NCBI GenBank assembly: GCA_947630445.1 | Contig: CANRHQ010000003.1 | Coordinates: 11,733-75,732, forward strand | Direction: 5' to 3' | Length of the DNA stretch: 64,000 nucleotides | Source of the DNA: an uncultured Clostridia bacterium | GTDB lineage: Bacteria > Bacillota > Clostridia > TANB77 > CAG-508 | Shown: one piece after another, positions 1 to 64,000 of the stretch | Layout: each line of letters starts with the position of its first letter | Numbering within the stretch: position 1 is the first letter of the stretch | Program-made: the position numbers and the translations under genes | The notes under the pieces: model-generated | What the model was told of the DNA's origin: nothing | The model's database searches: none | The model's input: the letters and a program-made list of their open reading frames with translations, nothing else

Positions 1-767
1 AATATAATAACTATTGCAAATCCTATATATCCCCATAATTGTATTGTGGATTCTATGAATCCAGCTCCTGTTAATTCTGTTCCATTGCTTAATGTTAAAA
101 ATTTTCCTGTAACAATATTTTGCACACTTAATATTGTTGATAATGCTATCCCTATCGCTAAAATAAAGACATTTCTCAATAATTTTTTTATTAATTTACT
201 ATCACGTAATAAAGTTCTGTCAACTGCTTCAAAATATAAATTAAATACTACAATATAGTATACTGCCATATATATACTTATTCCTATTACAAACTTAATA
301 AAGTATTCTATAATTGTTTCTATTAGAGGTTTTATAAACATATAATATGATATATCTAATCCAAAAATTATATCTGTATTTACAAATGATACATTACTTG
401 CAAATAATAAGACTTTTTCTAACAATGTATTAGATAATATTATACTTATTATTACTGATATTATTAATGTTAATGATTTATTAGGTAGTTTAGGCATTTC
501 TTTTTTTTCTTGTTCAAAAAATGGTTTTAATCCATTTTTTATTCCTATATTAGTTAAGTAAACTATAATACTTACTATTACAAAACTAACCCCCATTATA
601 GAATATTTATATTTTAAATTTGTAAAAAAGACTTCTATATATTGTTCCCCTAGTTCTGCATATTCTAAATATTGTCCTCTTAATGATATATATGTTGTTA
701 TTATATATACTAATACAAATGCTAAAACCAATAATGTTCTCGTTTTAGTATTAAATTTTACTTTCAT
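1..767 (-). CDS. Polytopic membrane protein, N-terminal part only (gene continues past the left edge); possibly UPF0182-like
   Basis: Absent from the ORF track because no stop codon lies in the window. ATG at 767..765. Hand translation gives MKVKFNTKTRTLLVLAFVLVYIITTYISLRGQYLEYAELGEQYIEVFFTNLKYKYS... followed by several hydrophobic helices. I checked that the frame is open codon by codon around 378..431. The family name is from memory of the N-terminal pattern only. Confidence 0.5.
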   Translation of the reverse strand, partial: MKVKFNTKTRTLLVLAFVLVYIITTYISLRGQYLEYAELGEQYIEVFFTNLKYKYSIMGVSFVIVSIIVYLTNIGIKNGLKPFFEQEKKEMPKLPNKSLTLIISVIISIILSNTLLEKVLLFASNVSFVNTDIIFGLDISYYMFIKPLIETIIEYFIKFVIGISIYMAVYYIVVFNLYFEAVDRTLLRDSKLIKKLLRNVFILAIGIALSTILSVQNIVTGKFLTLSNGTELTGAGFIESTIQLWGYIGFAIVII

Positions 768-785
768 ATATTAATATTCCTTTCT

Positions 786-1691
786 TTATATTATTGCTTT
801 TGCAAAGTCTTTAGAATTAAATATCTCCATATCATCTATTTGTTCTCCAACACCTATAAATTTTACTGGAATTTTATTTTCTTCTACTATCCCTATCACT
901 GCTCCACCTTTTGCTGTTCCATCTAATTTAGTAAGAATTATTCCTGTTATATCTGCTTGTTCTTTAAATGCTTTTACTTGAGATATTGCATTTTGACCTG
1001 TTCCTGCATCTATGACTAATAATACTTCTTTAGATGATTCTGGCATTTCTTTATTTATAACCTTTTGAATCTTGTTTAATTCATCCATCAAATATTTTTT
1101 GTTATGTAATCTTCCTGCAGTATCACATATCAATACATCTGCATTTAATTGTTTGGTTTTTGATATTGCGTCATATACTACTGATGCTGGATCTATGCCT
1201 TCTTCTCTTTTTACTATTTCAGCACCTGCTCTTTTTGCCCATATCTCTAGCTGTTCTACTGCTGCTGCTCTAAAAGTATCTGCTGCTGCAACTACGACCT
1301 TTTTGCCATCTCTTGCTAATCTTGCTGCCATTTTTCCTATTGAAGTTGTTTTTCCAACTCCATTAACACCTACTACTAAAATAACAGATGGTTTGGTCTC
1401 TAATTTTAAACTATTGTCTGAAATCTCTAATATTTTTTCAATTTCTTTTCTTAAGGCTTCTTTTACTTGTTCTTCATCTTCTATTTTTTCTTTTTTCATT
1501 CTATCTCTTAAATTATCAATTATTTTTGTTGATGTTTCTATTCCTATATCTGACATTATTAGTGCTTCTTCCAATTCTTCAAGAAAATCTTCATCTACTT
1601 TTCTAAAATTACTAAATACGTCATTTATTTTTTCGTTTATTGCTCCTTTTGTTTTAGTTAAACCTTGTTTTAATTTGTCAAAAAACCCCAT
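786..1691 (-). CDS. ftsY: Signal recognition particle receptor FtsY
   Basis: 301 aa with SRP-GTPase motifs GVNGVGKTT, DTAGR and TKLDGTAKGG. Confidence 0.92.
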   Translation of the reverse strand: MGFFDKLKQGLTKTKGAINEKINDVFSNFRKVDEDFLEELEEALIMSDIGIETSTKIIDNLRDRMKKEKIEDEEQVKEALRKEIEKILEISDNSLKLETKPSVILVVGVNGVGKTTSIGKMAARLARDGKKVVVAAADTFRAAAVEQLEIWAKRAGAEIVKREEGIDPASVVYDAISKTKQLNADVLICDTAGRLHNKKYLMDELNKIQKVINKEMPESSKEVLLVIDAGTGQNAISQVKAFKEQADITGIILTKLDGTAKGGAVIGIVEENKIPVKFIGVGEQIDDMEIFNSKDFAKAII

Positions 1692-1790
1692 TTTTCCTAA
1701 TTCTTCCTTTCAAATTTTTATGTTAATATTTTATCATTTTTTAAACAAAAATACAAGTAGCAAATGCTACTTGTATTTAACCTGTATTTA

Positions 1791-2129
1791 TTATACTTCT
1801 TTCCAAAACCAGTCCAAACTATTGTCAATACTTTTCTTATTGAATTTTTTAGCTTCCAAATCATCTACCCATAAGTATGAAATGAATGATATAAATATAA
1901 AAGCAAAATCTAATATTATACACCATGTTAATGTTGGGCTATTATAACTATATTCTCCTGATAATGTCATTAATTGTACTACATGCATTACTAATAATAA
2001 TAAAAATGTAAATAATGGTATTGCCACTATATAACTTCTTTTTAATTCATAACTTAAAAAAATTAATAATACTGTAAACATCAATAATAGTAATAATGTT
2101 ACTGCATTTGTTATGTCTAATATAAACAT
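1791..2129 (-). CDS. Small integral membrane protein, function unknown
   Basis: 112 aa with three hydrophobic helices. A good RBS (AAAGGAGGAAAA) lies upstream on the minus strand. Confidence 0.55.
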   Translation of the reverse strand: MFILDITNAVTLLLLLMFTVLLIFLSYELKRSYIVAIPLFTFLLLLVMHVVQLMTLSGEYSYNSPTLTWCIILDFAFIFISFISYLWVDDLEAKKFNKKSIDNSLDWFWKEV

Positions 2130-2213
2130 ATATTTTTCCTCCTTTGTTTTTTTATGTATTTCTCCTTATGTATATGTACATATATTATCATTATATTTTT
2201 TTAAAATCAATAC

Positions 2214-3578
2214 TTATTTACAATTTTTTTCAATCAATTTTGCAATTTCTTTTGCCTTTTTTTCTATTACCTTTTCATCTTTTCCTTCAATCATTACTCT
2301 TACAAGTGGTTCAGTTCCTGATGGTCTTATTAAAACTCTGCCATTTCCTGAAAATTCTTTTTCTAAATTATCTATTGCATTTTTAATTTCTGGATTTTTT
2401 TCATATTCGTACTTTTTTTCTGTCGATACTTTTGCATTAATTAATACTTGTGGATATTTTTGTACTATTTTTGATAATTCAGAGGCTTTTTTTCCAGTCT
2501 CAAATAATGCTTGTATTAACATTAATGATGTTAATATTCCATCTCCTGTTGGATTATAATCTAATAAAATTATATGTCCTGATTGTTCTCCTCCTAAATT
2601 ATATTCGTTTTTCAACATTTCTTCAAGAACATATCTATCTCCTACTTTTGTTTGTAATAATTTCATTTTATTTTTTTCTGCATATTTATTTAATCCTAGA
2701 TTGCTCATTACTGTTGCTACAATAGTTTTGTTATTTAACTTTCCTTTAGCTTGTAAATAGTTTGCAATTATTGCTAGTAACTTATCTCCATCAATTTCTT
2801 CTCCTTTTTCATCTATTGCTAAACATCTATCTCCATCTCCATCATAAGCAATTCCTAAATTCATCTTATTTTTTAAGACATATTCTTTTAACATCTCTAG
2901 GTGTGTTGAACCACAATTTTGATTTATGTTTATTCCATCTGGATTATTGTTTATTATTTCATGTTCTATTCCTAATGTTTTAAATACTTTATCAGCAATT
3001 TGATATGTTGCACCATTAGCTGTATCTATTACTACTTTAAAATTATTCTTTTTATATTTTTCTATATTATCTTCAAAATTTTTTCTAAAAAAGTATATAT
3101 ATTCATCTATTAAATCTGTTCTTACTTCTGAAACACCTATTTTATCTTTTACAGCAGATAATTCATCTAGTTTTCCTGAATCCATTACATCTTCTATTTC
3201 TTCTTCTATTTCATCTGATATTTTCATACCTTTATTACTAAAATATTTAATTCCATTAAATTCATATGTATTATGTGATGCTGAAATAACCACACTTGCA
3301 TCTGCTTGTAATTTTTTAGTTAAATATGCCACAGCTGGTGTTGGTATAACTCCTAATAATTTTACATTTGCACCATAGCTTAAAAATCCTGCTACCATAG
3401 CACTTTCTATTAATGTCCCTGATAAACGCGTATCTCTACCAATTAAAATCGTTGGTGCTTTATTAGTATGTTTTGACAATACATATGCTCCTGATTTTGC
3501 AACTTTGTATACTAATTCTGGAGATAATTCAGTGTTTGCTATTCTACGAATACCATCTGTTCCAAAATACTTTCTCAT
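2214..3578 (-). CDS. glmM: Phosphoglucosamine mutase
   Basis: 454 aa. N-terminus MRKYFGTDGIRR, active-site serine motif ISASHN, and DGDGDR metal loop. Confidence 0.92.
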   Translation of the reverse strand: MRKYFGTDGIRRIANTELSPELVYKVAKSGAYVLSKHTNKAPTILIGRDTRLSGTLIESAMVAGFLSYGANVKLLGVIPTPAVAYLTKKLQADASVVISASHNTYEFNGIKYFSNKGMKISDEIEEEIEDVMDSGKLDELSAVKDKIGVSEVRTDLIDEYIYFFRKNFEDNIEKYKKNNFKVVIDTANGATYQIADKVFKTLGIEHEIINNNPDGININQNCGSTHLEMLKEYVLKNKMNLGIAYDGDGDRCLAIDEKGEEIDGDKLLAIIANYLQAKGKLNNKTIVATVMSNLGLNKYAEKNKMKLLQTKVGDRYVLEEMLKNEYNLGGEQSGHIILLDYNPTGDGILTSLMLIQALFETGKKASELSKIVQKYPQVLINAKVSTEKKYEYEKNPEIKNAIDNLEKEFSGNGRVLIRPSGTEPLVRVMIEGKDEKVIEKKAKEIAKLIEKNCK

Positions 3579-3595
3579 AACATTCCTCTCTTTCT

Positions 3596-4300
3596 TTAAT
3601 TTACTAATTCATTTAATAAATTATAATACTCTGTCATTCTATTTATGTTAGCAAATTGTATTTTGTCATCTTTAATTGTCCAATAATCATCATTATCTTC
3701 TAAATATTTTTTTATTCTTTCTAATACAGATGTTTTACTATATATTTCATCTTTTTCATTTTCAATATCTGTTTGAATTAATCTGTATTCTTCTTTCATT
3801 ACATCACTTAACATAGTTGTTTTAAATAAATTTGTATAATAATCTTTTCTAAATGTTATTTTTTCATTTTCAATATACTTAATTATATTTTCATCTTTAA
3901 TTAAGTCTTGATATTCAGATATACACTCTTTACTTTTATTTCTATATTCTTCAATTATATTGTTTATCTCTGTAAAATCTTTATCTTCTATGTTTGATGC
4001 AGAAAATATATTATTAGGATTTATTTGTGTATTTATTTCATTGACTTCTAAATATATATTCTTAAGTTTCATCATATATTCTTTTATAGATTTTTCAACA
4101 ACTGCATAATTTTGTTTTGTTTGAATGTCTAAATTAATTTCTTCTTTTGTTATATCTTTTTCTAATAAATTATTTGTTTCTTCTGTTAATAAGTTTAATT
4201 GCTTTGTATTAAAATCGTTATATAAATACGAAATTGCTATTAAAAGTATTATTAAAATTACTACTATTATTATTCCAATTATTGTTCTTTTATTTTCCAT
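3596..4300 (-). CDS. Membrane-anchored hypothetical protein (single N-terminal TM, coiled-coil-rich)
   Basis: The ORF track starts at 4339, but the internal ATG at 4300 (MENKRTIIGIIIVV...) has an AAAGGAG RBS. One TM helix is followed by a K/E/N-rich ectodomain. Confidence 0.55.
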   Translation of the reverse strand: MENKRTIIGIIIVVILIILLIAISYLYNDFNTKQLNLLTEETNNLLEKDITKEEINLDIQTKQNYAVVEKSIKEYMMKLKNIYLEVNEINTQINPNNIFSASNIEDKDFTEINNIIEEYRNKSKECISEYQDLIKDENIIKYIENEKITFRKDYYTNLFKTTMLSDVMKEEYRLIQTDIENEKDEIYSKTSVLERIKKYLEDNDDYWTIKDDKIQFANINRMTEYYNLLNELVN

Positions 4301-4349
4301 TTTATTTCTCCTTTTTCGAAAATGACAATATATTTTCAAAACTTCATCT

Positions 4350-5732
4350 TTAGAAATCTATTTTATTTTGTATCCATTTTTCTAGTTCATCTATTTTTAC
4401 TCTTTCTTGTTCCATTGTGTCTCTATCTCTTATAGTTACAGAATTATTTTCTAGTGTTTCAAAATCTACTGTTATGCAATATGGTGTTCCTATTTCATCT
4501 TCTCTTCTATATCTTTTTCCTATTGAACCTGTTTCATCATATTCACACATGAATTTTTTACTTAATTGAGAATACACTTCTTCTGCTTTTTCTGATAATT
4601 TTTTTGATAATGGTAATACTGCTACTTTATATGGTGCTAATGCTGGATGTAAGTGTAGGACAACTCTTGTTTCTCCATTTTCAATTTCTTCTTCATCATA
4701 ACTATTACATAAAAATGCTAATGCAACTCTATCTGCTCCTAATGATGGTTCTATACAATATGGTACATATTTTTCATTTGTTTCTGGATCTAAATAAGTA
4801 AAATCTTCATTTGATACTTTCATATGGTTAGTTAAATCATAATCTGTTCTATCAGCAATTCCCCATAATTCTCCCCAACCAAATGGGAATGCATATTCTA
4901 TATCAGTTGTTGCTTTACTATAAAATACCAATTCTTCTGGACTATGATCTCTTAATCTTATATTTTCTTCTTTCATTCCTAAATCTAATAACCATTTTTT
5001 ACAAAAACTTTTCCAATATTCATGCCACTCTAAATCAGTTCCTGGCTTACAGAAAAATTCTAATTCCATTTGTTCAAATTCTCTTGTTCTAAATGTAAAG
5101 TTTCCTGGTGTTATTTCATTTCTAAATGCCTTTCCTATTTGTGCAATTCCCATTGGCAATTTTTTTCTTGTTGTTCTCATTACATTTTTAAAATTTACAA
5201 ATATTCCTTGTGCTGTTTCTGGTCTTAAATAAATTTCAGCTTTTGCATCTTCTGTAACACCTTGAAATGTCTTAAACATTAAATTAAATTTTCTGATTCC
5301 TGTAAAGTTATGTTTGCCACAATTTGGACAACATATATTGTGTTCATCCATATAATCTATCATTTCTTTATCTGTCATTCCATCTGCAATCATATCTTTT
5401 CCATTTTCATGAGCCCATTCTTCAATTAATTTATCTGCTCTATGTCTAGTTTTACATTCTTTACAATCTATTAATGGATCTGAAAATCCACCAACATGAC
5501 CTGATGCTACCCATGTTTGTGGGTTCATTAATATTGCTGCATCTAATCCAACATTATATTTACTTTCTTGTATAAATTTCTTACTCCATAATTTTTTTAC
5601 ATTATTTTTAAGTTCTACTCCAAGTGGTCCATAATCCCATGTATTAGCTAATCCTCCATATATTTCTGAACCAGGATATATATATCCTCTTGCTTTACAC
5701 AAATTTACTATTGTGTCCATTGATTCTACCAT
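4350..5732 (-). CDS. glyQS: Glycine--tRNA ligase (single-chain GlyQS type)
   Basis: 460 aa. Contains ...[25 protein letters not shown]... and class II aaRS motifs. AAGGAGG RBS. A T-box leader lies upstream. Confidence 0.93.
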
Positions 5733-5739
5733 TTAAAAT

Positions 5740-5960
5740 TCCTCCTTACAAACAAAAAACTTTCATTCCTAGCATAATAGCTAGGGACGAAAGTTATATT
5801 CCGCGTTTCCACCCTATTTCTTAAAACCTTGTTTTAAGCACCTTAATTTTATATTACTCCAAAGCTCCCCTTATGATTTATATTACTAACTCACACCATC
5901 TGTTAGCTCTCTGAAAATATCCTCATAATTTTTCTTCTTCTCAGTAATTATTTAATTCTG
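5740..5960 (-). promoter_or_regulatory. T-box riboswitch leader of glyQS
   Basis: The minus strand reads AGAGAG (stem I), then the T-box sequence AAATAGGGTGGAAACGCGG (reverse complement of 5803..5821 region). A terminator follows: CTTTCGTCCCTAGC-loop-GCTAGGAATGAAAG plus a T6 run just before the RBS. The specifier codon was not resolved by eye. Confidence 0.8.
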
Positions 5961-5966
5961 TTTTTT

Positions 5967-5995
5967 ATTATATTATTGATATAGGTAAAAGTCAA
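5967..5995 (-). promoter_or_regulatory. Sigma-A-type promoter for the glyQS leader
   Basis: On the minus strand: TTGACT (5995..5990), 17-nt spacer, TATAAT (5972..5967). Confidence 0.55.
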
Positions 5996-6080
5996 TCTTT
6001 TTAATAAAATTTATGTTTATTTTTTAATTTCTATTGTAAATTTTTTTATTATATGTTAATATAATATAGTAATTTTATTT

Positions 6081-6155
6081 AGGGGCATAGTGTTAATGGT
6101 AGCACATCGGTCTCCAAAACCGCTTGTCTGGGTTCGAATCCTAGTACCCCTGCCA
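6081..6155 (+). tRNA. tRNA-Trp (anticodon CCA)
   Basis: AGGGGCATAGTGTTAATGGTAGCACATCGGTCTCCAAAACCGCTTGTCTGGGTTCGAATCCTAGTACCCCTGCCA. Anticodon loop CT-CCA-AA, TPsiC GGTTCGAATCC, encoded 3' CCA. Closely resembles Bacillus tRNA-Trp. Confidence 0.9.
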
Positions 6156-6160
6156 TATTT

Positions 6161-6189
6161 GAAGTTTAGTTTTCTAAACTTCTTTTTTT
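6161..6189 (+). terminator. Intrinsic terminator after tRNA-Trp
   Basis: Stem GAAGTTTA (6161..) pairs with TAAACTTC (..6182), followed by a T7 run. Confidence 0.6.
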
Positions 6190-6224
6190 CTTTATAAATA
6201 GGAGGTGGTTTTATAAACAAATTT

Positions 6225-6783
6225 TTGATTCAACTCATAGTCTTAACTATTATAATTTGTATATTTTTTATTCCAACAACAAATTATTCTTTTGATTTTC
6301 AAGAAAATTCCCAAATAATATTTTATGGTAATACAAATTTTGCATGGCCTATTCCTGGATATACAAGAATCTCATCACCTTTTCGGCAAAAGAAATGCTC
6401 CCACAGCTGGAGCATCTACATATCACAAAGGAGTTGATATTCCTGCACCTGAAGGAACAAATTTAATAGCAACTTGTGATGGCAAAATAACTTTTACGGG
6501 TTTTTTAGGTGGAGGTGGTTATACTATTACATTAACAAATAATGATGGTATAAAAATATCTTATTGTCATGTTTCGCCGAACTACATTGTAAATAAAGGT
6601 GATTCTATTTTCCAAGGTCAAATTATTGGACAAGTTGGTCCAAAATACGTATATAATGTTGCTGGAAATAATTATAAAGATTCATCTGGTCATCCAACAA
6701 ATGGTGCTACCACTGGTTGTCATTTACATATAGGTTTTAGAATAAATGATAATTATGTAAATCCTTTAGATTATTTACAATAA
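6225..6783 (+). pseudogene. Secreted M23 (LytM-type) metallopeptidase, reading frame broken by a 1-nt frameshift
   Basis: ORF 6225..6437 gives a signal peptide and then ...FAWPIPGYTRISSPF. ORF 6325..6783, in the +1 frame, continues GKRNAPTAGASTYHKGVDI...GCHLHIGF. The conserved SPFGKR...HxGxD motif is split at the T4 run 6380..6383, and removing one T restores a single ORF. Confidence 0.75.
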
Positions 6784-6825
6784 CATTTTTTTGTGTTATT
6801 ATATTTACCTAAAGGAGATGATTTT

Positions 6826-8484
6826 ATGGCATTTGATGGTATTGTTACAAAAGCTATCGTTACAGAACTTAAAGATATTATTGGATATAAAATAGATAAA
6901 ATACATCAACCAGATCAAAATACTATTATTCTTGGTCTTTATTCTCATGGAAAACATTTAGCTCTAAATATTTGCATAGATTCTCATAATTATAGATTAA
7001 ATTTAACAACACATAATAGAACAAATCCTACAGTTGCACCAAATTTTTGTATGTTATTAAGAAAATATTTAATTGGTACTACAATCTTAAATATATCTAT
7101 GGTTGGGTTAGAAAGAATTGTAAATATAGAACTAGAAAACAAAATATTAGTTATAGAACTTATGGGAAAACATAGTAATATTATTTTAATTGATAAAAAT
7201 AATATTATTATAGATGCTATGAGACATATTGATAGTTTTAACAATGCTAATAGAGATTTATTACCAGCACACATATATAAATTACCTATCTCTACAAAAC
7301 ATGATTTTACTTCTTTAACTACCTTTGATGATTTTTACTCTTTAGTTTGTAATCAAGAAGGAGATCTAGCTAAAAATATATCAAATACATTTACTGGTTT
7401 TAGTTTGTCTTTTATAACTTCTGCAATAAATAAATGTAATATTTCTAGTAATTCAAAAGAAGATTTAACTAAATTATACTTATACATATCTAATATTTTA
7501 AATAATATAAATAATTTATCTTTTGAAAAAATTTATAAAAATGAAATCGTTGTTGATTATGTTTTAATTTTAAAAAATTCTGAAACTAATTTTTCATTGA
7601 ATTTTTTTATAGATGACTTTTATTTTGAAAAAGAATCATCTGAAATATTTATTACTTATAGAAATAGCATTTTGAAGTTAATTTTAGATGTTTTAAAAAA
7701 ATATTCAAAAAGATTATTAAGTATAAATGCGAAACTTGAAGAATGTAGTAATATGGATATATACAAATTATACGGAGAATTAATTACTGCTAATTTATAT
7801 AGATTGTCTAATACACATTCTGACTCTATAGAAATAGAAAATTATTATGATAATAATAATCTAATCTCTATTCCATTAGATGTTAAATATTCTCCGAGTA
7901 TTAATGCTAAACATTATTTTAAAAAATATACAAAATTAAAAAATGCATTTCAAGTAGTTACAAAACAAAGAATTGAAACTGAACAAGAACTTAATTACAT
8001 AGAAAGTATTGTTTATGAATTAGAAAATTGCTCATGTTTAGAAGAAGTTCAAGATATTTTTGAAGAAATTAGTGAAAATGTTATTTTTAAAGAAAAACTA
8101 CATAAAAAAGTTCCAAAAAAATCTAAAAAGTCTAAAAAAATATTATTTTCACCTATTGAATATAATATTGATGGTTATAAAATATATGTTGGTAGAAATA
8201 ACAAAGAAAACGACTGGCTTACTTTACATTTTGCAGACAAAAATGATATGTGGTTTCATGCTAAAGATATACATGGAAGTCATGTTATCTTAAAAGTTGA
8301 TAAGCCTATTAATACTAATATTTTAATAAAATGTGCTGAAATTGCAGCAAGGCATAGTAAAGCAAAATTTTCATCTAATGTTCCAATTGATTACTGCCTC
8401 GTACAATTTGTAAAAAAGCCTCATGGTGCAAAACCTGGTATGGTTATATTTACTAATAATAAAACTTTAAATGTTAATCCATAA
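6826..8484 (+). CDS. rqcH: Ribosome quality control protein RqcH (NFACT / fibronectin-binding protein A family)
   Basis: MAFDGIVTKAIVTEL... (NFACT-N) and C-terminal DGYKIYVGRNNKENDWLT...HAKDIHGSHVILK (NFACT-R). The start was moved to the ATG at 6826, which follows AAAGGAG. Confidence 0.85.
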   Translation: MAFDGIVTKAIVTELKDIIGYKIDKIHQPDQNTIILGLYSHGKHLALNICIDSHNYRLNLTTHNRTNPTVAPNFCMLLRKYLIGTTILNISMVGLERIVNIELENKILVIELMGKHSNIILIDKNNIIIDAMRHIDSFNNANRDLLPAHIYKLPISTKHDFTSLTTFDDFYSLVCNQEGDLAKNISNTFTGFSLSFITSAINKCNISSNSKEDLTKLYLYISNILNNINNLSFEKIYKNEIVVDYVLILKNSETNFSLNFFIDDFYFEKESSEIFITYRNSILKLILDVLKKYSKRLLSINAKLEECSNMDIYKLYGELITANLYRLSNTHSDSIEIENYYDNNNLISIPLDVKYSPSINAKHYFKKYTKLKNAFQVVTKQRIETEQELNYIESIVYELENCSCLEEVQDIFEEISENVIFKEKLHKKVPKKSKKSKKILFSPIEYNIDGYKIYVGRNNKENDWLTLHFADKNDMWFHAKDIHGSHVILKVDKPINTNILIKCAEIAARHSKAKFSSNVPIDYCLVQFVKKPHGAKPGMVIFTNNKTLNVNP

Positions 8485-8529
8485 AAAAACAAAGAAATAT
8501 AATTTTTTGGTTATATTTCTTTGTTTTTA

Positions 8530-8985
8530 TTAAACAAATAATAATTTTAAAACAAGTACTACAACTGTCATTGTAGTCATAGCTGTATCCATAAATCCAG
8601 TTGTGGTCTCTCCTACTTCATCTACTACAGAAATTTCATAAGATTTTATGTCTGATATTTTAAAATATGTTTCTATATTTTTTGTTTGGCTTTCACTCAT
8701 ATTTCCAATCTCTATGTATTGAGTACCTAATATATTTTCATCAGCTGAATATAAATCTATTTTTAAATATTTTCCACTAAGTTCTGGATTACTAATATTT
8801 AATTTTATTCTACCATTTACTTTTGTAGATTGCATTTGTACAACTTGTACTCCTGTAGGTAGCTGTCCTCTTTTTTCCATATTTTTATATGTTGAGTTTA
8901 TTCCTGTATATATTAATATATCTGAAAGTATCCAGAATAATATAATCCATATCGCATATTTTGCAAATTGTTTTAATCTGTCCAT
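8530..8985 (-). CDS. Hypothetical membrane protein (TM helices at both ends)
   Basis: 151 aa, flanked by hairpin terminators. No recognisable motif. Confidence 0.5.
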   Translation of the reverse strand: MDRLKQFAKYAIWIILFWILSDILIYTGINSTYKNMEKRGQLPTGVQVVQMQSTKVNGRIKLNISNPELSGKYLKIDLYSADENILGTQYIEIGNMSESQTKNIETYFKISDIKSYEISVVDEVGETTTGFMDTAMTTMTVVVLVLKLLFV

Positions 8986-9104
8986 ATTTAATTCTCCTTT
9001 TATAATATTAGACTTATTATACTATATTTTTCCTTTATTTGCAATATAAAACTTGTAACAATGTAATGATTTTAAAATATAATATACAAATGAAAGGAGT
9101 TATT

Positions 9105-9776
9105 ATGGATTATGAATTAATGATGAATGGAACTATAAAAATTGGGCAACATGCTCCAGATTTTTCATCAGATACTACATATGGACCTGTATGTCTTAAT
9201 GATTATAAAGGAAAATGGTTAGTTTTATTTTCACATCCTGGTGATTTTACTCCAGTTTGTACTACTGAAATGATTGCCTTTGCTAAAGCAAATCCTTATT
9301 TTGAAAAACTTAATACCTCTCTACTTGGTTTAAGTATAGATAGTAATCCATCTCATTTAGCTTGGATGCATGATATTTATAATATGACTGGAATTGTACT
9401 TCCATTTCCTATTATTGCAGATAGAAATGGTACAATTGCGAGAAAATATGGAATGATAGCAAGTGATATAAGTGCAACTGAAACAGTTAGAAATGTTTTT
9501 ATTATTGATCCTGAAGGAATTGTTAGGGTTATTCTTATTTACCCATTAAATATTGGTAGATTTATTCCTGAAATTTTAAGAATAGTTCAAGCATTACAAA
9601 TGTCTGAATGTTCAAAAAGTTCTACTCCTGCAAATTGGATACCAGGTCAACCTGTAATACAGCCACCTCCTCAAACTTATCCACTTTTACAGGAAAGATT
9701 AAATATGATTCCAAAAAATAATGATAGCATGAGTTGGTATTTAACTTTTAAAGAACCTCCCAAAGAATGTAATTAA
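9105..9776 (+). CDS. Peroxiredoxin (1-Cys/Prx6-like)
   Basis: GQHAPDF...WLVLFSHPGDFTPVCTTE peroxidatic-Cys motif. The start was set to the ATG at 9105, which follows AAAGGAG. Confidence 0.85.
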   Translation: MDYELMMNGTIKIGQHAPDFSSDTTYGPVCLNDYKGKWLVLFSHPGDFTPVCTTEMIAFAKANPYFEKLNTSLLGLSIDSNPSHLAWMHDIYNMTGIVLPFPIIADRNGTIARKYGMIASDISATETVRNVFIIDPEGIVRVILIYPLNIGRFIPEILRIVQALQMSECSKSSTPANWIPGQPVIQPPPQTYPLLQERLNMIPKNNDSMSWYLTFKEPPKECN

Positions 9777-9810
9777 AAGATGTAAATATCTTAAATTTAC
9801 ATCTTTTTTA
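9775..9810. terminator. Bidirectional hairpin terminator between convergent prx and GT2 genes
   Basis: AAAAGATGTAAAT (9775..9787) pairs with ATTTACATCTTTT (9795..9807), with A/T runs on both sides. It overlaps both stop codons. Confidence 0.6.
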
Positions 9811-10483
9811 TTATAATTTTAAAATGTCTAATTCCATCTCGAACTGTTCTTAAATGCGATTTTCCATTTCTTTTATCTTTGTAAAAATTTATTGGAACTT
9901 CTGCCATTTTAATATTTTGTTTTCTTGCTTTTATAATCATTTCTGTTGCTAACTCCATACCTTTTGAATTACATCCGATTTCTAACATTTTTTCTGTATC
10001 AAAACCTCTTAATCCACAGTTAAAGTCTCCTATACTTATATCATATTTTTTTCTAGCTATCCAACTTATTAGAGGTGTTCCTATATATCTATGCAAAAAC
10101 TTCATTGCCCCTTTTTCCATATTTCCTTTGAATCTATTGCCAATTACCAATTGATATCCTTCAAGTAGTTTCTCATATATAGGCAATACTTCTAATAAAT
10201 TATAACTATCATCAGCATCTATCATTATAGTATATTTTCCTTTAGCCAATCTAATTCCTTCTCTTATTGCTACACCATATCCTCTTTCTTCCACAGTTTC
10301 TGTTCTAGCACCTAAACTTTTAGATATTTCCTCTGTATTATCAGTGCTTCCATTATTTATTACTAATATTTCTCCATTTATATTATTTTCTTCTAAAAAT
10401 TTTTTTCCTTTTTCTATACATATTGCTATTGTTTTTTCTTCATTAAGTGCTGGTATTAATATTGTTAAATCTAATTGGTTCAT
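9797..10483 (-). CDS. Family 2 glycosyltransferase (polyprenol-phosphate sugar transferase-like, soluble form)
   Basis: 228 aa. LTILIPALNEE...NNGSTD...DADDS motifs. Overlaps the upstream gene by 4 nt (ATGA-type coupling). Confidence 0.85.
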   Translation of the reverse strand: MNQLDLTILIPALNEEKTIAICIEKGKKFLEENNINGEILVINNGSTDNTEEISKSLGARTETVEERGYGVAIREGIRLAKGKYTIMIDADDSYNLLEVLPIYEKLLEGYQLVIGNRFKGNMEKGAMKFLHRYIGTPLISWIARKKYDISIGDFNCGLRGFDTEKMLEIGCNSKGMELATEMIIKARKQNIKMAEVPINFYKDKRNGKSHLRTVRDGIRHFKIIIKKM

Positions 10484-11820
10484 TTATATTCTCCTTTTTT
10501 ATTATCTTTTTTAAAATTAATTTCCTTTAATAGTAATTTATAATTTAAGCAATCTATAATTATATAAAAAAGTGCTATTATTGTTATAATTTGTTCTCTA
10601 AATGTAAAAAAAGAATGATAATATGAATGACTCACAAGTATTAAATATCTCATATATGGCATAACTGATATAAAAAGCAATATTAAAGAAAACCATTTTT
10701 TTCTTATGTTTTTCCAGTCAATACTTATTATTAAAACAAATATACTTATTAATACAATTTTTAATATATCTGATTTTCTCTTTATAATATTTATTGGATA
10801 TAAATTATGAAAATTCTCATACAATGATCCTATATATAATTCTTTTGTACTTATATATCCTTTTTTTCCATTAATTCTAAATAACAAGTTATCTTTTACA
10901 TAATCTAGTGCATTTATATTTAATATAATTGATGCTAAAAGCCATTTTGTTAGCCACATTGCAACATACGCTATTCCCCATATTACACAACTTTTTATTA
11001 GAAATATAATTTCTTCTTTTATTGTCTTTATTCTTCCTTCTTCTTTTCTAACTAATAATACTAACAACATTGGTACTAAAAATGTTATTAATTCCGTTGT
11101 TAAAAAATCAAAGAAACATGTTAATATTCCTGTAATAAAAAATAGTTTGTATAATAATTGATTTCCCTTTTTTTCTATTTGTATTGCAATTATACTTACA
11201 ATTAACATTATATAAAATGTCCATGAATATTCTAAACAATATGGTACAATTGGAAATGCAATTAATATCATAGAAATAATATATATTATTGCTATTTTTT
11301 TACTTTTTCTTAATAATATAAAGAAAAGTAATATAGCAAGCATCCATAATAAAATTTTATTTAAAAGGTATATTTCTTCTATATTAAAAATTGTTAAAAG
11401 TGGTCTTAAAATTACAATACTTCCATGCCAATATCTTATATATTGTTGATTTGGCTCTTTTTCTTCTTTTATTGATTTTATAAAATCATAGTTTACATCT
11501 GCATAGGATTTTTGATAATATTTATCTACCATTACTGATTCAAGTGGTTTACTTGAATCAATATTATTTATTATATTTAGAATTATTGTGTCTGCATAAT
11601 AATGTACAAATGTATATTCTCTTCTTTTTAAAATCTCTTCCATTCCAGATCTTTTTTCAAAAAATGGTACAGACTCTTTTAAGTTTTCTTGTATAGCACT
11701 TTTGGGAATTAATGATGTAATAATTAATAAAAATAATACTACTAAAACTGTAAATACAAAGTACATTATATATTTTATTATTTCTACTAATGTATTTTTT
11801 ATTTTAATAGCATTGAACAT
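10480..11820 (-). CDS. Polytopic membrane protein (about 10 or more TM helices); possible GT-C-type glycosyltransferase, by context only
   Basis: 446 aa and highly hydrophobic. AAAGGAG RBS. Translationally coupled to the GT2 gene. The function is inferred, not recognised. Confidence 0.7.
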   Translation of the reverse strand: MFNAIKIKNTLVEIIKYIMYFVFTVLVVLFLLIITSLIPKSAIQENLKESVPFFEKRSGMEEILKRREYTFVHYYADTIILNIINNIDSSKPLESVMVDKYYQKSYADVNYDFIKSIKEEKEPNQQYIRYWHGSIVILRPLLTIFNIEEIYLLNKILLWMLAILLFFILLRKSKKIAIIYIISMILIAFPIVPYCLEYSWTFYIMLIVSIIAIQIEKKGNQLLYKLFFITGILTCFFDFLTTELITFLVPMLLVLLVRKEEGRIKTIKEEIIFLIKSCVIWGIAYVAMWLTKWLLASIILNINALDYVKDNLLFRINGKKGYISTKELYIGSLYENFHNLYPINIIKRKSDILKIVLISIFVLIISIDWKNIRKKWFSLILLFISVMPYMRYLILVSHSYYHSFFTFREQIITIIALFYIIIDCLNYKLLLKEINFKKDNKKGEYK

Positions 11821-11873
11821 ATCAAAAATTTCTCCTTTTCTTTATTTTTATTTTAATATTATTTTACAAATTT

Positions 11874-11902
11874 ATTCTAACAATAAAGTATACTATTTGC
11901 AA
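11874..11902 (-). promoter_or_regulatory. Fixed-orientation promoter of the membrane-protein/GT2 operon, paralogous to the promoters inside the three invertible cassettes
   Basis: The minus strand reads ATAAAGTA-TTGCAA-ATAGTATACTTTATTGT-TAGAAT (17-nt spacer with an extended TG). The cassettes carry ATAAAGTA-TTGCAA-TTAGTATATTTTATTGT-TAAAAT. Confidence 0.65.
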
Positions 11903-11922
11903 TACTTTATAAGGAAAATCTT

Positions 11923-12006
11923 TTATGATGTAATAATTAATGAAAATAGTACTATTAAAATTGTAATACAAAATACTTTGCATTTCATTTTAATAGTACT
12001 AAACAT
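11923..12006 (-). repeat. Remnant copy 1 of the 5' end of the 446-aa membrane-protein gene (with RBS remnant)
   Basis: The minus strand reads ATG TTT AGT ACT ATT AAA ATG AAA ... = MFSTIKMKCKVFCITILIVLFSLIITS*. This is homologous to MFNAIKIKNTLVEIIKYIMYFVFTVLVVLFLLIITS of the real gene at 11820. The plus-strand ORF 11702..12010 in the track is its antisense shadow. Confidence 0.75.
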
Positions 12007-12038
12007 ATAAAAAATTCTTCTTTTATTTGTTTTTGCAA

Positions 12039-13190
12039 TTATTCTTCTAATGTTATATTTGAGTCTTCAGAACGAGTTTCATATATTTCTCTTAATTTAG
12101 GACAAGTTCCTTTTAATACTAAATTAGCATCTGGATTAGTAGAAGCATTTTGCAAGCAATCATAATAGTATATACAATCAGATGAATTAATAATTAATTC
12201 TCCAGTAAGACAATAACATTCACAGAAACACATACGCAAATCATCAACAAGCATTGGAATCGTCGGAGCAGTAGTTAATGAAACACAACCGTTAAAAGTA
12301 GAGGTCATCGAAGTAACCGTAGATGGAATCTCAGGTGCAATAACTAAATCTTCACAATTCAAAAATGTGCTACTCATGTTAATAACTTCATACCATTCAT
12401 CCTCTCCATCTACCTTTATATACTGAGGAACTTTTCCTTGTATCTTCCCTTCAACAATATTTGAATTATCATATCCTGGAGACGCACTACAACCAGACAC
12501 CTCATTTAAAGCAAATCCCTTAACAGTACCATCAAACATCAGAATCTTTCGATACCTCCAAAGATCTAAATTAACTGAATTTCCATCTGTTCCTATTCCA
12601 ATATCTCCATTTTCTGGACTTTGACTTGGATGTTTTTTTGCATTTTCTTTAGCTGCCTCCCAGTCTATTTCTGTTGTTGAATCTGATATACTAGTTATAT
12701 ATCCTATTTCTTCCATATTCTCTTTTTTATCATAATATACTAATATATATTCTTCTGTAATTCTTTCACTTGAAAGTTTTACATTTTCTATACTTGCTAC
12801 TTTTGATAATTTATCACTTTCTTCTAACTTATATACATCCTTTGTTCCAGTTCCGTTTCCATATGCTATTGTTTTTCCTAGTAAATTATATATATTTACT
12901 GTATAATCATCATTTACAAATCCTTTTCTTTGTAAATATTCCATTAAATGTTCATTTAAACCTATTGCCTCTTTTTCTACCATATAATTTTGTACTTCTA
13001 TTTGTAATCCTTCATATACTTCTGCATGTGCATTTTTTGTTTTTGCTTCTTTTGAATTTGTTATTATTCCACTATCTCCTGCTAACATTGCAATTGATGT
13101 TCCTGCTAATATTAGCAATACTACAATAGTAACTACTAATGCTATTAGCGTTATACCATTTTGTTTTTCTCTTGTTTCTTTCTCTTTCAT
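12039..13190 (-). CDS. Pilin-like-N-terminus surface/secreted protein with BspA-type leucine-rich repeats (paralog A)
   Basis: 383 aa. N-terminus MKEKETREKQNG-ITLIALVVTIVVLLILAG has a short charged leader ending in G followed by a hydrophobic helix, which is prepilin-like but lacks Glu at +5. C-terminal repeats follow the pattern STF.nC..L..AP.IP..V..M.STFNGC.SLTTAP.IP. AAAGGAGGAACC RBS. Confidence 0.85.
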   Translation of the reverse strand: MKEKETREKQNGITLIALVVTIVVLLILAGTSIAMLAGDSGIITNSKEAKTKNAHAEVYEGLQIEVQNYMVEKEAIGLNEHLMEYLQRKGFVNDDYTVNIYNLLGKTIAYGNGTGTKDVYKLEESDKLSKVASIENVKLSSERITEEYILVYYDKKENMEEIGYITSISDSTTEIDWEAAKENAKKHPSQSPENGDIGIGTDGNSVNLDLWRYRKILMFDGTVKGFALNEVSGCSASPGYDNSNIVEGKIQGKVPQYIKVDGEDEWYEVINMSSTFLNCEDLVIAPEIPSTVTSMTSTFNGCVSLTTAPTIPMLVDDLRMCFCECYCLTGELIINSSDCIYYYDCLQNASTNPDANLVLKGTCPKLREIYETRSEDSNITLEE

Positions 13191-13214
13191 TGGTTCCTCC
13201 TTTATTTGTTTTTT

Positions 13215-13411
13215 CTTAATCTCTATAATTAAAGAAAAATAAAAAAGATGTAAATAACTAAAAATATGTATATTTACATCTTTTCTTGATTTTTAATTTT
13301 CATAATTTTATAAAAATATTTCTAAAAAAATTTTTTTCATAAAGTATTGCAATTAGTATATTTTATTGTTAAAATTATTTTATGAATAAATCTTTAATTA
13401 TAGAGATTAAG
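13215..13411. promoter_or_regulatory. Candidate invertible promoter cassette (inverton) A
   Basis: Perfect 21-bp inverted repeat: CTTAATCTCTATAATTAAAGA at 13215..13235 and its reverse complement at 13391..13411. The 155-bp interior holds a hairpin (13243..13256 / 13271..13284, AAAAGATGTAAATA / TATTTACATCTTTT). It also holds a plus-strand promoter: TTGCAA 13347..13352, 17-nt spacer ending TGT, TAAAAT 13370..13375. The promoter points away from gene A. Confidence 0.7.
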
Positions 13412-13515
13412 GATTTTTTTGTTCTGTAAAATAATAATGTATTTATTTTTATATTCATTTTTTATAATGATATATTTCCTTTTAAATTTTCTTCTATCAT
13501 ACTTTTGCGAATCAA

Positions 13516-13596
13516 TTATGTAATAATTAATAAAAATAGTACTATTAAAATTATAATACAAAATACTTTGCATTTCATTTTAATAGTACTAAAAAT
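13516..13596 (-). repeat. Remnant copy 2 of the 5' end of the membrane-protein gene (start codon mutated to ATT)
   Basis: Near-identical to remnant copy 1: ...AGTACTATTAAAATGAAATGCAAAGTATTTTGTATTATAATTTTAATAGTACTATTTTTATTAATTATTACATAA on the minus strand. Track ORF 13505..13750 is its antisense shadow. Confidence 0.7.
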
Positions 13597-13620
13597 ATTA
13601 AAATTTTTCCTTTTTTTCTA

Positions 13621-14766
13621 TTATTCCTCTAATGTTATATGTGATTCCTCAGAACGAGTTTCATATATATCTTCTAAATTAGGACAAGTTCCTTTCAATA
13701 CTAAATTAGCATCTGGATTAGTAGAAGCATTTCGCAAGCAGCCATCATAACCATACCAACCATCAAGCAACTCAGCCGAATTAATAATTAATTCTCCAGT
13801 AAGATTACTGCATCCATAAAAGCAATAACTCAAATCTCTAACTTGTGTTGGAATCATTGGTGCAGTAGTTAAACTTTTACAGTCATTAAAAGTCGAAGAC
13901 ATGTAAGTAACTGTATCAGGAATATCAGGTGCAATAACTAAATTAGAACAACTATAAAAAGTCGCAAGCATATAAGTAACAACACGCCATTGGTCTTCCC
14001 CAGCTACTTTTATATATTGAGGAACTTTTCCTTGTATTTTCCCATCAACAATATCAGAATTCTGATATGCTGGTTCTGAAAAGCTACCCATACTCGCACA
14101 CAACACAATTGAATTGTCTCCTTCCTTTTGATACTTCCAAAGATCCATATTAACTGGATTTCCATCTGTTCCTATTCCAATATCTCCATTTTCTGAACTT
14201 TGGCTTGGATGTTTTTTTGCATTTTCTATAGCCTTTTCCCAGTCTATTTCTGTTGAATCTGATATACTAGTTATATATCCTATTTCTTCCATATTCTCTT
14301 TTTTATCATAATATACTAATATATATTCTTCTGTAATTCTTTCACTTGAAAGTTTTACATTTTCTATACTTGCTACTTTTGATAATTTATCACTTTCTTC
14401 TAACTTATATACATCCTTTGTTCCACTTCCATTTCCGTATTCTATTGTTTTTCCTAATAAATTATATATATTTACTGTATAATCATCATTTATGAATCCT
14501 TTTCTTTGTAAATATTCCATTAAATGCTCATTTAAACCTCTTGTCTCTTTTTCTACCATATAATTCTGTGTTTCTATCTGTAATACCTCATACACTTCTG
14601 CGTGTGCATTTTTTGTTTTTGCCTCTTTTGAATTTGTTATTATTCCATTATCTCCTGATAACATTGCAATTGATGTTCCCGCTAATATTAATAATACTAC
14701 AATCGTTACTACTAATGCTATTAGCGTTATACCTTTTTGTTTTTCTCTTGTTTTTTCCTCTTTCAT
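13621..14766 (-). CDS. Pilin-like-N-terminus surface/secreted protein with BspA-type leucine-rich repeats (paralog B)
   Basis: 381 aa. The first ~205 aa and the last ~30 aa are nearly identical to paralog A. The central LRR-bearing part has diverged. Same RBS and leader. Confidence 0.85.
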   Translation of the reverse strand: MKEEKTREKQKGITLIALVVTIVVLLILAGTSIAMLSGDNGIITNSKEAKTKNAHAEVYEVLQIETQNYMVEKETRGLNEHLMEYLQRKGFINDDYTVNIYNLLGKTIEYGNGSGTKDVYKLEESDKLSKVASIENVKLSSERITEEYILVYYDKKENMEEIGYITSISDSTEIDWEKAIENAKKHPSQSSENGDIGIGTDGNPVNMDLWKYQKEGDNSIVLCASMGSFSEPAYQNSDIVDGKIQGKVPQYIKVAGEDQWRVVTYMLATFYSCSNLVIAPDIPDTVTYMSSTFNDCKSLTTAPMIPTQVRDLSYCFYGCSNLTGELIINSAELLDGWYGYDGCLRNASTNPDANLVLKGTCPNLEDIYETRSEESHITLEE

Positions 14767-14790
14767 TGGTTCCTCCTTTATTTGTTTTTT

Positions 14791-14984
14791 CTTAATCTTT
14801 GTAATTAAAGAAAAATAAAAAGATGTAAATAACTTAAATATGTATATTTACATCTTTTTTGATTTTTAATTTTCATAAATTTATAAAAATATTTGTAAAA
14901 AATTTTTCCTCATAAAGTATTGCAATTAGTATATTTTATTGTTAAAATTATTTCATAGAATAATCTTTAATTACAAAGATTAAG
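14791..14984. promoter_or_regulatory. Candidate invertible promoter cassette (inverton) B
   Basis: Perfect 21-bp inverted repeat: CTTAATCTTTGTAATTAAAGA at 14791..14811 and its reverse complement at 14964..14984. Hairpin at 14818..14831 / 14845..14858. Plus-strand promoter: TTGCAA 14920..14925, 17-nt spacer, TAAAAT 14943..14948, pointing away from gene B. Confidence 0.7.
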
Positions 14985-15014
14985 GATTTTTTTCATTTAT
15001 TTTTTATATTAATA

Positions 15015-17762
15015 TTATTCATCTTTAGCAGTATTTAGTTTTAATAATTTTAATATCTCGACTATTACAATTGGTGCTAATATTAGCAATATAATTTCTA
15101 AAATATTTCCCATTGGCAAAACTGGTATACTAAATATATGTCTTAATGCAGGAACAAATAAAATTACACCCATTAGTATAGCTGATACTAATACTGCAAG
15201 AATTAATACGCCGTTTCCCAATATTCCTGTTTTAAATATTGACTTTTTATTATCTCGTATATTAAATACATGAACTAATTCAGAAAAAGCTAATACTGTA
15301 AATGCCATTGTTTGACCAACTTCAACTTTTAATTGTTCAGTTGTTAGTTGTGCCAAATCAGAATTATTAGCTTTTAATAAATCTATTGCATCATTTGGTA
15401 TTGCAAGACCTATTAAAAATGCTATAAGTGTAAGTAAACCTATCATTATACCTTGATATATAATTCTAAATGTTCTTCCTTTTGTAAATATCCCTTCATT
15501 TTTCTTTATAGGTTTTCTATTCATTATATCTTTATTTGCTGGATCAAATGCTAATGCTAATGCTGGGAATGTATCTGTTACTAAATTTATCCATAAAATA
15601 TGAATTGGTAGTAATACTTGTAGCATTGCTACATCTGATATTCCAAAGCATTTTGCAATTATAGGTGCAAATAATGTTGCTAATAATAAAACTACTACTT
15701 CTCCAACATTACAAGAAATTAAAAATTGTATTACTTTTAATATGTTGTCATATATTCTTCTTCCTTCTTCTACTGCTGATACTATTGTTGCAAAGTTATC
15801 ATCTGTTAATATTACATCTGCTGCTTCTTTTGCAACTTCTGTACCAACTTTTCCCATTGCACATCCTATATCAGAAGTTTTTAATGCTGGACTATCATTT
15901 ACTCCATCACCTGTCATTGCAACAATTTCTCCATTTGCTTGCCATGCTTTTACTATACGCACTTTATGTTCAGGTGATACTCTTGCATATACTGAATATT
16001 TTCTTATATCTCTCTTTAATTCCTCATCAGAAATTTTTTCTAATTCTGCTCCAGTTAAAGCCTCACTATCATTTTCTAATATTCCTAACTTCTTTGCTAT
16101 TGCTACTGCTGTAACTTTGTGATCTCCTGTAATCATTACGGTTTTTATTCCTGCTGTTTTACATTTTTCTACTGCTTTTTTAGCTTCTTCTCTTGGAGGA
16201 TCTATCATTCCAACCATTCCAATAAATGTTAAATCTGTTTCAATTGTTTTCATTTCTTGTTTAGTTGGCATATGGTCAATCTCTTTATATGCAAATGCTA
16301 ATACTCTTAATGCTTCTTTTGCCATGTTTTCATTGTTTTCTCTTATTATTTTAGCATATTCATTTAAGTCTTTTTTTACTTCACCATTATATAAATATGA
16401 ATTACATATTCTTAATAATTCATCTACTCCACCTTTTGTATATACTATATATTTTCCATTATTCTCATTAACTGTTGTCATCAATTTTCTTTCAGAATCA
16501 AATGGTACTTCTTCTACTCTTTTATTCTCCTCATATATTTCTTGCTTATATTTCAATTTTAATGCCATATCTACTAATGCTGTTTCTGTTGGGTCTCCTA
16601 CTAATTCTCCATTTTCTAGTAATCTTGTGTCATTACATAACATACAATTATATATCATTTTATCAAATTCTTCTGTTTTTTCTGTCTTGCTTACATCTGT
16701 TGTTTTATTATTGCAAAATATTTTTTCTACTGTCATTTTATTTTGAGTTAATGTTCCTGTTTTATCTGAACATATTACAGTACTACTACCTAAAGTTTCT
16801 ACAGCTGGTAATTTTTTTACAATAGCATTTTTCTTAACCATTTTTTGGACTCCTATAGCTAATACTATTGTTGATACTGCTACTAATCCCTCTGGTATTA
16901 CTGCTACTGCTAAAGATACTGCTGTCATAAACATATCTATTATACCTTTACCTTGTAGCAATCCTATTATAAATATTATTGCACATATTGTTAATGCTGC
17001 AATTCCTAAAGTTTTTCCTAAACTATTTAACCTTTGTTGAAGTGGAGTTTCTTGTTTTTCTGTTTCATTTAACATTCCTGCTATTTTTCCAACTTCTGTA
17101 TTCATTCCTGTTTCAACAACTATTGCCTTTCCTCTACCATATGTAATAAGACTTGATGAAAATAGCATATTGATTCTATCACCAACTCCTACTTCTTTGG
17201 CATTTAATTCTTGTGTTTCTTTTTCTACAGGTACTGATTCTCCAGTTAATGAAGATTCTTGTGCTTTTAAATTTATTGCTTCTATGATTCTTAAATCTGC
17301 TGATACATAATCTCCTGTTTCTATTATAACTAAATCTCCTGGCACTAATTCTCTAGCTGGTATAACTTGTTCTTTTCCATCCCTAATTACTTTTGCAGCA
17401 TGTTCACTCAATTTTTTTAATGCTTCTAATGATTTTTCTGCTTTACTTTCTTGTATAACTCCAATTATTGCATTTAAAAGTACTACTATTAGAATTATTA
17501 CTGTATCTGTTATTCCTTCTCCTTCTGCTACTCCTACTATTCCAGATACTATTGCTGCTATTATTAAAACAATTATTGAAAAATCTTTAAATTGTGCAAT
17601 AAATTTTTGAAATAATGTTTCTTTCTTTTTTTCCTTTAATTCATTTAATCCATATTGTATTTTATTTTCTTCTACCTTATTGCTTTCTAATCCTCTACTT
17701 AAATTTGTAGATAATTCTTGTTCAACTTCCTTAATAGTTTTATTAAACCATTGTTTTTCCAT
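15015..17762 (-). CDS. P-type Ca2+-transporting ATPase (PMCA/SERCA-like, P2 type)
   Basis: 915 aa. Motifs CSDKTGTLTQNKM (phosphorylation site), TGES, MITGDH, TGDGVNDSPALK, and ten TM helices. Confidence 0.9.
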   Translation of the reverse strand: MEKQWFNKTIKEVEQELSTNLSRGLESNKVEENKIQYGLNELKEKKKETLFQKFIAQFKDFSIIVLIIAAIVSGIVGVAEGEGITDTVIILIVVLLNAIIGVIQESKAEKSLEALKKLSEHAAKVIRDGKEQVIPARELVPGDLVIIETGDYVSADLRIIEAINLKAQESSLTGESVPVEKETQELNAKEVGVGDRINMLFSSSLITYGRGKAIVVETGMNTEVGKIAGMLNETEKQETPLQQRLNSLGKTLGIAALTICAIIFIIGLLQGKGIIDMFMTAVSLAVAVIPEGLVAVSTIVLAIGVQKMVKKNAIVKKLPAVETLGSSTVICSDKTGTLTQNKMTVEKIFCNNKTTDVSKTEKTEEFDKMIYNCMLCNDTRLLENGELVGDPTETALVDMALKLKYKQEIYEENKRVEEVPFDSERKLMTTVNENNGKYIVYTKGGVDELLRICNSYLYNGEVKKDLNEYAKIIRENNENMAKEALRVLAFAYKEIDHMPTKQEMKTIETDLTFIGMVGMIDPPREEAKKAVEKCKTAGIKTVMITGDHKVTAVAIAKKLGILENDSEALTGAELEKISDEELKRDIRKYSVYARVSPEHKVRIVKAWQANGEIVAMTGDGVNDSPALKTSDIGCAMGKVGTEVAKEAADVILTDDNFATIVSAVEEGRRIYDNILKVIQFLISCNVGEVVVLLLATLFAPIIAKCFGISDVAMLQVLLPIHILWINLVTDTFPALALAFDPANKDIMNRKPIKKNEGIFTKGRTFRIIYQGIMIGLLTLIAFLIGLAIPNDAIDLLKANNSDLAQLTTEQLKVEVGQTMAFTVLAFSELVHVFNIRDNKKSIFKTGILGNGVLILAVLVSAILMGVILFVPALRHIFSIPVLPMGNILEIILLILAPIVIVEILKLLKLNTAKDE

Positions 17763-17971
17763 AAATTTTTTCCTTTCTTAAAATTTATTTTAACCATTTC
17801 ATTATAGTTTATTATAAGTAAACCTAAATGAGACCTTTAAAGAAAAAATATATACAATTATAATATTCTTTCTTTAAAAGTCTCGTTTACTTGTATTAAG
17901 TTTGTTAACCAGATATTTAATATCGCGATTGTTGGCTAACAATTTAAAACTACTCCCTTTTAAGTTATTTT

Positions 17972-18046
17972 TGGTAGCCCGTACGGGAATCGAACCCATG
18001 ATTCCACCTTGAGAGGGTGGCGTCTTAGCCGCTTGACCAACGGGCC
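17972..18046 (-). tRNA. tRNA-Glu (anticodon CTC as read)
   Basis: The minus strand reads GGCCCGTTGGTCAAGCGGCTAAGACGCCACCCTCTCAAGGTGGAATCATGGGTTCGATTCCCGTACGGGCTACCA. Anticodon stem CCACC/GGTGG, loop CT-CTC-AA. The backbone resembles Bacillus tRNA-Glu. Confidence 0.85.
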
Positions 18047-18147
18047 AAATAAATTTACTTTATAGTTATACCATATATTCGTTTTCTAGTCAATTATTTT
18101 ATTTAAAAAAATAAGATATAAATTTTAAAAAAGAATAGCATTAAAAG

Positions 18148-20469
18148 CTATTCTTCTTTCTTTTTCTTTAAATTTACAACAATTGCATTTTCATTATCAA
18201 ATATAAAATTTGAATCTGTTGTATCTGTTTGGACAGGATTAACTTCCTGTTTTTCATCTGTAAAGTTTACATTTTTTGGATTAAATTTTATTTTTGTTGA
18301 ATCATCTGGTTCATTATTTGTAACACCTGGTGTAAATTTTGTAAAGTTATATATTTTTACAGGTTGTTCTTCTTTATATTTTGCACCTATAAAATCTAGT
18401 TTTGCTTCACCTATATCATATGAACCATAATCATTTTTCAACTTTAATGCTCCTATTTTGAATCCTAAAGTTGCAAGTTTATTTACAGGGAAATATAACT
18501 CCCAATCATATTTTACACCGCCCCATTTTGGATCATAAGAATTAGTTTTGGTATCCAAACTCTGTGAATATATCCATGTCCTTCTCTTATAGAATTCACT
18601 TGACCACCATTCTAGTTCTTCTGTTACTGCATTTCCTAGGAATAATTTATTTGCACAATTTGATAATATTGTATCTTTATATTTTAATTTTGGTGAGTTT
18701 CCTTCTAATTGTGCTAAGTTTTGTGCTGTTATTGTTGTTCCAACTTTATATTTACGATATAGTGTAAATATTGCTTCTGTATCTTTACATATAAAATCTG
18801 GAAATTCATCTATATATAAGAAATGTGGTATTCTACTACTTTCATTTCCTGGTCTTCTTAATACACCCATTTGCATTGAAAGTATAAAGAATAATCCGAA
18901 TGCTTTATGACTAGTTCTTCCTAAATCTCCTCTACGAGTACATACTAATGTTACTTCACCATTTGCTAATGCTTTGTCAAAATCTATATTATTAGTTCTT
19001 TTACAAAGAATTGCCTTAACTCCTGGTAATCTTAATAAATTATCTAGTTGTGATACAGCTAAATATATATATTTCTCTGTATCTGCTTTTCCTGGACCAT
19101 CAGCATAAAAATTCTTTTTGAAATACTCTATTTGCATACTATATTTTTCTGCTAATTCCTCATCATTTCTCATTATTTCGCACATTTTTTCTACTAAGTC
19201 AAAGTTTGTAAGCATTTTTAACATATCTTCTAGATTTGGTAAATTTCCACCATTTATTCTAGGATACATTTCTTTTAACATAATTGTTAAATTTTCTATT
19301 GCTTGAATTATATATTCTTCTCTGTATGAATCCTCTATTTCTGGATGATTATTTACATACATTCCTTTTAATGCTGATGATATTGTTATTGCTATTTTTG
19401 AAGCATCATCATAAACAAATGGATTTAATCCAATTGAATCACTACTTCCTGGATCTATCAAATTATATTTTATATGAAAGTTTTTACAAACATTCATTAT
19501 TTTAGAAGTTGATTCAAAGTCAGGTGCTATTGATGTTATACCTACATTTCTATAAATAAATTCATTTCCAAATGATGATAATATCATTTTATTCATATAA
19601 GCCTTATAAACAGTTTCTTTACCATAAGCTGGTGTAAGCATATTTAAATCAAAATTCTCATTTAGATAATCATTATCATATGGTTTATTTAATGTGGCTA
19701 TACCTGTTTTTAATGCTGTATATCCCATTTCCTTTGCATTTGCTATATAAAATGCTTTCTTTTCAATATCTTTTGCCATCATTGGTTCTAGTACTAAAGT
19801 AGTTTTTCCTGTTCCTGAACCTCCACATACAAATAATGATTGATATCTCTTTTGTTCGAAAAATGTCATTTTTCTACCAGTTTCAAACTCTGTACAAAAT
19901 AACATATCACATGTAAATGGTCCATGTCCTGCTTTAGAATCTGCTAAACTTATTCCTCTATAATCCCATAAAGATCTTTTTGCATCTTTACTATCATTAA
20001 TTTTAAATACAATCCACTTTATTACTGAATAAAATGTCGTTAATGGTAAGTATAGTGCTAATGCTGTAAATGCTGGTCTAATTAATTCTGAAAAGTCTGT
20101 AACTAACTCTGTATATCCAGGCATTGATATTAAAAAGAGCCATGCTGCTTGATTAATCCATTGTACAAACATTGATAATGCTATTACATATAAAGTAACT
20201 ATGTATGTTAAAAATAATGTTATTTTTATATTTTTTGATGAAGCAAATTCTGATGTTGGTGAAAATAAAAATGCAAAAACCGGACATGCAAGTGCTAATG
20301 TGTATCTAATTGGTCCCCAATATGAAACAGATACACCTGTAAACACTAAAAATAACATTTCTACTACTCTATCAACTAATATGTATAATGAAATCAATGT
20401 TAATACATAAGTTGCAAATGTATTTCTGCTAGCATTTAGTTTCTTTAAAAATTTATCTATTATTTTCAT
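18148..20469 (-). CDS. Membrane-anchored VirD4/TraD/TraG-like type IV coupling-protein ATPase (orphan)
   Basis: 773 aa. About 5 N-terminal TM helices, Walker A VCGGSGTGKTTLV, Walker B-like HFLYIDEFPDF, then GTTITAQNLAQLEG. This is the T4CP arrangement hhhhDE...Q..xQL. Confidence 0.7.
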   Translation of the reverse strand: MKIIDKFLKKLNASRNTFATYVLTLISLYILVDRVVEMLFLVFTGVSVSYWGPIRYTLALACPVFAFLFSPTSEFASSKNIKITLFLTYIVTLYVIALSMFVQWINQAAWLFLISMPGYTELVTDFSELIRPAFTALALYLPLTTFYSVIKWIVFKINDSKDAKRSLWDYRGISLADSKAGHGPFTCDMLFCTEFETGRKMTFFEQKRYQSLFVCGGSGTGKTTLVLEPMMAKDIEKKAFYIANAKEMGYTALKTGIATLNKPYDNDYLNENFDLNMLTPAYGKETVYKAYMNKMILSSFGNEFIYRNVGITSIAPDFESTSKIMNVCKNFHIKYNLIDPGSSDSIGLNPFVYDDASKIAITISSALKGMYVNNHPEIEDSYREEYIIQAIENLTIMLKEMYPRINGGNLPNLEDMLKMLTNFDLVEKMCEIMRNDEELAEKYSMQIEYFKKNFYADGPGKADTEKYIYLAVSQLDNLLRLPGVKAILCKRTNNIDFDKALANGEVTLVCTRRGDLGRTSHKAFGLFFILSMQMGVLRRPGNESSRIPHFLYIDEFPDFICKDTEAIFTLYRKYKVGTTITAQNLAQLEGNSPKLKYKDTILSNCANKLFLGNAVTEELEWWSSEFYKRRTWIYSQSLDTKTNSYDPKWGGVKYDWELYFPVNKLATLGFKIGALKLKNDYGSYDIGEAKLDFIGAKYKEEQPVKIYNFTKFTPGVTNNEPDDSTKIKFNPKNVNFTDEKQEVNPVQTDTTDSNFIFDNENAIVVNLKKKKEE

Positions 20470-20564
20470 TGCTTTTTCCTTTCATTTTAATAAACTCCTA
20501 CACTATATATTATCCTATAAAATCAGTAAAATTACAAGCCTTTTCGGCAAATTTTACAATATTT

Positions 20565-21416
20565 TTAAAATATTAGCTCTAAAACTATTCCTGAAATAAC
20601 CCCTATAAAATAAAGTAAACTTGCAATTTTTATATTTTCTTTAATATTTTTATTAATTTTAAATAAAACTAATATACCAACACCTGCATTAACTGCTACC
20701 CCTGATATCAATATTGGTAGGGTTATAACATTAGATATAAATAACTCTGTTAATATAACAGATGAAGCACAATTAGGAATTAGTCCTATTAGTCCAGCTA
20801 TTATTGGACCTAATATAATATTCTGACTTATAATACTACCTATTGTTGCTTTTCCGACAATACTAATAATAATATTTATTATTAGTGTTATTATAAAAAT
20901 ATAAATTAATATATTTATAGAATGCTTTATTGCTGACTTTAATATTCCATTTTCACAATCACAATGTTCATTTTCGCAAAGTTCTTCTATATTTTCTTGC
21001 AATTCTCCTTTTTTTGTAAGTCTAATTACAAAATCTACTATAAATCCTGCAATTACACCAATTGCTAATTTAATACTTAAGATTACTAATATTGTAGTTA
21101 ATGGAACTGATTCTGTTAATAATATAGGCAACATTTCATCAGAAGTTGCTAAATATACTGATAATAATGTTCCTAATGTTATTACTCTTGCAACATATAA
21201 ATTAGTAGCAGATACAGAAAATCCACATTGTGGGAATATTCCAACCAATGCTCCTAGAAATGGTCCAAATACTCCGGATTTTTTTATTATTTCTCTCGAT
21301 TTATCACCTGTTTTATGTTCAATATATTCCATAATTAAATATGTTAGAAACAAAAACGGTAATAATTTAATGCTATCTATTATTGTTTCTTCTATAACTG
21401 CTAATATATTTTGCAT
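20565..21416 (-). CDS. Polytopic membrane permease (possibly of the putative heavy-metal/manganese exporter ArsP_2-like family)
   Basis: 283 aa built from two homologous halves, each with a P(Q/N)C(G/A)(F/S)S motif (FPQCGFS and IPNCASS). The family name is tentative. Confidence 0.6.
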   Translation of the reverse strand: MQNILAVIEETIIDSIKLLPFLFLTYLIMEYIEHKTGDKSREIIKKSGVFGPFLGALVGIFPQCGFSVSATNLYVARVITLGTLLSVYLATSDEMLPILLTESVPLTTILVILSIKLAIGVIAGFIVDFVIRLTKKGELQENIEELCENEHCDCENGILKSAIKHSINILIYIFIITLIINIIISIVGKATIGSIISQNIILGPIIAGLIGLIPNCASSVILTELFISNVITLPILISGVAVNAGVGILVLFKINKNIKENIKIASLLYFIGVISGIVLELIF

Positions 21417-21430
21417 ATTTGCTTTCCTTT

Positions 21431-21880
21431 CTATAATTTTCCATTTTTTATATCTTCTACAAACAAATCTCTTGCTTTATATGGAAGTAATACTATTTTT
21501 TCTATATCTTCTTTTTTTATTATTTCAGGTATATATTTTCCTCTATCAGCATATTTAGGATTATTTGAAAATTCTGGTCCATTACCTGTTCCAAACTCTC
21601 CATCTATATATTTGCATAAAAAGAAATATTCTTTTTGATTGAGTTCTTTATTTTCCATTTCATATAACATTTTTTCAACTTCTACATCTATTCCAAACTC
21701 TTCTTTTATTTCTCTTTTAGCCCCTTCTTCTAAAGTCTCGTTATCTTCTTGTCCACCACCTGGAAAAACATAATAATTGCCAACTGGATGATTTTTTACT
21801 CCTACTCTATGCATAAGTGCAAATCCATCATTCATTGGAATTATTCCTGCCACTCTAATTCTTAATTCTTTATTTTGCAT
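21431..21880 (-). CDS. NUDIX hydrolase
   Basis: Nudix box GGGQEDNETLEEGAKREIKEEFG. The start was set to the ATG at 21880 (MQNKELRIR...) after a GGAGG RBS, which removes the overlap with obg. Confidence 0.85.
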   Translation of the reverse strand: MQNKELRIRVAGIIPMNDGFALMHRVGVKNHPVGNYYVFPGGGQEDNETLEEGAKREIKEEFGIDVEVEKMLYEMENKELNQKEYFFLCKYIDGEFGTGNGPEFSNNPKYADRGKYIPEIIKKEDIEKIVLLPYKARDLFVEDIKNGKL

Positions 21881-21897
21881 TTTTCTATTCCTCCATT

Positions 21898-23193
<1,296 letters not shown>

Positions 23194-24225
23194 TTATTGT
23201 TGCCACTCTTGTTCAGATTTTTGTTTATTCATCTCAAAATTTTGTTGCAATTCTTTTATTTTTCCTGCCAATGCTGGTGAATTTGACATTTCTCTTCTAT
23301 TAATTTGTCCATTTTTATCAATTTGACCTATATATGCTAATTTATTTCTATCTTGAAAATTTTTTGGATCTGATAGCAATTCAAGAACTTTTAGTATTTC
23401 TCCTTTATCTTGTAATTCTACTATATCTTCTAATCTTCTATATAATTCAAAACATACTGGATATGAAGCACCAAATATTTCTGCATCATGCTCATGTGCA
23501 GTATTACTTATTTGTGCTGTATATAAATATGTTCCTTCTTGGTCTTTACATATTTTAGATGTATTTCTTATTCTAAGAATTTCCCCTGAATTAATGTTTA
23601 CTGCATCATATTGAAATCTACTTCTTCCATCTACAACATATCTTCCAATATTTTTTATTTCAGGATTATTCTTTCTATTTTCTCTTTCTTGTCTTTCACT
23701 TTCTAAATATTGTTTTGCACTCATTTCTTCTCTAAATGCTTTTTCTCTATCTATTTTTTCTTGTGCCTCTCGTTTTTCTTGGTATTTTCTTTCATTATAT
23801 TCATCTACTTTAGATATGTCTTCATTTACCATCTTTTCTACAATTTCATTTACAGCATTACTTTTATTACCAAAATACAATTCTTGTCCCATTTGCTGTA
23901 ATTGACCTAAATAATAACTTTTTCTAGTTGCTATATCATTTGTATTTTCTCTTGAATATCTTTGTTTAACTAATTGTAAAATTTTATTATCAACTTTTTG
24001 TCCTTCTGGCAACTCAAATGATACATAATCTGCATTATCAATAATTATTGCATGCTCTGATGAAGCTACTCTAGCCATATACAAATTTGTTACAACATTA
24101 TTTCTATGTTTTACTTTATTTTTAAGTTCCATACTTAGTATTATAATTTTACTATCATCATTTTCAACTTCAGCAGTTCTATTTACTTCTTTCGTTTCTT
24201 TCTTAAATCTATCAAATAATCCCAT
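23194..24225 (-). CDS. Hypothetical protein (K/E/Q-rich central coiled coil)
   Basis: The ATG at 24225 (MGLFDRFKK...) follows an AAAGAGGT RBS. No motif recognised. Lies between trpS and obg in the same orientation. Confidence 0.6.
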   Translation of the reverse strand: MGLFDRFKKETKEVNRTAEVENDDSKIIILSMELKNKVKHRNNVVTNLYMARVASSEHAIIIDNADYVSFELPEGQKVDNKILQLVKQRYSRENTNDIATRKSYYLGQLQQMGQELYFGNKSNAVNEIVEKMVNEDISKVDEYNERKYQEKREAQEKIDREKAFREEMSAKQYLESERQERENRKNNPEIKNIGRYVVDGRSRFQYDAVNINSGEILRIRNTSKICKDQEGTYLYTAQISNTAHEHDAEIFGASYPVCFELYRRLEDIVELQDKGEILKVLELLSDPKNFQDRNKLAYIGQIDKNGQINRREMSNSPALAGKIKELQQNFEMNKQKSEQEWQQ

Positions 24226-24247
24226 TTTACTTACCTCTTTCGTTTTA

Positions 24248-25261
24248 TTAATTTTCAAAATAATCTAATTTCATTGCTTTTTTAACTTTTTTCATTGTTT
24301 TTCTTGCTTCTTCTCTTGCTTTTTCAGTTCCCTCTATTAATATTTTATCAACAATTTCTGGTCTTTCTTCATAATATTTTCTTTTTTGTCTAATTGGTTC
24401 TAAAGTTTTATTTATATTTTCTGCTAATTGCTTTTTACATGCAACACAGCCTCTTTTTCCTTCTCTACATTCTTTACACACATTTTCATATTCTTCTTTA
24501 TTGTCAAATAATTTATGATAATATGATACCATACAAATATCAGGATTTCCTAAATCATCTTTTTTTATTCTATTAGGATCTGTTACTGCATTCATTACCT
24601 TTTTATTTACTTCTTCAGGTGTGTCTGATAAATATATTGCATTTCCTAATGATTTACCCATTTTTTCATTTCCATCTAATCCTTTTATTCTTTTTTCTTT
24701 AGATAATACTGCCTCTGGTTCTATTAAAATATCTCCATAGATACTATTAAATTTTCTTACTATTTCTCTACATTGTTCTATTAATGGTAATTGGTCTTCT
24801 CCTACTGGTACTATTTCCCCATTTAATACAGTTATATCTGCAGCTTGACTTACTGGATAACCTAAAAAGCCATAAGTTACACTTTCTCCGAATATTTCTT
24901 TCTTTTGTGCTATTTCTGTTTTTACAGTTGGATTCCTTTCTAATCTTGCTATTGTTACTAGGTTTGAGTAAAATACTGTTAATTCTGCAGTTTCTGGAAT
25001 CATTGATTGTATATATATTGTTGTTTTTGCTGGATCTATTCCAACTGATAAATAATCCATAACAACTTCTCTTACATTTTTTCTAACTTTTTCAGGATTA
25101 TTAAAATTATCAGTTAAGGCTTGAACATCTGCTATCAAAATATATGGTTCGTATTCTCCAGATTCTTGCATCGCAACTCTATTTTTTAATGAGCCAAAAT
25201 AATGACCAATGTGCAATCTTCCTGTTGGTCTATCTCCTGTTACTATCCTTTTTTTATTCAT
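24248..25261 (-). CDS. trpS: Tryptophan--tRNA ligase
   Basis: 337 aa. HIGH-type motif GRLHIGHYFG and KMSKS-type motif KMGKS. Confidence 0.92.
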   Translation of the reverse strand: MNKKRIVTGDRPTGRLHIGHYFGSLKNRVAMQESGEYEPYILIADVQALTDNFNNPEKVRKNVREVVMDYLSVGIDPAKTTIYIQSMIPETAELTVFYSNLVTIARLERNPTVKTEIAQKKEIFGESVTYGFLGYPVSQAADITVLNGEIVPVGEDQLPLIEQCREIVRKFNSIYGDILIEPEAVLSKEKRIKGLDGNEKMGKSLGNAIYLSDTPEEVNKKVMNAVTDPNRIKKDDLGNPDICMVSYYHKLFDNKEEYENVCKECREGKRGCVACKKQLAENINKTLEPIRQKRKYYEERPEIVDKILIEGTEKAREEARKTMKKVKKAMKLDYFEN

Positions 25262-25344
25262 TTTATCTCTCCTTTAATACTACTTTAAAGATTATACTAC
25301 ATATTTCAAAAAAAAGGAAGCATTTTTAGTAATAAAATTTAAAC

Positions 25345-25373
25345 TCAAAAAGCCCATCACAATGTGATAGGCT
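25345..25373 (-). terminator. GC-rich intrinsic terminator of the acidic-protein gene
   Basis: The minus strand reads AGCCTATCAC-loop-GTGATGGGCT followed by TTTTT. Confidence 0.65.
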
Positions 25374-25389
25374 CATGAGTTGAGAAAAA

Positions 25390-26214
25390 TCAATACACTA
25401 AATCTTCATCACCGTCTTCGTCATATTTAACTTCACGGCGACTTTTGGTAAGAGAAAGGTCGATAGCAGGTTCTTCTTCATCTTCATCCTCTTCTTCCAC
25501 CTCGGCAGTTTCTTCTTCAACAGCATCTTTAGAATAGTGGTCTTCTTCAGATTCTACTTCTTCTTCAGAATCATCTGTTTCAGATTCTTCCTCGGCAGTT
25601 TCGTAGGATTCCTCATCTGCTTCACTTTCGTCAGAATCTCCGACCTGCTGTTCATCAACAGCAACCTCTTCAGTTTCATTTTCTTCGGCGGTTTCGAGTT
25701 CATCTTTCTCTTCAGGTTCATCTGCTTTTTCAGTTTCACCTTCATCAGAGTGATTTTCATTCACAGGTTCAGCCTTAAGAATTTGGATAGGAGGTCCTGC
25801 CGGATCATATTCTTCTGCAGCAGCAATATCTTCATATTTTACTGAGAAAAATGATTCATTCTCATATGAGAAATCTTCCGGCATATTGATGAACTGAAGA
25901 TAACCTTTTTCATACTTCCAGCCCATCATCTTCAATGCCTCATGCAAGTTCTTGGTTACTGCCCTGTCCAGCTTGTCAAACAGTTCAGAGCCTAATCCCC
26001 TGTTCCATTTAAAATCCTGCTGGATTGTTTTCATCTTAGATACCTGCTCTTCAGTAGCAACAATTTTGCCATGAATCAACCAAGTATCCACGCCCTCGTT
26101 TACCATTTCACAGAAAATTTCATACTGTGCACGGAACAATTCCTCCTCTAAATTTTTACGCCGTTCTCTTGCCAACTTTTGGAATTCATCTGCTGACATC
26201 ATCTGTAATGCCAT
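25390..26214 (-). CDS. Hypothetical protein with a globular N-terminal half and a ~130-aa poly-acidic (D/E-rich) C-terminal tail
   Basis: 274 aa. AAAGGAGAAAAAC RBS. Visibly higher G+C and different codon choices (CTG, GCC, CGG) than its neighbours. Has its own promoter and terminator. Confidence 0.75.
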   Translation of the reverse strand: MALQMMSADEFQKLARERRKNLEEELFRAQYEIFCEMVNEGVDTWLIHGKIVATEEQVSKMKTIQQDFKWNRGLGSELFDKLDRAVTKNLHEALKMMGWKYEKGYLQFINMPEDFSYENESFFSVKYEDIAAAEEYDPAGPPIQILKAEPVNENHSDEGETEKADEPEEKDELETAEENETEEVAVDEQQVGDSDESEADEESYETAEEESETDDSEEEVESEEDHYSKDAVEEETAEVEEEDEDEEEPAIDLSLTKSRREVKYDEDGDEDLVY

Positions 26215-26282
26215 TTTGTTTTTCTCCTTTTTTTGTTGTGCGAAACATATATCTATGTTTCATATTAATTGGTTACCATAAT

Positions 26283-26311
26283 ATTATACCACAATTTATT
26301 AAATAATGCAA
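26283..26311 (-). promoter_or_regulatory. Near-consensus promoter of the acidic-protein gene
   Basis: On the minus strand: TTGCAT (26311..26306), 17-nt spacer ending TGG, TATAAT (26288..26283). Confidence 0.6.
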
Positions 26312-26347
26312 ATTTTTACAAATGTTTTTATTTTTTCTAAATATATA

Positions 26348-26379
26348 GGAAAAGTCGGACTTGGTACACCAAGTCCGAC
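26348..26379 (-). terminator. GC-rich intrinsic terminator of the 79/95-aa gene
   Basis: GTCGGACTTGG / CCAAGTCCGAC hairpin followed on the minus strand by TTTT. Confidence 0.65.
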
Positions 26380-26385
26380 AACAGA

Positions 26386-26625
26386 TTAGGCATTTAACCT
26401 TCTTTCGAAAGTATATCTGCCAGCTTGCCCATGAACTGGATTAATAATCCACTCATTACTATAGTTCATAATAATCCACTGTTCGATTTCATAGCTTGTC
26501 AAAGGTCTGCATTCATCAAGTGGTATATAAATTTCCCGCACTCTCTGACCGTCAAATTTGAAATTTTTCAGGTCCACTTCGACAATGTCTTTTACAATCT
26601 TCCAGTTTTTTTCTTTTTCTGTCAT
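26386..26625 (-). CDS. Small hypothetical protein (island gene 2)
   Basis: The track ORF extends to 26673. The internal ATG at 26625 (MTEKEKNWKIV...) is the more likely start, but this is uncertain. Higher G+C than the flanks. Confidence 0.55.
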   Translation of the reverse strand: MTEKEKNWKIVKDIVEVDLKNFKFDGQRVREIYIPLDECRPLTSYEIEQWIIMNYSNEWIINPVHGQAGRYTFERRLNA

Positions 26626-26716
26626 TTCTTTTTCCCTTTCTGAGGTCTTATTGCACCTCTTAAAAAAATACAATATCTACACTTTTATTATACCATATTT
26701 TTCCTTATATTTCAAA

Positions 26717-27883
26717 TTATCCAAATATACCTTTCTTTTTTATTGGAGGCTGTTCATTCATTGTCATTGATAGTTTCTCAAGTAATTCCCTTTGCTCTTT
26801 ACTTAACCTTTTTGGAGTTTGGACTATTACAGTAAATACAAAATTACCTCTTGAATTAGAATTAAGTGTTTTAAATCCTTTTTCTCTAATTGTAAATTTA
26901 GTTCCTGTTTGGGTTCCTTCTGGTATAGTAAAGATTTCAGAACTTCCATCTACCATTGGAATTTTTAAGTTTGCACCTAATGTAGCTTGAGTTATTGTTA
27001 TAGGAACTTCACACATTACTGTTGTACCTTGTCTTGAATAAATACTACTTCTCTTTATTCTAACTGTTATGTATAAATCACCATGTGGACCTCCTTTTTC
27101 ACCAGGTTCACCTTCTCCTCTTAACACAACTGTTTGATTGTCATCAATTCCTGCTGGAATTTTTACTTTTATTTTAGGTTGTTTTCTAACTGTTCCTTTT
27201 CCTTTACAATTTTCACATACCTCTTTTATTACTTCACCTGTTCCATGACAATTAGTACAAGTTCTTGTTGTTTGCATTTGTCCTAATATTGTATTTTGTA
27301 CTTGTTTTACCGTTCCAGTTCCATTACAAATAGGACATTTAGTTACAGATGTTCCAGGTTTAGCTCCTGTTCCATGACATATTTCACAAGTTTCTGGTCT
27401 TGTTATAACTATTTGTTTTTCTACACCTAGAAAAGCCTCTTCAAAACTAATTTCCATATTCAAATTTAAGTCTGCACCTTTTCTTGGTCCTCTTTGTTGT
27501 CTTGAACTTGTTCTAGCACTACCACCAAAAAATGAAGAAAATATATCTCCTAAATCTCCAAAATCAGAAAAGCCATCAAAACCAGAAGAAGTATAAGAAT
27601 AATAATTTCCTCCTCCAAATGGACCTGCTCCACCTCCAAATCCATTAAATCCTTGTGGTCCATCTGCTCCAAATTGGTCATACATTTTTCTTTTTTGTGG
27701 ATCTGATAATGTCTCATATGCTTCATTTACTTCTTTAAATTTAGCTTCAGCTTCTTTTTTGTTGTCTGGATTGGCATCTGGATGATATTTTTTAGCAAGT
27801 TTTCTATATGCTTTTTTTAATTCATCTTCAGTTGCATCCTTGCTAACTCCTAATACTTCATAATAATCTCTTTTATTTGCCAT
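26717..27883 (-). CDS. dnaJ: Chaperone DnaJ
   Basis: J domain with HPD, a G/F-rich linker, and four CxxCxGxG zinc motifs. Confidence 0.95.
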
Positions 27884-27946
27884 TTTATCCTCCTACTAAA
27901 AAGTCCTTGTTACAAGTTGAGGTTGGATTTTTCCAACCTCATGCTA

Positions 27947-29800
<1,854 letters not shown>

Positions 29801-29859
29801 TTACTTCCTTTCTTAAAAAATGTTTCCTCATTTTATAAATTTTAAATTTAATAACTTAT

Positions 29860-30372
29860 TTAATTGGCTACTACAACCATAGAATGTCTTATTACTCTAT
29901 TTCCTATCTTATAGCCTTTTCTATATTCTTGTACTATTTCTTTTTCACCTTTTTCAGTATCTTGTACACTACTTACTGCTTCATGCAAATTTGGATCAAA
30001 TGTTTCTCCAACTGATGATATTTCTTCTACTCCTTTTGCTTTTAATATGTCTTTAAATTGTTTTAGTACAAGTTCTACTCCTTTTTTATATTCTTCATCT
30101 TGGGTTTCTGCTTTTATTGCATTTTCCAAATTATCTACTATTGGTAAAAATACCTCTACTATATCTGATAATATTGAATTGTATAAAACTTCTCTTTCTT
30201 TACTACTTCTTTTTTTGAAATTTTCAAATTCTGCTAATACTCTTTTATATCTATCATTTAATTCATCTAGTTCTTGTTGCTTTGGATCAATTACATCTTC
30301 TTTTGTATCTTTTTCTTTTACCTCTTTTACTTCTTTTTCCTCTTTTTCTTTCTTTTCTTCTTCCATCTTCAC
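29860..30372 (-). CDS. grpE: Nucleotide exchange factor GrpE
   Basis: 170 aa. Coiled-coil N-terminus, C-terminal ...FDPNLHEAV...GYKIGNRVIRHSMV. Confidence 0.9.
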   Translation of the reverse strand: MKMEEEKKEKEEKEVKEVKEKDTKEDVIDPKQQELDELNDRYKRVLAEFENFKKRSSKEREVLYNSILSDIVEVFLPIVDNLENAIKAETQDEEYKKGVELVLKQFKDILKAKGVEEISSVGETFDPNLHEAVSSVQDTEKGEKEIVQEYRKGYKIGNRVIRHSMVVVAN

Positions 30373-30380
30373 CCTTCTTT

Positions 30381-31394
30381 CTAATTTTCATCGTTTTTAT
30401 CATTTAGTTTTTTGCTGATATATTTCATTACAGATATTACTTTGGCATAATCCATTCTCTTTGGTCCTATTATTCCAATTGTTCCCATTTCTTTGTTTCC
30501 TATTCTATGTTTAAAAGTTACTACACTAAAATCTTTTAATTCTTCTTTTTCGTTTTCTTCTCCTATATATATATTTATATCTTTTGCAAAACCATTATTT
30601 AACATATCTGCCATTAAATCTTTCTCATCTAATATGTTTACAAAATTTCGTGCTACTTCTAAACTATTAAATTCTGGCAATTCAAATAATCTATTAGCTC
30701 CTTCTAAATGTACACTTTCTTCTTCTATTACCTTTTTCATTTGTTCTATTATTGGTTTTATTAAGTTTACACTATAACTCATTTCTTCTACTAAATATTT
30801 TTCTAAAGGTTTGTCTATTTTAGTTATTGGTTCACCTTTTAGTTTGTTATTAAACATTAAACTTAATGTTTGAACTTGATTTTCTGTAATGTCCTCATCA
30901 AATTTTATTATAGTTTCTTTTACTAAACCTGTATCTGTTAATATAACTGCCATCATCATCCTATTACTTAATAGAACAAATTTAATGTTTTCTATTTTTT
31001 GAACACTTGAATTAGGTCCTATAGCTACTGTGGTATAATGTGTTATTTCTGATATAGTACTTGATGCTATTTTTGTCATTTCTTCCATTTCACTTACTTT
31101 GGTTTCTAGTTTTTCACTAATGTATTTAATTTCTTCAAGTGTTATTTTGTCATCTTCTAAAAGTTCATCTACATAAAACCTATATCCTTTTGCTGATGGT
31201 ACTCTTCCTGCTGATGTATGTGGTTTTTCCAAATAGCCCATTTTTTCTAATTCTGCCATTTCATTTCTTATTGTTGCACTACTATATTCTAGCCCTTCTA
31301 AATTCATTATAGCATTTGAACTTACTGGCTCTGCTGTTCTAATATATTCTTCAATTATAGCTTGCAATACTCTCTTTTTTCTTTCATCTAGCAA
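30381..31394 (-). CDS. hrcA: Heat-inducible transcription repressor HrcA
   Basis: 337 aa. N-terminal wHTH region RKKRVLQAIIEEYIRTAEPVSS. TTG start after AAAAGGAGGGG. First gene of the hrcA-grpE-dnaK-dnaJ order. Confidence 0.9.
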   Translation of the reverse strand: MLDERKKRVLQAIIEEYIRTAEPVSSNAIMNLEGLEYSSATIRNEMAELEKMGYLEKPHTSAGRVPSAKGYRFYVDELLEDDKITLEEIKYISEKLETKVSEMEEMTKIASSTISEITHYTTVAIGPNSSVQKIENIKFVLLSNRMMMAVILTDTGLVKETIIKFDEDITENQVQTLSLMFNNKLKGEPITKIDKPLEKYLVEEMSYSVNLIKPIIEQMKKVIEEESVHLEGANRLFELPEFNSLEVARNFVNILDEKDLMADMLNNGFAKDINIYIGEENEKEELKDFSVVTFKHRIGNKEMGTIGIIGPKRMDYAKVISVMKYISKKLNDKNDEN

Positions 31395-31430
31395 TCTTTA
31401 CCCCTCCTTTTAGTTTTGGGAAATTGCATT

Positions 31431-31457
31431 TTAGCACTCTTTTAGTCTGTTTACTAA
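31431..31457. promoter_or_regulatory. CIRCE-like HrcA operator (one arm degenerate)
   Basis: TTAGCACTC-N9-GTTTACTAA, against the consensus TTAGCACTC-N9-GAGTGCTAA. One arm is perfect and the other matches 6 of 9. Confidence 0.6.
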
Positions 31458-31515
31458 ATCCGTATAATATATTATATTATTTTTTAGCACTTGTCAATAC
31501 CTTTTGCTAATTTTT

Positions 31516-32655
31516 TTATATAAATTCTTCCCAAACCAAATTAGCTAAATCAATTCCTCTATTTGTAAGTTTAATATTTTCCCCATCTATCATTAATAGT
31601 TTTTCATTAACTAATTTATTTAGTTGATTTCTATATAAATATAATGGATTGTCTCCAAATTTATTTTTAAAATCGCTTATTTTTACTCCATCTATTTTTC
31701 TAAGCCCTAATAACATATATTCTCTTTTGGTATCATCTTCTTTTTGAATTTCGTGTATAATTCTATTTCTTTCTAATTTTCCAGTTTTTATATTTTTAAT
31801 ATATTCATTTATATCTTCTGTGTTGGAATATCTACATATATCTCTATATGAATGTGCCGCTATTCCAAATCCTATATATTCTTGTTGATTCCAACAATTC
31901 ATATTATGTCTTGACTCATATCCAGTCTTTGCAAAATTAGATATTTCATAATGTTTATATCCATTTAATTCTAATGTATTTTTTACATACCAATACATAT
32001 TTCTTTCGGTGTCTTCTTCTGGAAGTTCTAATTCGTGTCTCTCAATCATTTGTGCCATTTTTGTATTTTCTTCTATTATTAGAGAATAAACAGAAATATG
32101 TTCCGCTTCTAATTCTATTATTTTATTTAGGCTTTCTTTTAAATCTGCTATTCTTTGATTTGGCAAGCCTAACATTAGATCAACATTTATATTTTTGAAT
32201 CCTACTTTTCTAGCCATTTCATATGTATCTAAAAATTGTTTATAATCATGAATCCTTCCAATTTGTTTTAATAATTTGTCTTGTGTACTTTGTAATCCTA
32301 TGCTTAATCTATTTATCCCATAATCTTTATAGCACTGTAATTTTTCTAATGTTACTGTACCTGGATTAACTTCAATTGTTATTTCTGCTTTTGGTGAAAT
32401 TTTTTTCTTTTGCAATGATATAATAATGTCTTTTATATATTTGCAATCAATATATGATGGAGTTCCACCTCCAATATATATTGTTGTTATTTCTGAACTA
32501 ATTTTTTGTAGTTCTATTTCTTTTTTTACTGCATTAATATATTTTAATATAATATCATCTTTGTTAGCATATGATACAAAATCACAATAATAACACTTCT
32601 GTTTACAAAAAGGTATGTGTATATATATTCCTATTTCTCTATTCTTCATTCGCAA
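31516..32655 (-). CDS. hemW: Radical SAM heme chaperone HemW (HemN-like)
   Basis: 379 aa. Radical SAM cluster motif CKQKCYYCDF. Conserved position upstream of hrcA. Confidence 0.88.
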   Translation of the reverse strand: MRMKNREIGIYIHIPFCKQKCYYCDFVSYANKDDIILKYINAVKKEIELQKISSEITTIYIGGGTPSYIDCKYIKDIIISLQKKKISPKAEITIEVNPGTVTLEKLQCYKDYGINRLSIGLQSTQDKLLKQIGRIHDYKQFLDTYEMARKVGFKNINVDLMLGLPNQRIADLKESLNKIIELEAEHISVYSLIIEENTKMAQMIERHELELPEEDTERNMYWYVKNTLELNGYKHYEISNFAKTGYESRHNMNCWNQQEYIGFGIAAHSYRDICRYSNTEDINEYIKNIKTGKLERNRIIHEIQKEDDTKREYMLLGLRKIDGVKISDFKNKFGDNPLYLYRNQLNKLVNEKLLMIDGENIKLTNRGIDLANLVWEEFI

Positions 32656-33487
32656 TCTCCATTATTTTTTTCAACCTATAATTTACTCCTGATTTTCCTA
32701 TAGGTTCTTTTAACATTTGACCTAATTCTACTAAACTTGCATTTGGATTTTCTAGTCTTAATTTAGCTACTTCTTGCAAAGATTCATTCATTTTATTAAA
32801 TTTCTTTTTTTGTTTTAATTTTTTGATAGCCTCAATTTGTTCAATAGATGCATTAATAGTTTTATTCAAATTTGCAGATTCACAATTAACTATTCTGTTT
32901 ATTTTATTATTCATTTCCCTTTGAACTCTTATTTCTTCAAATTTTAAAACTGCTTTATTAGCACCTAATAATGCTAAAAATTTTGAAATTTCCTCACCAT
33001 CTTTTATATAAATTGCATATTCATTTTTTTTATCTATCAAACTTGTTTTTATATCAAATAATTTTAATGCTTGTATTAAATCATTTGCTTTATCTTTTTG
33101 TTTTATTCCTAATTCTAAATGATATTTCTTTTCAGGATTATTAATAGAACCTCCCCCTAAGTATGCACCTTTTATTAAGTATTTTAATTTTTCTTGTTCT
33201 AAATTTAATATATCTACCTGTGGAATTTCAACATCTTTAGAGTTAATTGATATTACAAATAATTTTCCTTGTATTGTAATATTAAAATTGTTTATCCCAT
33301 TATTACTTAATAACCTAGAAAATCTATTTATATTATACTCATTTTCTGTACTGAATTTTATCTTATTTTTTTCTTTATTAATATTACTGCTTATAAAGTA
33401 TCCTATTAATTCATATTTTATTGCTTCTTTGTTTACTAAATTATCTGTTTTACTTATTTCTTCTTTTAATTCTTTAGAAAAAGACAT
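32639..33487 (-). CDS. whiA: DNA-binding protein WhiA
   Basis: 282 aa. MSFSKELKEE... N-terminus, LAGLIDADG-like middle, C-terminal HTH ...SGVNYRLKKI. Confidence 0.85.
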   Translation of the reverse strand: MSFSKELKEEISKTDNLVNKEAIKYELIGYFISSNINKEKNKIKFSTENEYNINRFSRLLSNNGINNFNITIQGKLFVISINSKDVEIPQVDILNLEQEKLKYLIKGAYLGGGSINNPEKKYHLELGIKQKDKANDLIQALKLFDIKTSLIDKKNEYAIYIKDGEEISKFLALLGANKAVLKFEEIRVQREMNNKINRIVNCESANLNKTINASIEQIEAIKKLKQKKKFNKMNESLQEVAKLRLENPNASLVELGQMLKEPIGKSGVNYRLKKIMEIANEE

Positions 33488-33502
33488 TTTTCTCTCCTTA
33501 TT

Positions 33503-34339
33503 TTATATTTTTGTTATAATTATTCTATCATTTCCATATAAATCTTTTTTACAATATGTATCTATGTATTTATTTTCATCCTCTATTATTTTAGTTACAT
33601 CTTCTTTTTGATCATATCCTATTTCAAAACATAAATATCCACCAAATTTTAAATATTCAAGTGCTTGATTAGCTATTTTTCTATAAAAATCTAATCCATC
33701 TATTCCTCCATCTAGTGCTATTTCTGGTTCATTTTGTACTTCTTTACTTAAATGTTCTATGTCATCTTTTTTTATATATGGCGGATTTGATACAATTATA
33801 TCAAATTTTATGTTTTCTATATTTTCAAATAAATCTGATTTTATGAATTTTACATTTGCACCTAACTTATTAGCATTTTTTCTTGCTACATCTAATGCTT
33901 TATCACTTATATCTATGGCATAAATTTCTGCATCTTTTATATTTTTGTCTAATGATATTGCAATTATTCCACTTCCTGTGCATAAATCAAGTATTTTGGG
34001 TTTATTCATTTTATTTGCTATTTCTATTACTTCTTCTACTAATGTTTCTGTATCTGGTCTTGGTATTAATACTTCTTCATTTACATAGAATTCCATCTTC
34101 ATAAATTCTTGCATATGTGTTATATGTTGTAATGGTACTCCTTGAGTTATTTTTTCTATATTTACAAAATATTCCCACTGTTCCTTTTTTTCTATTTCTT
34201 TTTTATCATATATAATTAAATATTGCCTAGGCTTTTTTAAAATATATTGTAATAATAGTCTTGCTTTTAATGAAGGATTTTCTATATTATTACTTTTTAA
34301 AATTATTGTTCCTTTTTTTAATGCTTCTTTAATTGTCAT
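33503..34339 (-). CDS. prmC: Release factor glutamine N5-methyltransferase PrmC
   Basis: 278 aa. SAM-binding motif LDLCTGSG and catalytic motif VSNPPYI. Confidence 0.88.
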   Translation of the reverse strand: MTIKEALKKGTIILKSNNIENPSLKARLLLQYILKKPRQYLIIYDKKEIEKKEQWEYFVNIEKITQGVPLQHITHMQEFMKMEFYVNEEVLIPRPDTETLVEEVIEIANKMNKPKILDLCTGSGIIAISLDKNIKDAEIYAIDISDKALDVARKNANKLGANVKFIKSDLFENIENIKFDIIVSNPPYIKKDDIEHLSKEVQNEPEIALDGGIDGLDFYRKIANQALEYLKFGGYLCFEIGYDQKEDVTKIIEDENKYIDTYCKKDLYGNDRIIITKI

Positions 34340-34411
34340 ATTAATACCTCCTCCCTTTATATTAATAATATATATTATTTGTTTATTTTTTTCAATATAA
34401 AAAGAACAACT

Positions 34412-34717
34412 TTAAAGTTGTTCCTTTACTCTTCTTCTTTTACTTTCTACTACTAATGGTGGTAGTAATGGGCTATACCCATTTCCATCAAATACATCTA
34501 CTTCTACTGTTCTTGTAAGTAAATCTGTATATGTATATGATGCTGTTCTATCATTTTCCTCATATTTTACTACAAAAATATTAGGATATGCTTTTTCTAT
34601 TGTACCTTCTTTTTCAAATTCTTTACTTCTTCCTAATGAACCTTTAACAATTATCTTTTGACCTACCTTATCTAAAATGTCGGTTTTTAAATTTGTTATA
34701 TCAGTCTTACAAATCAT
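34412..34717 (-). CDS. veg: Veg protein (biofilm/sporulation-associated small DNA-binding protein)
   Basis: 101 aa. The pattern ...IVKGSLGRSKEFEKEGTIEKAYPNIFVVKY...SYTYTDLLTRTVEV matches the Veg family. Confidence 0.8.
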   Translation of the reverse strand: MICKTDITNLKTDILDKVGQKIIVKGSLGRSKEFEKEGTIEKAYPNIFVVKYEENDRTASYTYTDLLTRTVEVDVFDGNGYSPLLPPLVVESKRRRVKEQL

Positions 34718-34747
34718 TAAATCACCTACTTTGCTTAAGATGTTTTG

Positions 34748-34776
34748 AGTATATCATTCGTAGGTGATTTTGTCAA
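34748..34776 (-). promoter_or_regulatory. veg promoter
   Basis: On the minus strand: TTGACA (34776..34771), 17-nt spacer, TATACT (34753..34748). Confidence 0.6.
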
Positions 34777-34869
34777 AGCATGCATTCTTTTGTCTGTTTT
34801 GTGTATTCCTTGCACTGCAAGCATTTTCGACTTTATTTTGTCGTTTGTTACATTTATATTACATTTTTA

Positions 34870-35691
34870 TTACAGAAATATTACATTTCTTTTTCCTCTT
34901 GCACCTAATCCATTTACTCCCTTTTTTCCATCTCTTAATTCATCAACAAAGTCATCTATTGTTATATACTTATTTTTATCTGCTAGTGCAACACTTTTTG
35001 CAACTATTAATGGATCTAAAAAATCTATTAAAATTCTTGCAGGTGATGATGCAAAATTTGCTCCTGCATCCATTATTGCCTCAAAATAACTTTGACAGGC
35101 TCCTGCAAATATAACTAAATTTTTATTATTTATAACATCATATTTTCTAGCCTCTTTTACAGTTTGTATAAAATGTCTAGAATTTCTATAATTAAATATA
35201 TCTCTATATCTTGCCCCACTTTTAATCATTCCATCATGTCCTGTTATTATTAATATATCTGGATTGTATATCATAAGTAATCTATATACTACTTTAGGCT
35301 GTTTATTTTCTGGTATATTTTTTACAATAGCATTTAATCCCATTTTTTTATAGTACATCATTGATTTTTCACTATATCTCCTATCTCCATCAAGATGTAA
35401 TATTTTCCCTGTACGTATTATCTCTTTTCTTCTATCTTGTTTTATTTCTTTTTCATGATTTATTGTATTAATAATTCGATATTCCATATGTTCCTCACAA
35501 ATATGCTGTTGTTCTTTACTTGCTAATTGTAAATCTTCTATTGGCGCATCTGCTTCAATTCTTAAATCAACACCTTTTAATATCGCAATTTTTCTATTAT
35601 CACTTAATTTTATAATTCTCTTTACATAAAAAACTATATCATTATTATATGAATTTCTTGTTACTATATCGCCTTTTTTTATTTCTCGCAT
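34870..35691 (-). CDS. yabG: Sporulation-specific protease YabG
   Basis: MREIKKGDIVTRNSYNNDIVF...ILHLDGD...ILIITGHDG...FAGACQSYFEAI. The start was set to the ATG at 35691 after a GAGGTGA RBS. Confidence 0.85.
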   Translation of the reverse strand: MREIKKGDIVTRNSYNNDIVFYVKRIIKLSDNRKIAILKGVDLRIEADAPIEDLQLASKEQQHICEEHMEYRIINTINHEKEIKQDRRKEIIRTGKILHLDGDRRYSEKSMMYYKKMGLNAIVKNIPENKQPKVVYRLLMIYNPDILIITGHDGMIKSGARYRDIFNYRNSRHFIQTVKEARKYDVINNKNLVIFAGACQSYFEAIMDAGANFASSPARILIDFLDPLIVAKSVALADKNKYITIDDFVDELRDGKKGVNGLGARGKRNVIFL

Positions 35692-35867
35692 ATTATCACC
35701 TCGATTTTTGTCCAAGAAACTAATATTTTTTAGGCTATTATAATATATGTTTTTTCGACTTTTTTTGATACTTTTAATACAGTTTTTACAAAACATGGAA
35801 TTTTTTCTTTACTTATGTAACTTTACATGATATAATGCAATAAATTGGATTGAAAAGGAGGCTTTTT

Positions 35868-36398
35868 ATGAAACAACTTAATGAGCATTTGGCAGAAAAT
35901 AAAGTATTAATTCTATATTTGTTAAATAGATTGCCTGACGGAATAAAAAGTGATAACTTATATAAAATTGTTTCATCTACAAACAATATAAATTATTTTT
36001 ATTTTCAAGAATTATTGACAGATTTAATTGAGACAAAATTAGTTGGTTCATTTACTAAAGATGAAGATATTTTTATTAAAATCACATCAGAAGGTCAAAA
36101 TGCATTATCCCTTACAAAATCCCTTTTACCTGGAATTTTGAAATTAAAAGCAGACAATATTTTTAAAGAAGAAGTTTCACTTATTGCTGAAGAATCTTCT
36201 ATTATAACAGAATATATTCCAAAAGATGAAAATAATTATACTGTAAAGTGTAAAATTGTAGAAAAAAACGAAATATTATTAGAAGTTTCAACTTTTGCTG
36301 GTTCAAGAGAAAGAGCTAAACAAATTTCTGATAACTGGAAAAATAATGCAAATAAAATTTATCCTCAAATTATAAACTTATTATTAAATGGAGATTAA
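35868..36398 (+). CDS. Hypothetical protein, possible winged-helix (DUF4364-like) protein
   Basis: ATG at 35868 after AAAGGAGG. The N-terminus LAENKVLILYLLNRL resembles PadR/wHTH proteins. The family name is tentative. Confidence 0.6.
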   Translation: MKQLNEHLAENKVLILYLLNRLPDGIKSDNLYKIVSSTNNINYFYFQELLTDLIETKLVGSFTKDEDIFIKITSEGQNALSLTKSLLPGILKLKADNIFKEEVSLIAEESSIITEYIPKDENNYTVKCKIVEKNEILLEVSTFAGSRERAKQISDNWKNNANKIYPQIINLLLNGD

Positions 36399-36399
36399 T

Positions 36400-37041
36400 A
36401 TGAAAAAACAAGATATCATACCTTTTGTAGAAACTTTAAAGAATACATATCCAGACGCAACATGTAGTCTGGATTTTAAAACACCTTTTCAAATAGTGGT
36501 AGCTGTAATGTTATCTGCGCAATGTACAGATGAAAGAGTAAATAAAGTTACACCTGCTTTATTTAAAAGATGTAAAACTATACAAGATTTTGCTGATATT
36601 GACTTAAATGAACTTGAACAATTAATACATTCTTGTGGTTTTTATAAAAATAAAGCTCAAAATATAAAATTATGTGCTAAACAAGTATTAGAAAATTTTA
36701 ATGGTGAAGTTCCACAAACTATGGAAGAATTACTAACTTTAGCTGGTGTTGGAAGAAAAAGTGCTAATGTTATTTTGCTTGAGGCTTTTGGAATTGCTAA
36801 TGGTATTGCAGTAGATACTCATGCAAAAAGAATTTCAAATAGAATTGGCCTTTCACTTCAAAAAGAACCAGAAAAAATAGAACAAGACTTGTTAAAAATA
36901 TTTCCAAAAGAATATTTAAAAGACATTAATCATTTATTTGTTTGGCATGGTCGTAATACTTGTGATTCTCGTAAACCAAATTGTGTTTCTTGCACTGTTA
37001 AAAATTATTGCAAGTATTATCATAATTTATCCAAAAATTAA
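36400..37041 (+). CDS. nth: Endonuclease III
   Basis: HhH-GPD region LAGVGRKSANV and a C-terminal 4Fe-4S motif CDSRKPNCVSCTVKNYC. Confidence 0.9.
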   Translation: MKKQDIIPFVETLKNTYPDATCSLDFKTPFQIVVAVMLSAQCTDERVNKVTPALFKRCKTIQDFADIDLNELEQLIHSCGFYKNKAQNIKLCAKQVLENFNGEVPQTMEELLTLAGVGRKSANVILLEAFGIANGIAVDTHAKRISNRIGLSLQKEPEKIEQDLLKIFPKEYLKDINHLFVWHGRNTCDSRKPNCVSCTVKNYCKYYHNLSKN

Positions 37042-37092
37042 TGTATATTTTTAATATTATATGTAATACTAACATATTAAGAGGTGATATCT

Positions 37093-37218
37093 TTGACAAA
37101 TATCAATTGTTCTTTAGACTGTGTTTATCAAATTGATGGAAAGTGTTCTTATGATATTATTTCTAATTCTAGTTTATGCACTAATTCTGAATGTGCATAT
37201 TATAAAGAAGTAACTTGA
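37093..37218 (+). CDS. Unannotated small cysteine-rich protein (41 aa)
   Basis: Below the ORF-track cutoff. TTG start 6 nt after a GAGGTG RBS. Translation MTNINCSLDCVYQIDGKCSYDIISNSSLCTNSECAYYKEVT contains 5 Cys. A strong terminator follows. Confidence 0.5.
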   Translation: MTNINCSLDCVYQIDGKCSYDIISNSSLCTNSECAYYKEVT

Positions 37219-37223
37219 AATGA

Positions 37224-37263
37224 ACCCAAATTGTTAGACCTTTTTGTTTAACAATTTGGGTTT
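37224..37263. terminator. Bidirectional hairpin terminator
   Basis: AACCCAAATTGTTA...TAACAATTTGGGTT 14-bp stem between convergent genes. Confidence 0.65.
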
Positions 37264-37348
37264 CATTTGTTTAGTAAATGTTAGAAGAAAAGATGATTTA
37301 ATTATATCTAATTACACACTTAACTCGAAAGTCTTCTCATTTTCTTTC

Positions 37349-38896
37349 CTACAAGTACAAACCGATACGAAATCCATAGTATTCAGAACAGCTAGAGGGA
37401 TCCTCCTCATCCCACTTATTCGCCGTTAAACCGGCCATTCCCGAACCAACATGACCGTAGTAACCACCTCTAAGGCAAAGTTTAACACCATTTTTGACGT
37501 ATAGTTTTGTCCATTCTTCTACATTTCCTGCTAAATCATATATATTATTTGCTTTGGTATTTGGAAATTGTCCTGTTTTTATTAAATCATCTGTTCCTGA
37601 AAATGTATCATCTTTATAATTCCCCCAACTTGTACTGTCAAATCCTATTTCTTCTATTGTTTTATTTCCTGTTTCATATAACCATCCTAATGTTCTATCC
37701 CATGCTGCTCCTGTTAATAATGAACTTGTTGCATTTGTTCCTACACTTTTTGCATATCCTTCTGCTTTAGTTAATGCTTCTGTTTGTGTAATCCAATTAT
37801 ATACATATTTATTTTTTTGTGTTACTAATGTTCCTTCTTTTGATTCAGTTCTTATTTGATTTGCTAATGAATCTCCTGCTTCATATCTTCCTATATAAAA
37901 TCCTCCATTTTTATTGACACTGGTTTTGTAATTATCTTCTGGGTCTTCGTATTCAGTGAATGAAGTTTTATATTCGTTTTTAAAAATCGCTAAAAATTCT
38001 TCTCGACTCATTCCAGATGAATTTAATAAATCTTCTAATTTCATACCCAATGCTTCATACATACTTTCAACCTGTTTAAGAAGTAATTCATCTGTCATCC
38101 AAAAATTTTGTGCATATAAACTATATACTTCTAATGTTTTACTTGTTTCTCCTTTACTTGTTGTTACTTTTATTTTATATTCTCCATTTATTGTTGGCTC
38201 TATTTCTTTATTATATGTTTTTCCTAGTTGTTCATTATCTTCTGATAATATATCTTCTCCGGATGGGTCTGTTACTACTATACTTGTTATTTCTTCTTTA
38301 CTTTCTACTTTTGCAGTTATCTTTTGATCTTTTTCTACTGGCACCCATACAAATTGATTTCCAACTAACTCTGCATCTACTCCTTTTCCATTGTCCTCTT
38401 CACTATCAGATATTACATATCCCTCATTTATGCTTCCTCCTACATGATAAAATCCTTCTGGTATTGGTGGATTTTCTACTTTTGTTCCTTTTATTGTTAA
38501 ACTTATGCTTACATCAGATTTTTCTGCTTCTTCTACTTTTCCATTTTTATCTATTGTATATACATTACTACTTGGAAATGTTACCTTGAAGTTGTTTCCG
38601 TCTTCTTCTACTGTTATTCTATCATCATATTTTTTTAGTTCATCTTCAAGTTGTTTTCTTGTTACTCCTTGTCCATTATTACCAGCTATTACTGCACTAT
38701 ATGATAATTTTACTTGTTCTTTTTCTTCTCCTATTTTTGTTTCTTCTTTTGCTCTTTGTGATTGCCTTATTATTCCATTATCTCCTGCTAGCATTGATAT
38801 ACTTACTCCTGCTAGTATTAATAAGACTACTATTGTTACTACTAATGCTATTAGCGTTATACCTTTTTGTTTTTCTCTTGTTTCTTTCTTTTTCAT
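37349..38896 (-). CDS. Pilin-like-N-terminus secreted protein with C-terminal FGE/SUMF1-like (formylglycine-generating-enzyme fold) domain (paralog C)
   Basis: 515 aa. The N-terminus MKKKETREKQKG-ITLIALVVTIVVLLILAG is nearly identical to paralogs A and B. C-terminal motifs FYIGRYE, AAWDRTLGWL, NIYDLAGNVEEWT, LRGGYY and YGFRIGLY match the FGE-sulfatase domain pattern. Confidence 0.85.
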   Translation of the reverse strand: MKKKETREKQKGITLIALVVTIVVLLILAGVSISMLAGDNGIIRQSQRAKEETKIGEEKEQVKLSYSAVIAGNNGQGVTRKQLEDELKKYDDRITVEEDGNNFKVTFPSSNVYTIDKNGKVEEAEKSDVSISLTIKGTKVENPPIPEGFYHVGGSINEGYVISDSEEDNGKGVDAELVGNQFVWVPVEKDQKITAKVESKEEITSIVVTDPSGEDILSEDNEQLGKTYNKEIEPTINGEYKIKVTTSKGETSKTLEVYSLYAQNFWMTDELLLKQVESMYEALGMKLEDLLNSSGMSREEFLAIFKNEYKTSFTEYEDPEDNYKTSVNKNGGFYIGRYEAGDSLANQIRTESKEGTLVTQKNKYVYNWITQTEALTKAEGYAKSVGTNATSSLLTGAAWDRTLGWLYETGNKTIEEIGFDSTSWGNYKDDTFSGTDDLIKTGQFPNTKANNIYDLAGNVEEWTKLYVKNGVKLCLRGGYYGHVGSGMAGLTANKWDEEDPSSCSEYYGFRIGLYL

Positions 38897-38917
38897 TGTT
38901 TCCTCCTTTATTTGTTT

Positions 38918-39119
38918 TCCTTAATCTTTGTACCTTAAAGAAAAATAAAAAGATGTAAACAACTTAAATATGTATATTTACATCTTTTTATTGATTTTTA
39001 ATTTTCATTATTTTATAAAAATATTTGTAAAAAAATTTTTTCCATAAAGTATTGCAATTAGTATATTTTATTGTTAAAATTATTTCATAGAATAATCTTT
39101 AAGGTACAAAGATTAAGGA
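38918..39119. promoter_or_regulatory. Candidate invertible promoter cassette (inverton) C
   Basis: Perfect 24-bp inverted repeat: TCCTTAATCTTTGTACCTTAAAGA at 38918..38941 and its reverse complement at 39096..39119. Hairpin at 38948..38961 / 38975..38988. Plus-strand promoter: TTGCAA 39052..39057, 17-nt spacer, TAAAAT 39075..39080, pointing away from gene C. Confidence 0.7.
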
Positions 39120-39184
39120 TTTTTTCACTTGGCAAATCAGAACAAATTAAAAAGAATGTTTCCTGTTGAATACAGAAAACATTC

Positions 39185-40312
39185 TTATTTTTTTAATTCC
39201 TCAAATATTTTTGATAAATATTTCATACTTGTCAAGCACTGTTCTAAAGTATTACCTGTTGCACCAACTTCTATAATAGTTGCTGCTTTTCCAAGATGTT
39301 GATTATATCTTGAATTTCTAACAATCATTGGTTTAAATAACCCTGGATATAATTCATTTGCCTTTTGCTGTACTTCTATTGCAAATTTCAAATTAGATTG
39401 CCAATTAGGATGATATAATCCCCCTCCATTTGTTCCTATAACAAACATTAATTGAGCAGCGACATCATTTCCAATTTTTACACTAGGGTCATAATTACTT
39501 TTACTTCCTATTGCATCTCTATGTAAATCTATAATTATATCACTTGGTGTTGTTTTAAGATCATTTTCTACACTTGTACATGATCTTGTATATGAACCTG
39601 TATATGCTGGATAATCATGATAGTTTTTATCATGTAATACATTAAAACCACCATTAATTAAATAATTTGTTAACTCATCACCAACTCTTGAAACTGTATA
39701 ATTTAAGTCTGTTGTTCTAAAATTACCTGTTTGTTGATATGAGTATTGTTCACTTGGCGTATAACTTTCACATGTATGTGTATGGAAAATTATTATATTT
39801 TCTTTATTTATATTTAATTCATTTTCTAAAATAGAATTATTTATTTCAAATGATGTTTCATTTTTTATTTTCACACCATTTATATCTATATTAAAACTTT
39901 CTGATATAGGATTTTGAGTTACTACTTCTGTAGTTACATTTGTTGATATATTTTCTTGTTTATTCTCTTGTTCACTAATTTCAGAATTTTGCATTTCTTC
40001 TGTTGGTTGAACTTCCTTTTCTTCTACTTTTGCTAATTCTATATCTAATAATTTTGAAATCAAATTAGTTTGACCTTCTTCTTCTCCATCTTCTTTTATT
40101 ACATTATTAGATTTATATAATGAATTATTTATTGCTGGCAATTCTTTGTCTAAATATTTCAACAAATTTTGGGATATATTTATTTGTAATATTTCATTAG
40201 ATTTTATTTTAGGTATTATCTTACTCACTATAAATATAATTATTAATATTGCTAATATTATTGACATTCTTCTAATTGCATCTTTTATATTTATTACTGT
40301 AACATTAAACAT
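39185..40312 (-). CDS. spoIIP: Stage II sporulation protein P
   Basis: 375 aa. N-terminal TM helix, then IIIFHTHTCESYTPSE...DLHRDA...IIEVG, the SpoIIP amidase-like pattern. Confidence 0.85.
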   Translation of the reverse strand: MFNVTVINIKDAIRRMSIILAILIIIFIVSKIIPKIKSNEILQINISQNLLKYLDKELPAINNSLYKSNNVIKEDGEEEGQTNLISKLLDIELAKVEEKEVQPTEEMQNSEISEQENKQENISTNVTTEVVTQNPISESFNIDINGVKIKNETSFEINNSILENELNINKENIIIFHTHTCESYTPSEQYSYQQTGNFRTTDLNYTVSRVGDELTNYLINGGFNVLHDKNYHDYPAYTGSYTRSCTSVENDLKTTPSDIIIDLHRDAIGSKSNYDPSVKIGNDVAAQLMFVIGTNGGGLYHPNWQSNLKFAIEVQQKANELYPGLFKPMIVRNSRYNQHLGKAATIIEVGATGNTLEQCLTSMKYLSKIFEELKK

Positions 40313-40382
40313 ATTTTTCTCCTTGTCCTAATGTTCCTATATATAATATATGTTTAATGCTCAATTTTTAGAACTTAAATTT

Positions 40383-41039
40383 TTATAATAACCTTGGTTT
40401 CAACTCTAAATAAATCGGTTTTTCTTCTCTAATCATTGTGCTTTTTCCGTGTCCTGGATATACTATTGTTTCATCTGGTAATACCATAAGTTTTTTAGTT
40501 ATAGAATTAATTATATCATCAAAATTTCCAGTTGGAACATCTGTCCTTCCCCATGTTCCTCTAAATAATGTATCTCCAGAAAATAATAATTTTTCTTCTT
40601 CACAATATAAACAAGAACCTCCTGATGTGTGTCCAGGTGTATGTATTACTTTAAACTCTAAATTGCCTAAATGTAATAAATCGTTATCATCTACTCGTGA
40701 ATCCACATTAATAATTAATCCTTCTAATCCTATATATGAAGTTAAGCTAATATTAGGATTTAATAAATTTATTGCCGTTTCTCTTTCAGCTACTATTTGA
40801 CCACCAGTTTTTTCTTTTAATTCTTGCACTCCACCTATATGATCTCCATGACAATGTGTTAAATAAATATATTTTAATTTTGCTTGTAAAATATTTAACA
40901 TTTCTATTATTCCTTCTACATTTCCAGCTGGATCAATTACCATAGTTTCTTTGGTTTTTTCATCTTGAACAATATAACAATTTGTTGAATCTCCTATCCA
41001 AGTATCAATCTTTAGTTCCTTTAATATCATTTTTTCCAT
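40383..41039 (-). CDS. MBL-fold metallo-hydrolase (glyoxalase II-like)
   Basis: 218 aa. THCHGDHIGG metal-binding motif. Confidence 0.85.
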   Translation of the reverse strand: MEKMILKELKIDTWIGDSTNCYIVQDEKTKETMVIDPAGNVEGIIEMLNILQAKLKYIYLTHCHGDHIGGVQELKEKTGGQIVAERETAINLLNPNISLTSYIGLEGLIINVDSRVDDNDLLHLGNLEFKVIHTPGHTSGGSCLYCEEEKLLFSGDTLFRGTWGRTDVPTGNFDDIINSITKKLMVLPDETIVYPGHGKSTMIREEKPIYLELKPRLL

Positions 41040-41046
41040 CTCCTAT

Positions 41047-43251
41047 TTATTTTTTTCTATCAACTTCATAAACACTATCTACTTTTCTTATTTGTTTTAT
41101 TATTTTATTTAGACTTTCCAAACTATCTACTTCTAGTGTTACATTCGTTACAGCAATTCTTTCTTTTGTTGTTCTAGCATTAACACCTAAAATTTTAGCT
41201 TTAGAATCATTTATTTGTTGTACAATGTCTCCTAATAGTCCATTTCTATCATTGGCAAAAACTTCAATTTCTACTGTATATGTTATTTTTTCTTGATTAT
41301 ACCATCTAACTTCTATAATTCTATTTTCTTCTTTTAATAAATCATTTATATTTACACAGTCTTTTCTATGAACAGATACGCCTCTTCCTTTTGTTATATA
41401 ACCTATTATTTCATCTCCAGGAAGTGGATTACAACATTTAGAAAGTTTTACTAAACAATTATCTATTCCTTTAACTATAATACCTGAATTTGATGGTTTA
41501 GATTTTGTTTCCCTTCGTGTTTCTAATTCTTCAATTTTTTCCTCTGCTATTGCTTCTTTATTTTCTTTTCTATATTCTATTAACATTCTAGCAATTATTT
41601 TTGCTGATGACATTGCACCAAAACCAACAGAAGCATACATATCATCTAAATTTTTAAATTTATATCTTTCAAGCATTGGATTTATATATTCACTTTTAAA
41701 TAAATCAGAATATGCTACCCCTATTCTTTTTAACTCTTTTTCTATAGATTCCTTGCCTTTTTCAATATTTTCAACCTTTTTTTCTTTTTTAAACCATTGT
41801 TGAATTTTGTTTCTTGCACTTGAGCTTTTTACAAATTTTAGCCAATCCATACTTGGTCCTTTTGAATTTTCTGATGTTATTATTTCTATAATATCTCCAT
41901 TTTGTATTGGTGTTATTATAGGCACTATTTTACTATTAATCTTTGCACCTGTCATATGATTTCCAATTTCTGCATGAATACTATAAGCAAAATCTATTGG
42001 TGTTGCTCCTCTTGGCAATACTTTTATTGCACCTTTAGGAGTAAATACATATACTTCATCTTCGAATAATTCTGTTTTTAATGTTTCAAGAAATTCTTGT
42101 GGATCTTGCATTTCTTGTTGCCATTCTAATGATTCTCTAAGCCATGCTAATTTATCATCAGTTGATTTAACTATTTGTTGTCCTTTTTTACTACTATAAT
42201 TTGCTTCTTTATATGCCCAATGTGCAGCAATACCATATTCTGCTATTCTGTGCATATCCCATGTACGTATTTGGACTTCAAATGGAGTTCCATTTTCACC
42301 TAATAATGTTGTATGTATTGATTGATACATATTAGGTTTTGGAACTGCTATGTAGTCTTTGAATCTTCCTGGCATAGGGCTATATAATTCATGTACTACA
42401 CCTAATGCAGAATAACAGTCTTTTATTGAGTTTACAATTATTCTTAAAGCAAATAAATCATATATTTGGTCTAATGTTTTATTATCTCTAATCATCTTTC
42501 TATAAATACTATACAAATGCTTTGCTCTTCCTGTTACTTCCGCTTCTATATGCTGTTTTTTCAATTGTACTCTAATATCTTGCATTATCTTTTCTATAAA
42601 TTTTAATCTTTCATCTCTTTTTTGTTCTATTCCTTTTACTAATTCTTTAAATTCTTCTGGGTATAGATATTGAAATCCCAAATCTTCTAGTTCCCATTTC
42701 ATAGCATATAGTCCTAATCTATTTGCTAATGGTGCATATAATTGCATTGTTTCTTCTGATATTGCAATTTGCCTTTCTCTACTCAAAAACTGTAATGTTC
42801 TCATGTTGTGTAATCTATCAGCTAATTTTATTATTATTACTCTAATATCTTTCCCCATAGCCAAGAACATTTTTCTATAATTTTCTACTTGATTTTCTTC
42901 TATACTTGCATATTGAATTTGTTTTAATTTAGTTACACCATCTACCATTTCTGCAATTTCTTCACCAAATTCATTTTTTAATTCTTCATATGAAACATCT
43001 GTATCTTCTACAACATCATGTAATAATGCTGCTGAAATAGTTTTTTCATCTAATCCTAATTCTGCAACAGTATATGCAACATTTGTTGGATGTATTATAT
43101 ATGGTTCTCCAGATTTTCTTTCTTGTTTTCCATGTTGTTTTAATGCATAATTATAAGCCTTTTGAATTATTTTTGTATCTGGCCATTTTTTATTTTTTTT
43201 AACTTTATCTAGTATATCTTTTATTGTATAATTTTTTGTCATATTCATCAC
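41047..43251 (-). CDS. relA: Bifunctional (p)ppGpp synthetase/hydrolase RelA/SpoT
   Basis: 734 aa with HD hydrolase, RelA/SpoT synthetase, TGS and ACT domain order. Confidence 0.93.
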   Translation of the reverse strand: MMNMTKNYTIKDILDKVKKNKKWPDTKIIQKAYNYALKQHGKQERKSGEPYIIHPTNVAYTVAELGLDEKTISAALLHDVVEDTDVSYEELKNEFGEEIAEMVDGVTKLKQIQYASIEENQVENYRKMFLAMGKDIRVIIIKLADRLHNMRTLQFLSRERQIAISEETMQLYAPLANRLGLYAMKWELEDLGFQYLYPEEFKELVKGIEQKRDERLKFIEKIMQDIRVQLKKQHIEAEVTGRAKHLYSIYRKMIRDNKTLDQIYDLFALRIIVNSIKDCYSALGVVHELYSPMPGRFKDYIAVPKPNMYQSIHTTLLGENGTPFEVQIRTWDMHRIAEYGIAAHWAYKEANYSSKKGQQIVKSTDDKLAWLRESLEWQQEMQDPQEFLETLKTELFEDEVYVFTPKGAIKVLPRGATPIDFAYSIHAEIGNHMTGAKINSKIVPIITPIQNGDIIEIITSENSKGPSMDWLKFVKSSSARNKIQQWFKKEKKVENIEKGKESIEKELKRIGVAYSDLFKSEYINPMLERYKFKNLDDMYASVGFGAMSSAKIIARMLIEYRKENKEAIAEEKIEELETRRETKSKPSNSGIIVKGIDNCLVKLSKCCNPLPGDEIIGYITKGRGVSVHRKDCVNINDLLKEENRIIEVRWYNQEKITYTVEIEVFANDRNGLLGDIVQQINDSKAKILGVNARTTKERIAVTNVTLEVDSLESLNKIIKQIRKVDSVYEVDRKK

Positions 43252-43256
43252 CTTTA

Positions 43257-44945
43257 TTATAAAGATTTCATTACATCTTTAATGTTAATTTGTATATTGT
43301 CTACACCATTAAATGTATTTATCTCTAAATTTCCTACAATATCTATTTTATCACCTATTTTGTATTCATTAGACAATTGTCCTAAATTAAATCCTATTGC
43401 ATTTACAATATTTTTATTATCTTTTACAGTTAATTTTAAATGTTTTCCATCTGAAAGTGCTCTTATTGAGTCTATTTTTAAATTTTTAAAGACAAATAGA
43501 GGCATTTTATTTCCTTCACCATAAGGTTCTAATTCTTTTAAACTATCTACCATATTTTTATCAATTTCATCTAAACTAATTTGAGCATCTATCCTTAATA
43601 TTGGTACAATTTCTTCTATATGTTTTTGTTTAGATATTTCTTCTAACTTTTCTTTAAATTCTTCAAATTTGTTTTTCTTGATATTGATTCCTACTGCCAT
43701 AGAATGTCCACCAAATTTTTCTATTACATCTCCACATTCTGTTAATGCTTCATATAAATCGAATCCTGGTATACTTCTTCCAGAGCCTTTTCCATATTCA
43801 TCTTCTTCACATAGTAATATACTTGGTTTAAAATACATTTCTGTAATTTTGGATGAAACTATTCCTATTACTCCATGATGCCAGTTTTTTCCCATTACTA
43901 CTATTGTATTTTTTTTAGCTAAATTTTTTTCTTCTATTTGTGTAATTGCTTCATTATATATATTTTTTTCTGTTTCTTGCCTTAATTTGTTATAATCATT
44001 TAATTTTTGGGTTAATTCTTTTACTTCTTTTGTTTCTTTCGTTAAAAACAATTTTAATGCTTCTTCTTGATGTCCCATTCTACCACAAGCATTTATTCTT
44101 GGAGCAACACCAAAAGATATTGTGTTTGAATCAATCTTACTATATCCTGTTCCTTCTAAAATTGCTTTTAATCCCAAATTTTTGGTTTGTTCTACTAATT
44201 TAAGTCCTAATTTAACTATTACTCTATTTTCATCTACTAATGGAACTATATCTGATATTGTACCAATACATACTATATCTAAATATTTTAAATATTCTTT
44301 TTCATCTAAACCTAATTTCATACTTATGGCTTGTATAACTTTAAATACAACACCTACACCTGCTAAATTTCTACATGGATATTTGCTATCTTTTCTTTTC
44401 GCATCAACTACAGCAATTGCATTAGGTAATTCGTTTCCAGGTTCATGATGATCTGTTATTATTGTTTCTATTCCTAACTCGTTTGCATATTTTACTTCTT
44501 CTATCGCAGATATTCCACAATCTACTGTAATCATTAATTTATTTCCTTGTTTATATATCTGATCTACAGCAGATTTGTTTAATCCATATCCTTCTTGTAA
44601 TCTATTTGGAATATATTCAGAAACCTTTAATCCTAATTCTTCCAAAAAACTTTTTAATACTGTTACACTTGTTATCCCATCTACATCATAATCCCCGTAT
44701 ATAACAACTTTCTCATTGTTTTTTATTGCTTTTATTATTCTTTCAATTGCAACATTCATATCTGGCATTTCAAATGGATTATAAAAATCATTTCTTTTTG
44801 GATTTAAAAATTTTTCTATTTGTTCTTTTTCAATAATATCTCTATTTACCAATATTGTAGCCAACAATTTATTAATTTTATATTTCTCCATAAGTTGTTG
44901 TATCTTTTCTTCATCTACTTGGTAAACTTGCCAATTTTTGTTCAA
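43257..44945 (-). CDS. recJ: Single-stranded-DNA-specific exonuclease RecJ
   Basis: 562 aa. DHH motifs (GDYDVDG, ITDHHEP) and DHHA1 (GGHSMAVG). Confidence 0.92.
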   Translation of the reverse strand: MNKNWQVYQVDEEKIQQLMEKYKINKLLATILVNRDIIEKEQIEKFLNPKRNDFYNPFEMPDMNVAIERIIKAIKNNEKVVIYGDYDVDGITSVTVLKSFLEELGLKVSEYIPNRLQEGYGLNKSAVDQIYKQGNKLMITVDCGISAIEEVKYANELGIETIITDHHEPGNELPNAIAVVDAKRKDSKYPCRNLAGVGVVFKVIQAISMKLGLDEKEYLKYLDIVCIGTISDIVPLVDENRVIVKLGLKLVEQTKNLGLKAILEGTGYSKIDSNTISFGVAPRINACGRMGHQEEALKLFLTKETKEVKELTQKLNDYNKLRQETEKNIYNEAITQIEEKNLAKKNTIVVMGKNWHHGVIGIVSSKITEMYFKPSILLCEEDEYGKGSGRSIPGFDLYEALTECGDVIEKFGGHSMAVGINIKKNKFEEFKEKLEEISKQKHIEEIVPILRIDAQISLDEIDKNMVDSLKELEPYGEGNKMPLFVFKNLKIDSIRALSDGKHLKLTVKDNKNIVNAIGFNLGQLSNEYKIGDKIDIVGNLEINTFNGVDNIQINIKDVMKSL

Positions 44946-45041
44946 TTTTTTCTCCTTTCATATTACTAAATTTTCTGTTTACATTTTACTATGACACAAA
45001 AAAAATAGCAAGTAATCTTGCTATTTTTCTAAAATTATTAC

Positions 45042-46100
45042 TTATTCTTCATCACTTTCTAATTTTTCATCATCATCTGATATTTCTTCTCCTAAACTCT
45101 GTTCAAATGCTTTTGCAAAATTTTCTCTAACCTTTTTTTCTACTTCTTCAAGAATTTCTTTATGTTCTGTTAAATATTTTTTTGCATTTTCTCTACCTTG
45201 ACCTATTCTTTCACCATTATAGCTAAACCATGCTCCACTTTTTTCAACAATATCAAGGTTAACTGCCATATCTAATATATTTCCTTCTTTTGAAATTCCT
45301 TTTCCATATAATACATCAAATTCTGCCTCTCTAAATGGTGGAGCTACTTTATTTTTTATTACTTTTACTCTAACTCTATTTCCTATTACTTCTCCATCTT
45401 GTTTTATATTTTCTACTTTTCTTATATCCATTCTAACAGATGCATAGAATTTTAATGCCCTTCCCCCAGTTGTTGTTTCTGGATTTCCAAACATTACTCC
45501 TATTTTTTCTCTTAATTGATTTATAAATATTAAAACTGTTTTTGATTTATTTATTGCTCCTGCTAATTTTCTTAGAGCTTGAGACATTAATCTTGCTTGT
45601 AATCCCATATGTGGATCTCCCATGTCTCCATCAATTTCTGCTTTTGGTACTAACGCTGCTACTGAATCTACTACTATTACATCTAATGCTCCACTTCTTA
45701 CTAATGCTTCTGTTATTTCTAATGCTTGTTCTCCAGTATCTGGTTGTGATACTATTAAATTATCTATATCTACTCCCAATTTTTTAGCATATACTGGATC
45801 TAATGCATGTTCTGCATCTATAAATGCTGCCTCTCCTCCTGTTTTTTGTGCTTCTGCAATTACATGTAATGCTAATGTTGTTTTTCCTGATGATTCTGGT
45901 CCAAATATTTCAATTATTCTTCCTCTAGGTACTCCACCTATTCCTAATGCTATATCTAAACTTAAAGCTCCTGTTGGTATTCCTTCTACCTCCATTGCTT
46001 TAAATTCTCCTAATTTCATTACTGAACCTTTTCCAAATTGCTTTTCTATTTGACTCATTGCCACTTCTAGTGCTTTTTTCTTTTCTATATTTTCTTCCAT
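45042..46100 (-). CDS. recA: Recombinase RecA
   Basis: 352 aa. Walker [10 protein letters not shown]. Canonical RecA core with an acidic C-terminus. Confidence 0.97.
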
Positions 46101-46122
46101 ATTTTTTCCTCCTAATTTTATA

Positions 46123-46135
46123 AAACTTTTGTTCG
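46123..46135. promoter_or_regulatory. LexA (Cheo/DinR) box candidate in the recA promoter region
   Basis: The minus strand reads CGAAC-AAAA-GTTT, against the Gram-positive consensus CGAAC-N4-GTTCG. It lies just downstream of TTGACA (46171..46166) / TATAAT (46149..46144), which have a 16-nt spacer. Confidence 0.55.
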
Positions 46136-46193
46136 ATATATGTATTATATCTTATTTATTTTTTTTGTCAAGTATTTTTTTTATTTTTATGAA

Positions 46194-47774
46194 TTAATTT
46201 TTATACCAATTGTTTATATCTATAAAAATATTATACCAATTTGCGGAAACATTACCTTTTAAATTCCAACTACTTGCTATTGCATAATAACTATTATATA
46301 GTCCTATATATGGTACTTCATCATTATAAATTTGTCTAATTCTATCGTATTTTTCTTTTAATAAATCCTCTTTTGTTATATTTTTTATATCTTGCATTAT
46401 TACATTTAACTCTTCATTTGAATAGTTTGATAAATTATTTGCACCAAAATATGTTTCTAAATTTGGACTTGCAGATTCTGTTACACCAGTTATAATCATG
46501 TCATAATTCTTATTTTGTAAATAATTTTGGTATTGTGAGTCAGTTGCTTTAATTATTGTTATTTTTATTCCTAATTCTTCCAAATTGTTTTTAATCATTT
46601 CAGCAGTGTTTACTCTTGCCTGATTTGATGCTTGTACTACTAATCTTAATGTATTTATTGTTTTTGTAGAATAATTTTCTGTTTTTTGCCATCTATTATA
46701 TTTGAATTCCCATCCATTTTGTTCTAATATTTGTCTTGCATTATTTATGTCATATGAAATATTTGCTTGTTCCCCTTTTAACCAACTACCAAAATCCAAA
46801 GGATAGTTCATCAATTTATATTTATTATTATATAATGCTCCTATAATATTTTCTCTATTTATTCCATATAATATAGCTTTTCTTACTTCTTTAAAAGATA
46901 ATATTGAATTTTGTGTATTTATTGCTATAAAGTCATATTCTCTTCCTGCAATTTCTTTTATATTATATCCCATTGTACCTATATAATCTTGAATATTAAT
47001 ATTGTTCGTAGTTATTAAATCTACTTTTCCTAATTTGAAGGCATTATATAATTCACCTAAATTGGAATATTTCCCAATTGTTATTTTTTCTAAAGTTAAT
47101 TGTTCTCTATCATAATTTTCATTTTTACTTAAAATAATTCCTTCATTATTATTTTGTATTATCTTATATTTTCCTGTTCCTACTGGTAAACTATTTCTCG
47201 GTGTTGTAGAAAAATCTTCTCCATTATAATATTTCTGACTCATTATTGGAAATATTAAGTTATATTCAAAAAATGGTATTTCATGATCTAATGTAATTTG
47301 TATAGTATTTGAATCTACCTTGTCTGCTCTTATAACATATTGGACATTATAGGCATATATTGATGGTATTTTTTTTAATAAATCTATTGTAAATATTACA
47401 TCATCTGCAGTAAATAATTGTCCATCTGACCATTTTATATTTTCTTTTAATCTTAATAAATATGTTTCTGGGCTTGTCTTTGCCCAGTCAGATACTAGAC
47501 ATTTTTTTATTTTGTACTCACTATCTAATTCAAATAATGGATCAAATATTAGTTTTGATATTTCTTGAACATATTTGTTTCCACTTAATATAGGATTTAT
47601 TGTATCATATTCTGCTATTCCTAAAGTAATTTCTTTTATCATATCTTCTTCTTCATCCTCTACTACTGGAATTTCTACATTACCTCCTTCATCTTTATTT
47701 AATTTATATATTGCAAATCCCATTATTGCTATTACAAATACAAAAAATATATATTTAATAAAATTACTTTTCAA
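46194..47774 (-). CDS. Family 5 (peptide/nickel-type) ABC substrate-binding protein, orphan, N-terminal membrane anchor
   Basis: 526 aa. ...IKWSDGQLFTADDVIFT... is typical of SBP_bac_5. No permease or ATPase genes are adjacent. Confidence 0.75.
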   Translation of the reverse strand: MKSNFIKYIFFVFVIAIMGFAIYKLNKDEGGNVEIPVVEDEEEDMIKEITLGIAEYDTINPILSGNKYVQEISKLIFDPLFELDSEYKIKKCLVSDWAKTSPETYLLRLKENIKWSDGQLFTADDVIFTIDLLKKIPSIYAYNVQYVIRADKVDSNTIQITLDHEIPFFEYNLIFPIMSQKYYNGEDFSTTPRNSLPVGTGKYKIIQNNNEGIILSKNENYDREQLTLEKITIGKYSNLGELYNAFKLGKVDLITTNNINIQDYIGTMGYNIKEIAGREYDFIAINTQNSILSFKEVRKAILYGINRENIIGALYNNKYKLMNYPLDFGSWLKGEQANISYDINNARQILEQNGWEFKYNRWQKTENYSTKTINTLRLVVQASNQARVNTAEMIKNNLEELGIKITIIKATDSQYQNYLQNKNYDMIITGVTESASPNLETYFGANNLSNYSNEELNVIMQDIKNITKEDLLKEKYDRIRQIYNDEVPYIGLYNSYYAIASSWNLKGNVSANWYNIFIDINNWYKN

Positions 47775-47911
47775 AAAATCACCTCTTTGTGTTGTTATAA
47801 TATATTATTATATATTTTTTTTCAAGTACTTTTATACAAAAAGAGAGCAATATAAATTATATATGCCCCCTTATTAATATTTATTGATTAGAAAACAATT
47901 ATCTTCTTTTC

Positions 47912-48175
47912 TTATTTTCTTGACTCTACAATCAACTTAATTCCTGTTCGGTCTTCCCCTTCAACCTCAACTTCGGCAAAGGCTGGTATGCATACCAAGT
48001 CTACTCCTGCTGGTGCTACAAATCCTCTTGCTATTGCTACTGCCTTTACTGCTTGATTTAGAGCTCCTGCTCCAATTGCTTGCATTTCTGCTTTTTGTGA
48101 TTCTTTTACTAATCCTGCAATAGCACCTGCTACTGAGTTAGGATTAGATTTTGATGAAATCTTTAAAATTTCCAT
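47912..48175 (-). CDS. spoVS: Stage V sporulation protein S
   Basis: 87 aa. MEILKISSKSNPNSVAGAIAG...AIGAGALNQAVKAVAIARGF is the SpoVS signature. Confidence 0.93.
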   Translation of the reverse strand: MEILKISSKSNPNSVAGAIAGLVKESQKAEMQAIGAGALNQAVKAVAIARGFVAPAGVDLVCIPAFAEVEVEGEDRTGIKLIVESRK

Positions 48176-48311
48176 TTTTCTTTTGCCTCCTATAATTTAT
48201 TTTTTGTTGCAACTTTTACATTGTGTATTTTACAATATTTAGTAATTTTTGTCTAGTCTTTTTTGGAAATTTTTTCAAGTTTTCATCGCGTCATTCGACA
48301 ACTTTCTAGTA

Positions 48312-49124
48312 TTAATCAATATAGAGTCTTTTTATTTCTATTACTTTATTGGTTTCATCATCTATATTAAAAACTACTGCATTTAAAATACATTCTCCTT
48401 CAGCTAATTTATATTTTTCAGGAAGACTTGTTTCAAATCTTTTTATAGATACTTGTATATCCATTCCTATTACTGAATCTTTAGGTCCAGTCATACCAAT
48501 ATCTGTTATATATCCTGTTCCATGAGGAAGAATTTGTTCATCAGCAGTTTGTACATGTGTATGTGTTCCAAAAACGCATGTAACTTTTCCATCTAAATAC
48601 CTTCCCATTGCAATCTTTTCAGCAGTAGCTTCTGCATGGAAATCTAATATCGTTATATCTACTTTTCCTCTTAATTCTTCGACAATTTCTTTTGCTATTA
48701 AAAATGGATTTTCAGTTAATATATTAATATCTACTCTTCCTATAAGATTCATAACAGCTATTTTTTTATTATTACATTGATATATTCCTAATCCATTTCC
48801 AACAACTCCTTTAGGATAATTTGCTGGTCTTAATATTTTTGGATTATCTATAAAATTAAATATATCTTTTTTTCCCCATGTATGATTTCCCATAGTTACA
48901 ACATCAGTTCCGGCTTCTATAATATCTTTAAATATTTTTTCAGTTATTCCCATTCCTCCTGCAGAGTTTTCACCATTTGTTATAACAAAATCTATATTTT
49001 CATTTTTCTTAATAGTAGGTAATACTTGTTTTAGTTTTTTTACTCCACTTTCTCCTACTATGTCCCCAACAGCTAATATCTTCAATATAATTCCTTCTTT
49101 CTTTTTACTGATTAATTTTACCAT
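48312..49124 (-). CDS. ymdB: YmdB-family metallophosphoesterase (2',3'-cyclic-nucleotide phosphodiesterase)
   Basis: 270 aa. ILAVGDIVG...NGENSAGGMGIT...GNHTW motifs. Conserved adjacency to spoVS. Confidence 0.85.
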   Translation of the reverse strand: MVKLISKKKEGIILKILAVGDIVGESGVKKLKQVLPTIKKNENIDFVITNGENSAGGMGITEKIFKDIIEAGTDVVTMGNHTWGKKDIFNFIDNPKILRPANYPKGVVGNGLGIYQCNNKKIAVMNLIGRVDINILTENPFLIAKEIVEELRGKVDITILDFHAEATAEKIAMGRYLDGKVTCVFGTHTHVQTADEQILPHGTGYITDIGMTGPKDSVIGMDIQVSIKRFETSLPEKYKLAEGECILNAVVFNIDDETNKVIEIKRLYID

Positions 49125-49211
49125 TTTATAAAATGTTAGTCAAGTTATTAATTATTACTTATCATCATAATTATATATTTAATGAATACATATTTTATAA
49201 GGAGGATTTTT

Positions 49212-50207
49212 ATGAAAAATTATAAATTAGCAATAGTTGGTGCAACAGGTTTAGTTGGTAGAACTGCTCTAAAAGTTTTAGAAGAAAAGAATTTACCTAA
49301 TATTGAATATACTTTATTTTGTTCTTATAAATCTGCTGGTCAAAAAATTAAATTTTTAGGAAAAGAATACACTGCTATTGAATTAAAAAATGATTCTTTT
49401 GATGAAGGTTTTGATTTTGCAATATTTTCTGCTGGTGCAGAAACCTCAAAACATTTTGCCCCAATAGCAGCAGCTAAAGGATGTACTGTAATTGATAATA
49501 GCAGTGCTTTTAGAATGGAAAAAGATGTTCCTTTAATCGTTCCAGAAGTTAATTTTAATGATGTATATAAAAATCATGGAATTATAGCAAATCCAAATTG
49601 TTCTACTATTCAAGCTGTAGTTGCCTTAAAACCACTTGATGACAAATATAATATAAAAAGAATAGTTTATTCAACATATCAAGCTGTATCTGGTGCTGGA
49701 AAACTTGGATTAGAAGATTTAGAAAACGGCTCACAAAAATTACCACCATTAAAATTTTCACATCCTATATATGATAATTGCTTACCACATATTGATTCAT
49801 TTTTAACTAATAGATATACCAAAGAAGAAATGAAAATGGTAAATGAAACTAGAAAAATTTTAAATAAACCTGATTTAGCTATTACAGCTACTGCTGTGCG
49901 TGTACCTGTTAGAAATTGTCATGGAGAATCTATTAATATTGAATTTGAAAAATCTTTTAAAATAGAAGATATTTTCTCTATTTTAAGTAATTCTCCTGGA
50001 ATTATTGTAAAAGATGATTTAGAAAATTTAATATATCCAACTGCTTCTATTGCAAATGGTCATGATGAAGTTTTTGTTGGTAGAATTAGAAAGGATTATA
50101 GCATAGAAAACGGACTTAATTTATGGGTTGTAGCTGATAATCTTAGAAAAGGTGCTGCATCTAATGCAATTCAAATTGTTGAAAAATTAATTGAAAGTGA
50201 GATTTAA
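49212..50207 (+). CDS. asd: Aspartate-semialdehyde dehydrogenase
   Basis: MKNYKLAIVGATGLVG (Rossmann fold) and active-site NPNCSTIQ. ATG at 49212 follows AAGGAGG. Confidence 0.92.
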   Translation: MKNYKLAIVGATGLVGRTALKVLEEKNLPNIEYTLFCSYKSAGQKIKFLGKEYTAIELKNDSFDEGFDFAIFSAGAETSKHFAPIAAAKGCTVIDNSSAFRMEKDVPLIVPEVNFNDVYKNHGIIANPNCSTIQAVVALKPLDDKYNIKRIVYSTYQAVSGAGKLGLEDLENGSQKLPPLKFSHPIYDNCLPHIDSFLTNRYTKEEMKMVNETRKILNKPDLAITATAVRVPVRNCHGESINIEFEKSFKIEDIFSILSNSPGIIVKDDLENLIYPTASIANGHDEVFVGRIRKDYSIENGLNLWVVADNLRKGAASNAIQIVEKLIESEI

Positions 50208-50208
50208 T

Positions 50209-51078
50209 ATGAAGAAATGTTTATTTAAAGGTGTTGCAACAGCATTAGCAACCCCATTTGACAGTAAAGGTGTTAATATTAATGAATTTAAAAAATTTAT
50301 AGAATTTCAAATTTCTTCTGGTGTTAATGCTTTAGTAGTTTGTGGTACTACTGGTGAATCTAGTACTATGACAATAGATGAAAAGATTAAGGCTATCAAA
50401 TGTGCAATTGAAACATCTAATGGAAGAGTTCCTATAATTGTTGGTACTGGTTCTAATAATACTTCAGCTAGTATAGAAATGTCTCAAATTGCAGAACAAC
50501 TTGGTGCAGATGGTTTACTTCTTGTAACTCCATACTATAACAAAACTACACAAAAAGGATTGTTTGAACATTATAAAACTATTAGTCAGTCAGTATCTAT
50601 TCCTATTATTTTATATAATGTTCCTAGTAGAACTGGAATGAATATTAATCCAGAAACCTGTTTTGAATTATCTAAAATAGATAATATTGTTGGTATTAAA
50701 GAAGCAAGTGGTAATATTTCACAAGTTGCTAAAATTGCATCATTATGTGGAGATGATTTTTCTATATATTCTGGTAATGATGATCAAATTGTACCAATTC
50801 TTTCTTTGGGCGGAAAAGGTGTAATTTCTGTACTTTCAAATATAAAACCTGAACTTACTTGTAGTATTACTAATTCTTTTTTTAAAAATGCAATTAATGA
50901 AGCATGTTATTATCAACTTCAAAGTTTGCCATTAATTGAATCTCTTTTTGCAGAAACTAATCCTATTCCTGTTAAAGAAGCAATAAATTTAATTGGTTTT
51001 GATTTTGGCACACCTAGACTTCCTTTAATAAAATGTTCTCAAAGTTTGAAAAATACTATAATTAATTATTTAAAATAA
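50209..51078 (+). CDS. dapA: 4-hydroxy-tetrahydrodipicolinate synthase
   Basis: GVNALVVCGTTGES...YNVPSRTG... DapA motifs. Start ATG at 50209. Confidence 0.92.
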   Translation: MKKCLFKGVATALATPFDSKGVNINEFKKFIEFQISSGVNALVVCGTTGESSTMTIDEKIKAIKCAIETSNGRVPIIVGTGSNNTSASIEMSQIAEQLGADGLLLVTPYYNKTTQKGLFEHYKTISQSVSIPIILYNVPSRTGMNINPETCFELSKIDNIVGIKEASGNISQVAKIASLCGDDFSIYSGNDDQIVPILSLGGKGVISVLSNIKPELTCSITNSFFKNAINEACYYQLQSLPLIESLFAETNPIPVKEAINLIGFDFGTPRLPLIKCSQSLKNTIINYLK

Positions 51079-51120
51079 AATAGAGTCCATATCTGTTTTA
51101 AAACAAATATGGACTTCATT

Positions 51121-51810
51121 TTATATGATTTTTCTTAATTTTGTTTTCATTTCTTCCCATTTATTATATAATACATTTTCTTTTATTCTAGGGAAAGCAT
51201 TTACAAGTCTTCTATATAAACGATATTTACTTTTAATTATGTCTCTAACCTTATCAGAAATTTCAATAGTATTATCTTTCAATTCTCTTGACATTTGTTT
51301 CAAATTAAGAATAATTCTTAATGAAACAATCATGTCAATTATATATAATGTTAAAAATACTACACTAAATATGTGTACTGCAATGTCTGGCAATAAATTT
51401 ATGTATTTTAGGAAAAATGGATTAGCAATATATATTATAAACATTCCTGCTATGCCAAATGGGATAAGTGTTTCTAAACATATACGACCATTTATATTAA
51501 ATCTTCTTTCGCTGTAATCCCACCATCTTGCTTTAAATATCTTTTCCATTACATAACTTGTCATATATTCCAATGTTCCACATATTAATAATGACATAAA
51601 AAATGTTATAAAAATATCTTCTTTATATTTTCTCAAAAGTAATGTTATTAATAACACACCTGCACCATATATTGGACAATATGGTCCTATTAAAAATCCT
51701 CTATTTACAAATCTTTTTTTCCTTATTGTATCTCCAACTGTTTCCATTAGCCACCCTAAGAATGAATATATAAAAAACAATACTATATAATTTTCTATTT
51801 CTGTAATCAT
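51121..51810 (-). CDS. Membrane protein (putative ABC-transporter type IV / DUF1113-like)
   Basis: 229 aa. FIYSFLGWLMETV...NRGFLIGPYCPIYG pattern. The family name is tentative. Confidence 0.6.
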   Translation of the reverse strand: MITEIENYIVLFFIYSFLGWLMETVGDTIRKKRFVNRGFLIGPYCPIYGAGVLLITLLLRKYKEDIFITFFMSLLICGTLEYMTSYVMEKIFKARWWDYSERRFNINGRICLETLIPFGIAGMFIIYIANPFFLKYINLLPDIAVHIFSVVFLTLYIIDMIVSLRIILNLKQMSRELKDNTIEISDKVRDIIKSKYRLYRRLVNAFPRIKENVLYNKWEEMKTKLRKII

Positions 51811-51823
51811 TTATTTTCCCCTT

Positions 51824-54800
51824 TTAAACATTTTGTTTTTCTTTTTTTATTTTTTCTTCATTTTCTTTTTCTAATGCTTTCTTTTGCTTTTGTTTTGCTT
51901 TTAAATTATCTTTAGCAACAGTCATAAGAAGTTTGATTCTATTTGTTTGGTTTGTTTCACTTGCCCCTGGATCATAGTCTACAGGTACTATGTTAGCATC
52001 TGGGTACATATCTCTAATTGTTTTTATTACTCCTTTACCAACTACATGGTTTGGCAAACATGCAAAAGGTTGTACACATACTATATTAGGTATATCATTT
52101 TCCATATATTCTAACATTTCTGCCGTTAAAAACCATCCTTCACCTGTTTGATTTCCTGTTGATAATACTGATTTTACATTGTCTGCTAAATGCCATATAT
52201 TTGATGTTGGTAAATATCCTTTTTTAGATTTTGATAAGGCTTTTTTTGTATCTTTCTCAAATAATTCTATTAATCCTATTGCTGCTTTAAATAACATTGC
52301 TTTTTTATTGTCATTTTTTAACATTTGGTTTGATATTACTTTATTACTTGCTATAAATTTTATAAATCCTAGGAAATCTGGGAGAATTACTTCTGCTCCT
52401 TCTTTTTCCAAAAGATTTGCTACAAAATTATTTCCAAATGGATGATATTTTATAAGTATTTCTCCTACTATTCCAACTTTTGGTTTTTCCTTACTTTTAT
52501 CTAATTCTATTTTTTCAAAGTCCTCTACTATTTTATAAATGCTTTTTGAAAATTCTTTATTACTTGCATTTATTATTTTTTTACATTTTTCCATCCATTC
52601 ATTAAATAATTTTTCTGTTTCACCTTTATTTTTTTCATAAGGTCTATTTTTGTATAACATTTTTTGCAATAGGTCTCCATATACCATTGCTCTTAATAAA
52701 CCTTCTATAAGTGGTAATGTTAGTTTAAATCCCGAATTTTTCTCCATTCCTACAACATTAAATGATATTACTGGAACATTTTCAAACCCTGCATCTTTTA
52801 ATGCTTTACGAATAAATCCTATATAATTTGTTGCTCTACAACCTCCACCTGTTTGAGACATTATTAAAGCTGTTTTGTTTAAATCATATTCTCCTGATTC
52901 CAATGCCTCAATCATTTGACCTGTTGTTATTATTGATGGATAACAAGCATCATTATTTACATATTTTAGACCAGTTTCTATTGTTTTAGGTGTGCAATCT
53001 CTTAATAATTTAGCATGATACCCTTCACTAGCTAATACTGTTTCTAAAAATTCAAAATGAATTGGAGCCATCTGTGGTATTAAGATTGTATAATCTTTTT
53101 TCATGTCTTGTGTGAATTCTTTTCTATTTAATCTATAATCTCCTGTTGCATCTTTTTCCTGTTTTTCTTTTAATCTTTTATTTATGCTTGCCAATAATGA
53201 ACGCAAACGAATTCTTACTGCTCCTAAATTATTTACTTCATCTATTTTTATAAGTGTGTACATTTTTCCAAAACTTGTTAGAATTTCTTCTACTTGATCA
53301 GTTGTTACTGCATCTACACCACATCCAAATGAGTTTATTTGAACTAACTCTAAATTATCATGTCTTCCTACAAAATCAGCTGCTGCATATAATCTTGAAT
53401 GGAACATCCATTGATCAACAACTCTTAATGGACGCTCTGGTAAAGTTTTATCTGCAACACTGTCTTCTGTTAATACACACATTCCTAGACTAATTATTAA
53501 TGTATCTATTCCATGATTTATCTCTGGGTCTATATGATATGGTCTTCCAGCTAATACAATACCTTTTAATTTATGCTTTTCTATATATTCTAAAGTTTCT
53601 TTACCTTTTTCATGAATATCTTGTCTACATTTTTGATATTCTTCTTCTGCCTTTTCTATTGCTATTTTTAATTCTTTTTTAGTAAATTTATATTCTTTAA
53701 ATTCTTCTAATTCAAGCATTCTTGTCATTAATTGTTTTGGTTCAAATGGCAAAAATGGATTTATAAATTTTATATTATTTGTTTTTAATTCTTCCACATT
53801 ATTTTTTATTACTTCTGAATAAGATATTACTATTGGACAATTATATCTATTATTTGCATCTTTAAATTCTTTTCTTGAATATGGCATACAAGGATAAAAT
53901 ATTGTTTTTATTCCTTTTTGTATTAAACTTACTATATGTCCATGTGATAATTTTGCTGGATAACATACTGATTCAGATGGCATTGATTCTATGCCTTTTT
54001 CATATATTTTTCTTGTACTCTTTTCTGAAATTATTACTCTAAATCCTAAATTTGTAAATAATGTGAACCAGAATGGATAATCTTCATACATATTTAATAC
54101 TCTAGGAATTCCTATTGTACCTCTTGGTGCATCTTTTTCTTCTAGTGGTTCATATCCAAAAATTCTGTCATATTTATATTTTACTAAATTGGGAAGTTCA
54201 GCATGTTTATTAACAAGTCCTTCTCCTTTTTCACATCTATTTCCAGATATATATCTTTTTCCATTATTAAATTTATTTATTGTTAATTGACAATGATTTT
54301 CACATCCATTACATCTTGTATGTGAAATTTGGATATTTAATTTATTAATCTGATTTATATTAGAAAGTGTTGATTTATAATCCATATCCATATTTGCTTC
54401 ATATTGTTCACATGCAAGTAATGCCATACCATAAGCACCCATAAGTCCTGCAATATCTGGTCTTATGACATTTCTTCCAACAATTAATTCAAATGCTCTT
54501 AATACCGCTTCATTATAAAATGTTCCACCTTGTACAACTATTCTACTTCCTAATTTTTTTGTATCTCTTATTTTCATAACTTTTTGTATTGCATTTTTTA
54601 TTACTGAATAAGATAATCCTGCTGATATATCTCCTATTGAACAACCTTCTTTTTGTGCTTGTTTTATTTTTGAATTCATAAATACTGTACATCTAGAGCC
54701 TAAATCAACTGGATTTTGAGCACTTAGTGCTTCATTAACAAATTCAGAAATACTTAAATTTAGACTTTTCGCAAATGTTTCTATAAAAGATCCACATCCT

Positions 54801-56140
54801 GATGAACAAGCCTCATTTAGCATAATATTATCTATTGTATTATTTTTTAATTTTATGTATTTCATGTCTTGTCCACCAATATCTACAATACTAGTAACTT
54901 TAGGTTCAAATTTTTTTGCTGCAGTATAATGTGCAATTGTTTCAATTTCACTTAAGTCAACATTTAATGCCGTTTTTATTAATTTTTCTCCATATCCTGT
55001 AACTCCGCTATATCTTATTATTGCTTCTTTAGGTATTACAGCATATAATTCTTTTAACATTTCTATTATACTTTCAAGTGGTTTTCCCTCATTACTTTTA
55101 TATGCAGAATAAAGTAATGTTCCATCTCTATCTATTACTACTAATTTTGATGTTGTTGAACCTGCATCTATTCCTACAAAACAATCTCCTTTGTGCTCAC
55201 TTAATTCTTTCTTTTCTACTTTATCTTTATCATGTCTTGTTTTAAATTCTTCATATTCTGCATTTGTCGAAAATAATGGTTTTAGTGGTTGAGTAGTAGT
55301 ATCTTTTGATAATTTTAATACTTGTATTTTACTTTTTAATTTTTCCACACTTATAGGATTCATTTCTCTAGCTTCTAAACATGCACCTTTTGCTACCAAT
55401 AAATGAGGTTCTTCTGGAACTATAGTCTGCTCACTTGTTAAATTTAATGTTTCTACAAATCTTTTTCTTAATTCTGGTATATATGTTAATGGTCCTCCTA
55501 AAAATGCAACATTTCCTCTTATAGGTCTACCACAAGCTAATCCACTTATTGTTTGATTTACTACTGCTTGTAATATTGATACTGCTATATCCTCTTTTGC
55601 AGCACCTTCATTCAATAATGGTTGTACATCTGTTTTTGCAAAAACACCACATCTAGATGCTATTGGATATATTGTTTCAAAGTTTTTAGCTAAATCGTTT
55701 AATCCACTTGTGTCAGTATTTAATAATGATGCCATTTGATCTAAAAATGCTCCTGTACCACCTGCACATGTTCCATTCATACGTTGTTCTATTGCTTTTC
55801 CAAAATAAATAATTTTTGCATCTTCTCCACCTAATTCTATTACAACATCTGTTTGTGGAATATACTTTTCTACTGCTCTTTTACAAGCAACTACTTCTTG
55901 TATAAATGGTACATCTAAAAAATTAGCTGTACTCATTGCTCCAGAACCTGTTAGTGCTATAGTAAATTCATTATCTTTATATCTTTCTAATAATTTTTCT
56001 AATACTTTACATACTGTATTTTTTGTATCTGAATAATGTCTTTCATAAGAGGAATATATTTGCTCTAAATTTTCATCCATTACTACAATTTTTACAGTAG
56101 TTGATCCTACATCCATTCCTATATGTATTACTTTTTTCAT
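51824..56140 (-). CDS. Giant fused acyl-CoA dehydratase activase-related protein (two BcrAD/BadFG ATPase modules plus dehydratase-component-like domains)
   Basis: 1438 aa. Two repeats of the GxDxGSTTxK actin-fold ATPase motif ([20 protein letters not shown]), cysteine clusters, and a C-terminal 2-hydroxyacyl-CoA-dehydratase-like region. Confidence 0.8.
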
Positions 56141-56244
56141 TATATATTATGCCTCCATTTAAAGAAGTTTTCATTTTAATTCAATTCTCATGTGGTAATA
56201 TATCACATTATATTCTTTTTTTCAAGGTAAATTTATGGTTTTGC

Positions 56245-56273
56245 TTGACAACTTTATGTAAATAAGATATAAT
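56245..56273 (+). promoter_or_regulatory. Perfect consensus sigma-A promoter
   Basis: TTGACA (56245..56250), 17-nt spacer, TATAAT (56268..56273). Lies 58 nt upstream of the 56331 ORF. A small hairpin CTATACC-TTTT-GGTATAG is in the leader. Confidence 0.65.
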
Positions 56274-56330
56274 CTTGTCTATACCTTTTGGTATAGTTAC
56301 AAGTAACCCTTTCTGACTAGGAGGATTAAA

Positions 56331-56687
56331 ATGAAACTGAGATTTAATTTTAATTCAGTTGTCCAGTTTAGCATTAGAGGTTTCAGTACTCCTCATCACA
56401 TTTCTGGAAGAGTAATTGAAGTGTTTGATGATGAAGTCGTTATAGTTCCTCAATGCAAACTTAAACCAAAACAAAATCATTCTTTAGAAGAAGATTTTGT
56501 TTCTATCGACAGTGGTGAACCAGTACATGTTCAGAGAGACTTAATTTACCTTTGGCGTTATTTAAATATCGATGAATTAGATGACTCTTCAATTCTTGAT
56601 AATATCTGCAAAGGTGCTACAACATGTCAATTTGATACCGATACAGGTTTATATACTGGTATTACTAACAACCCTGTCGAAACCTAA
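56331..56687 (+). CDS. Hypothetical protein
   Basis: 118 aa. AGGAGG RBS and a consensus promoter. No motif recognised. Confidence 0.6.
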   Translation: MKLRFNFNSVVQFSIRGFSTPHHISGRVIEVFDDEVVIVPQCKLKPKQNHSLEEDFVSIDSGEPVHVQRDLIYLWRYLNIDELDDSSILDNICKGATTCQFDTDTGLYTGITNNPVET

Positions 56688-56731
56688 TCACATTTGTTAA
56701 AAGGAACAATTAATCATTGTTCCTTTTTAAT

Positions 56732-59332
56732 TTATTCTGTTCTTAATGCTTCTACTGGATCTCTTTTAGCTGCAAATTTAGCTGGTATAAGTCCTGCAAT
56801 CATAGTTAACAATACACTTATAATTACTAGAGCTATTCCTCCTCCAACTGGTAATTTTGCAATTCCAGATATTTCTACTAAAGATTTTATTAATAAATTT
56901 ATAGGAATATTTAATAAAATTGTTACACCTATTCCCAATAATCCTGCTATTAGTCCTACTATTAATGTTTCTGCATTAAATACTCTTGAAACATCTTTCT
57001 TAGAAGCACCTATACTACGTAAAATTCCAATTTCTTTTGTTCTTTCAAGTACAGATATATATGTTATAATTCCTATCATAATTGATGATACTACTAATGA
57101 TATGCCAACAAATGCAATTAATACATAACTAATTACATTTATAATTGTTGATACTGAATCCATCATTATTCCAATTACATCTGTATAGTTTATAACATTT
57201 TCTTCTTTTCCTTGTTCTGTTTGCTTGTTATTATAATCTGTTATAATATTTGCAATCATATCTTTTGAATCAAAATCTTTAGGATAAATATTTATTGTGC
57301 TTGGTTTATTTAAGTCTACTACTCCTAATGTTTTTAAATTAGATTCATAAGTTGCATTAGCATTATCTGAATATGTTTGTAAAATTTCAGCAAGTTCTGC
57401 TTCTGATAATGTTGCCATATATGCCTTTTGTTCATTTGATAAACTAGAATAATCAAATGTTGCATTAGTAGATGTTGGGAATTCCATACCTGTAAATACA
57501 TTTATTCCTGAATTTTCTTTTTGCTCTTTTACTATTTCTGTTTCATTTATTTTATTTATTACATATTCTTTTAATTCTTTGTTATATCCAATTAAACCTG
57601 CCTCTGATGATGCAACAGTTTCTTCATTTGGCTTTATTATTCCTACTATACTAATTTCTTCTGCATCATTTACAAGTTTTTTCATATATTCTTCATTGTC
57701 TGACATATTTTTCCATATATTACCTGCTTTTTGATAGTAATCTGTATTTAATAATATTTTAAATTTATAATTTAAAATATCTTCATAAGTATAGCTTTCT
57801 TCTTCGTTTGATTTAACTTCTTCTCCATTCATGATTTTATCCATTGCATCACTAAGTTCATTTATATCTTTAATCCCTAATGAATAAAGTGTATAATCAC
57901 TAACTGCATAATTTTCATCAACAATTAGTACAACTTCATTGTATTTTGTTGGCCATCTTCCAGCTAATACATCATATTGTGATTCTAATAATTTTTTATT
58001 GTCAAGCATTTCTGTCCAGACATTTGTTTCTGTCATCATTGTTCCTGATGACATCATTGGATTATTTTGGCGTGCTTGCAACATATCTCCAAATCCTAGT
58101 TTTTCAAATACTATACTTGGATTAACTTGTTGTATATTTCCATCTTCATCTTGTTTATATATATTTAAGTCTAAATTATATCCATATTGTATAGCATTTA
58201 TATAATTTTTAATATCACTTTCATCACTTTCTATAAATGTTTTAAATGCCTCTAAATTATTTGTTTGTATTTTTGTTGATACAGTTTCTAATATATCATT
58301 TACTATAGCCCTAGAATATATTTTTCCATTGCTTTCTTCTCTTTCTTCACCTTTACCCATCATACTTTCCATCATACTTGACATATCTATTGTTGCTTCT
58401 TGAATTGTAATTGGATATGATGATAATGTATCTTCTTCTACTCTATTAATATATGATTGCATACCATGTGATAATGACATTATTAGTGCTATTCCAATTA
58501 TTCCTATGCTACCTGCAAATGAAGTTAAAAATGTTCTTCCTTTTTTAGTCATTAAATTATTTAAACTTAATCTTACTGCTGTTCCAAATTTCATTGATGC
58601 TTTTCCAGACTTTTCTTTTTTGGTTCTTGCTTTATCTAAATCCTTTTTATTTGCTTCATATGGGTTTGAATCATCTGTTACTTTTCCATCTAATAATCTT
58701 ATTATTCTTGTTGAGTATTTTTCTGCTAATTCAGGATTATGTGTTACCATTATTATTAATCTGTCTTTTGATATTTCTTTTAATATTTCCATTACTTGCA
58801 TACTTGTAACTGAATCCAATGCTCCAGTTGGTTCATCAGCAAGTAAAATATCTGGATCATTTACTAATGCTCTGGCTATTGCAACTCTTTGCATTTGACC
58901 TCCAGACATTTGATTTGGTTTTTTATTTATTTGATCACCTAATCCAACTTTTTCTAGTGCTTCTTTTGCTCTTTTTCTTCTCTCTTCCTTTGTTACACCA
59001 GATATTGTTAATGCTAATTCTACATTTGATAAAACTGTTTGATGTGGAATTAAATTATAATTTTGAAATACAAAACCTACTGAATGATTTCTATATGTAT
59101 CCCAGTCTTTGTCTTTGAATTCCTTTGTTGTTTTACCATTAATAATTAAATCTCCTGTTGTATATCTATCTAATCCTCCTATAATATTTAGCAAAGTTGT
59201 TTTTCCACATCCACTTTGCCCTAATATAGATACAAATTCGCTTTCTCTAAATTCTAGGCTTATTCCTTTTAGAGCTTTTACCTCATCAGAACCTGTTTTA
59301 TAGTTTTTAGTTATATTTTTTAATTGTAACAT
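56732..59332 (-). CDS. Fused ABC transporter ATPase + FtsX/MacB-type permease
   Basis: 866 aa. Walker A GQSGCGKTT, signature MSGGQMQR, Walker B ILLADEP. A large extracytoplasmic domain follows, then C-terminal FtsX-like helices. Confidence 0.88.
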   Translation of the reverse strand: MLQLKNITKNYKTGSDEVKALKGISLEFRESEFVSILGQSGCGKTTLLNIIGGLDRYTTGDLIINGKTTKEFKDKDWDTYRNHSVGFVFQNYNLIPHQTVLSNVELALTISGVTKEERRKRAKEALEKVGLGDQINKKPNQMSGGQMQRVAIARALVNDPDILLADEPTGALDSVTSMQVMEILKEISKDRLIIMVTHNPELAEKYSTRIIRLLDGKVTDDSNPYEANKKDLDKARTKKEKSGKASMKFGTAVRLSLNNLMTKKGRTFLTSFAGSIGIIGIALIMSLSHGMQSYINRVEEDTLSSYPITIQEATIDMSSMMESMMGKGEEREESNGKIYSRAIVNDILETVSTKIQTNNLEAFKTFIESDESDIKNYINAIQYGYNLDLNIYKQDEDGNIQQVNPSIVFEKLGFGDMLQARQNNPMMSSGTMMTETNVWTEMLDNKKLLESQYDVLAGRWPTKYNEVVLIVDENYAVSDYTLYSLGIKDINELSDAMDKIMNGEEVKSNEEESYTYEDILNYKFKILLNTDYYQKAGNIWKNMSDNEEYMKKLVNDAEEISIVGIIKPNEETVASSEAGLIGYNKELKEYVINKINETEIVKEQKENSGINVFTGMEFPTSTNATFDYSSLSNEQKAYMATLSEAELAEILQTYSDNANATYESNLKTLGVVDLNKPSTINIYPKDFDSKDMIANIITDYNNKQTEQGKEENVINYTDVIGIMMDSVSTIINVISYVLIAFVGISLVVSSIMIGIITYISVLERTKEIGILRSIGASKKDVSRVFNAETLIVGLIAGLLGIGVTILLNIPINLLIKSLVEISGIAKLPVGGGIALVIISVLLTMIAGLIPAKFAAKRDPVEALRTE

Positions 59333-59424
59333 TATTTCCTCCTATTTTTTTATATGTTAGTATTCTACTTTATGTTTGTGAATTTTGTGTGAATTTTTAC
59401 ATATATTTAATAATATGTTAAAAT

Positions 59425-59453
59425 TTGATTTTTATGTAAATTCATGGTATAAT
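59425..59453 (+). promoter_or_regulatory. Promoter of the LysM protein gene
   Basis: TTGATT (59425..59430), 17-nt spacer ending TGG, TATAAT (59448..59453). Confidence 0.55.
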
Positions 59454-59506
59454 AATTTTGTTATATTTTTGTATGTGATGAAAAAAAATAAAAGGAGGAC
59501 TATCAC

Positions 59507-60202
59507 ATGAAAAAACTTTTTGCAACTATCTTTTTGTTTTTCTGTTTGTTTGGTAGTTTTGATATGACTGTCAATGCTTCCACAACACAAGAGGATTTCT
59601 TATCAGAAAATCTTGTTACAAAAATCAGTTTTGAAAGAGGACATATGTTATTTGAACCTTATGATATGTCCCTTCATTCTAAACTGGAATCAAATCTTCC
59701 TGTAATGGAGAGTTCTGCTGGTGGTTTTGATTTTTCTTCAAACCTCATACGGGAATATGCTCTAGAATATTTCGAAAATACAGGAGAATTAATCAATTGG
59801 TGTGTAATTAGTTACAACAATCATCAAAACACAGACATTGTAATATTAAATGGAGAACCTTATTGGGACAAACTCTTAGAATGTTCTTTGTTTGAAAATG
59901 ATTTTGAATGGATTCTGTTGGATGGTTTCTTTGATAAGTTTGGATTACAAGCATTTAAAGAAAGTATTGAAAAAGATTCTAAAGTTATACCTTTACAGTA
60001 TCAAACATATGAAACTTCTAAAGATATTGCTATTTTAGAATTAGTTGTAGGAAGATATACTGTTAAACAAGGCGATAATCTTACAAAAATCGCCAAACAG
60101 TATAATACAACTGTAAATTGCATTTTAAATGCAAATCCTCAACTTAAAGATCCAAATATTATACATGTTGACGATTATATCACTATTACAACAGTAAAGT
60201 AA
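59507..60202 (+). CDS. Secreted protein with C-terminal LysM peptidoglycan-binding domain
   Basis: Signal peptide MKKLFATIFLFFCLFGSFDMTVNA. C-terminal YTVKQGDNLTKIAKQYNTTVNCILNANP...DDYITI is a LysM domain. Confidence 0.8.
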   Translation: MKKLFATIFLFFCLFGSFDMTVNASTTQEDFLSENLVTKISFERGHMLFEPYDMSLHSKLESNLPVMESSAGGFDFSSNLIREYALEYFENTGELINWCVISYNNHQNTDIVILNGEPYWDKLLECSLFENDFEWILLDGFFDKFGLQAFKESIEKDSKVIPLQYQTYETSKDIAILELVVGRYTVKQGDNLTKIAKQYNTTVNCILNANPQLKDPNIIHVDDYITITTVK

Positions 60203-60213
60203 TTTTCATCACT

Positions 60214-60245
60214 CCCCATACAAGTTTTGTATGGGGTTTTATTTT
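60214..60245. terminator. Hairpin terminator between convergent genes
   Basis: CCCCATACA (60214..60222) pairs with TGTATGGGG (60228..60236), followed by a T-run. Confidence 0.65.
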
Positions 60246-60958
60246 TATTCTACCTCACTATCTCCTGTTAAATAATCTATTTTTACATTAGGCTGATTAT
60301 TATAAACATATACATTAAATAAAATACCAGCTCCTTTATCTTCTACAGATTCTGCTTCTATCTGTACCCCACTTGCTAATAAATTATTATTTTTAAATAT
60401 AGGTGTAACTCTATATAAAACATGATTACTTGTATTTTTTACATATTCAGCAACTTGATTTTCGAAAGGCAACATTCCTTCGACATTCATATATCTTGTT
60501 CCTGTTATTAAATTTTTTTCATTAGCATTCTCTGCTGTTAATTGGTATCCTATGAGATGACATCTATTATATAAATATTTTCCATCCACAAAATCATATT
60601 TTACTGTATGCCATCCTGTAGGTTTTACTTGACCGATTGGCTCTCTGTCTTCTGTTGGCATTATATCAATTCCTATATTTGCAAACGCAGTACCACATCT
60701 ACCTAAACTATCTAATTCACTATAACTTTCAAATGATTCTGTTGAAAAATATTTTTCTTCAAAATTAGGTTGATTATTATTAATAGTAACATATGGTGTA
60801 TTTTCATTAAATTCAGGTATTTCATCTAAATTTAATACATTCACCACTGTTTCATTTTCTTGTAAATCTTTTTGATAATAACCAACAATTGCAATAAATA
60901 ATATGATAACTAAAGTTGATAACAATTTAATTAGTTTCTTTTTTTCTCTTTTTTTCAT
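60245..60958 (-). CDS. Membrane-anchored non-specific DNA/RNA endonuclease (EndA / DNA-entry nuclease-like)
   Basis: 237 aa. N-terminal TM helix, then ...LDSLGRCG...GWHTVKY...YNRCHLIGYQLTAENANEKNLITGTRYMN... matches the streptococcal EndA-type nuclease pattern. Confidence 0.75.
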   Translation of the reverse strand: MKKREKKKLIKLLSTLVIILFIAIVGYYQKDLQENETVVNVLNLDEIPEFNENTPYVTINNNQPNFEEKYFSTESFESYSELDSLGRCGTAFANIGIDIMPTEDREPIGQVKPTGWHTVKYDFVDGKYLYNRCHLIGYQLTAENANEKNLITGTRYMNVEGMLPFENQVAEYVKNTSNHVLYRVTPIFKNNNLLASGVQIEAESVEDKGAGILFNVYVYNNQPNVKIDYLTGDSEVE

Positions 60959-61113
60959 TTTCGCTCTCCAAAATATTTTTTATCATTATATCATTTGATT
61001 TTTTTATAGTAAAGGAAATTTTTTACAAAACTATTGCACTTTATTCGGAAATGACTTATAATATGACTAATTTTATTCTTTATTTTTTATCTTTTAGAAA
61101 GGATTAATGTCAT

Positions 61114-61653
61114 ATGAATATTGAAAATTTTAATCATAATTTAGAAAATAATAATAATCACTCAAAAAATTTTATAACTAATTTTATTAAAGAACTTGGT
61201 AATGCACTAGAAAAGCTAATTGAGCCTCAAAAGAGTTTATCTGAAGATACTATTTTTGTAGTTAGAGATATTAATGATAAATGTTTAACTGTAGTTAATA
61301 TAGAAAATGGTAATGAATTTGAGATTAGTGATAATATATCTAAAGAAGTTATTGATAATTTAAGTTTAGGATCAGCTTTAACTTTTAAAGATGGAAAATA
61401 TATTCCATATAATAAAGAATTTAAAATAAAAAATAGTGAAGCTATGGCTAAATTAGATGATATGTACTTTTGTTTAGAAGATGAAAAAAATGCAGTTTAT
61501 TCAGTTAAAGAAATTTCTCAAGATAAAATATATCTAACAAATGTTAAAGAAGGTGGCTTTTTTAGTATTCCAAAGTCTAAATATCCAGATTTTAAGTTAG
61601 GAGATTTAGTAAAAAACGAAAATGGTAAATATGTTTTACAGAAAAAAGATTAA
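61114..61653 (+). CDS. Hypothetical protein
   Basis: 179 aa with a terminator hairpin downstream (AATCGAGG...CCTCGATT). No motif recognised. Confidence 0.55.
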   Translation: MNIENFNHNLENNNNHSKNFITNFIKELGNALEKLIEPQKSLSEDTIFVVRDINDKCLTVVNIENGNEFEISDNISKEVIDNLSLGSALTFKDGKYIPYNKEFKIKNSEAMAKLDDMYFCLEDEKNAVYSVKEISQDKIYLTNVKEGGFFSIPKSKYPDFKLGDLVKNENGKYVLQKKD

Positions 61654-61718
61654 TATTTAAAACCTTCATAAAATATAAAAAATCGAGGTTTTTATTCCTC
61701 GATTTGTTTTAAGAATGC

Positions 61719-62120
61719 TTAAAAAGACTCTTCAACATTGTAAAAAATTTTTTTCTTATAATGTTGTGATTTCCTTACTCCCATTGTGTGTACTGCGACA
61801 ATAATGTCTATTTCATTTTCATGTTTTTCATAATAAACAACTTTTTGTGAAATTAATGAAATATTATAAACCTCATTTTTAGCATCAACAATTTTAATAT
61901 CAGATATGCTCATTCCAGATAAAGTAATTGGATAATTAATATTTATTTCCTTTCCTTCTGATTTAACAGCATATGTGATAAAATTTGTTAAGTGTTTAAA
62001 ACGAGTAATTCCACACAATGTGCCATAATGGAAAATCGGCTTTCTTAAATACTTTTTCGCATTCTCATCTTCAAATGTTACATCTTCGAAAAATTTTTTC
62101 CGTAATGTTTTATCTTCCAT
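61719..62120 (-). CDS. Hypothetical protein
   Basis: 133 aa. AAAGGAGAGAA RBS. No motif recognised. Confidence 0.55.
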   Translation of the reverse strand: MEDKTLRKKFFEDVTFEDENAKKYLRKPIFHYGTLCGITRFKHLTNFITYAVKSEGKEININYPITLSGMSISDIKIVDAKNEVYNISLISQKVVYYEKHENEIDIIVAVHTMGVRKSQHYKKKIFYNVEESF

Positions 62121-62307
62121 ATTCTCTCCTTTACAATTGTTATAGAGTTTTTACTACAAATATTTTCTATATATTATCATAATGTTCATTATTTTTCAAT
62201 CTTAATTTGATTTTTTATGTTAAGTATGTTATAATATGTGAATATCAACTATGGTAGATTACCATTTGTAACTAAAAATTCCATATTCATCATTATGAGG
62301 TATAACG

Positions 62308-62559
62308 ATGGTTAATTTTGAGTACATGGCTTATGTTTTGTGTTTCAGTGAAACAAGAATGACATTTAAAGTTGATATTCTTATTGGCAATGATAATGTG
62401 GGTTCAGCAAGTATTATATTAGGAAAAAATACTAATGTTGACTTGTTATTTTGTGAACATTATCTTAAAAGCTATACTGAATACACTCATTATGTCAAAA
62501 CAGAAGATTTATTTTTTGTGTGCTTAAAACAAGCAAAAATAATTTGGAATTTATGTTAA
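62308..62559 (+). CDS. Hypothetical small protein
   Basis: 83 aa. The promoter-like TTGATT-17-TATAAT lies upstream, and a GAGGT RBS is present. Confidence 0.5.
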   Translation: MVNFEYMAYVLCFSETRMTFKVDILIGNDNVGSASIILGKNTNVDLLFCEHYLKSYTEYTHYVKTEDLFFVCLKQAKIIWNLC

Positions 62560-62593
62560 AGGAGTATTCTTTTGAATACTCCTTTTATATTTC

Positions 62594-62899
62594 CTATTTT
62601 CCACAATTACAATCATTTGAATTCATGTCTAAATAGTTTCCATCATTCATATAGAATTTCTTTTCTGATAATTTGTCTTGTACTCCTCTTAATGCTTCTC
62701 CAAACCTTTGGAAATGAACTATCTCTCTTTGTCTTAAAAATCTCAATGGGTCTATTACTTCTGGATTATCTCTGCATAAGTTTATTAGTTTTTCATAAGT
62801 TGCTCTTGCTTTTTGTTCTGCTGCTAAATCTTCTTGAAGATTTGCAATAGCATCACCTTTACATGCAATATATGCTGCTGTGCTATTAAGGATACCATT
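62594..62899 (-). pseudogene. cotJC: 3' fragment (about 100 codons) of a CotJC-like manganese catalase gene, truncated at an element junction
   Basis: Hand translation of the minus strand gives NGILNSTAAYIACKGDAIANLQEDLAAEQKARATYEKLINLCRDNPEVIDPLRFLRQREIVHFQRFGEALRGVQDKLSEKKFYMNDGNYLDMNSNDCNCGK*. It aligns with the B. subtilis CotJC C-terminal half (...ASYIQAKGDPIADLYEDIAAEEKARATYQWLI...LRFLREREIVH..RF.EA). The frame hits TAA immediately upstream, inside the recombinase gene's end, so no N-terminal half is present here. Confidence 0.75.
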
Positions 62900-64000
62900 A
62901 GTTATTACTTATTTTTGAGAAAACTAATTTTAAATTTATGTTACGATTACTGTCAAATTCGATTTTATCTATCAAATTACTCAATATCTGTTTAGTTACC
63001 TTGTTTGTGTTTAAAAATTCCTCAGATAGCTTTTTAATTTGATTATAACTTATTGTATTTTTATTTTTCTCAAGCTTTATTTTCTGTTCTAAATCACAAA
63101 TTTGCTTTTTACATTTTTCAATGTCATTTTCTTTTTGAGCTTTAATTGATAAAAAAGTTTCATTATTGATAATATTTTCAAGTTTATCATTATAGGTAAT
63201 TTTTATCTGTTCATTTATTTTATCTATTTTAGCAAGTAACCCTTGTTTTTGATCTTCTAATCTATGGCATTCATAATTAATGCTTTTTTCTAAGTTATTC
63301 ATAACAGTTTTTATATCATTATCATTAAAAGAAATATTTTTACATTCTTTTTCTATTATTGGAATTATTATATTATACAGTTTTCTACTACTTATAGATT
63401 TTGTATTATTACACTTTTTATTTGTACCTTTGTTAGCTTCAGAACAAATATAAGAGTTTATCTCGCATTTACCACCATTTTTAGTAGTTTTTTCTTTATG
63501 TTTTAATGTAGAAATACTACCACATTCTTTACAATAAATTAAACCTTTAAAAATATCATCATATTTTCTGTTTCTATTATTCTTAAATCTCTCTTTTAGT
63601 ATTTGACATTTATTAAATGTTTGTATATCAATTATTGGCTCATGCATATTTTCAACAATTATTTGATTTTCTTTAGTATTTCTAATTCTTTCTTTCCTTC
63701 TAAAACTTGGTTTTACTGTTTTTGCTCCTACCACTGTTCCAATATACACAGGATTACTAACAATTCTTGTTATTGTAATTTCCTTCCAACCTTCTGAATT
63801 TGCTTTTATTCCTTTTATTTTTAAATACTCTCTAGGTGGTATGATTTTTCTCTCATTTAAACTTTTTACTATTTCTGTGCGAGTATATCCTTTTGAATAC
63901 TTTTCAAATATTTCTTGTATAATAGTTGATACTTCACTATCAACTATTAACCTATTTTTATTATTTGAACCTTTTTTGTATCCATATGGAGCAGTGTTTC
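62898..64000 (-). mobile_element. Large serine recombinase gene (3' two-thirds; runs off the right edge) marking the end of an integrated element
   Basis: The track ORF 62898..63749 starts at an internal GTG. The frame stays open upstream to 64000 (...APYGYKKGSNNKNRLIVDSEVSTIIQEIFEKYSKGYTRTEIVKSLNERKIIPPREYL...ITRIVSNPVYIGT...). This shows the recombinase domain, a zinc-ribbon (CKECGS...C..C) and a coiled coil, the layout typical of SpoIVCA/phage-type large serine recombinases. Confidence 0.8.

Follow-up and report, generated by a model that had tools for sequence, protein, structure and literature searches.

A cotJC fragment beside a large serine recombinase gene in uncultured Clostridia DNA: a probable skin-like intervening element

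Why does cotJC, a gene for a spore coat enzyme of the manganese catalase type, appear in this DNA as a 3' fragment lying against the gene of a large serine recombinase (LSR)? Elements that are removed from genes of sporulation solely within the mother cell are a classic case of mobile DNA that has become part of a developmental programme. Those characterised so far are few, mostly in Bacillus and C. difficile, and the cotJC locus adds a coat-enzyme gene and uncultured gut Clostridia. A preliminary description of the window (the whole 64,000-nucleotide stretch that was analysed) had proposed that cotJC is interrupted by a skin-like element ending in the LSR gene. Our analyses uphold this proposal through the attR anatomy of the junction, the use of the same codon in 16 related loci and the open reading frames that are restored in relatives.

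The cotJC 3' fragment occupies 62594..62872 on the minus strand, from Tyr118 (TAT at 62872-62870, within which the crossover falls) to its stop at 62594-62596, and comprises about 92 host codons. Its minus-strand frame is free of stops from about 62902 to 62597 and is translated as ...TNGILNSTAAYIACKGDAIANLQEDLAAEQKARATYEKLINLCRDNPEVIDPLRFLRQREIVHFQRFGEALRGVQDKLSEKKFYMNDGNYLDMNSNDCNCGK*. As had been claimed, the C-terminal part of CotJC alone is encoded here and alignment bears out its catalase-like nature. The fragment matched the Pfam model Mn_catalase (PF05067, E=2.3e-17) over profile positions 129-197 of 284, the C-terminal part only, and is 82% identical to residues 108-207 of the full-length CotJC reconstructed from the cotJA-cotJB-cotJC operon of locus L008 (tblastn, E=3e-52). 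In NCBIfam it was matched by the generic Mn-catalase model alone, with a score below the cut-off. Among the matches listed in a protein search, other homologous fragments were 85-94% identical to it. CotJC coverage in the window is limited to residues ~118-209, and tblastn with the reconstructed protein found no second cotJC-like segment within the 64 kb. Compared with six other alleles, the C-terminal fragment shows a dN/dS of 0.03-0.10, which indicates strong purifying selection. Immediately 3' of the stop codon is a hairpin with a 12-bp stem, AAAGGAGTATTC-TTTT-GAATACTCCTTT (62558..62585), the one terminator found by scanning where 0.3 were expected. It scores as a putative terminator of a convergent plus-strand 83-aa ORF, and it sets the 3' limit of the cotJC locus, which is intact. 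The region left of the junction is the ordinary chromosome of a spore former, with ftsY, glmM, glyS, obg, dnaK/dnaJ, hemW, spoIIP, relA and recJ.

On the other side of the junction, the 3' 1,103 nt of the LSR gene fill the window to its right edge (62898..64000, minus strand). The preliminary description had this gene stopping at 62898-62900 and running past the edge, and we found 366 codons, open to the window edge, before a TAA at that position. The 366 residues matched the Pfam models Recombinase (PF07508, E=2e-20) and Zn_ribbon_recom (PF13408, E=4e-8), and they run from the recombinase domain through the zinc ribbon into the coiled-coil/C-terminal region. The ~175 codons for the N-terminal catalytic domain would fall past the edge; full-length relatives are 540-541 aa long and all carry PF00239 together with PF07508 and PF13408. 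At the ten loci compared, the same region is 73-92% identical to the window LSR, and the closest database representative reaches 87% identity at most. The dN/dS among relatives is 0.09-0.23, again a sign of strong purifying selection. The best PDB match of the catalytic domain is TnpX (2mhc, E=6e-22), and the family also matches the SprA structure (9dxh, E=1e-15), one of the few solved structures matched. In NCBIfam the family is closest to CcrB, and its weak match to the XisF model (E=5e-20) is below the cut-off.

The boundary between the two genes has the structure of a hybrid attachment site. Aligning the recombinase-proximal junctions of 13 relatives defined a 48-bp site of the attR type at 62850..62897 (minus strand), with the sequence TGGTATCCTTAATAGCACAGCAGCA-TA-TATTGCATGTAAAGGTGATGC. 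It consists, on the minus strand throughout, of an element (P-type) half-site at 62873-62897 that directly follows the LSR stop codon, a central crossover dinucleotide TA at 62871-62872, and a cotJC (B'-type) half-site at 62850-62870. The homology to CotJC had been described as reaching the recombinase stop. An apparent match does extend that far, but the true crossover is the TA, 26 nt away from the stop, and the residues in between ('ILNSTAA') are the element's own attP-type arm mimicking cotJC. At L018, L015 and L008, where both junctions are known, TAT is all that attL and attR have in common. In the structural model of LSR sites, a pseudo-palindromic attP of ~50 bp and an attB of ~40 bp share a 2-bp central crossover; in attB, the motif for the zinc-ribbon domain sits closer to the centre than in attP, by ~5 bp (PMC3783163). 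In P halves the distance between the centre and a CCTT motif is 16-19 bp, in B' halves 12-15 bp, the window's own site included, and this spacing fits the model of attP and attB in the window and its relatives (PMC3783163). For L018, reconstruction yielded an attP that is perfectly palindromic over 40 bp around a central TA. Both half-sites in the window are intact and agree with the family consensus. The identical junction recurs on four metagenome contigs that belong to this strain (99.8-99.9% nucleotide identity) and is therefore not an assembly artefact of a single sample. Of seven contigs assigned to this strain by a neighbouring protein, four reach the LSR gene and end inside it and three are ~1 kb long. 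The exact 42-mer at the right edge had no match in viral or genome contig collections, and a degenerate attP palindrome, used to look for the excised circle, had none in the viral contig collection.

Relatives of the LSR supply the far side of the junction. At 16 of 16 independent loci with a related LSR, cotJC pieces are found at the same codon as in the window. Related GTDB records are MAGs of uncultured Clostridia or Clostridium sp. that come from the gut of rabbit, mouse and human. The insertion is in sense orientation in nine of the 16 loci and antisense in seven, so it is no rule that the recombinase gene lies next to the 3' fragment; relatives have inserted either way. Both junctions are visible in 10 of the 16, giving element sizes of 3.4-7.7 kb. 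The cotJC 5' piece is present in every relative whose contig includes the far side, and in three completely reconstructed loci with gene calls examined the 5' half is preceded by cotJA-cotJB. Joining the fragments in silico had been suggested as a check of the interrupted gene, and in relatives it gave uninterrupted ORFs of 207 aa (L008), 197 aa (L098), 200 aa (L120) and 201 aa (L123). L120/L122 show the window's orientation in complete form, with cotJA-cotJB-cotJC(N), then an element of 3,430 bp with DUF2207_C, a 37-aa ORF and the recombinase, then cotJC(C). Cargo in the relatives' elements includes toxin-antitoxin, regulatory and membrane genes. Conjugation genes are absent from the annotated cargo, and the annotated family-B elements contain no Mob/relaxase domain; Mob_Pre and RepL are confined to the neighbouring type-A element of L124. 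An Rfam scan of the complete element L018 returned no known RNA family. We also considered an HTH_36 protein as a universal component and rejected it, as it is absent from the minimal elements L120-L123.

A small ORF of 37-44 aa lies directly upstream of the LSR gene in 12 of 12 loci checked, with a ribosome binding site and a pN/pS of 0.27. Five loci have a sigma-A-like promoter (TTTACA-17-TATAAT) upstream of the LSR gene; in this AT-rich DNA, sigma-70-type promoter matches were not enriched over shuffled sequence. In relatives the small ORF is itself preceded by a strongly conserved box. Its motif TAATATT-N15-CATAAACC may be read as sigma-E-like under what we take to be the consensus, as a lead only. 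Inspected by eye, the conserved upstream blocks contained nothing that fits KRTAACARK, the SpoIIID consensus of C. difficile. Judged by sequence, the conserved core of the relatives' elements is the small ORF, the sigma-A-like promoter and the LSR, as in C. difficile skin. There, the recombinase gene CD1231 has a sigma-A promoter, and the recombination directionality factor (RDF) CD1234 is under sigma-E control (PMC5025042; PMC5595907). By analogy, the 37-44 aa ORF is a candidate RDF.

Based on these observations, we consider it probable that a small non-phage integrative element has split cotJC at codon 118 and that its excision in the mother cell rebuilds the gene, in the manner of skinCd and SPbeta. 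Its host would be a spore-forming gut Clostridium of low GC content, and the point of insertion in CotJC would be ...GVPFTAAY|IACKGD.... The element would start right of 62872 and extend past the window, with a ~541-aa LSR, co-directional with cotJC, as its last gene. From this length the LSR 5' end is predicted near 64523, and ten relatives suggest that a sigma-A-like promoter and a conserved leader accompany it. Further right, by analogy with the same ten, we expect the 37-44 aa ORF, 1-5 kb of variable cargo and a second att arm. The expected attL would read ...CC(A/T)TTTACAGC(A/T)(G/T)C(A/C)-TA-T, followed by a P'-type arm (such as GATGCTGT...TAAGGAGAATG) and a CTTAGAGTAGACAACCATTCACC motif. 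Past this arm, as in relatives, the window's genome should carry the first 117 codons of cotJC and, ahead of them, cotJB and cotJA. During excision, the LSR would cut the central TA of both hybrid sites, the element would leave as a circle and cotJC would be rejoined precisely. Most likely, the LSR is made constitutively and the small factor triggers excision solely in the mother cell, as in C. difficile skin and SPbeta; CotJC would then be produced for the coat, and the forespore chromosome would retain the element. We infer this mother-cell-specific, sporulation-timed excision from precedent and from the conserved module of small ORF and recombinase, in which the small ORF would presumably act as the excision switch.

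It is conceivable, if rather unlikely, that the element is instead selfish, similar to Tn4451 or SCC, and that cotJC is a harmless landing site. The gene would then be inactivated, and excision would be sporadic or linked to transfer and uncoupled from sporulation. Several observations speak for horizontal movement of this kind. A 98%-identical element was found in two different hosts, and between the window and L019 the recombinase and cotJC have diverged incongruently (dS of 0.31 and 1.09, respectively), which indicates that the elements move horizontally. Consequently, the low dN/dS of cotJC could reflect selection that preceded recent insertions. For the same reason, a co-divergence test for selection on the split gene cannot settle the matter. 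Intact and split alleles coexist within the same species, and the split state is not fixed, because a full-length query retrieved many intact alleles of 200-212 aa that are common in related populations. A search with the short fragment had suggested that no full-length allele exists, and we rejected this; its best 120 matches were all of 181 aa or less, an artefact of ranking by a short query. The recombinase itself also points toward a selfish element. By its catalytic domain the family lies nearest to TnpX and by NCBIfam nearest to CcrB, both of which act without a developmental signal. TnpX, moreover, is the recombinase of a transposon and works without a directionality factor, which counts against mother-cell excision. 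The RepL and Mob_Pre genes next door in L124 can be added to these points. B. subtilis spores are not known to suffer catastrophically when cotJC is lost. The CotJC-like catalases of C. difficile have been described as redundant (PMC11222575).

Against a selfish element stands the choice of target. Four unrelated LSR families (30-40% mutual identity) each use their own position in cotJC, and a fifth site near residue 61, at which the LSR was not seen, brings the insertion sites to at least five; a neutral site preference hardly explains this in one small gene. We would argue from this convergence that the gene itself, and not merely a sequence, is the selected target. A single cotJC gene can hold up to three elements, and even there every piece keeps its open frame, which together with the low C-terminal dN/dS also speaks against an inactivated gene. 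For such a gene to be rebuilt, the mother cell would have to carry out several separate excisions. In addition, the conserved small ORF and the constitutive-looking LSR match the RDF-gated design of skinCd and SPbeta.

We consider it improbable that the locus is a dead remnant in which the cotJC 5' half has been deleted or has decayed, leaving a 3' stub beside a resident recombinase gene. The 5' half is indeed outside the visible window, and in some relatives the 3' piece is shortened or interrupted a second time: it ends at residue 177 in L011 and is cut near residue 136 in L013, L014 and L017. In addition, the otherwise uninterrupted allele L096 carries a frameshift. In the window, by contrast, the 92-codon fragment has neither stop nor frameshift and ends in a normal stop codon, the att half-sites match the family consensus, and the LSR frame is open through all 366 visible codons; each relative that shows the far side has its 5' piece. 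A prophage had been named as an alternative, and an insertion of the kind seen with SPbeta (in spsM) or phiS63 (in sigK) is highly improbable: LSRs do commonly serve phages as integrases and the far end of this genome's element lies past the window, but the ten two-ended relatives are small and have no capsid, tail, terminase or lysis genes by Pfam or precomputed gene calls, and the LSR reached 32% identity at best in a phage collection and had no relative above 30% in IMG/VR.

An element that splits cotJC and leaves it in the mother cell would resemble skinCd of C. difficile, a clostridial element within the mother-cell sporulation gene sigK whose LSR gene has a promoter of the sigma-A type, in which a small protein encoded by the element is the likely switch, and which is excised precisely at pseudo-palindromic att sites (PMC5025042); in our case excision was carried out in silico in relatives. 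In contrast to the 14.6-kb skinCd with its known RDF, CD1234, the cotJC elements are 3.4-7.7 kb long without phage-like genes, have a candidate factor of 37-44 aa and are inserted in both orientations. Another non-prophage intervening element, gin in gerE of B. cereus ATCC10987, also combines a serine recombinase with a small accessory factor (GirC/GirX), and in it an inverted repeat that resembles attP flanks a central dinucleotide (PMC5595907). It differs in its size (28.6 kb), its three recombinase genes, the sporulation-induced expression of both girC and girX, its Bacillus host and its target, which is a regulator and not a coat enzyme. SPbeta in spsM (SprA/SprB) and skinBs (SpoIVCA) share with our proposal that an LSR restores a spore-envelope gene inside the mother cell, a step that for the cotJC elements would follow by analogy. 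They are large phage or phage-derived elements (48-134 kb for this type) of fixed orientation, and their recombinases are distantly related in sequence to the cotJC LSR family.

Outside sporulation, Tn4451/Tn4453 are small (~6 kb) clostridial elements that are likewise bounded by an LSR gene, and their TnpX is the best PDB match. Unlike the family-B elements examined, which have no Mob/oriT gene and use one specific cotJC codon, they carry Mob/oriT and use loosely defined GA sites; the conserved small ORF of the cotJC elements also suggests RDF control. The cyanobacterial heterocyst excision elements (XisF, fdxN element) offer a parallel in which a cell that has terminally differentiated excises an LSR element from one of its genes, as may happen to cotJC; the phylum, the developmental programme and the target genes differ. 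Several elements within one gene are also known for heterocyst elements. cotJC itself is already listed as a target gene, and the window's element would be one more case of the skin-like kind already known. The gene is among the interrupted genes attributed to Abe 2013 as cited in bioRxiv 10.1101/2021.11.22.469490, and a skin-like element has been reported in cotJC of Laceyella sacchari (bioRxiv 10.1101/2022.02.25.481979). In the accessible portions of this literature, the earlier cotJC interruptions are list entries from Bacilli and Thermoactinomycetes, without att sites, recombinase family, excision data or a population survey.

The relatives offer a compact, sequence-defined system, consisting of a ~541 aa LSR, a candidate factor of 37-44 aa and att sites of 40-50 bp. 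Questions that become testable with it include developmental excision of small non-phage elements, the form of a minimal directionality factor, the natural behaviour of a symmetric TA crossover and the co-evolution of attP and attB. If excision proves not to be developmental, cotJC would be a tolerated safe harbour that annotation pipelines mis-call as a pseudogene in many gut spore formers. We tentatively suggest, as a possibility somewhat short of an expectation, that these 3.4-7.7 kb non-phage LSR elements form a family with unusual properties and that, beyond this family, cotJC of gut Clostridia serves as a landing pad with at least five sites. The family would have a palindromic or near-palindromic attP, often as two tandem sites, which together with the symmetric TA crossover would allow insertion in either orientation, and it might retarget cotJC alleles through the central dinucleotide alone. 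Some elements do carry tandem alternative att sites, and the central dinucleotides TA, TG/CA and GT were seen with otherwise identical arms; the att sites and these natural variants could interest serine-integrase engineers. Within the otherwise conserved CotJC, the attB (codons 115-121) is the most variable stretch, which would suggest an arms race of site escape.

The minus strand of the window encodes an uninterrupted translation, ...TNGILNSTAAYIACKGDAIANLQEDLAAEQKARATYEKLINLCRDNPEVIDPLRFLRQREIVHFQRFGEALRGVQDKLSEKKFYMNDGNYLDMNSNDCNCGK, from 62902 to 62597 (stop codon 62594-62596). This fragment matches Pfam Mn_catalase (PF05067; E=2.3e-17) at profile positions 129-197 of 284 only, and is 82% identical to residues 108-207 of a relative's reconstructed full-length CotJC. 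A search of the 64-kb window with that reconstructed CotJC found no second cotJC-like segment. Directly upstream, on the same strand and in another frame, is the 3′ part of a large serine recombinase (LSR) gene (62898-64000, TAA at 62898-62900), open for 366 codons to the window edge and containing the LSR-type Pfam domains Recombinase (E=2e-20) and recombinase zinc ribbon (E=4e-8). The preliminary description of a C-terminal, catalase-like cotJC piece adjoining an LSR gene was thus correct. It also had the homology running up to the recombinase stop; CotJC-like residues do reach the stop, but the last of them, 'ILNSTAA', come from the arm of the element, a mimic of the cotJC target, and are not host CotJC. 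Metagenomes provided four contigs of this strain (99.8-99.9% identity) with an identical junction, all ending within the recombinase gene. Together with the domain matches, this confirms that the split cotJC is real and far beyond chance. Left of the junction lies a spore-former chromosome of 27% GC (ftsY, glmM, glyS, obg, dnaK, dnaJ, hemW, spoIIP, relA, recJ). GC content is 23.0% in the visible part of the element (62898-64000) vs 26.9% in the chromosome at left (1-62593). A sigma-70-like match, TTGACA-18-TAAAAT (11/12), in the last recombinase codons (62927-62956, minus strand; also 11568-11597 of the related locus L008) faces outward, towards the 3′ piece of cotJC; because the coding sequence there is conserved, it may be coincidental.

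Protein and locus searches yielded 16 independent related loci, all from uncultured gut Clostridia, with recombinases of 540-541 amino acids. Across the 366 residues in common, those of the ten loci compared share 73-92% identity with the window's recombinase. All 16 are flanked by cotJC pieces split at one codon, between ...PFTA(A/S)Y and IA.KGD... or the allelic equivalent. Two of them (L120 and L122) have the window's arrangement in full: cotJA, cotJB and cotJC(1-117), a 3,430-bp element with a DUF2207_C gene, a 37-aa ORF and the recombinase, then cotJC(118-end). Where both ends are visible, elements range from 3.4 to 7.7 kb (L120, 3,430 bp; L123, 3,942 bp; L013 and L014, about 4.2 kb; L015, about 5.0 kb; L124, about 5.3 kb; L008, 5,749 bp; L018, about 6.9 kb; L098, 7,741 bp). 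In-silico excision at the central dinucleotide produced single ORFs of 207 (L008), 197 (L098), 200 (L120) and 201 (L123) aa, so in these relatives the joined pieces do give an intact cotJC. These loci support the proposal that a skin-like, recombinase-bounded element splits the gene. The exact sequence of a 42-mer at the window edge had zero matches in viral and genome collections, and the closest database protein to the window's recombinase is at most 87% identical. We consider it probable that the 5′ half of cotJC lies past the window and that the gene is restorable; that the locus is instead a dead remnant is quite improbable. A prophage, the other alternative raised at the outset, is less credible still, since the relatives' variable cargo (HTH_36 regulators, MNT/HepT toxin-antitoxin pairs, RhuM, a GNAT-APH fusion, methyltransferase, NUDIX, DUF2207_C) contained no phage or conjugation genes and no recombinase relative exceeded 32% identity in 50,697 phage records or 30% in IMG/VR.

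The junction in the window constitutes an LSR attachment site. Minus-strand sequence following the recombinase stop (62897-62850) is TGGTATCCTTAATAGCACAGCAGCA-TA-TATTGCATGTAAAGGTGATGC, with an element-type half-site (62873-62897) and a cotJC-type half-site (62850-62870) on either side of the crossover TA (62871-62872). In relatives with both junctions visible, attL and attR have only TAT in common. In L018 these are GGTGTACCTTTTACAGCAGCC-TAT-GATGCTGTAATGGTAAGGAAACC and CTCCTTACCATTACAGCATCA-TAT-ATTGCATGTAAAGGTGACCC, respectively, and the reconstructed attP is a perfect 40-bp palindrome, CCTTACCATTACAGCATC-ATAT-GATGCTGTAATGGTAAGG, with the dinucleotide TA at its centre. CCTT sits 16-19 bp from the centre on the element side and 12-15 bp on the gene side, window included, which is the inward shift that the LSR model describes for the attB zinc-ribbon-domain motif relative to attP (PMC3783163).

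Within this family (family B), the recombinase is in sense with cotJC at nine loci, as in the window, and antisense at seven. Opposite orientations occur even between recombinases sharing 92-94% identity (L016-L018) and between elements sharing 98% (L120/L123). Serine integrases synapse and cleave in either alignment, and the central dinucleotide alone enforces polarity (PMC3783163, citing Ghosh 2003 and Smith 2004); both insertion orientations are therefore explained by the symmetric TA crossover. Other centres, TG/CA (L120, L100) and GT (L098), occur between unchanged arms, each matching its own cotJC allele (DANCL, NATCL, TASVL). In the pairs L120/L123 and L099/L100, att arms are identical, orientations are opposite and the central dinucleotide alone differs (TA vs TG/CA), with a matching centre in the alleles (TAAYI vs DANCL/NATCL). 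Seven elements have a second intact palindromic att-like site of ~50 bp, arranged in tandem with the junction they use (approximate coordinates: L008 11627-11680, L013 4143-4195, L014 6779-6835, L015 6155-6210, L019 2221-2275, L098 about 3415-3465; in L099/L100, after the recombinase stop). Its centre differs, being GT-type beside a TA junction or TA-type beside a GT junction, and it lies where a circular order recombinase-site 1-site 2-cargo would put it, as expected if the circular form had two alternative attP sites. In the window, the element shows one att site, centred on TA. Among 120 full-length homologues (P0247-P0366), codons 115, 117, 118, 119 and 121 are the densest variable cluster (residues 115-121: T/D/S, A/N, Y/C, I/L, C/A/T) in a protein otherwise 86-95% conserved, and this variation may represent escape from insertion. 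Taken together, the patterns of orientation, core, tandem sites and codons suggest that attP and attB may co-evolve.

The cotJC gene of gut Clostridia is interrupted at no fewer than five positions: near residue 34 (L047, L057), near 61 (L016, L018 and several database proteins), near 100 (the 'K(Y/H)TPHG' junction; L093-L095, L014-L016, L124), at 118 (family B) and near 136 (L013, L014, L017). Another locus with cotJC interruptions is L121. LSRs were seen for sites 34, 100, 118 and 136, each of which has its own family, with 30-40% identity between sites and 66-88% within a site. Contigs L013, L014 and L016 have two or three elements in one cotJC. One site-100 element is 2.9 kb, with a ParE toxin and a 521-aa LSR. 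The neighbouring site-100 element of L124 (46-5980) has RepL, Mob_Pre, Fic and a 521-aa DUF4368-type LSR, and looks like a mobilisable, Tn4451-like element. The convergence of LSR families on cotJC is the strongest argument for a function of the split gene.

Evidence from substitution rates must be read together with mobility. In every pairwise comparison, the C-terminal 72-codon core of cotJC had dN/dS values of 0.03-0.10 and nearly saturated synonymous sites; the alleles were split at residue 118 (window, L008, L015, L018, L019), split elsewhere (L093) or uninterrupted at 118 (L096). Recombinase values were 0.09-0.23. Recombinase and cotJC divergences are incongruent, with respective dS values of 0.31 and 1.09 between window and L019, and of 1.30 and 0.72 between window and L018. 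In addition, elements of 98% identity (L120, L123) occupy two different hosts. These observations indicate that the elements are horizontally mobile, so low cotJC dN/dS alone is no proof of selection while split. Intact alleles are common (many proteins of 200-212 aa), some sharing 97-98.6% identity with the allele obtained by rejoining the pieces in a species rich in the split form. For P0023, the exact C-fragment protein of that species and of the 2.9-kb site-100 element, the protein collection lists 622 contigs and has 994 index blocks. Inspection of three of these contigs showed all to be metagenomic, with a human-gut origin for at least one. The L096 allele (1590-2229), uninterrupted at all insertion sites, is frameshifted near codon 29; it is either a true pseudogene or affected by a sequencing error.

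Clustering of all ORFs from 12 elements left two universal proteins, the recombinase and a 37-44 aa ORF directly upstream of it (85-200 nt, 12/12 loci; consensus MEKVNYNIKIEYGNQDLKNIILQIFEEYCANKILEK). This ORF (..NYNIKIEYGNQDLKNIILQIFEEYCANKILEK; L008 9803-9916, L018 9185-9304, L120 9795-9908 and equivalents) has a good RBS, a pooled pN/pS of 0.27 and no Pfam or NCBIfam match. In the window's element it is predicted past the right edge, ~85-200 nt beyond the recombinase start (predicted near 64523). In alignment, a strong terminator hairpin ends the cargo, followed by a box of ~40 nt with strong conservation, then the small ORF, TTTACA-17-TATAAT (five loci), a conserved leader, AATGGTTGTCTAAACTTTAAGAGAAGGAGG, and the recombinase TTG start. 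In skinCd and SPbeta, the recombinase is constitutive and excision is gated by a small mother-cell directionality factor (PMC5025042, PMC5595907). The cotJC module appears to be of the same design, which would make the small ORF a candidate recombination directionality factor, with a promoter of the corresponding class. Generic promoter scans were uninformative in the AT-rich element DNA. We lean slightly towards mother-cell-specific excision. A 20-nt motif, GAATGGTTGTCTA(A)ACT(T/C)TAAG, lies in the recombinase leader and, inverted, beside the far-end att arm (L008 about 9960-9985 and about 6000-6025; likewise L015, L018, L098, L120, L123). Similarly, a box, ATGCATAAA(A)CCTAT, upstream of the small ORF resembles a far-end box before the first cargo gene, an HTH_36 gene in L008, L015 and L018. 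These motifs may be operators or promoters.

The window's locus joins an established class of sporulation gene-splitting elements that includes skinBs, skinCd, SPbeta/spsM, vfbin/spoVFB, gin/gerE and yin/yabG (PMC5025042, PMC4191935, PMC5499854, PMC5595907, PMC10747680). The cotJC gene was already named as a target by Abe et al. 2013, as cited in bioRxiv 10.1101/2021.11.22.469490. A skin-like element was reported in cotJC of Laceyella sacchari (bioRxiv 10.1101/2022.02.25.481979), and a CotJC-like gene adjoins prophage phi027 in C. difficile R20291 (PMC11222575). In the literature searched, where Abe et al. 2013 is represented through the citing paper, we found neither att sites, a recombinase family or excision for cotJC elements nor a cotJC element from gut Clostridia. 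Insertion in either orientation, core switching, tandem sites and multi-site occupancy are features of family B that deserve study. Elsewhere in the window, a 773-aa ORF (18148-20469, minus strand) has a weak, below-cut-off match to a CD1115-family, VirD4-like conjugal transfer protein (E=1.7e-12), and large neighbouring ORFs (10480-14766) have no NCBIfam match; a second mobile element, or the remnant of one, may lie here.
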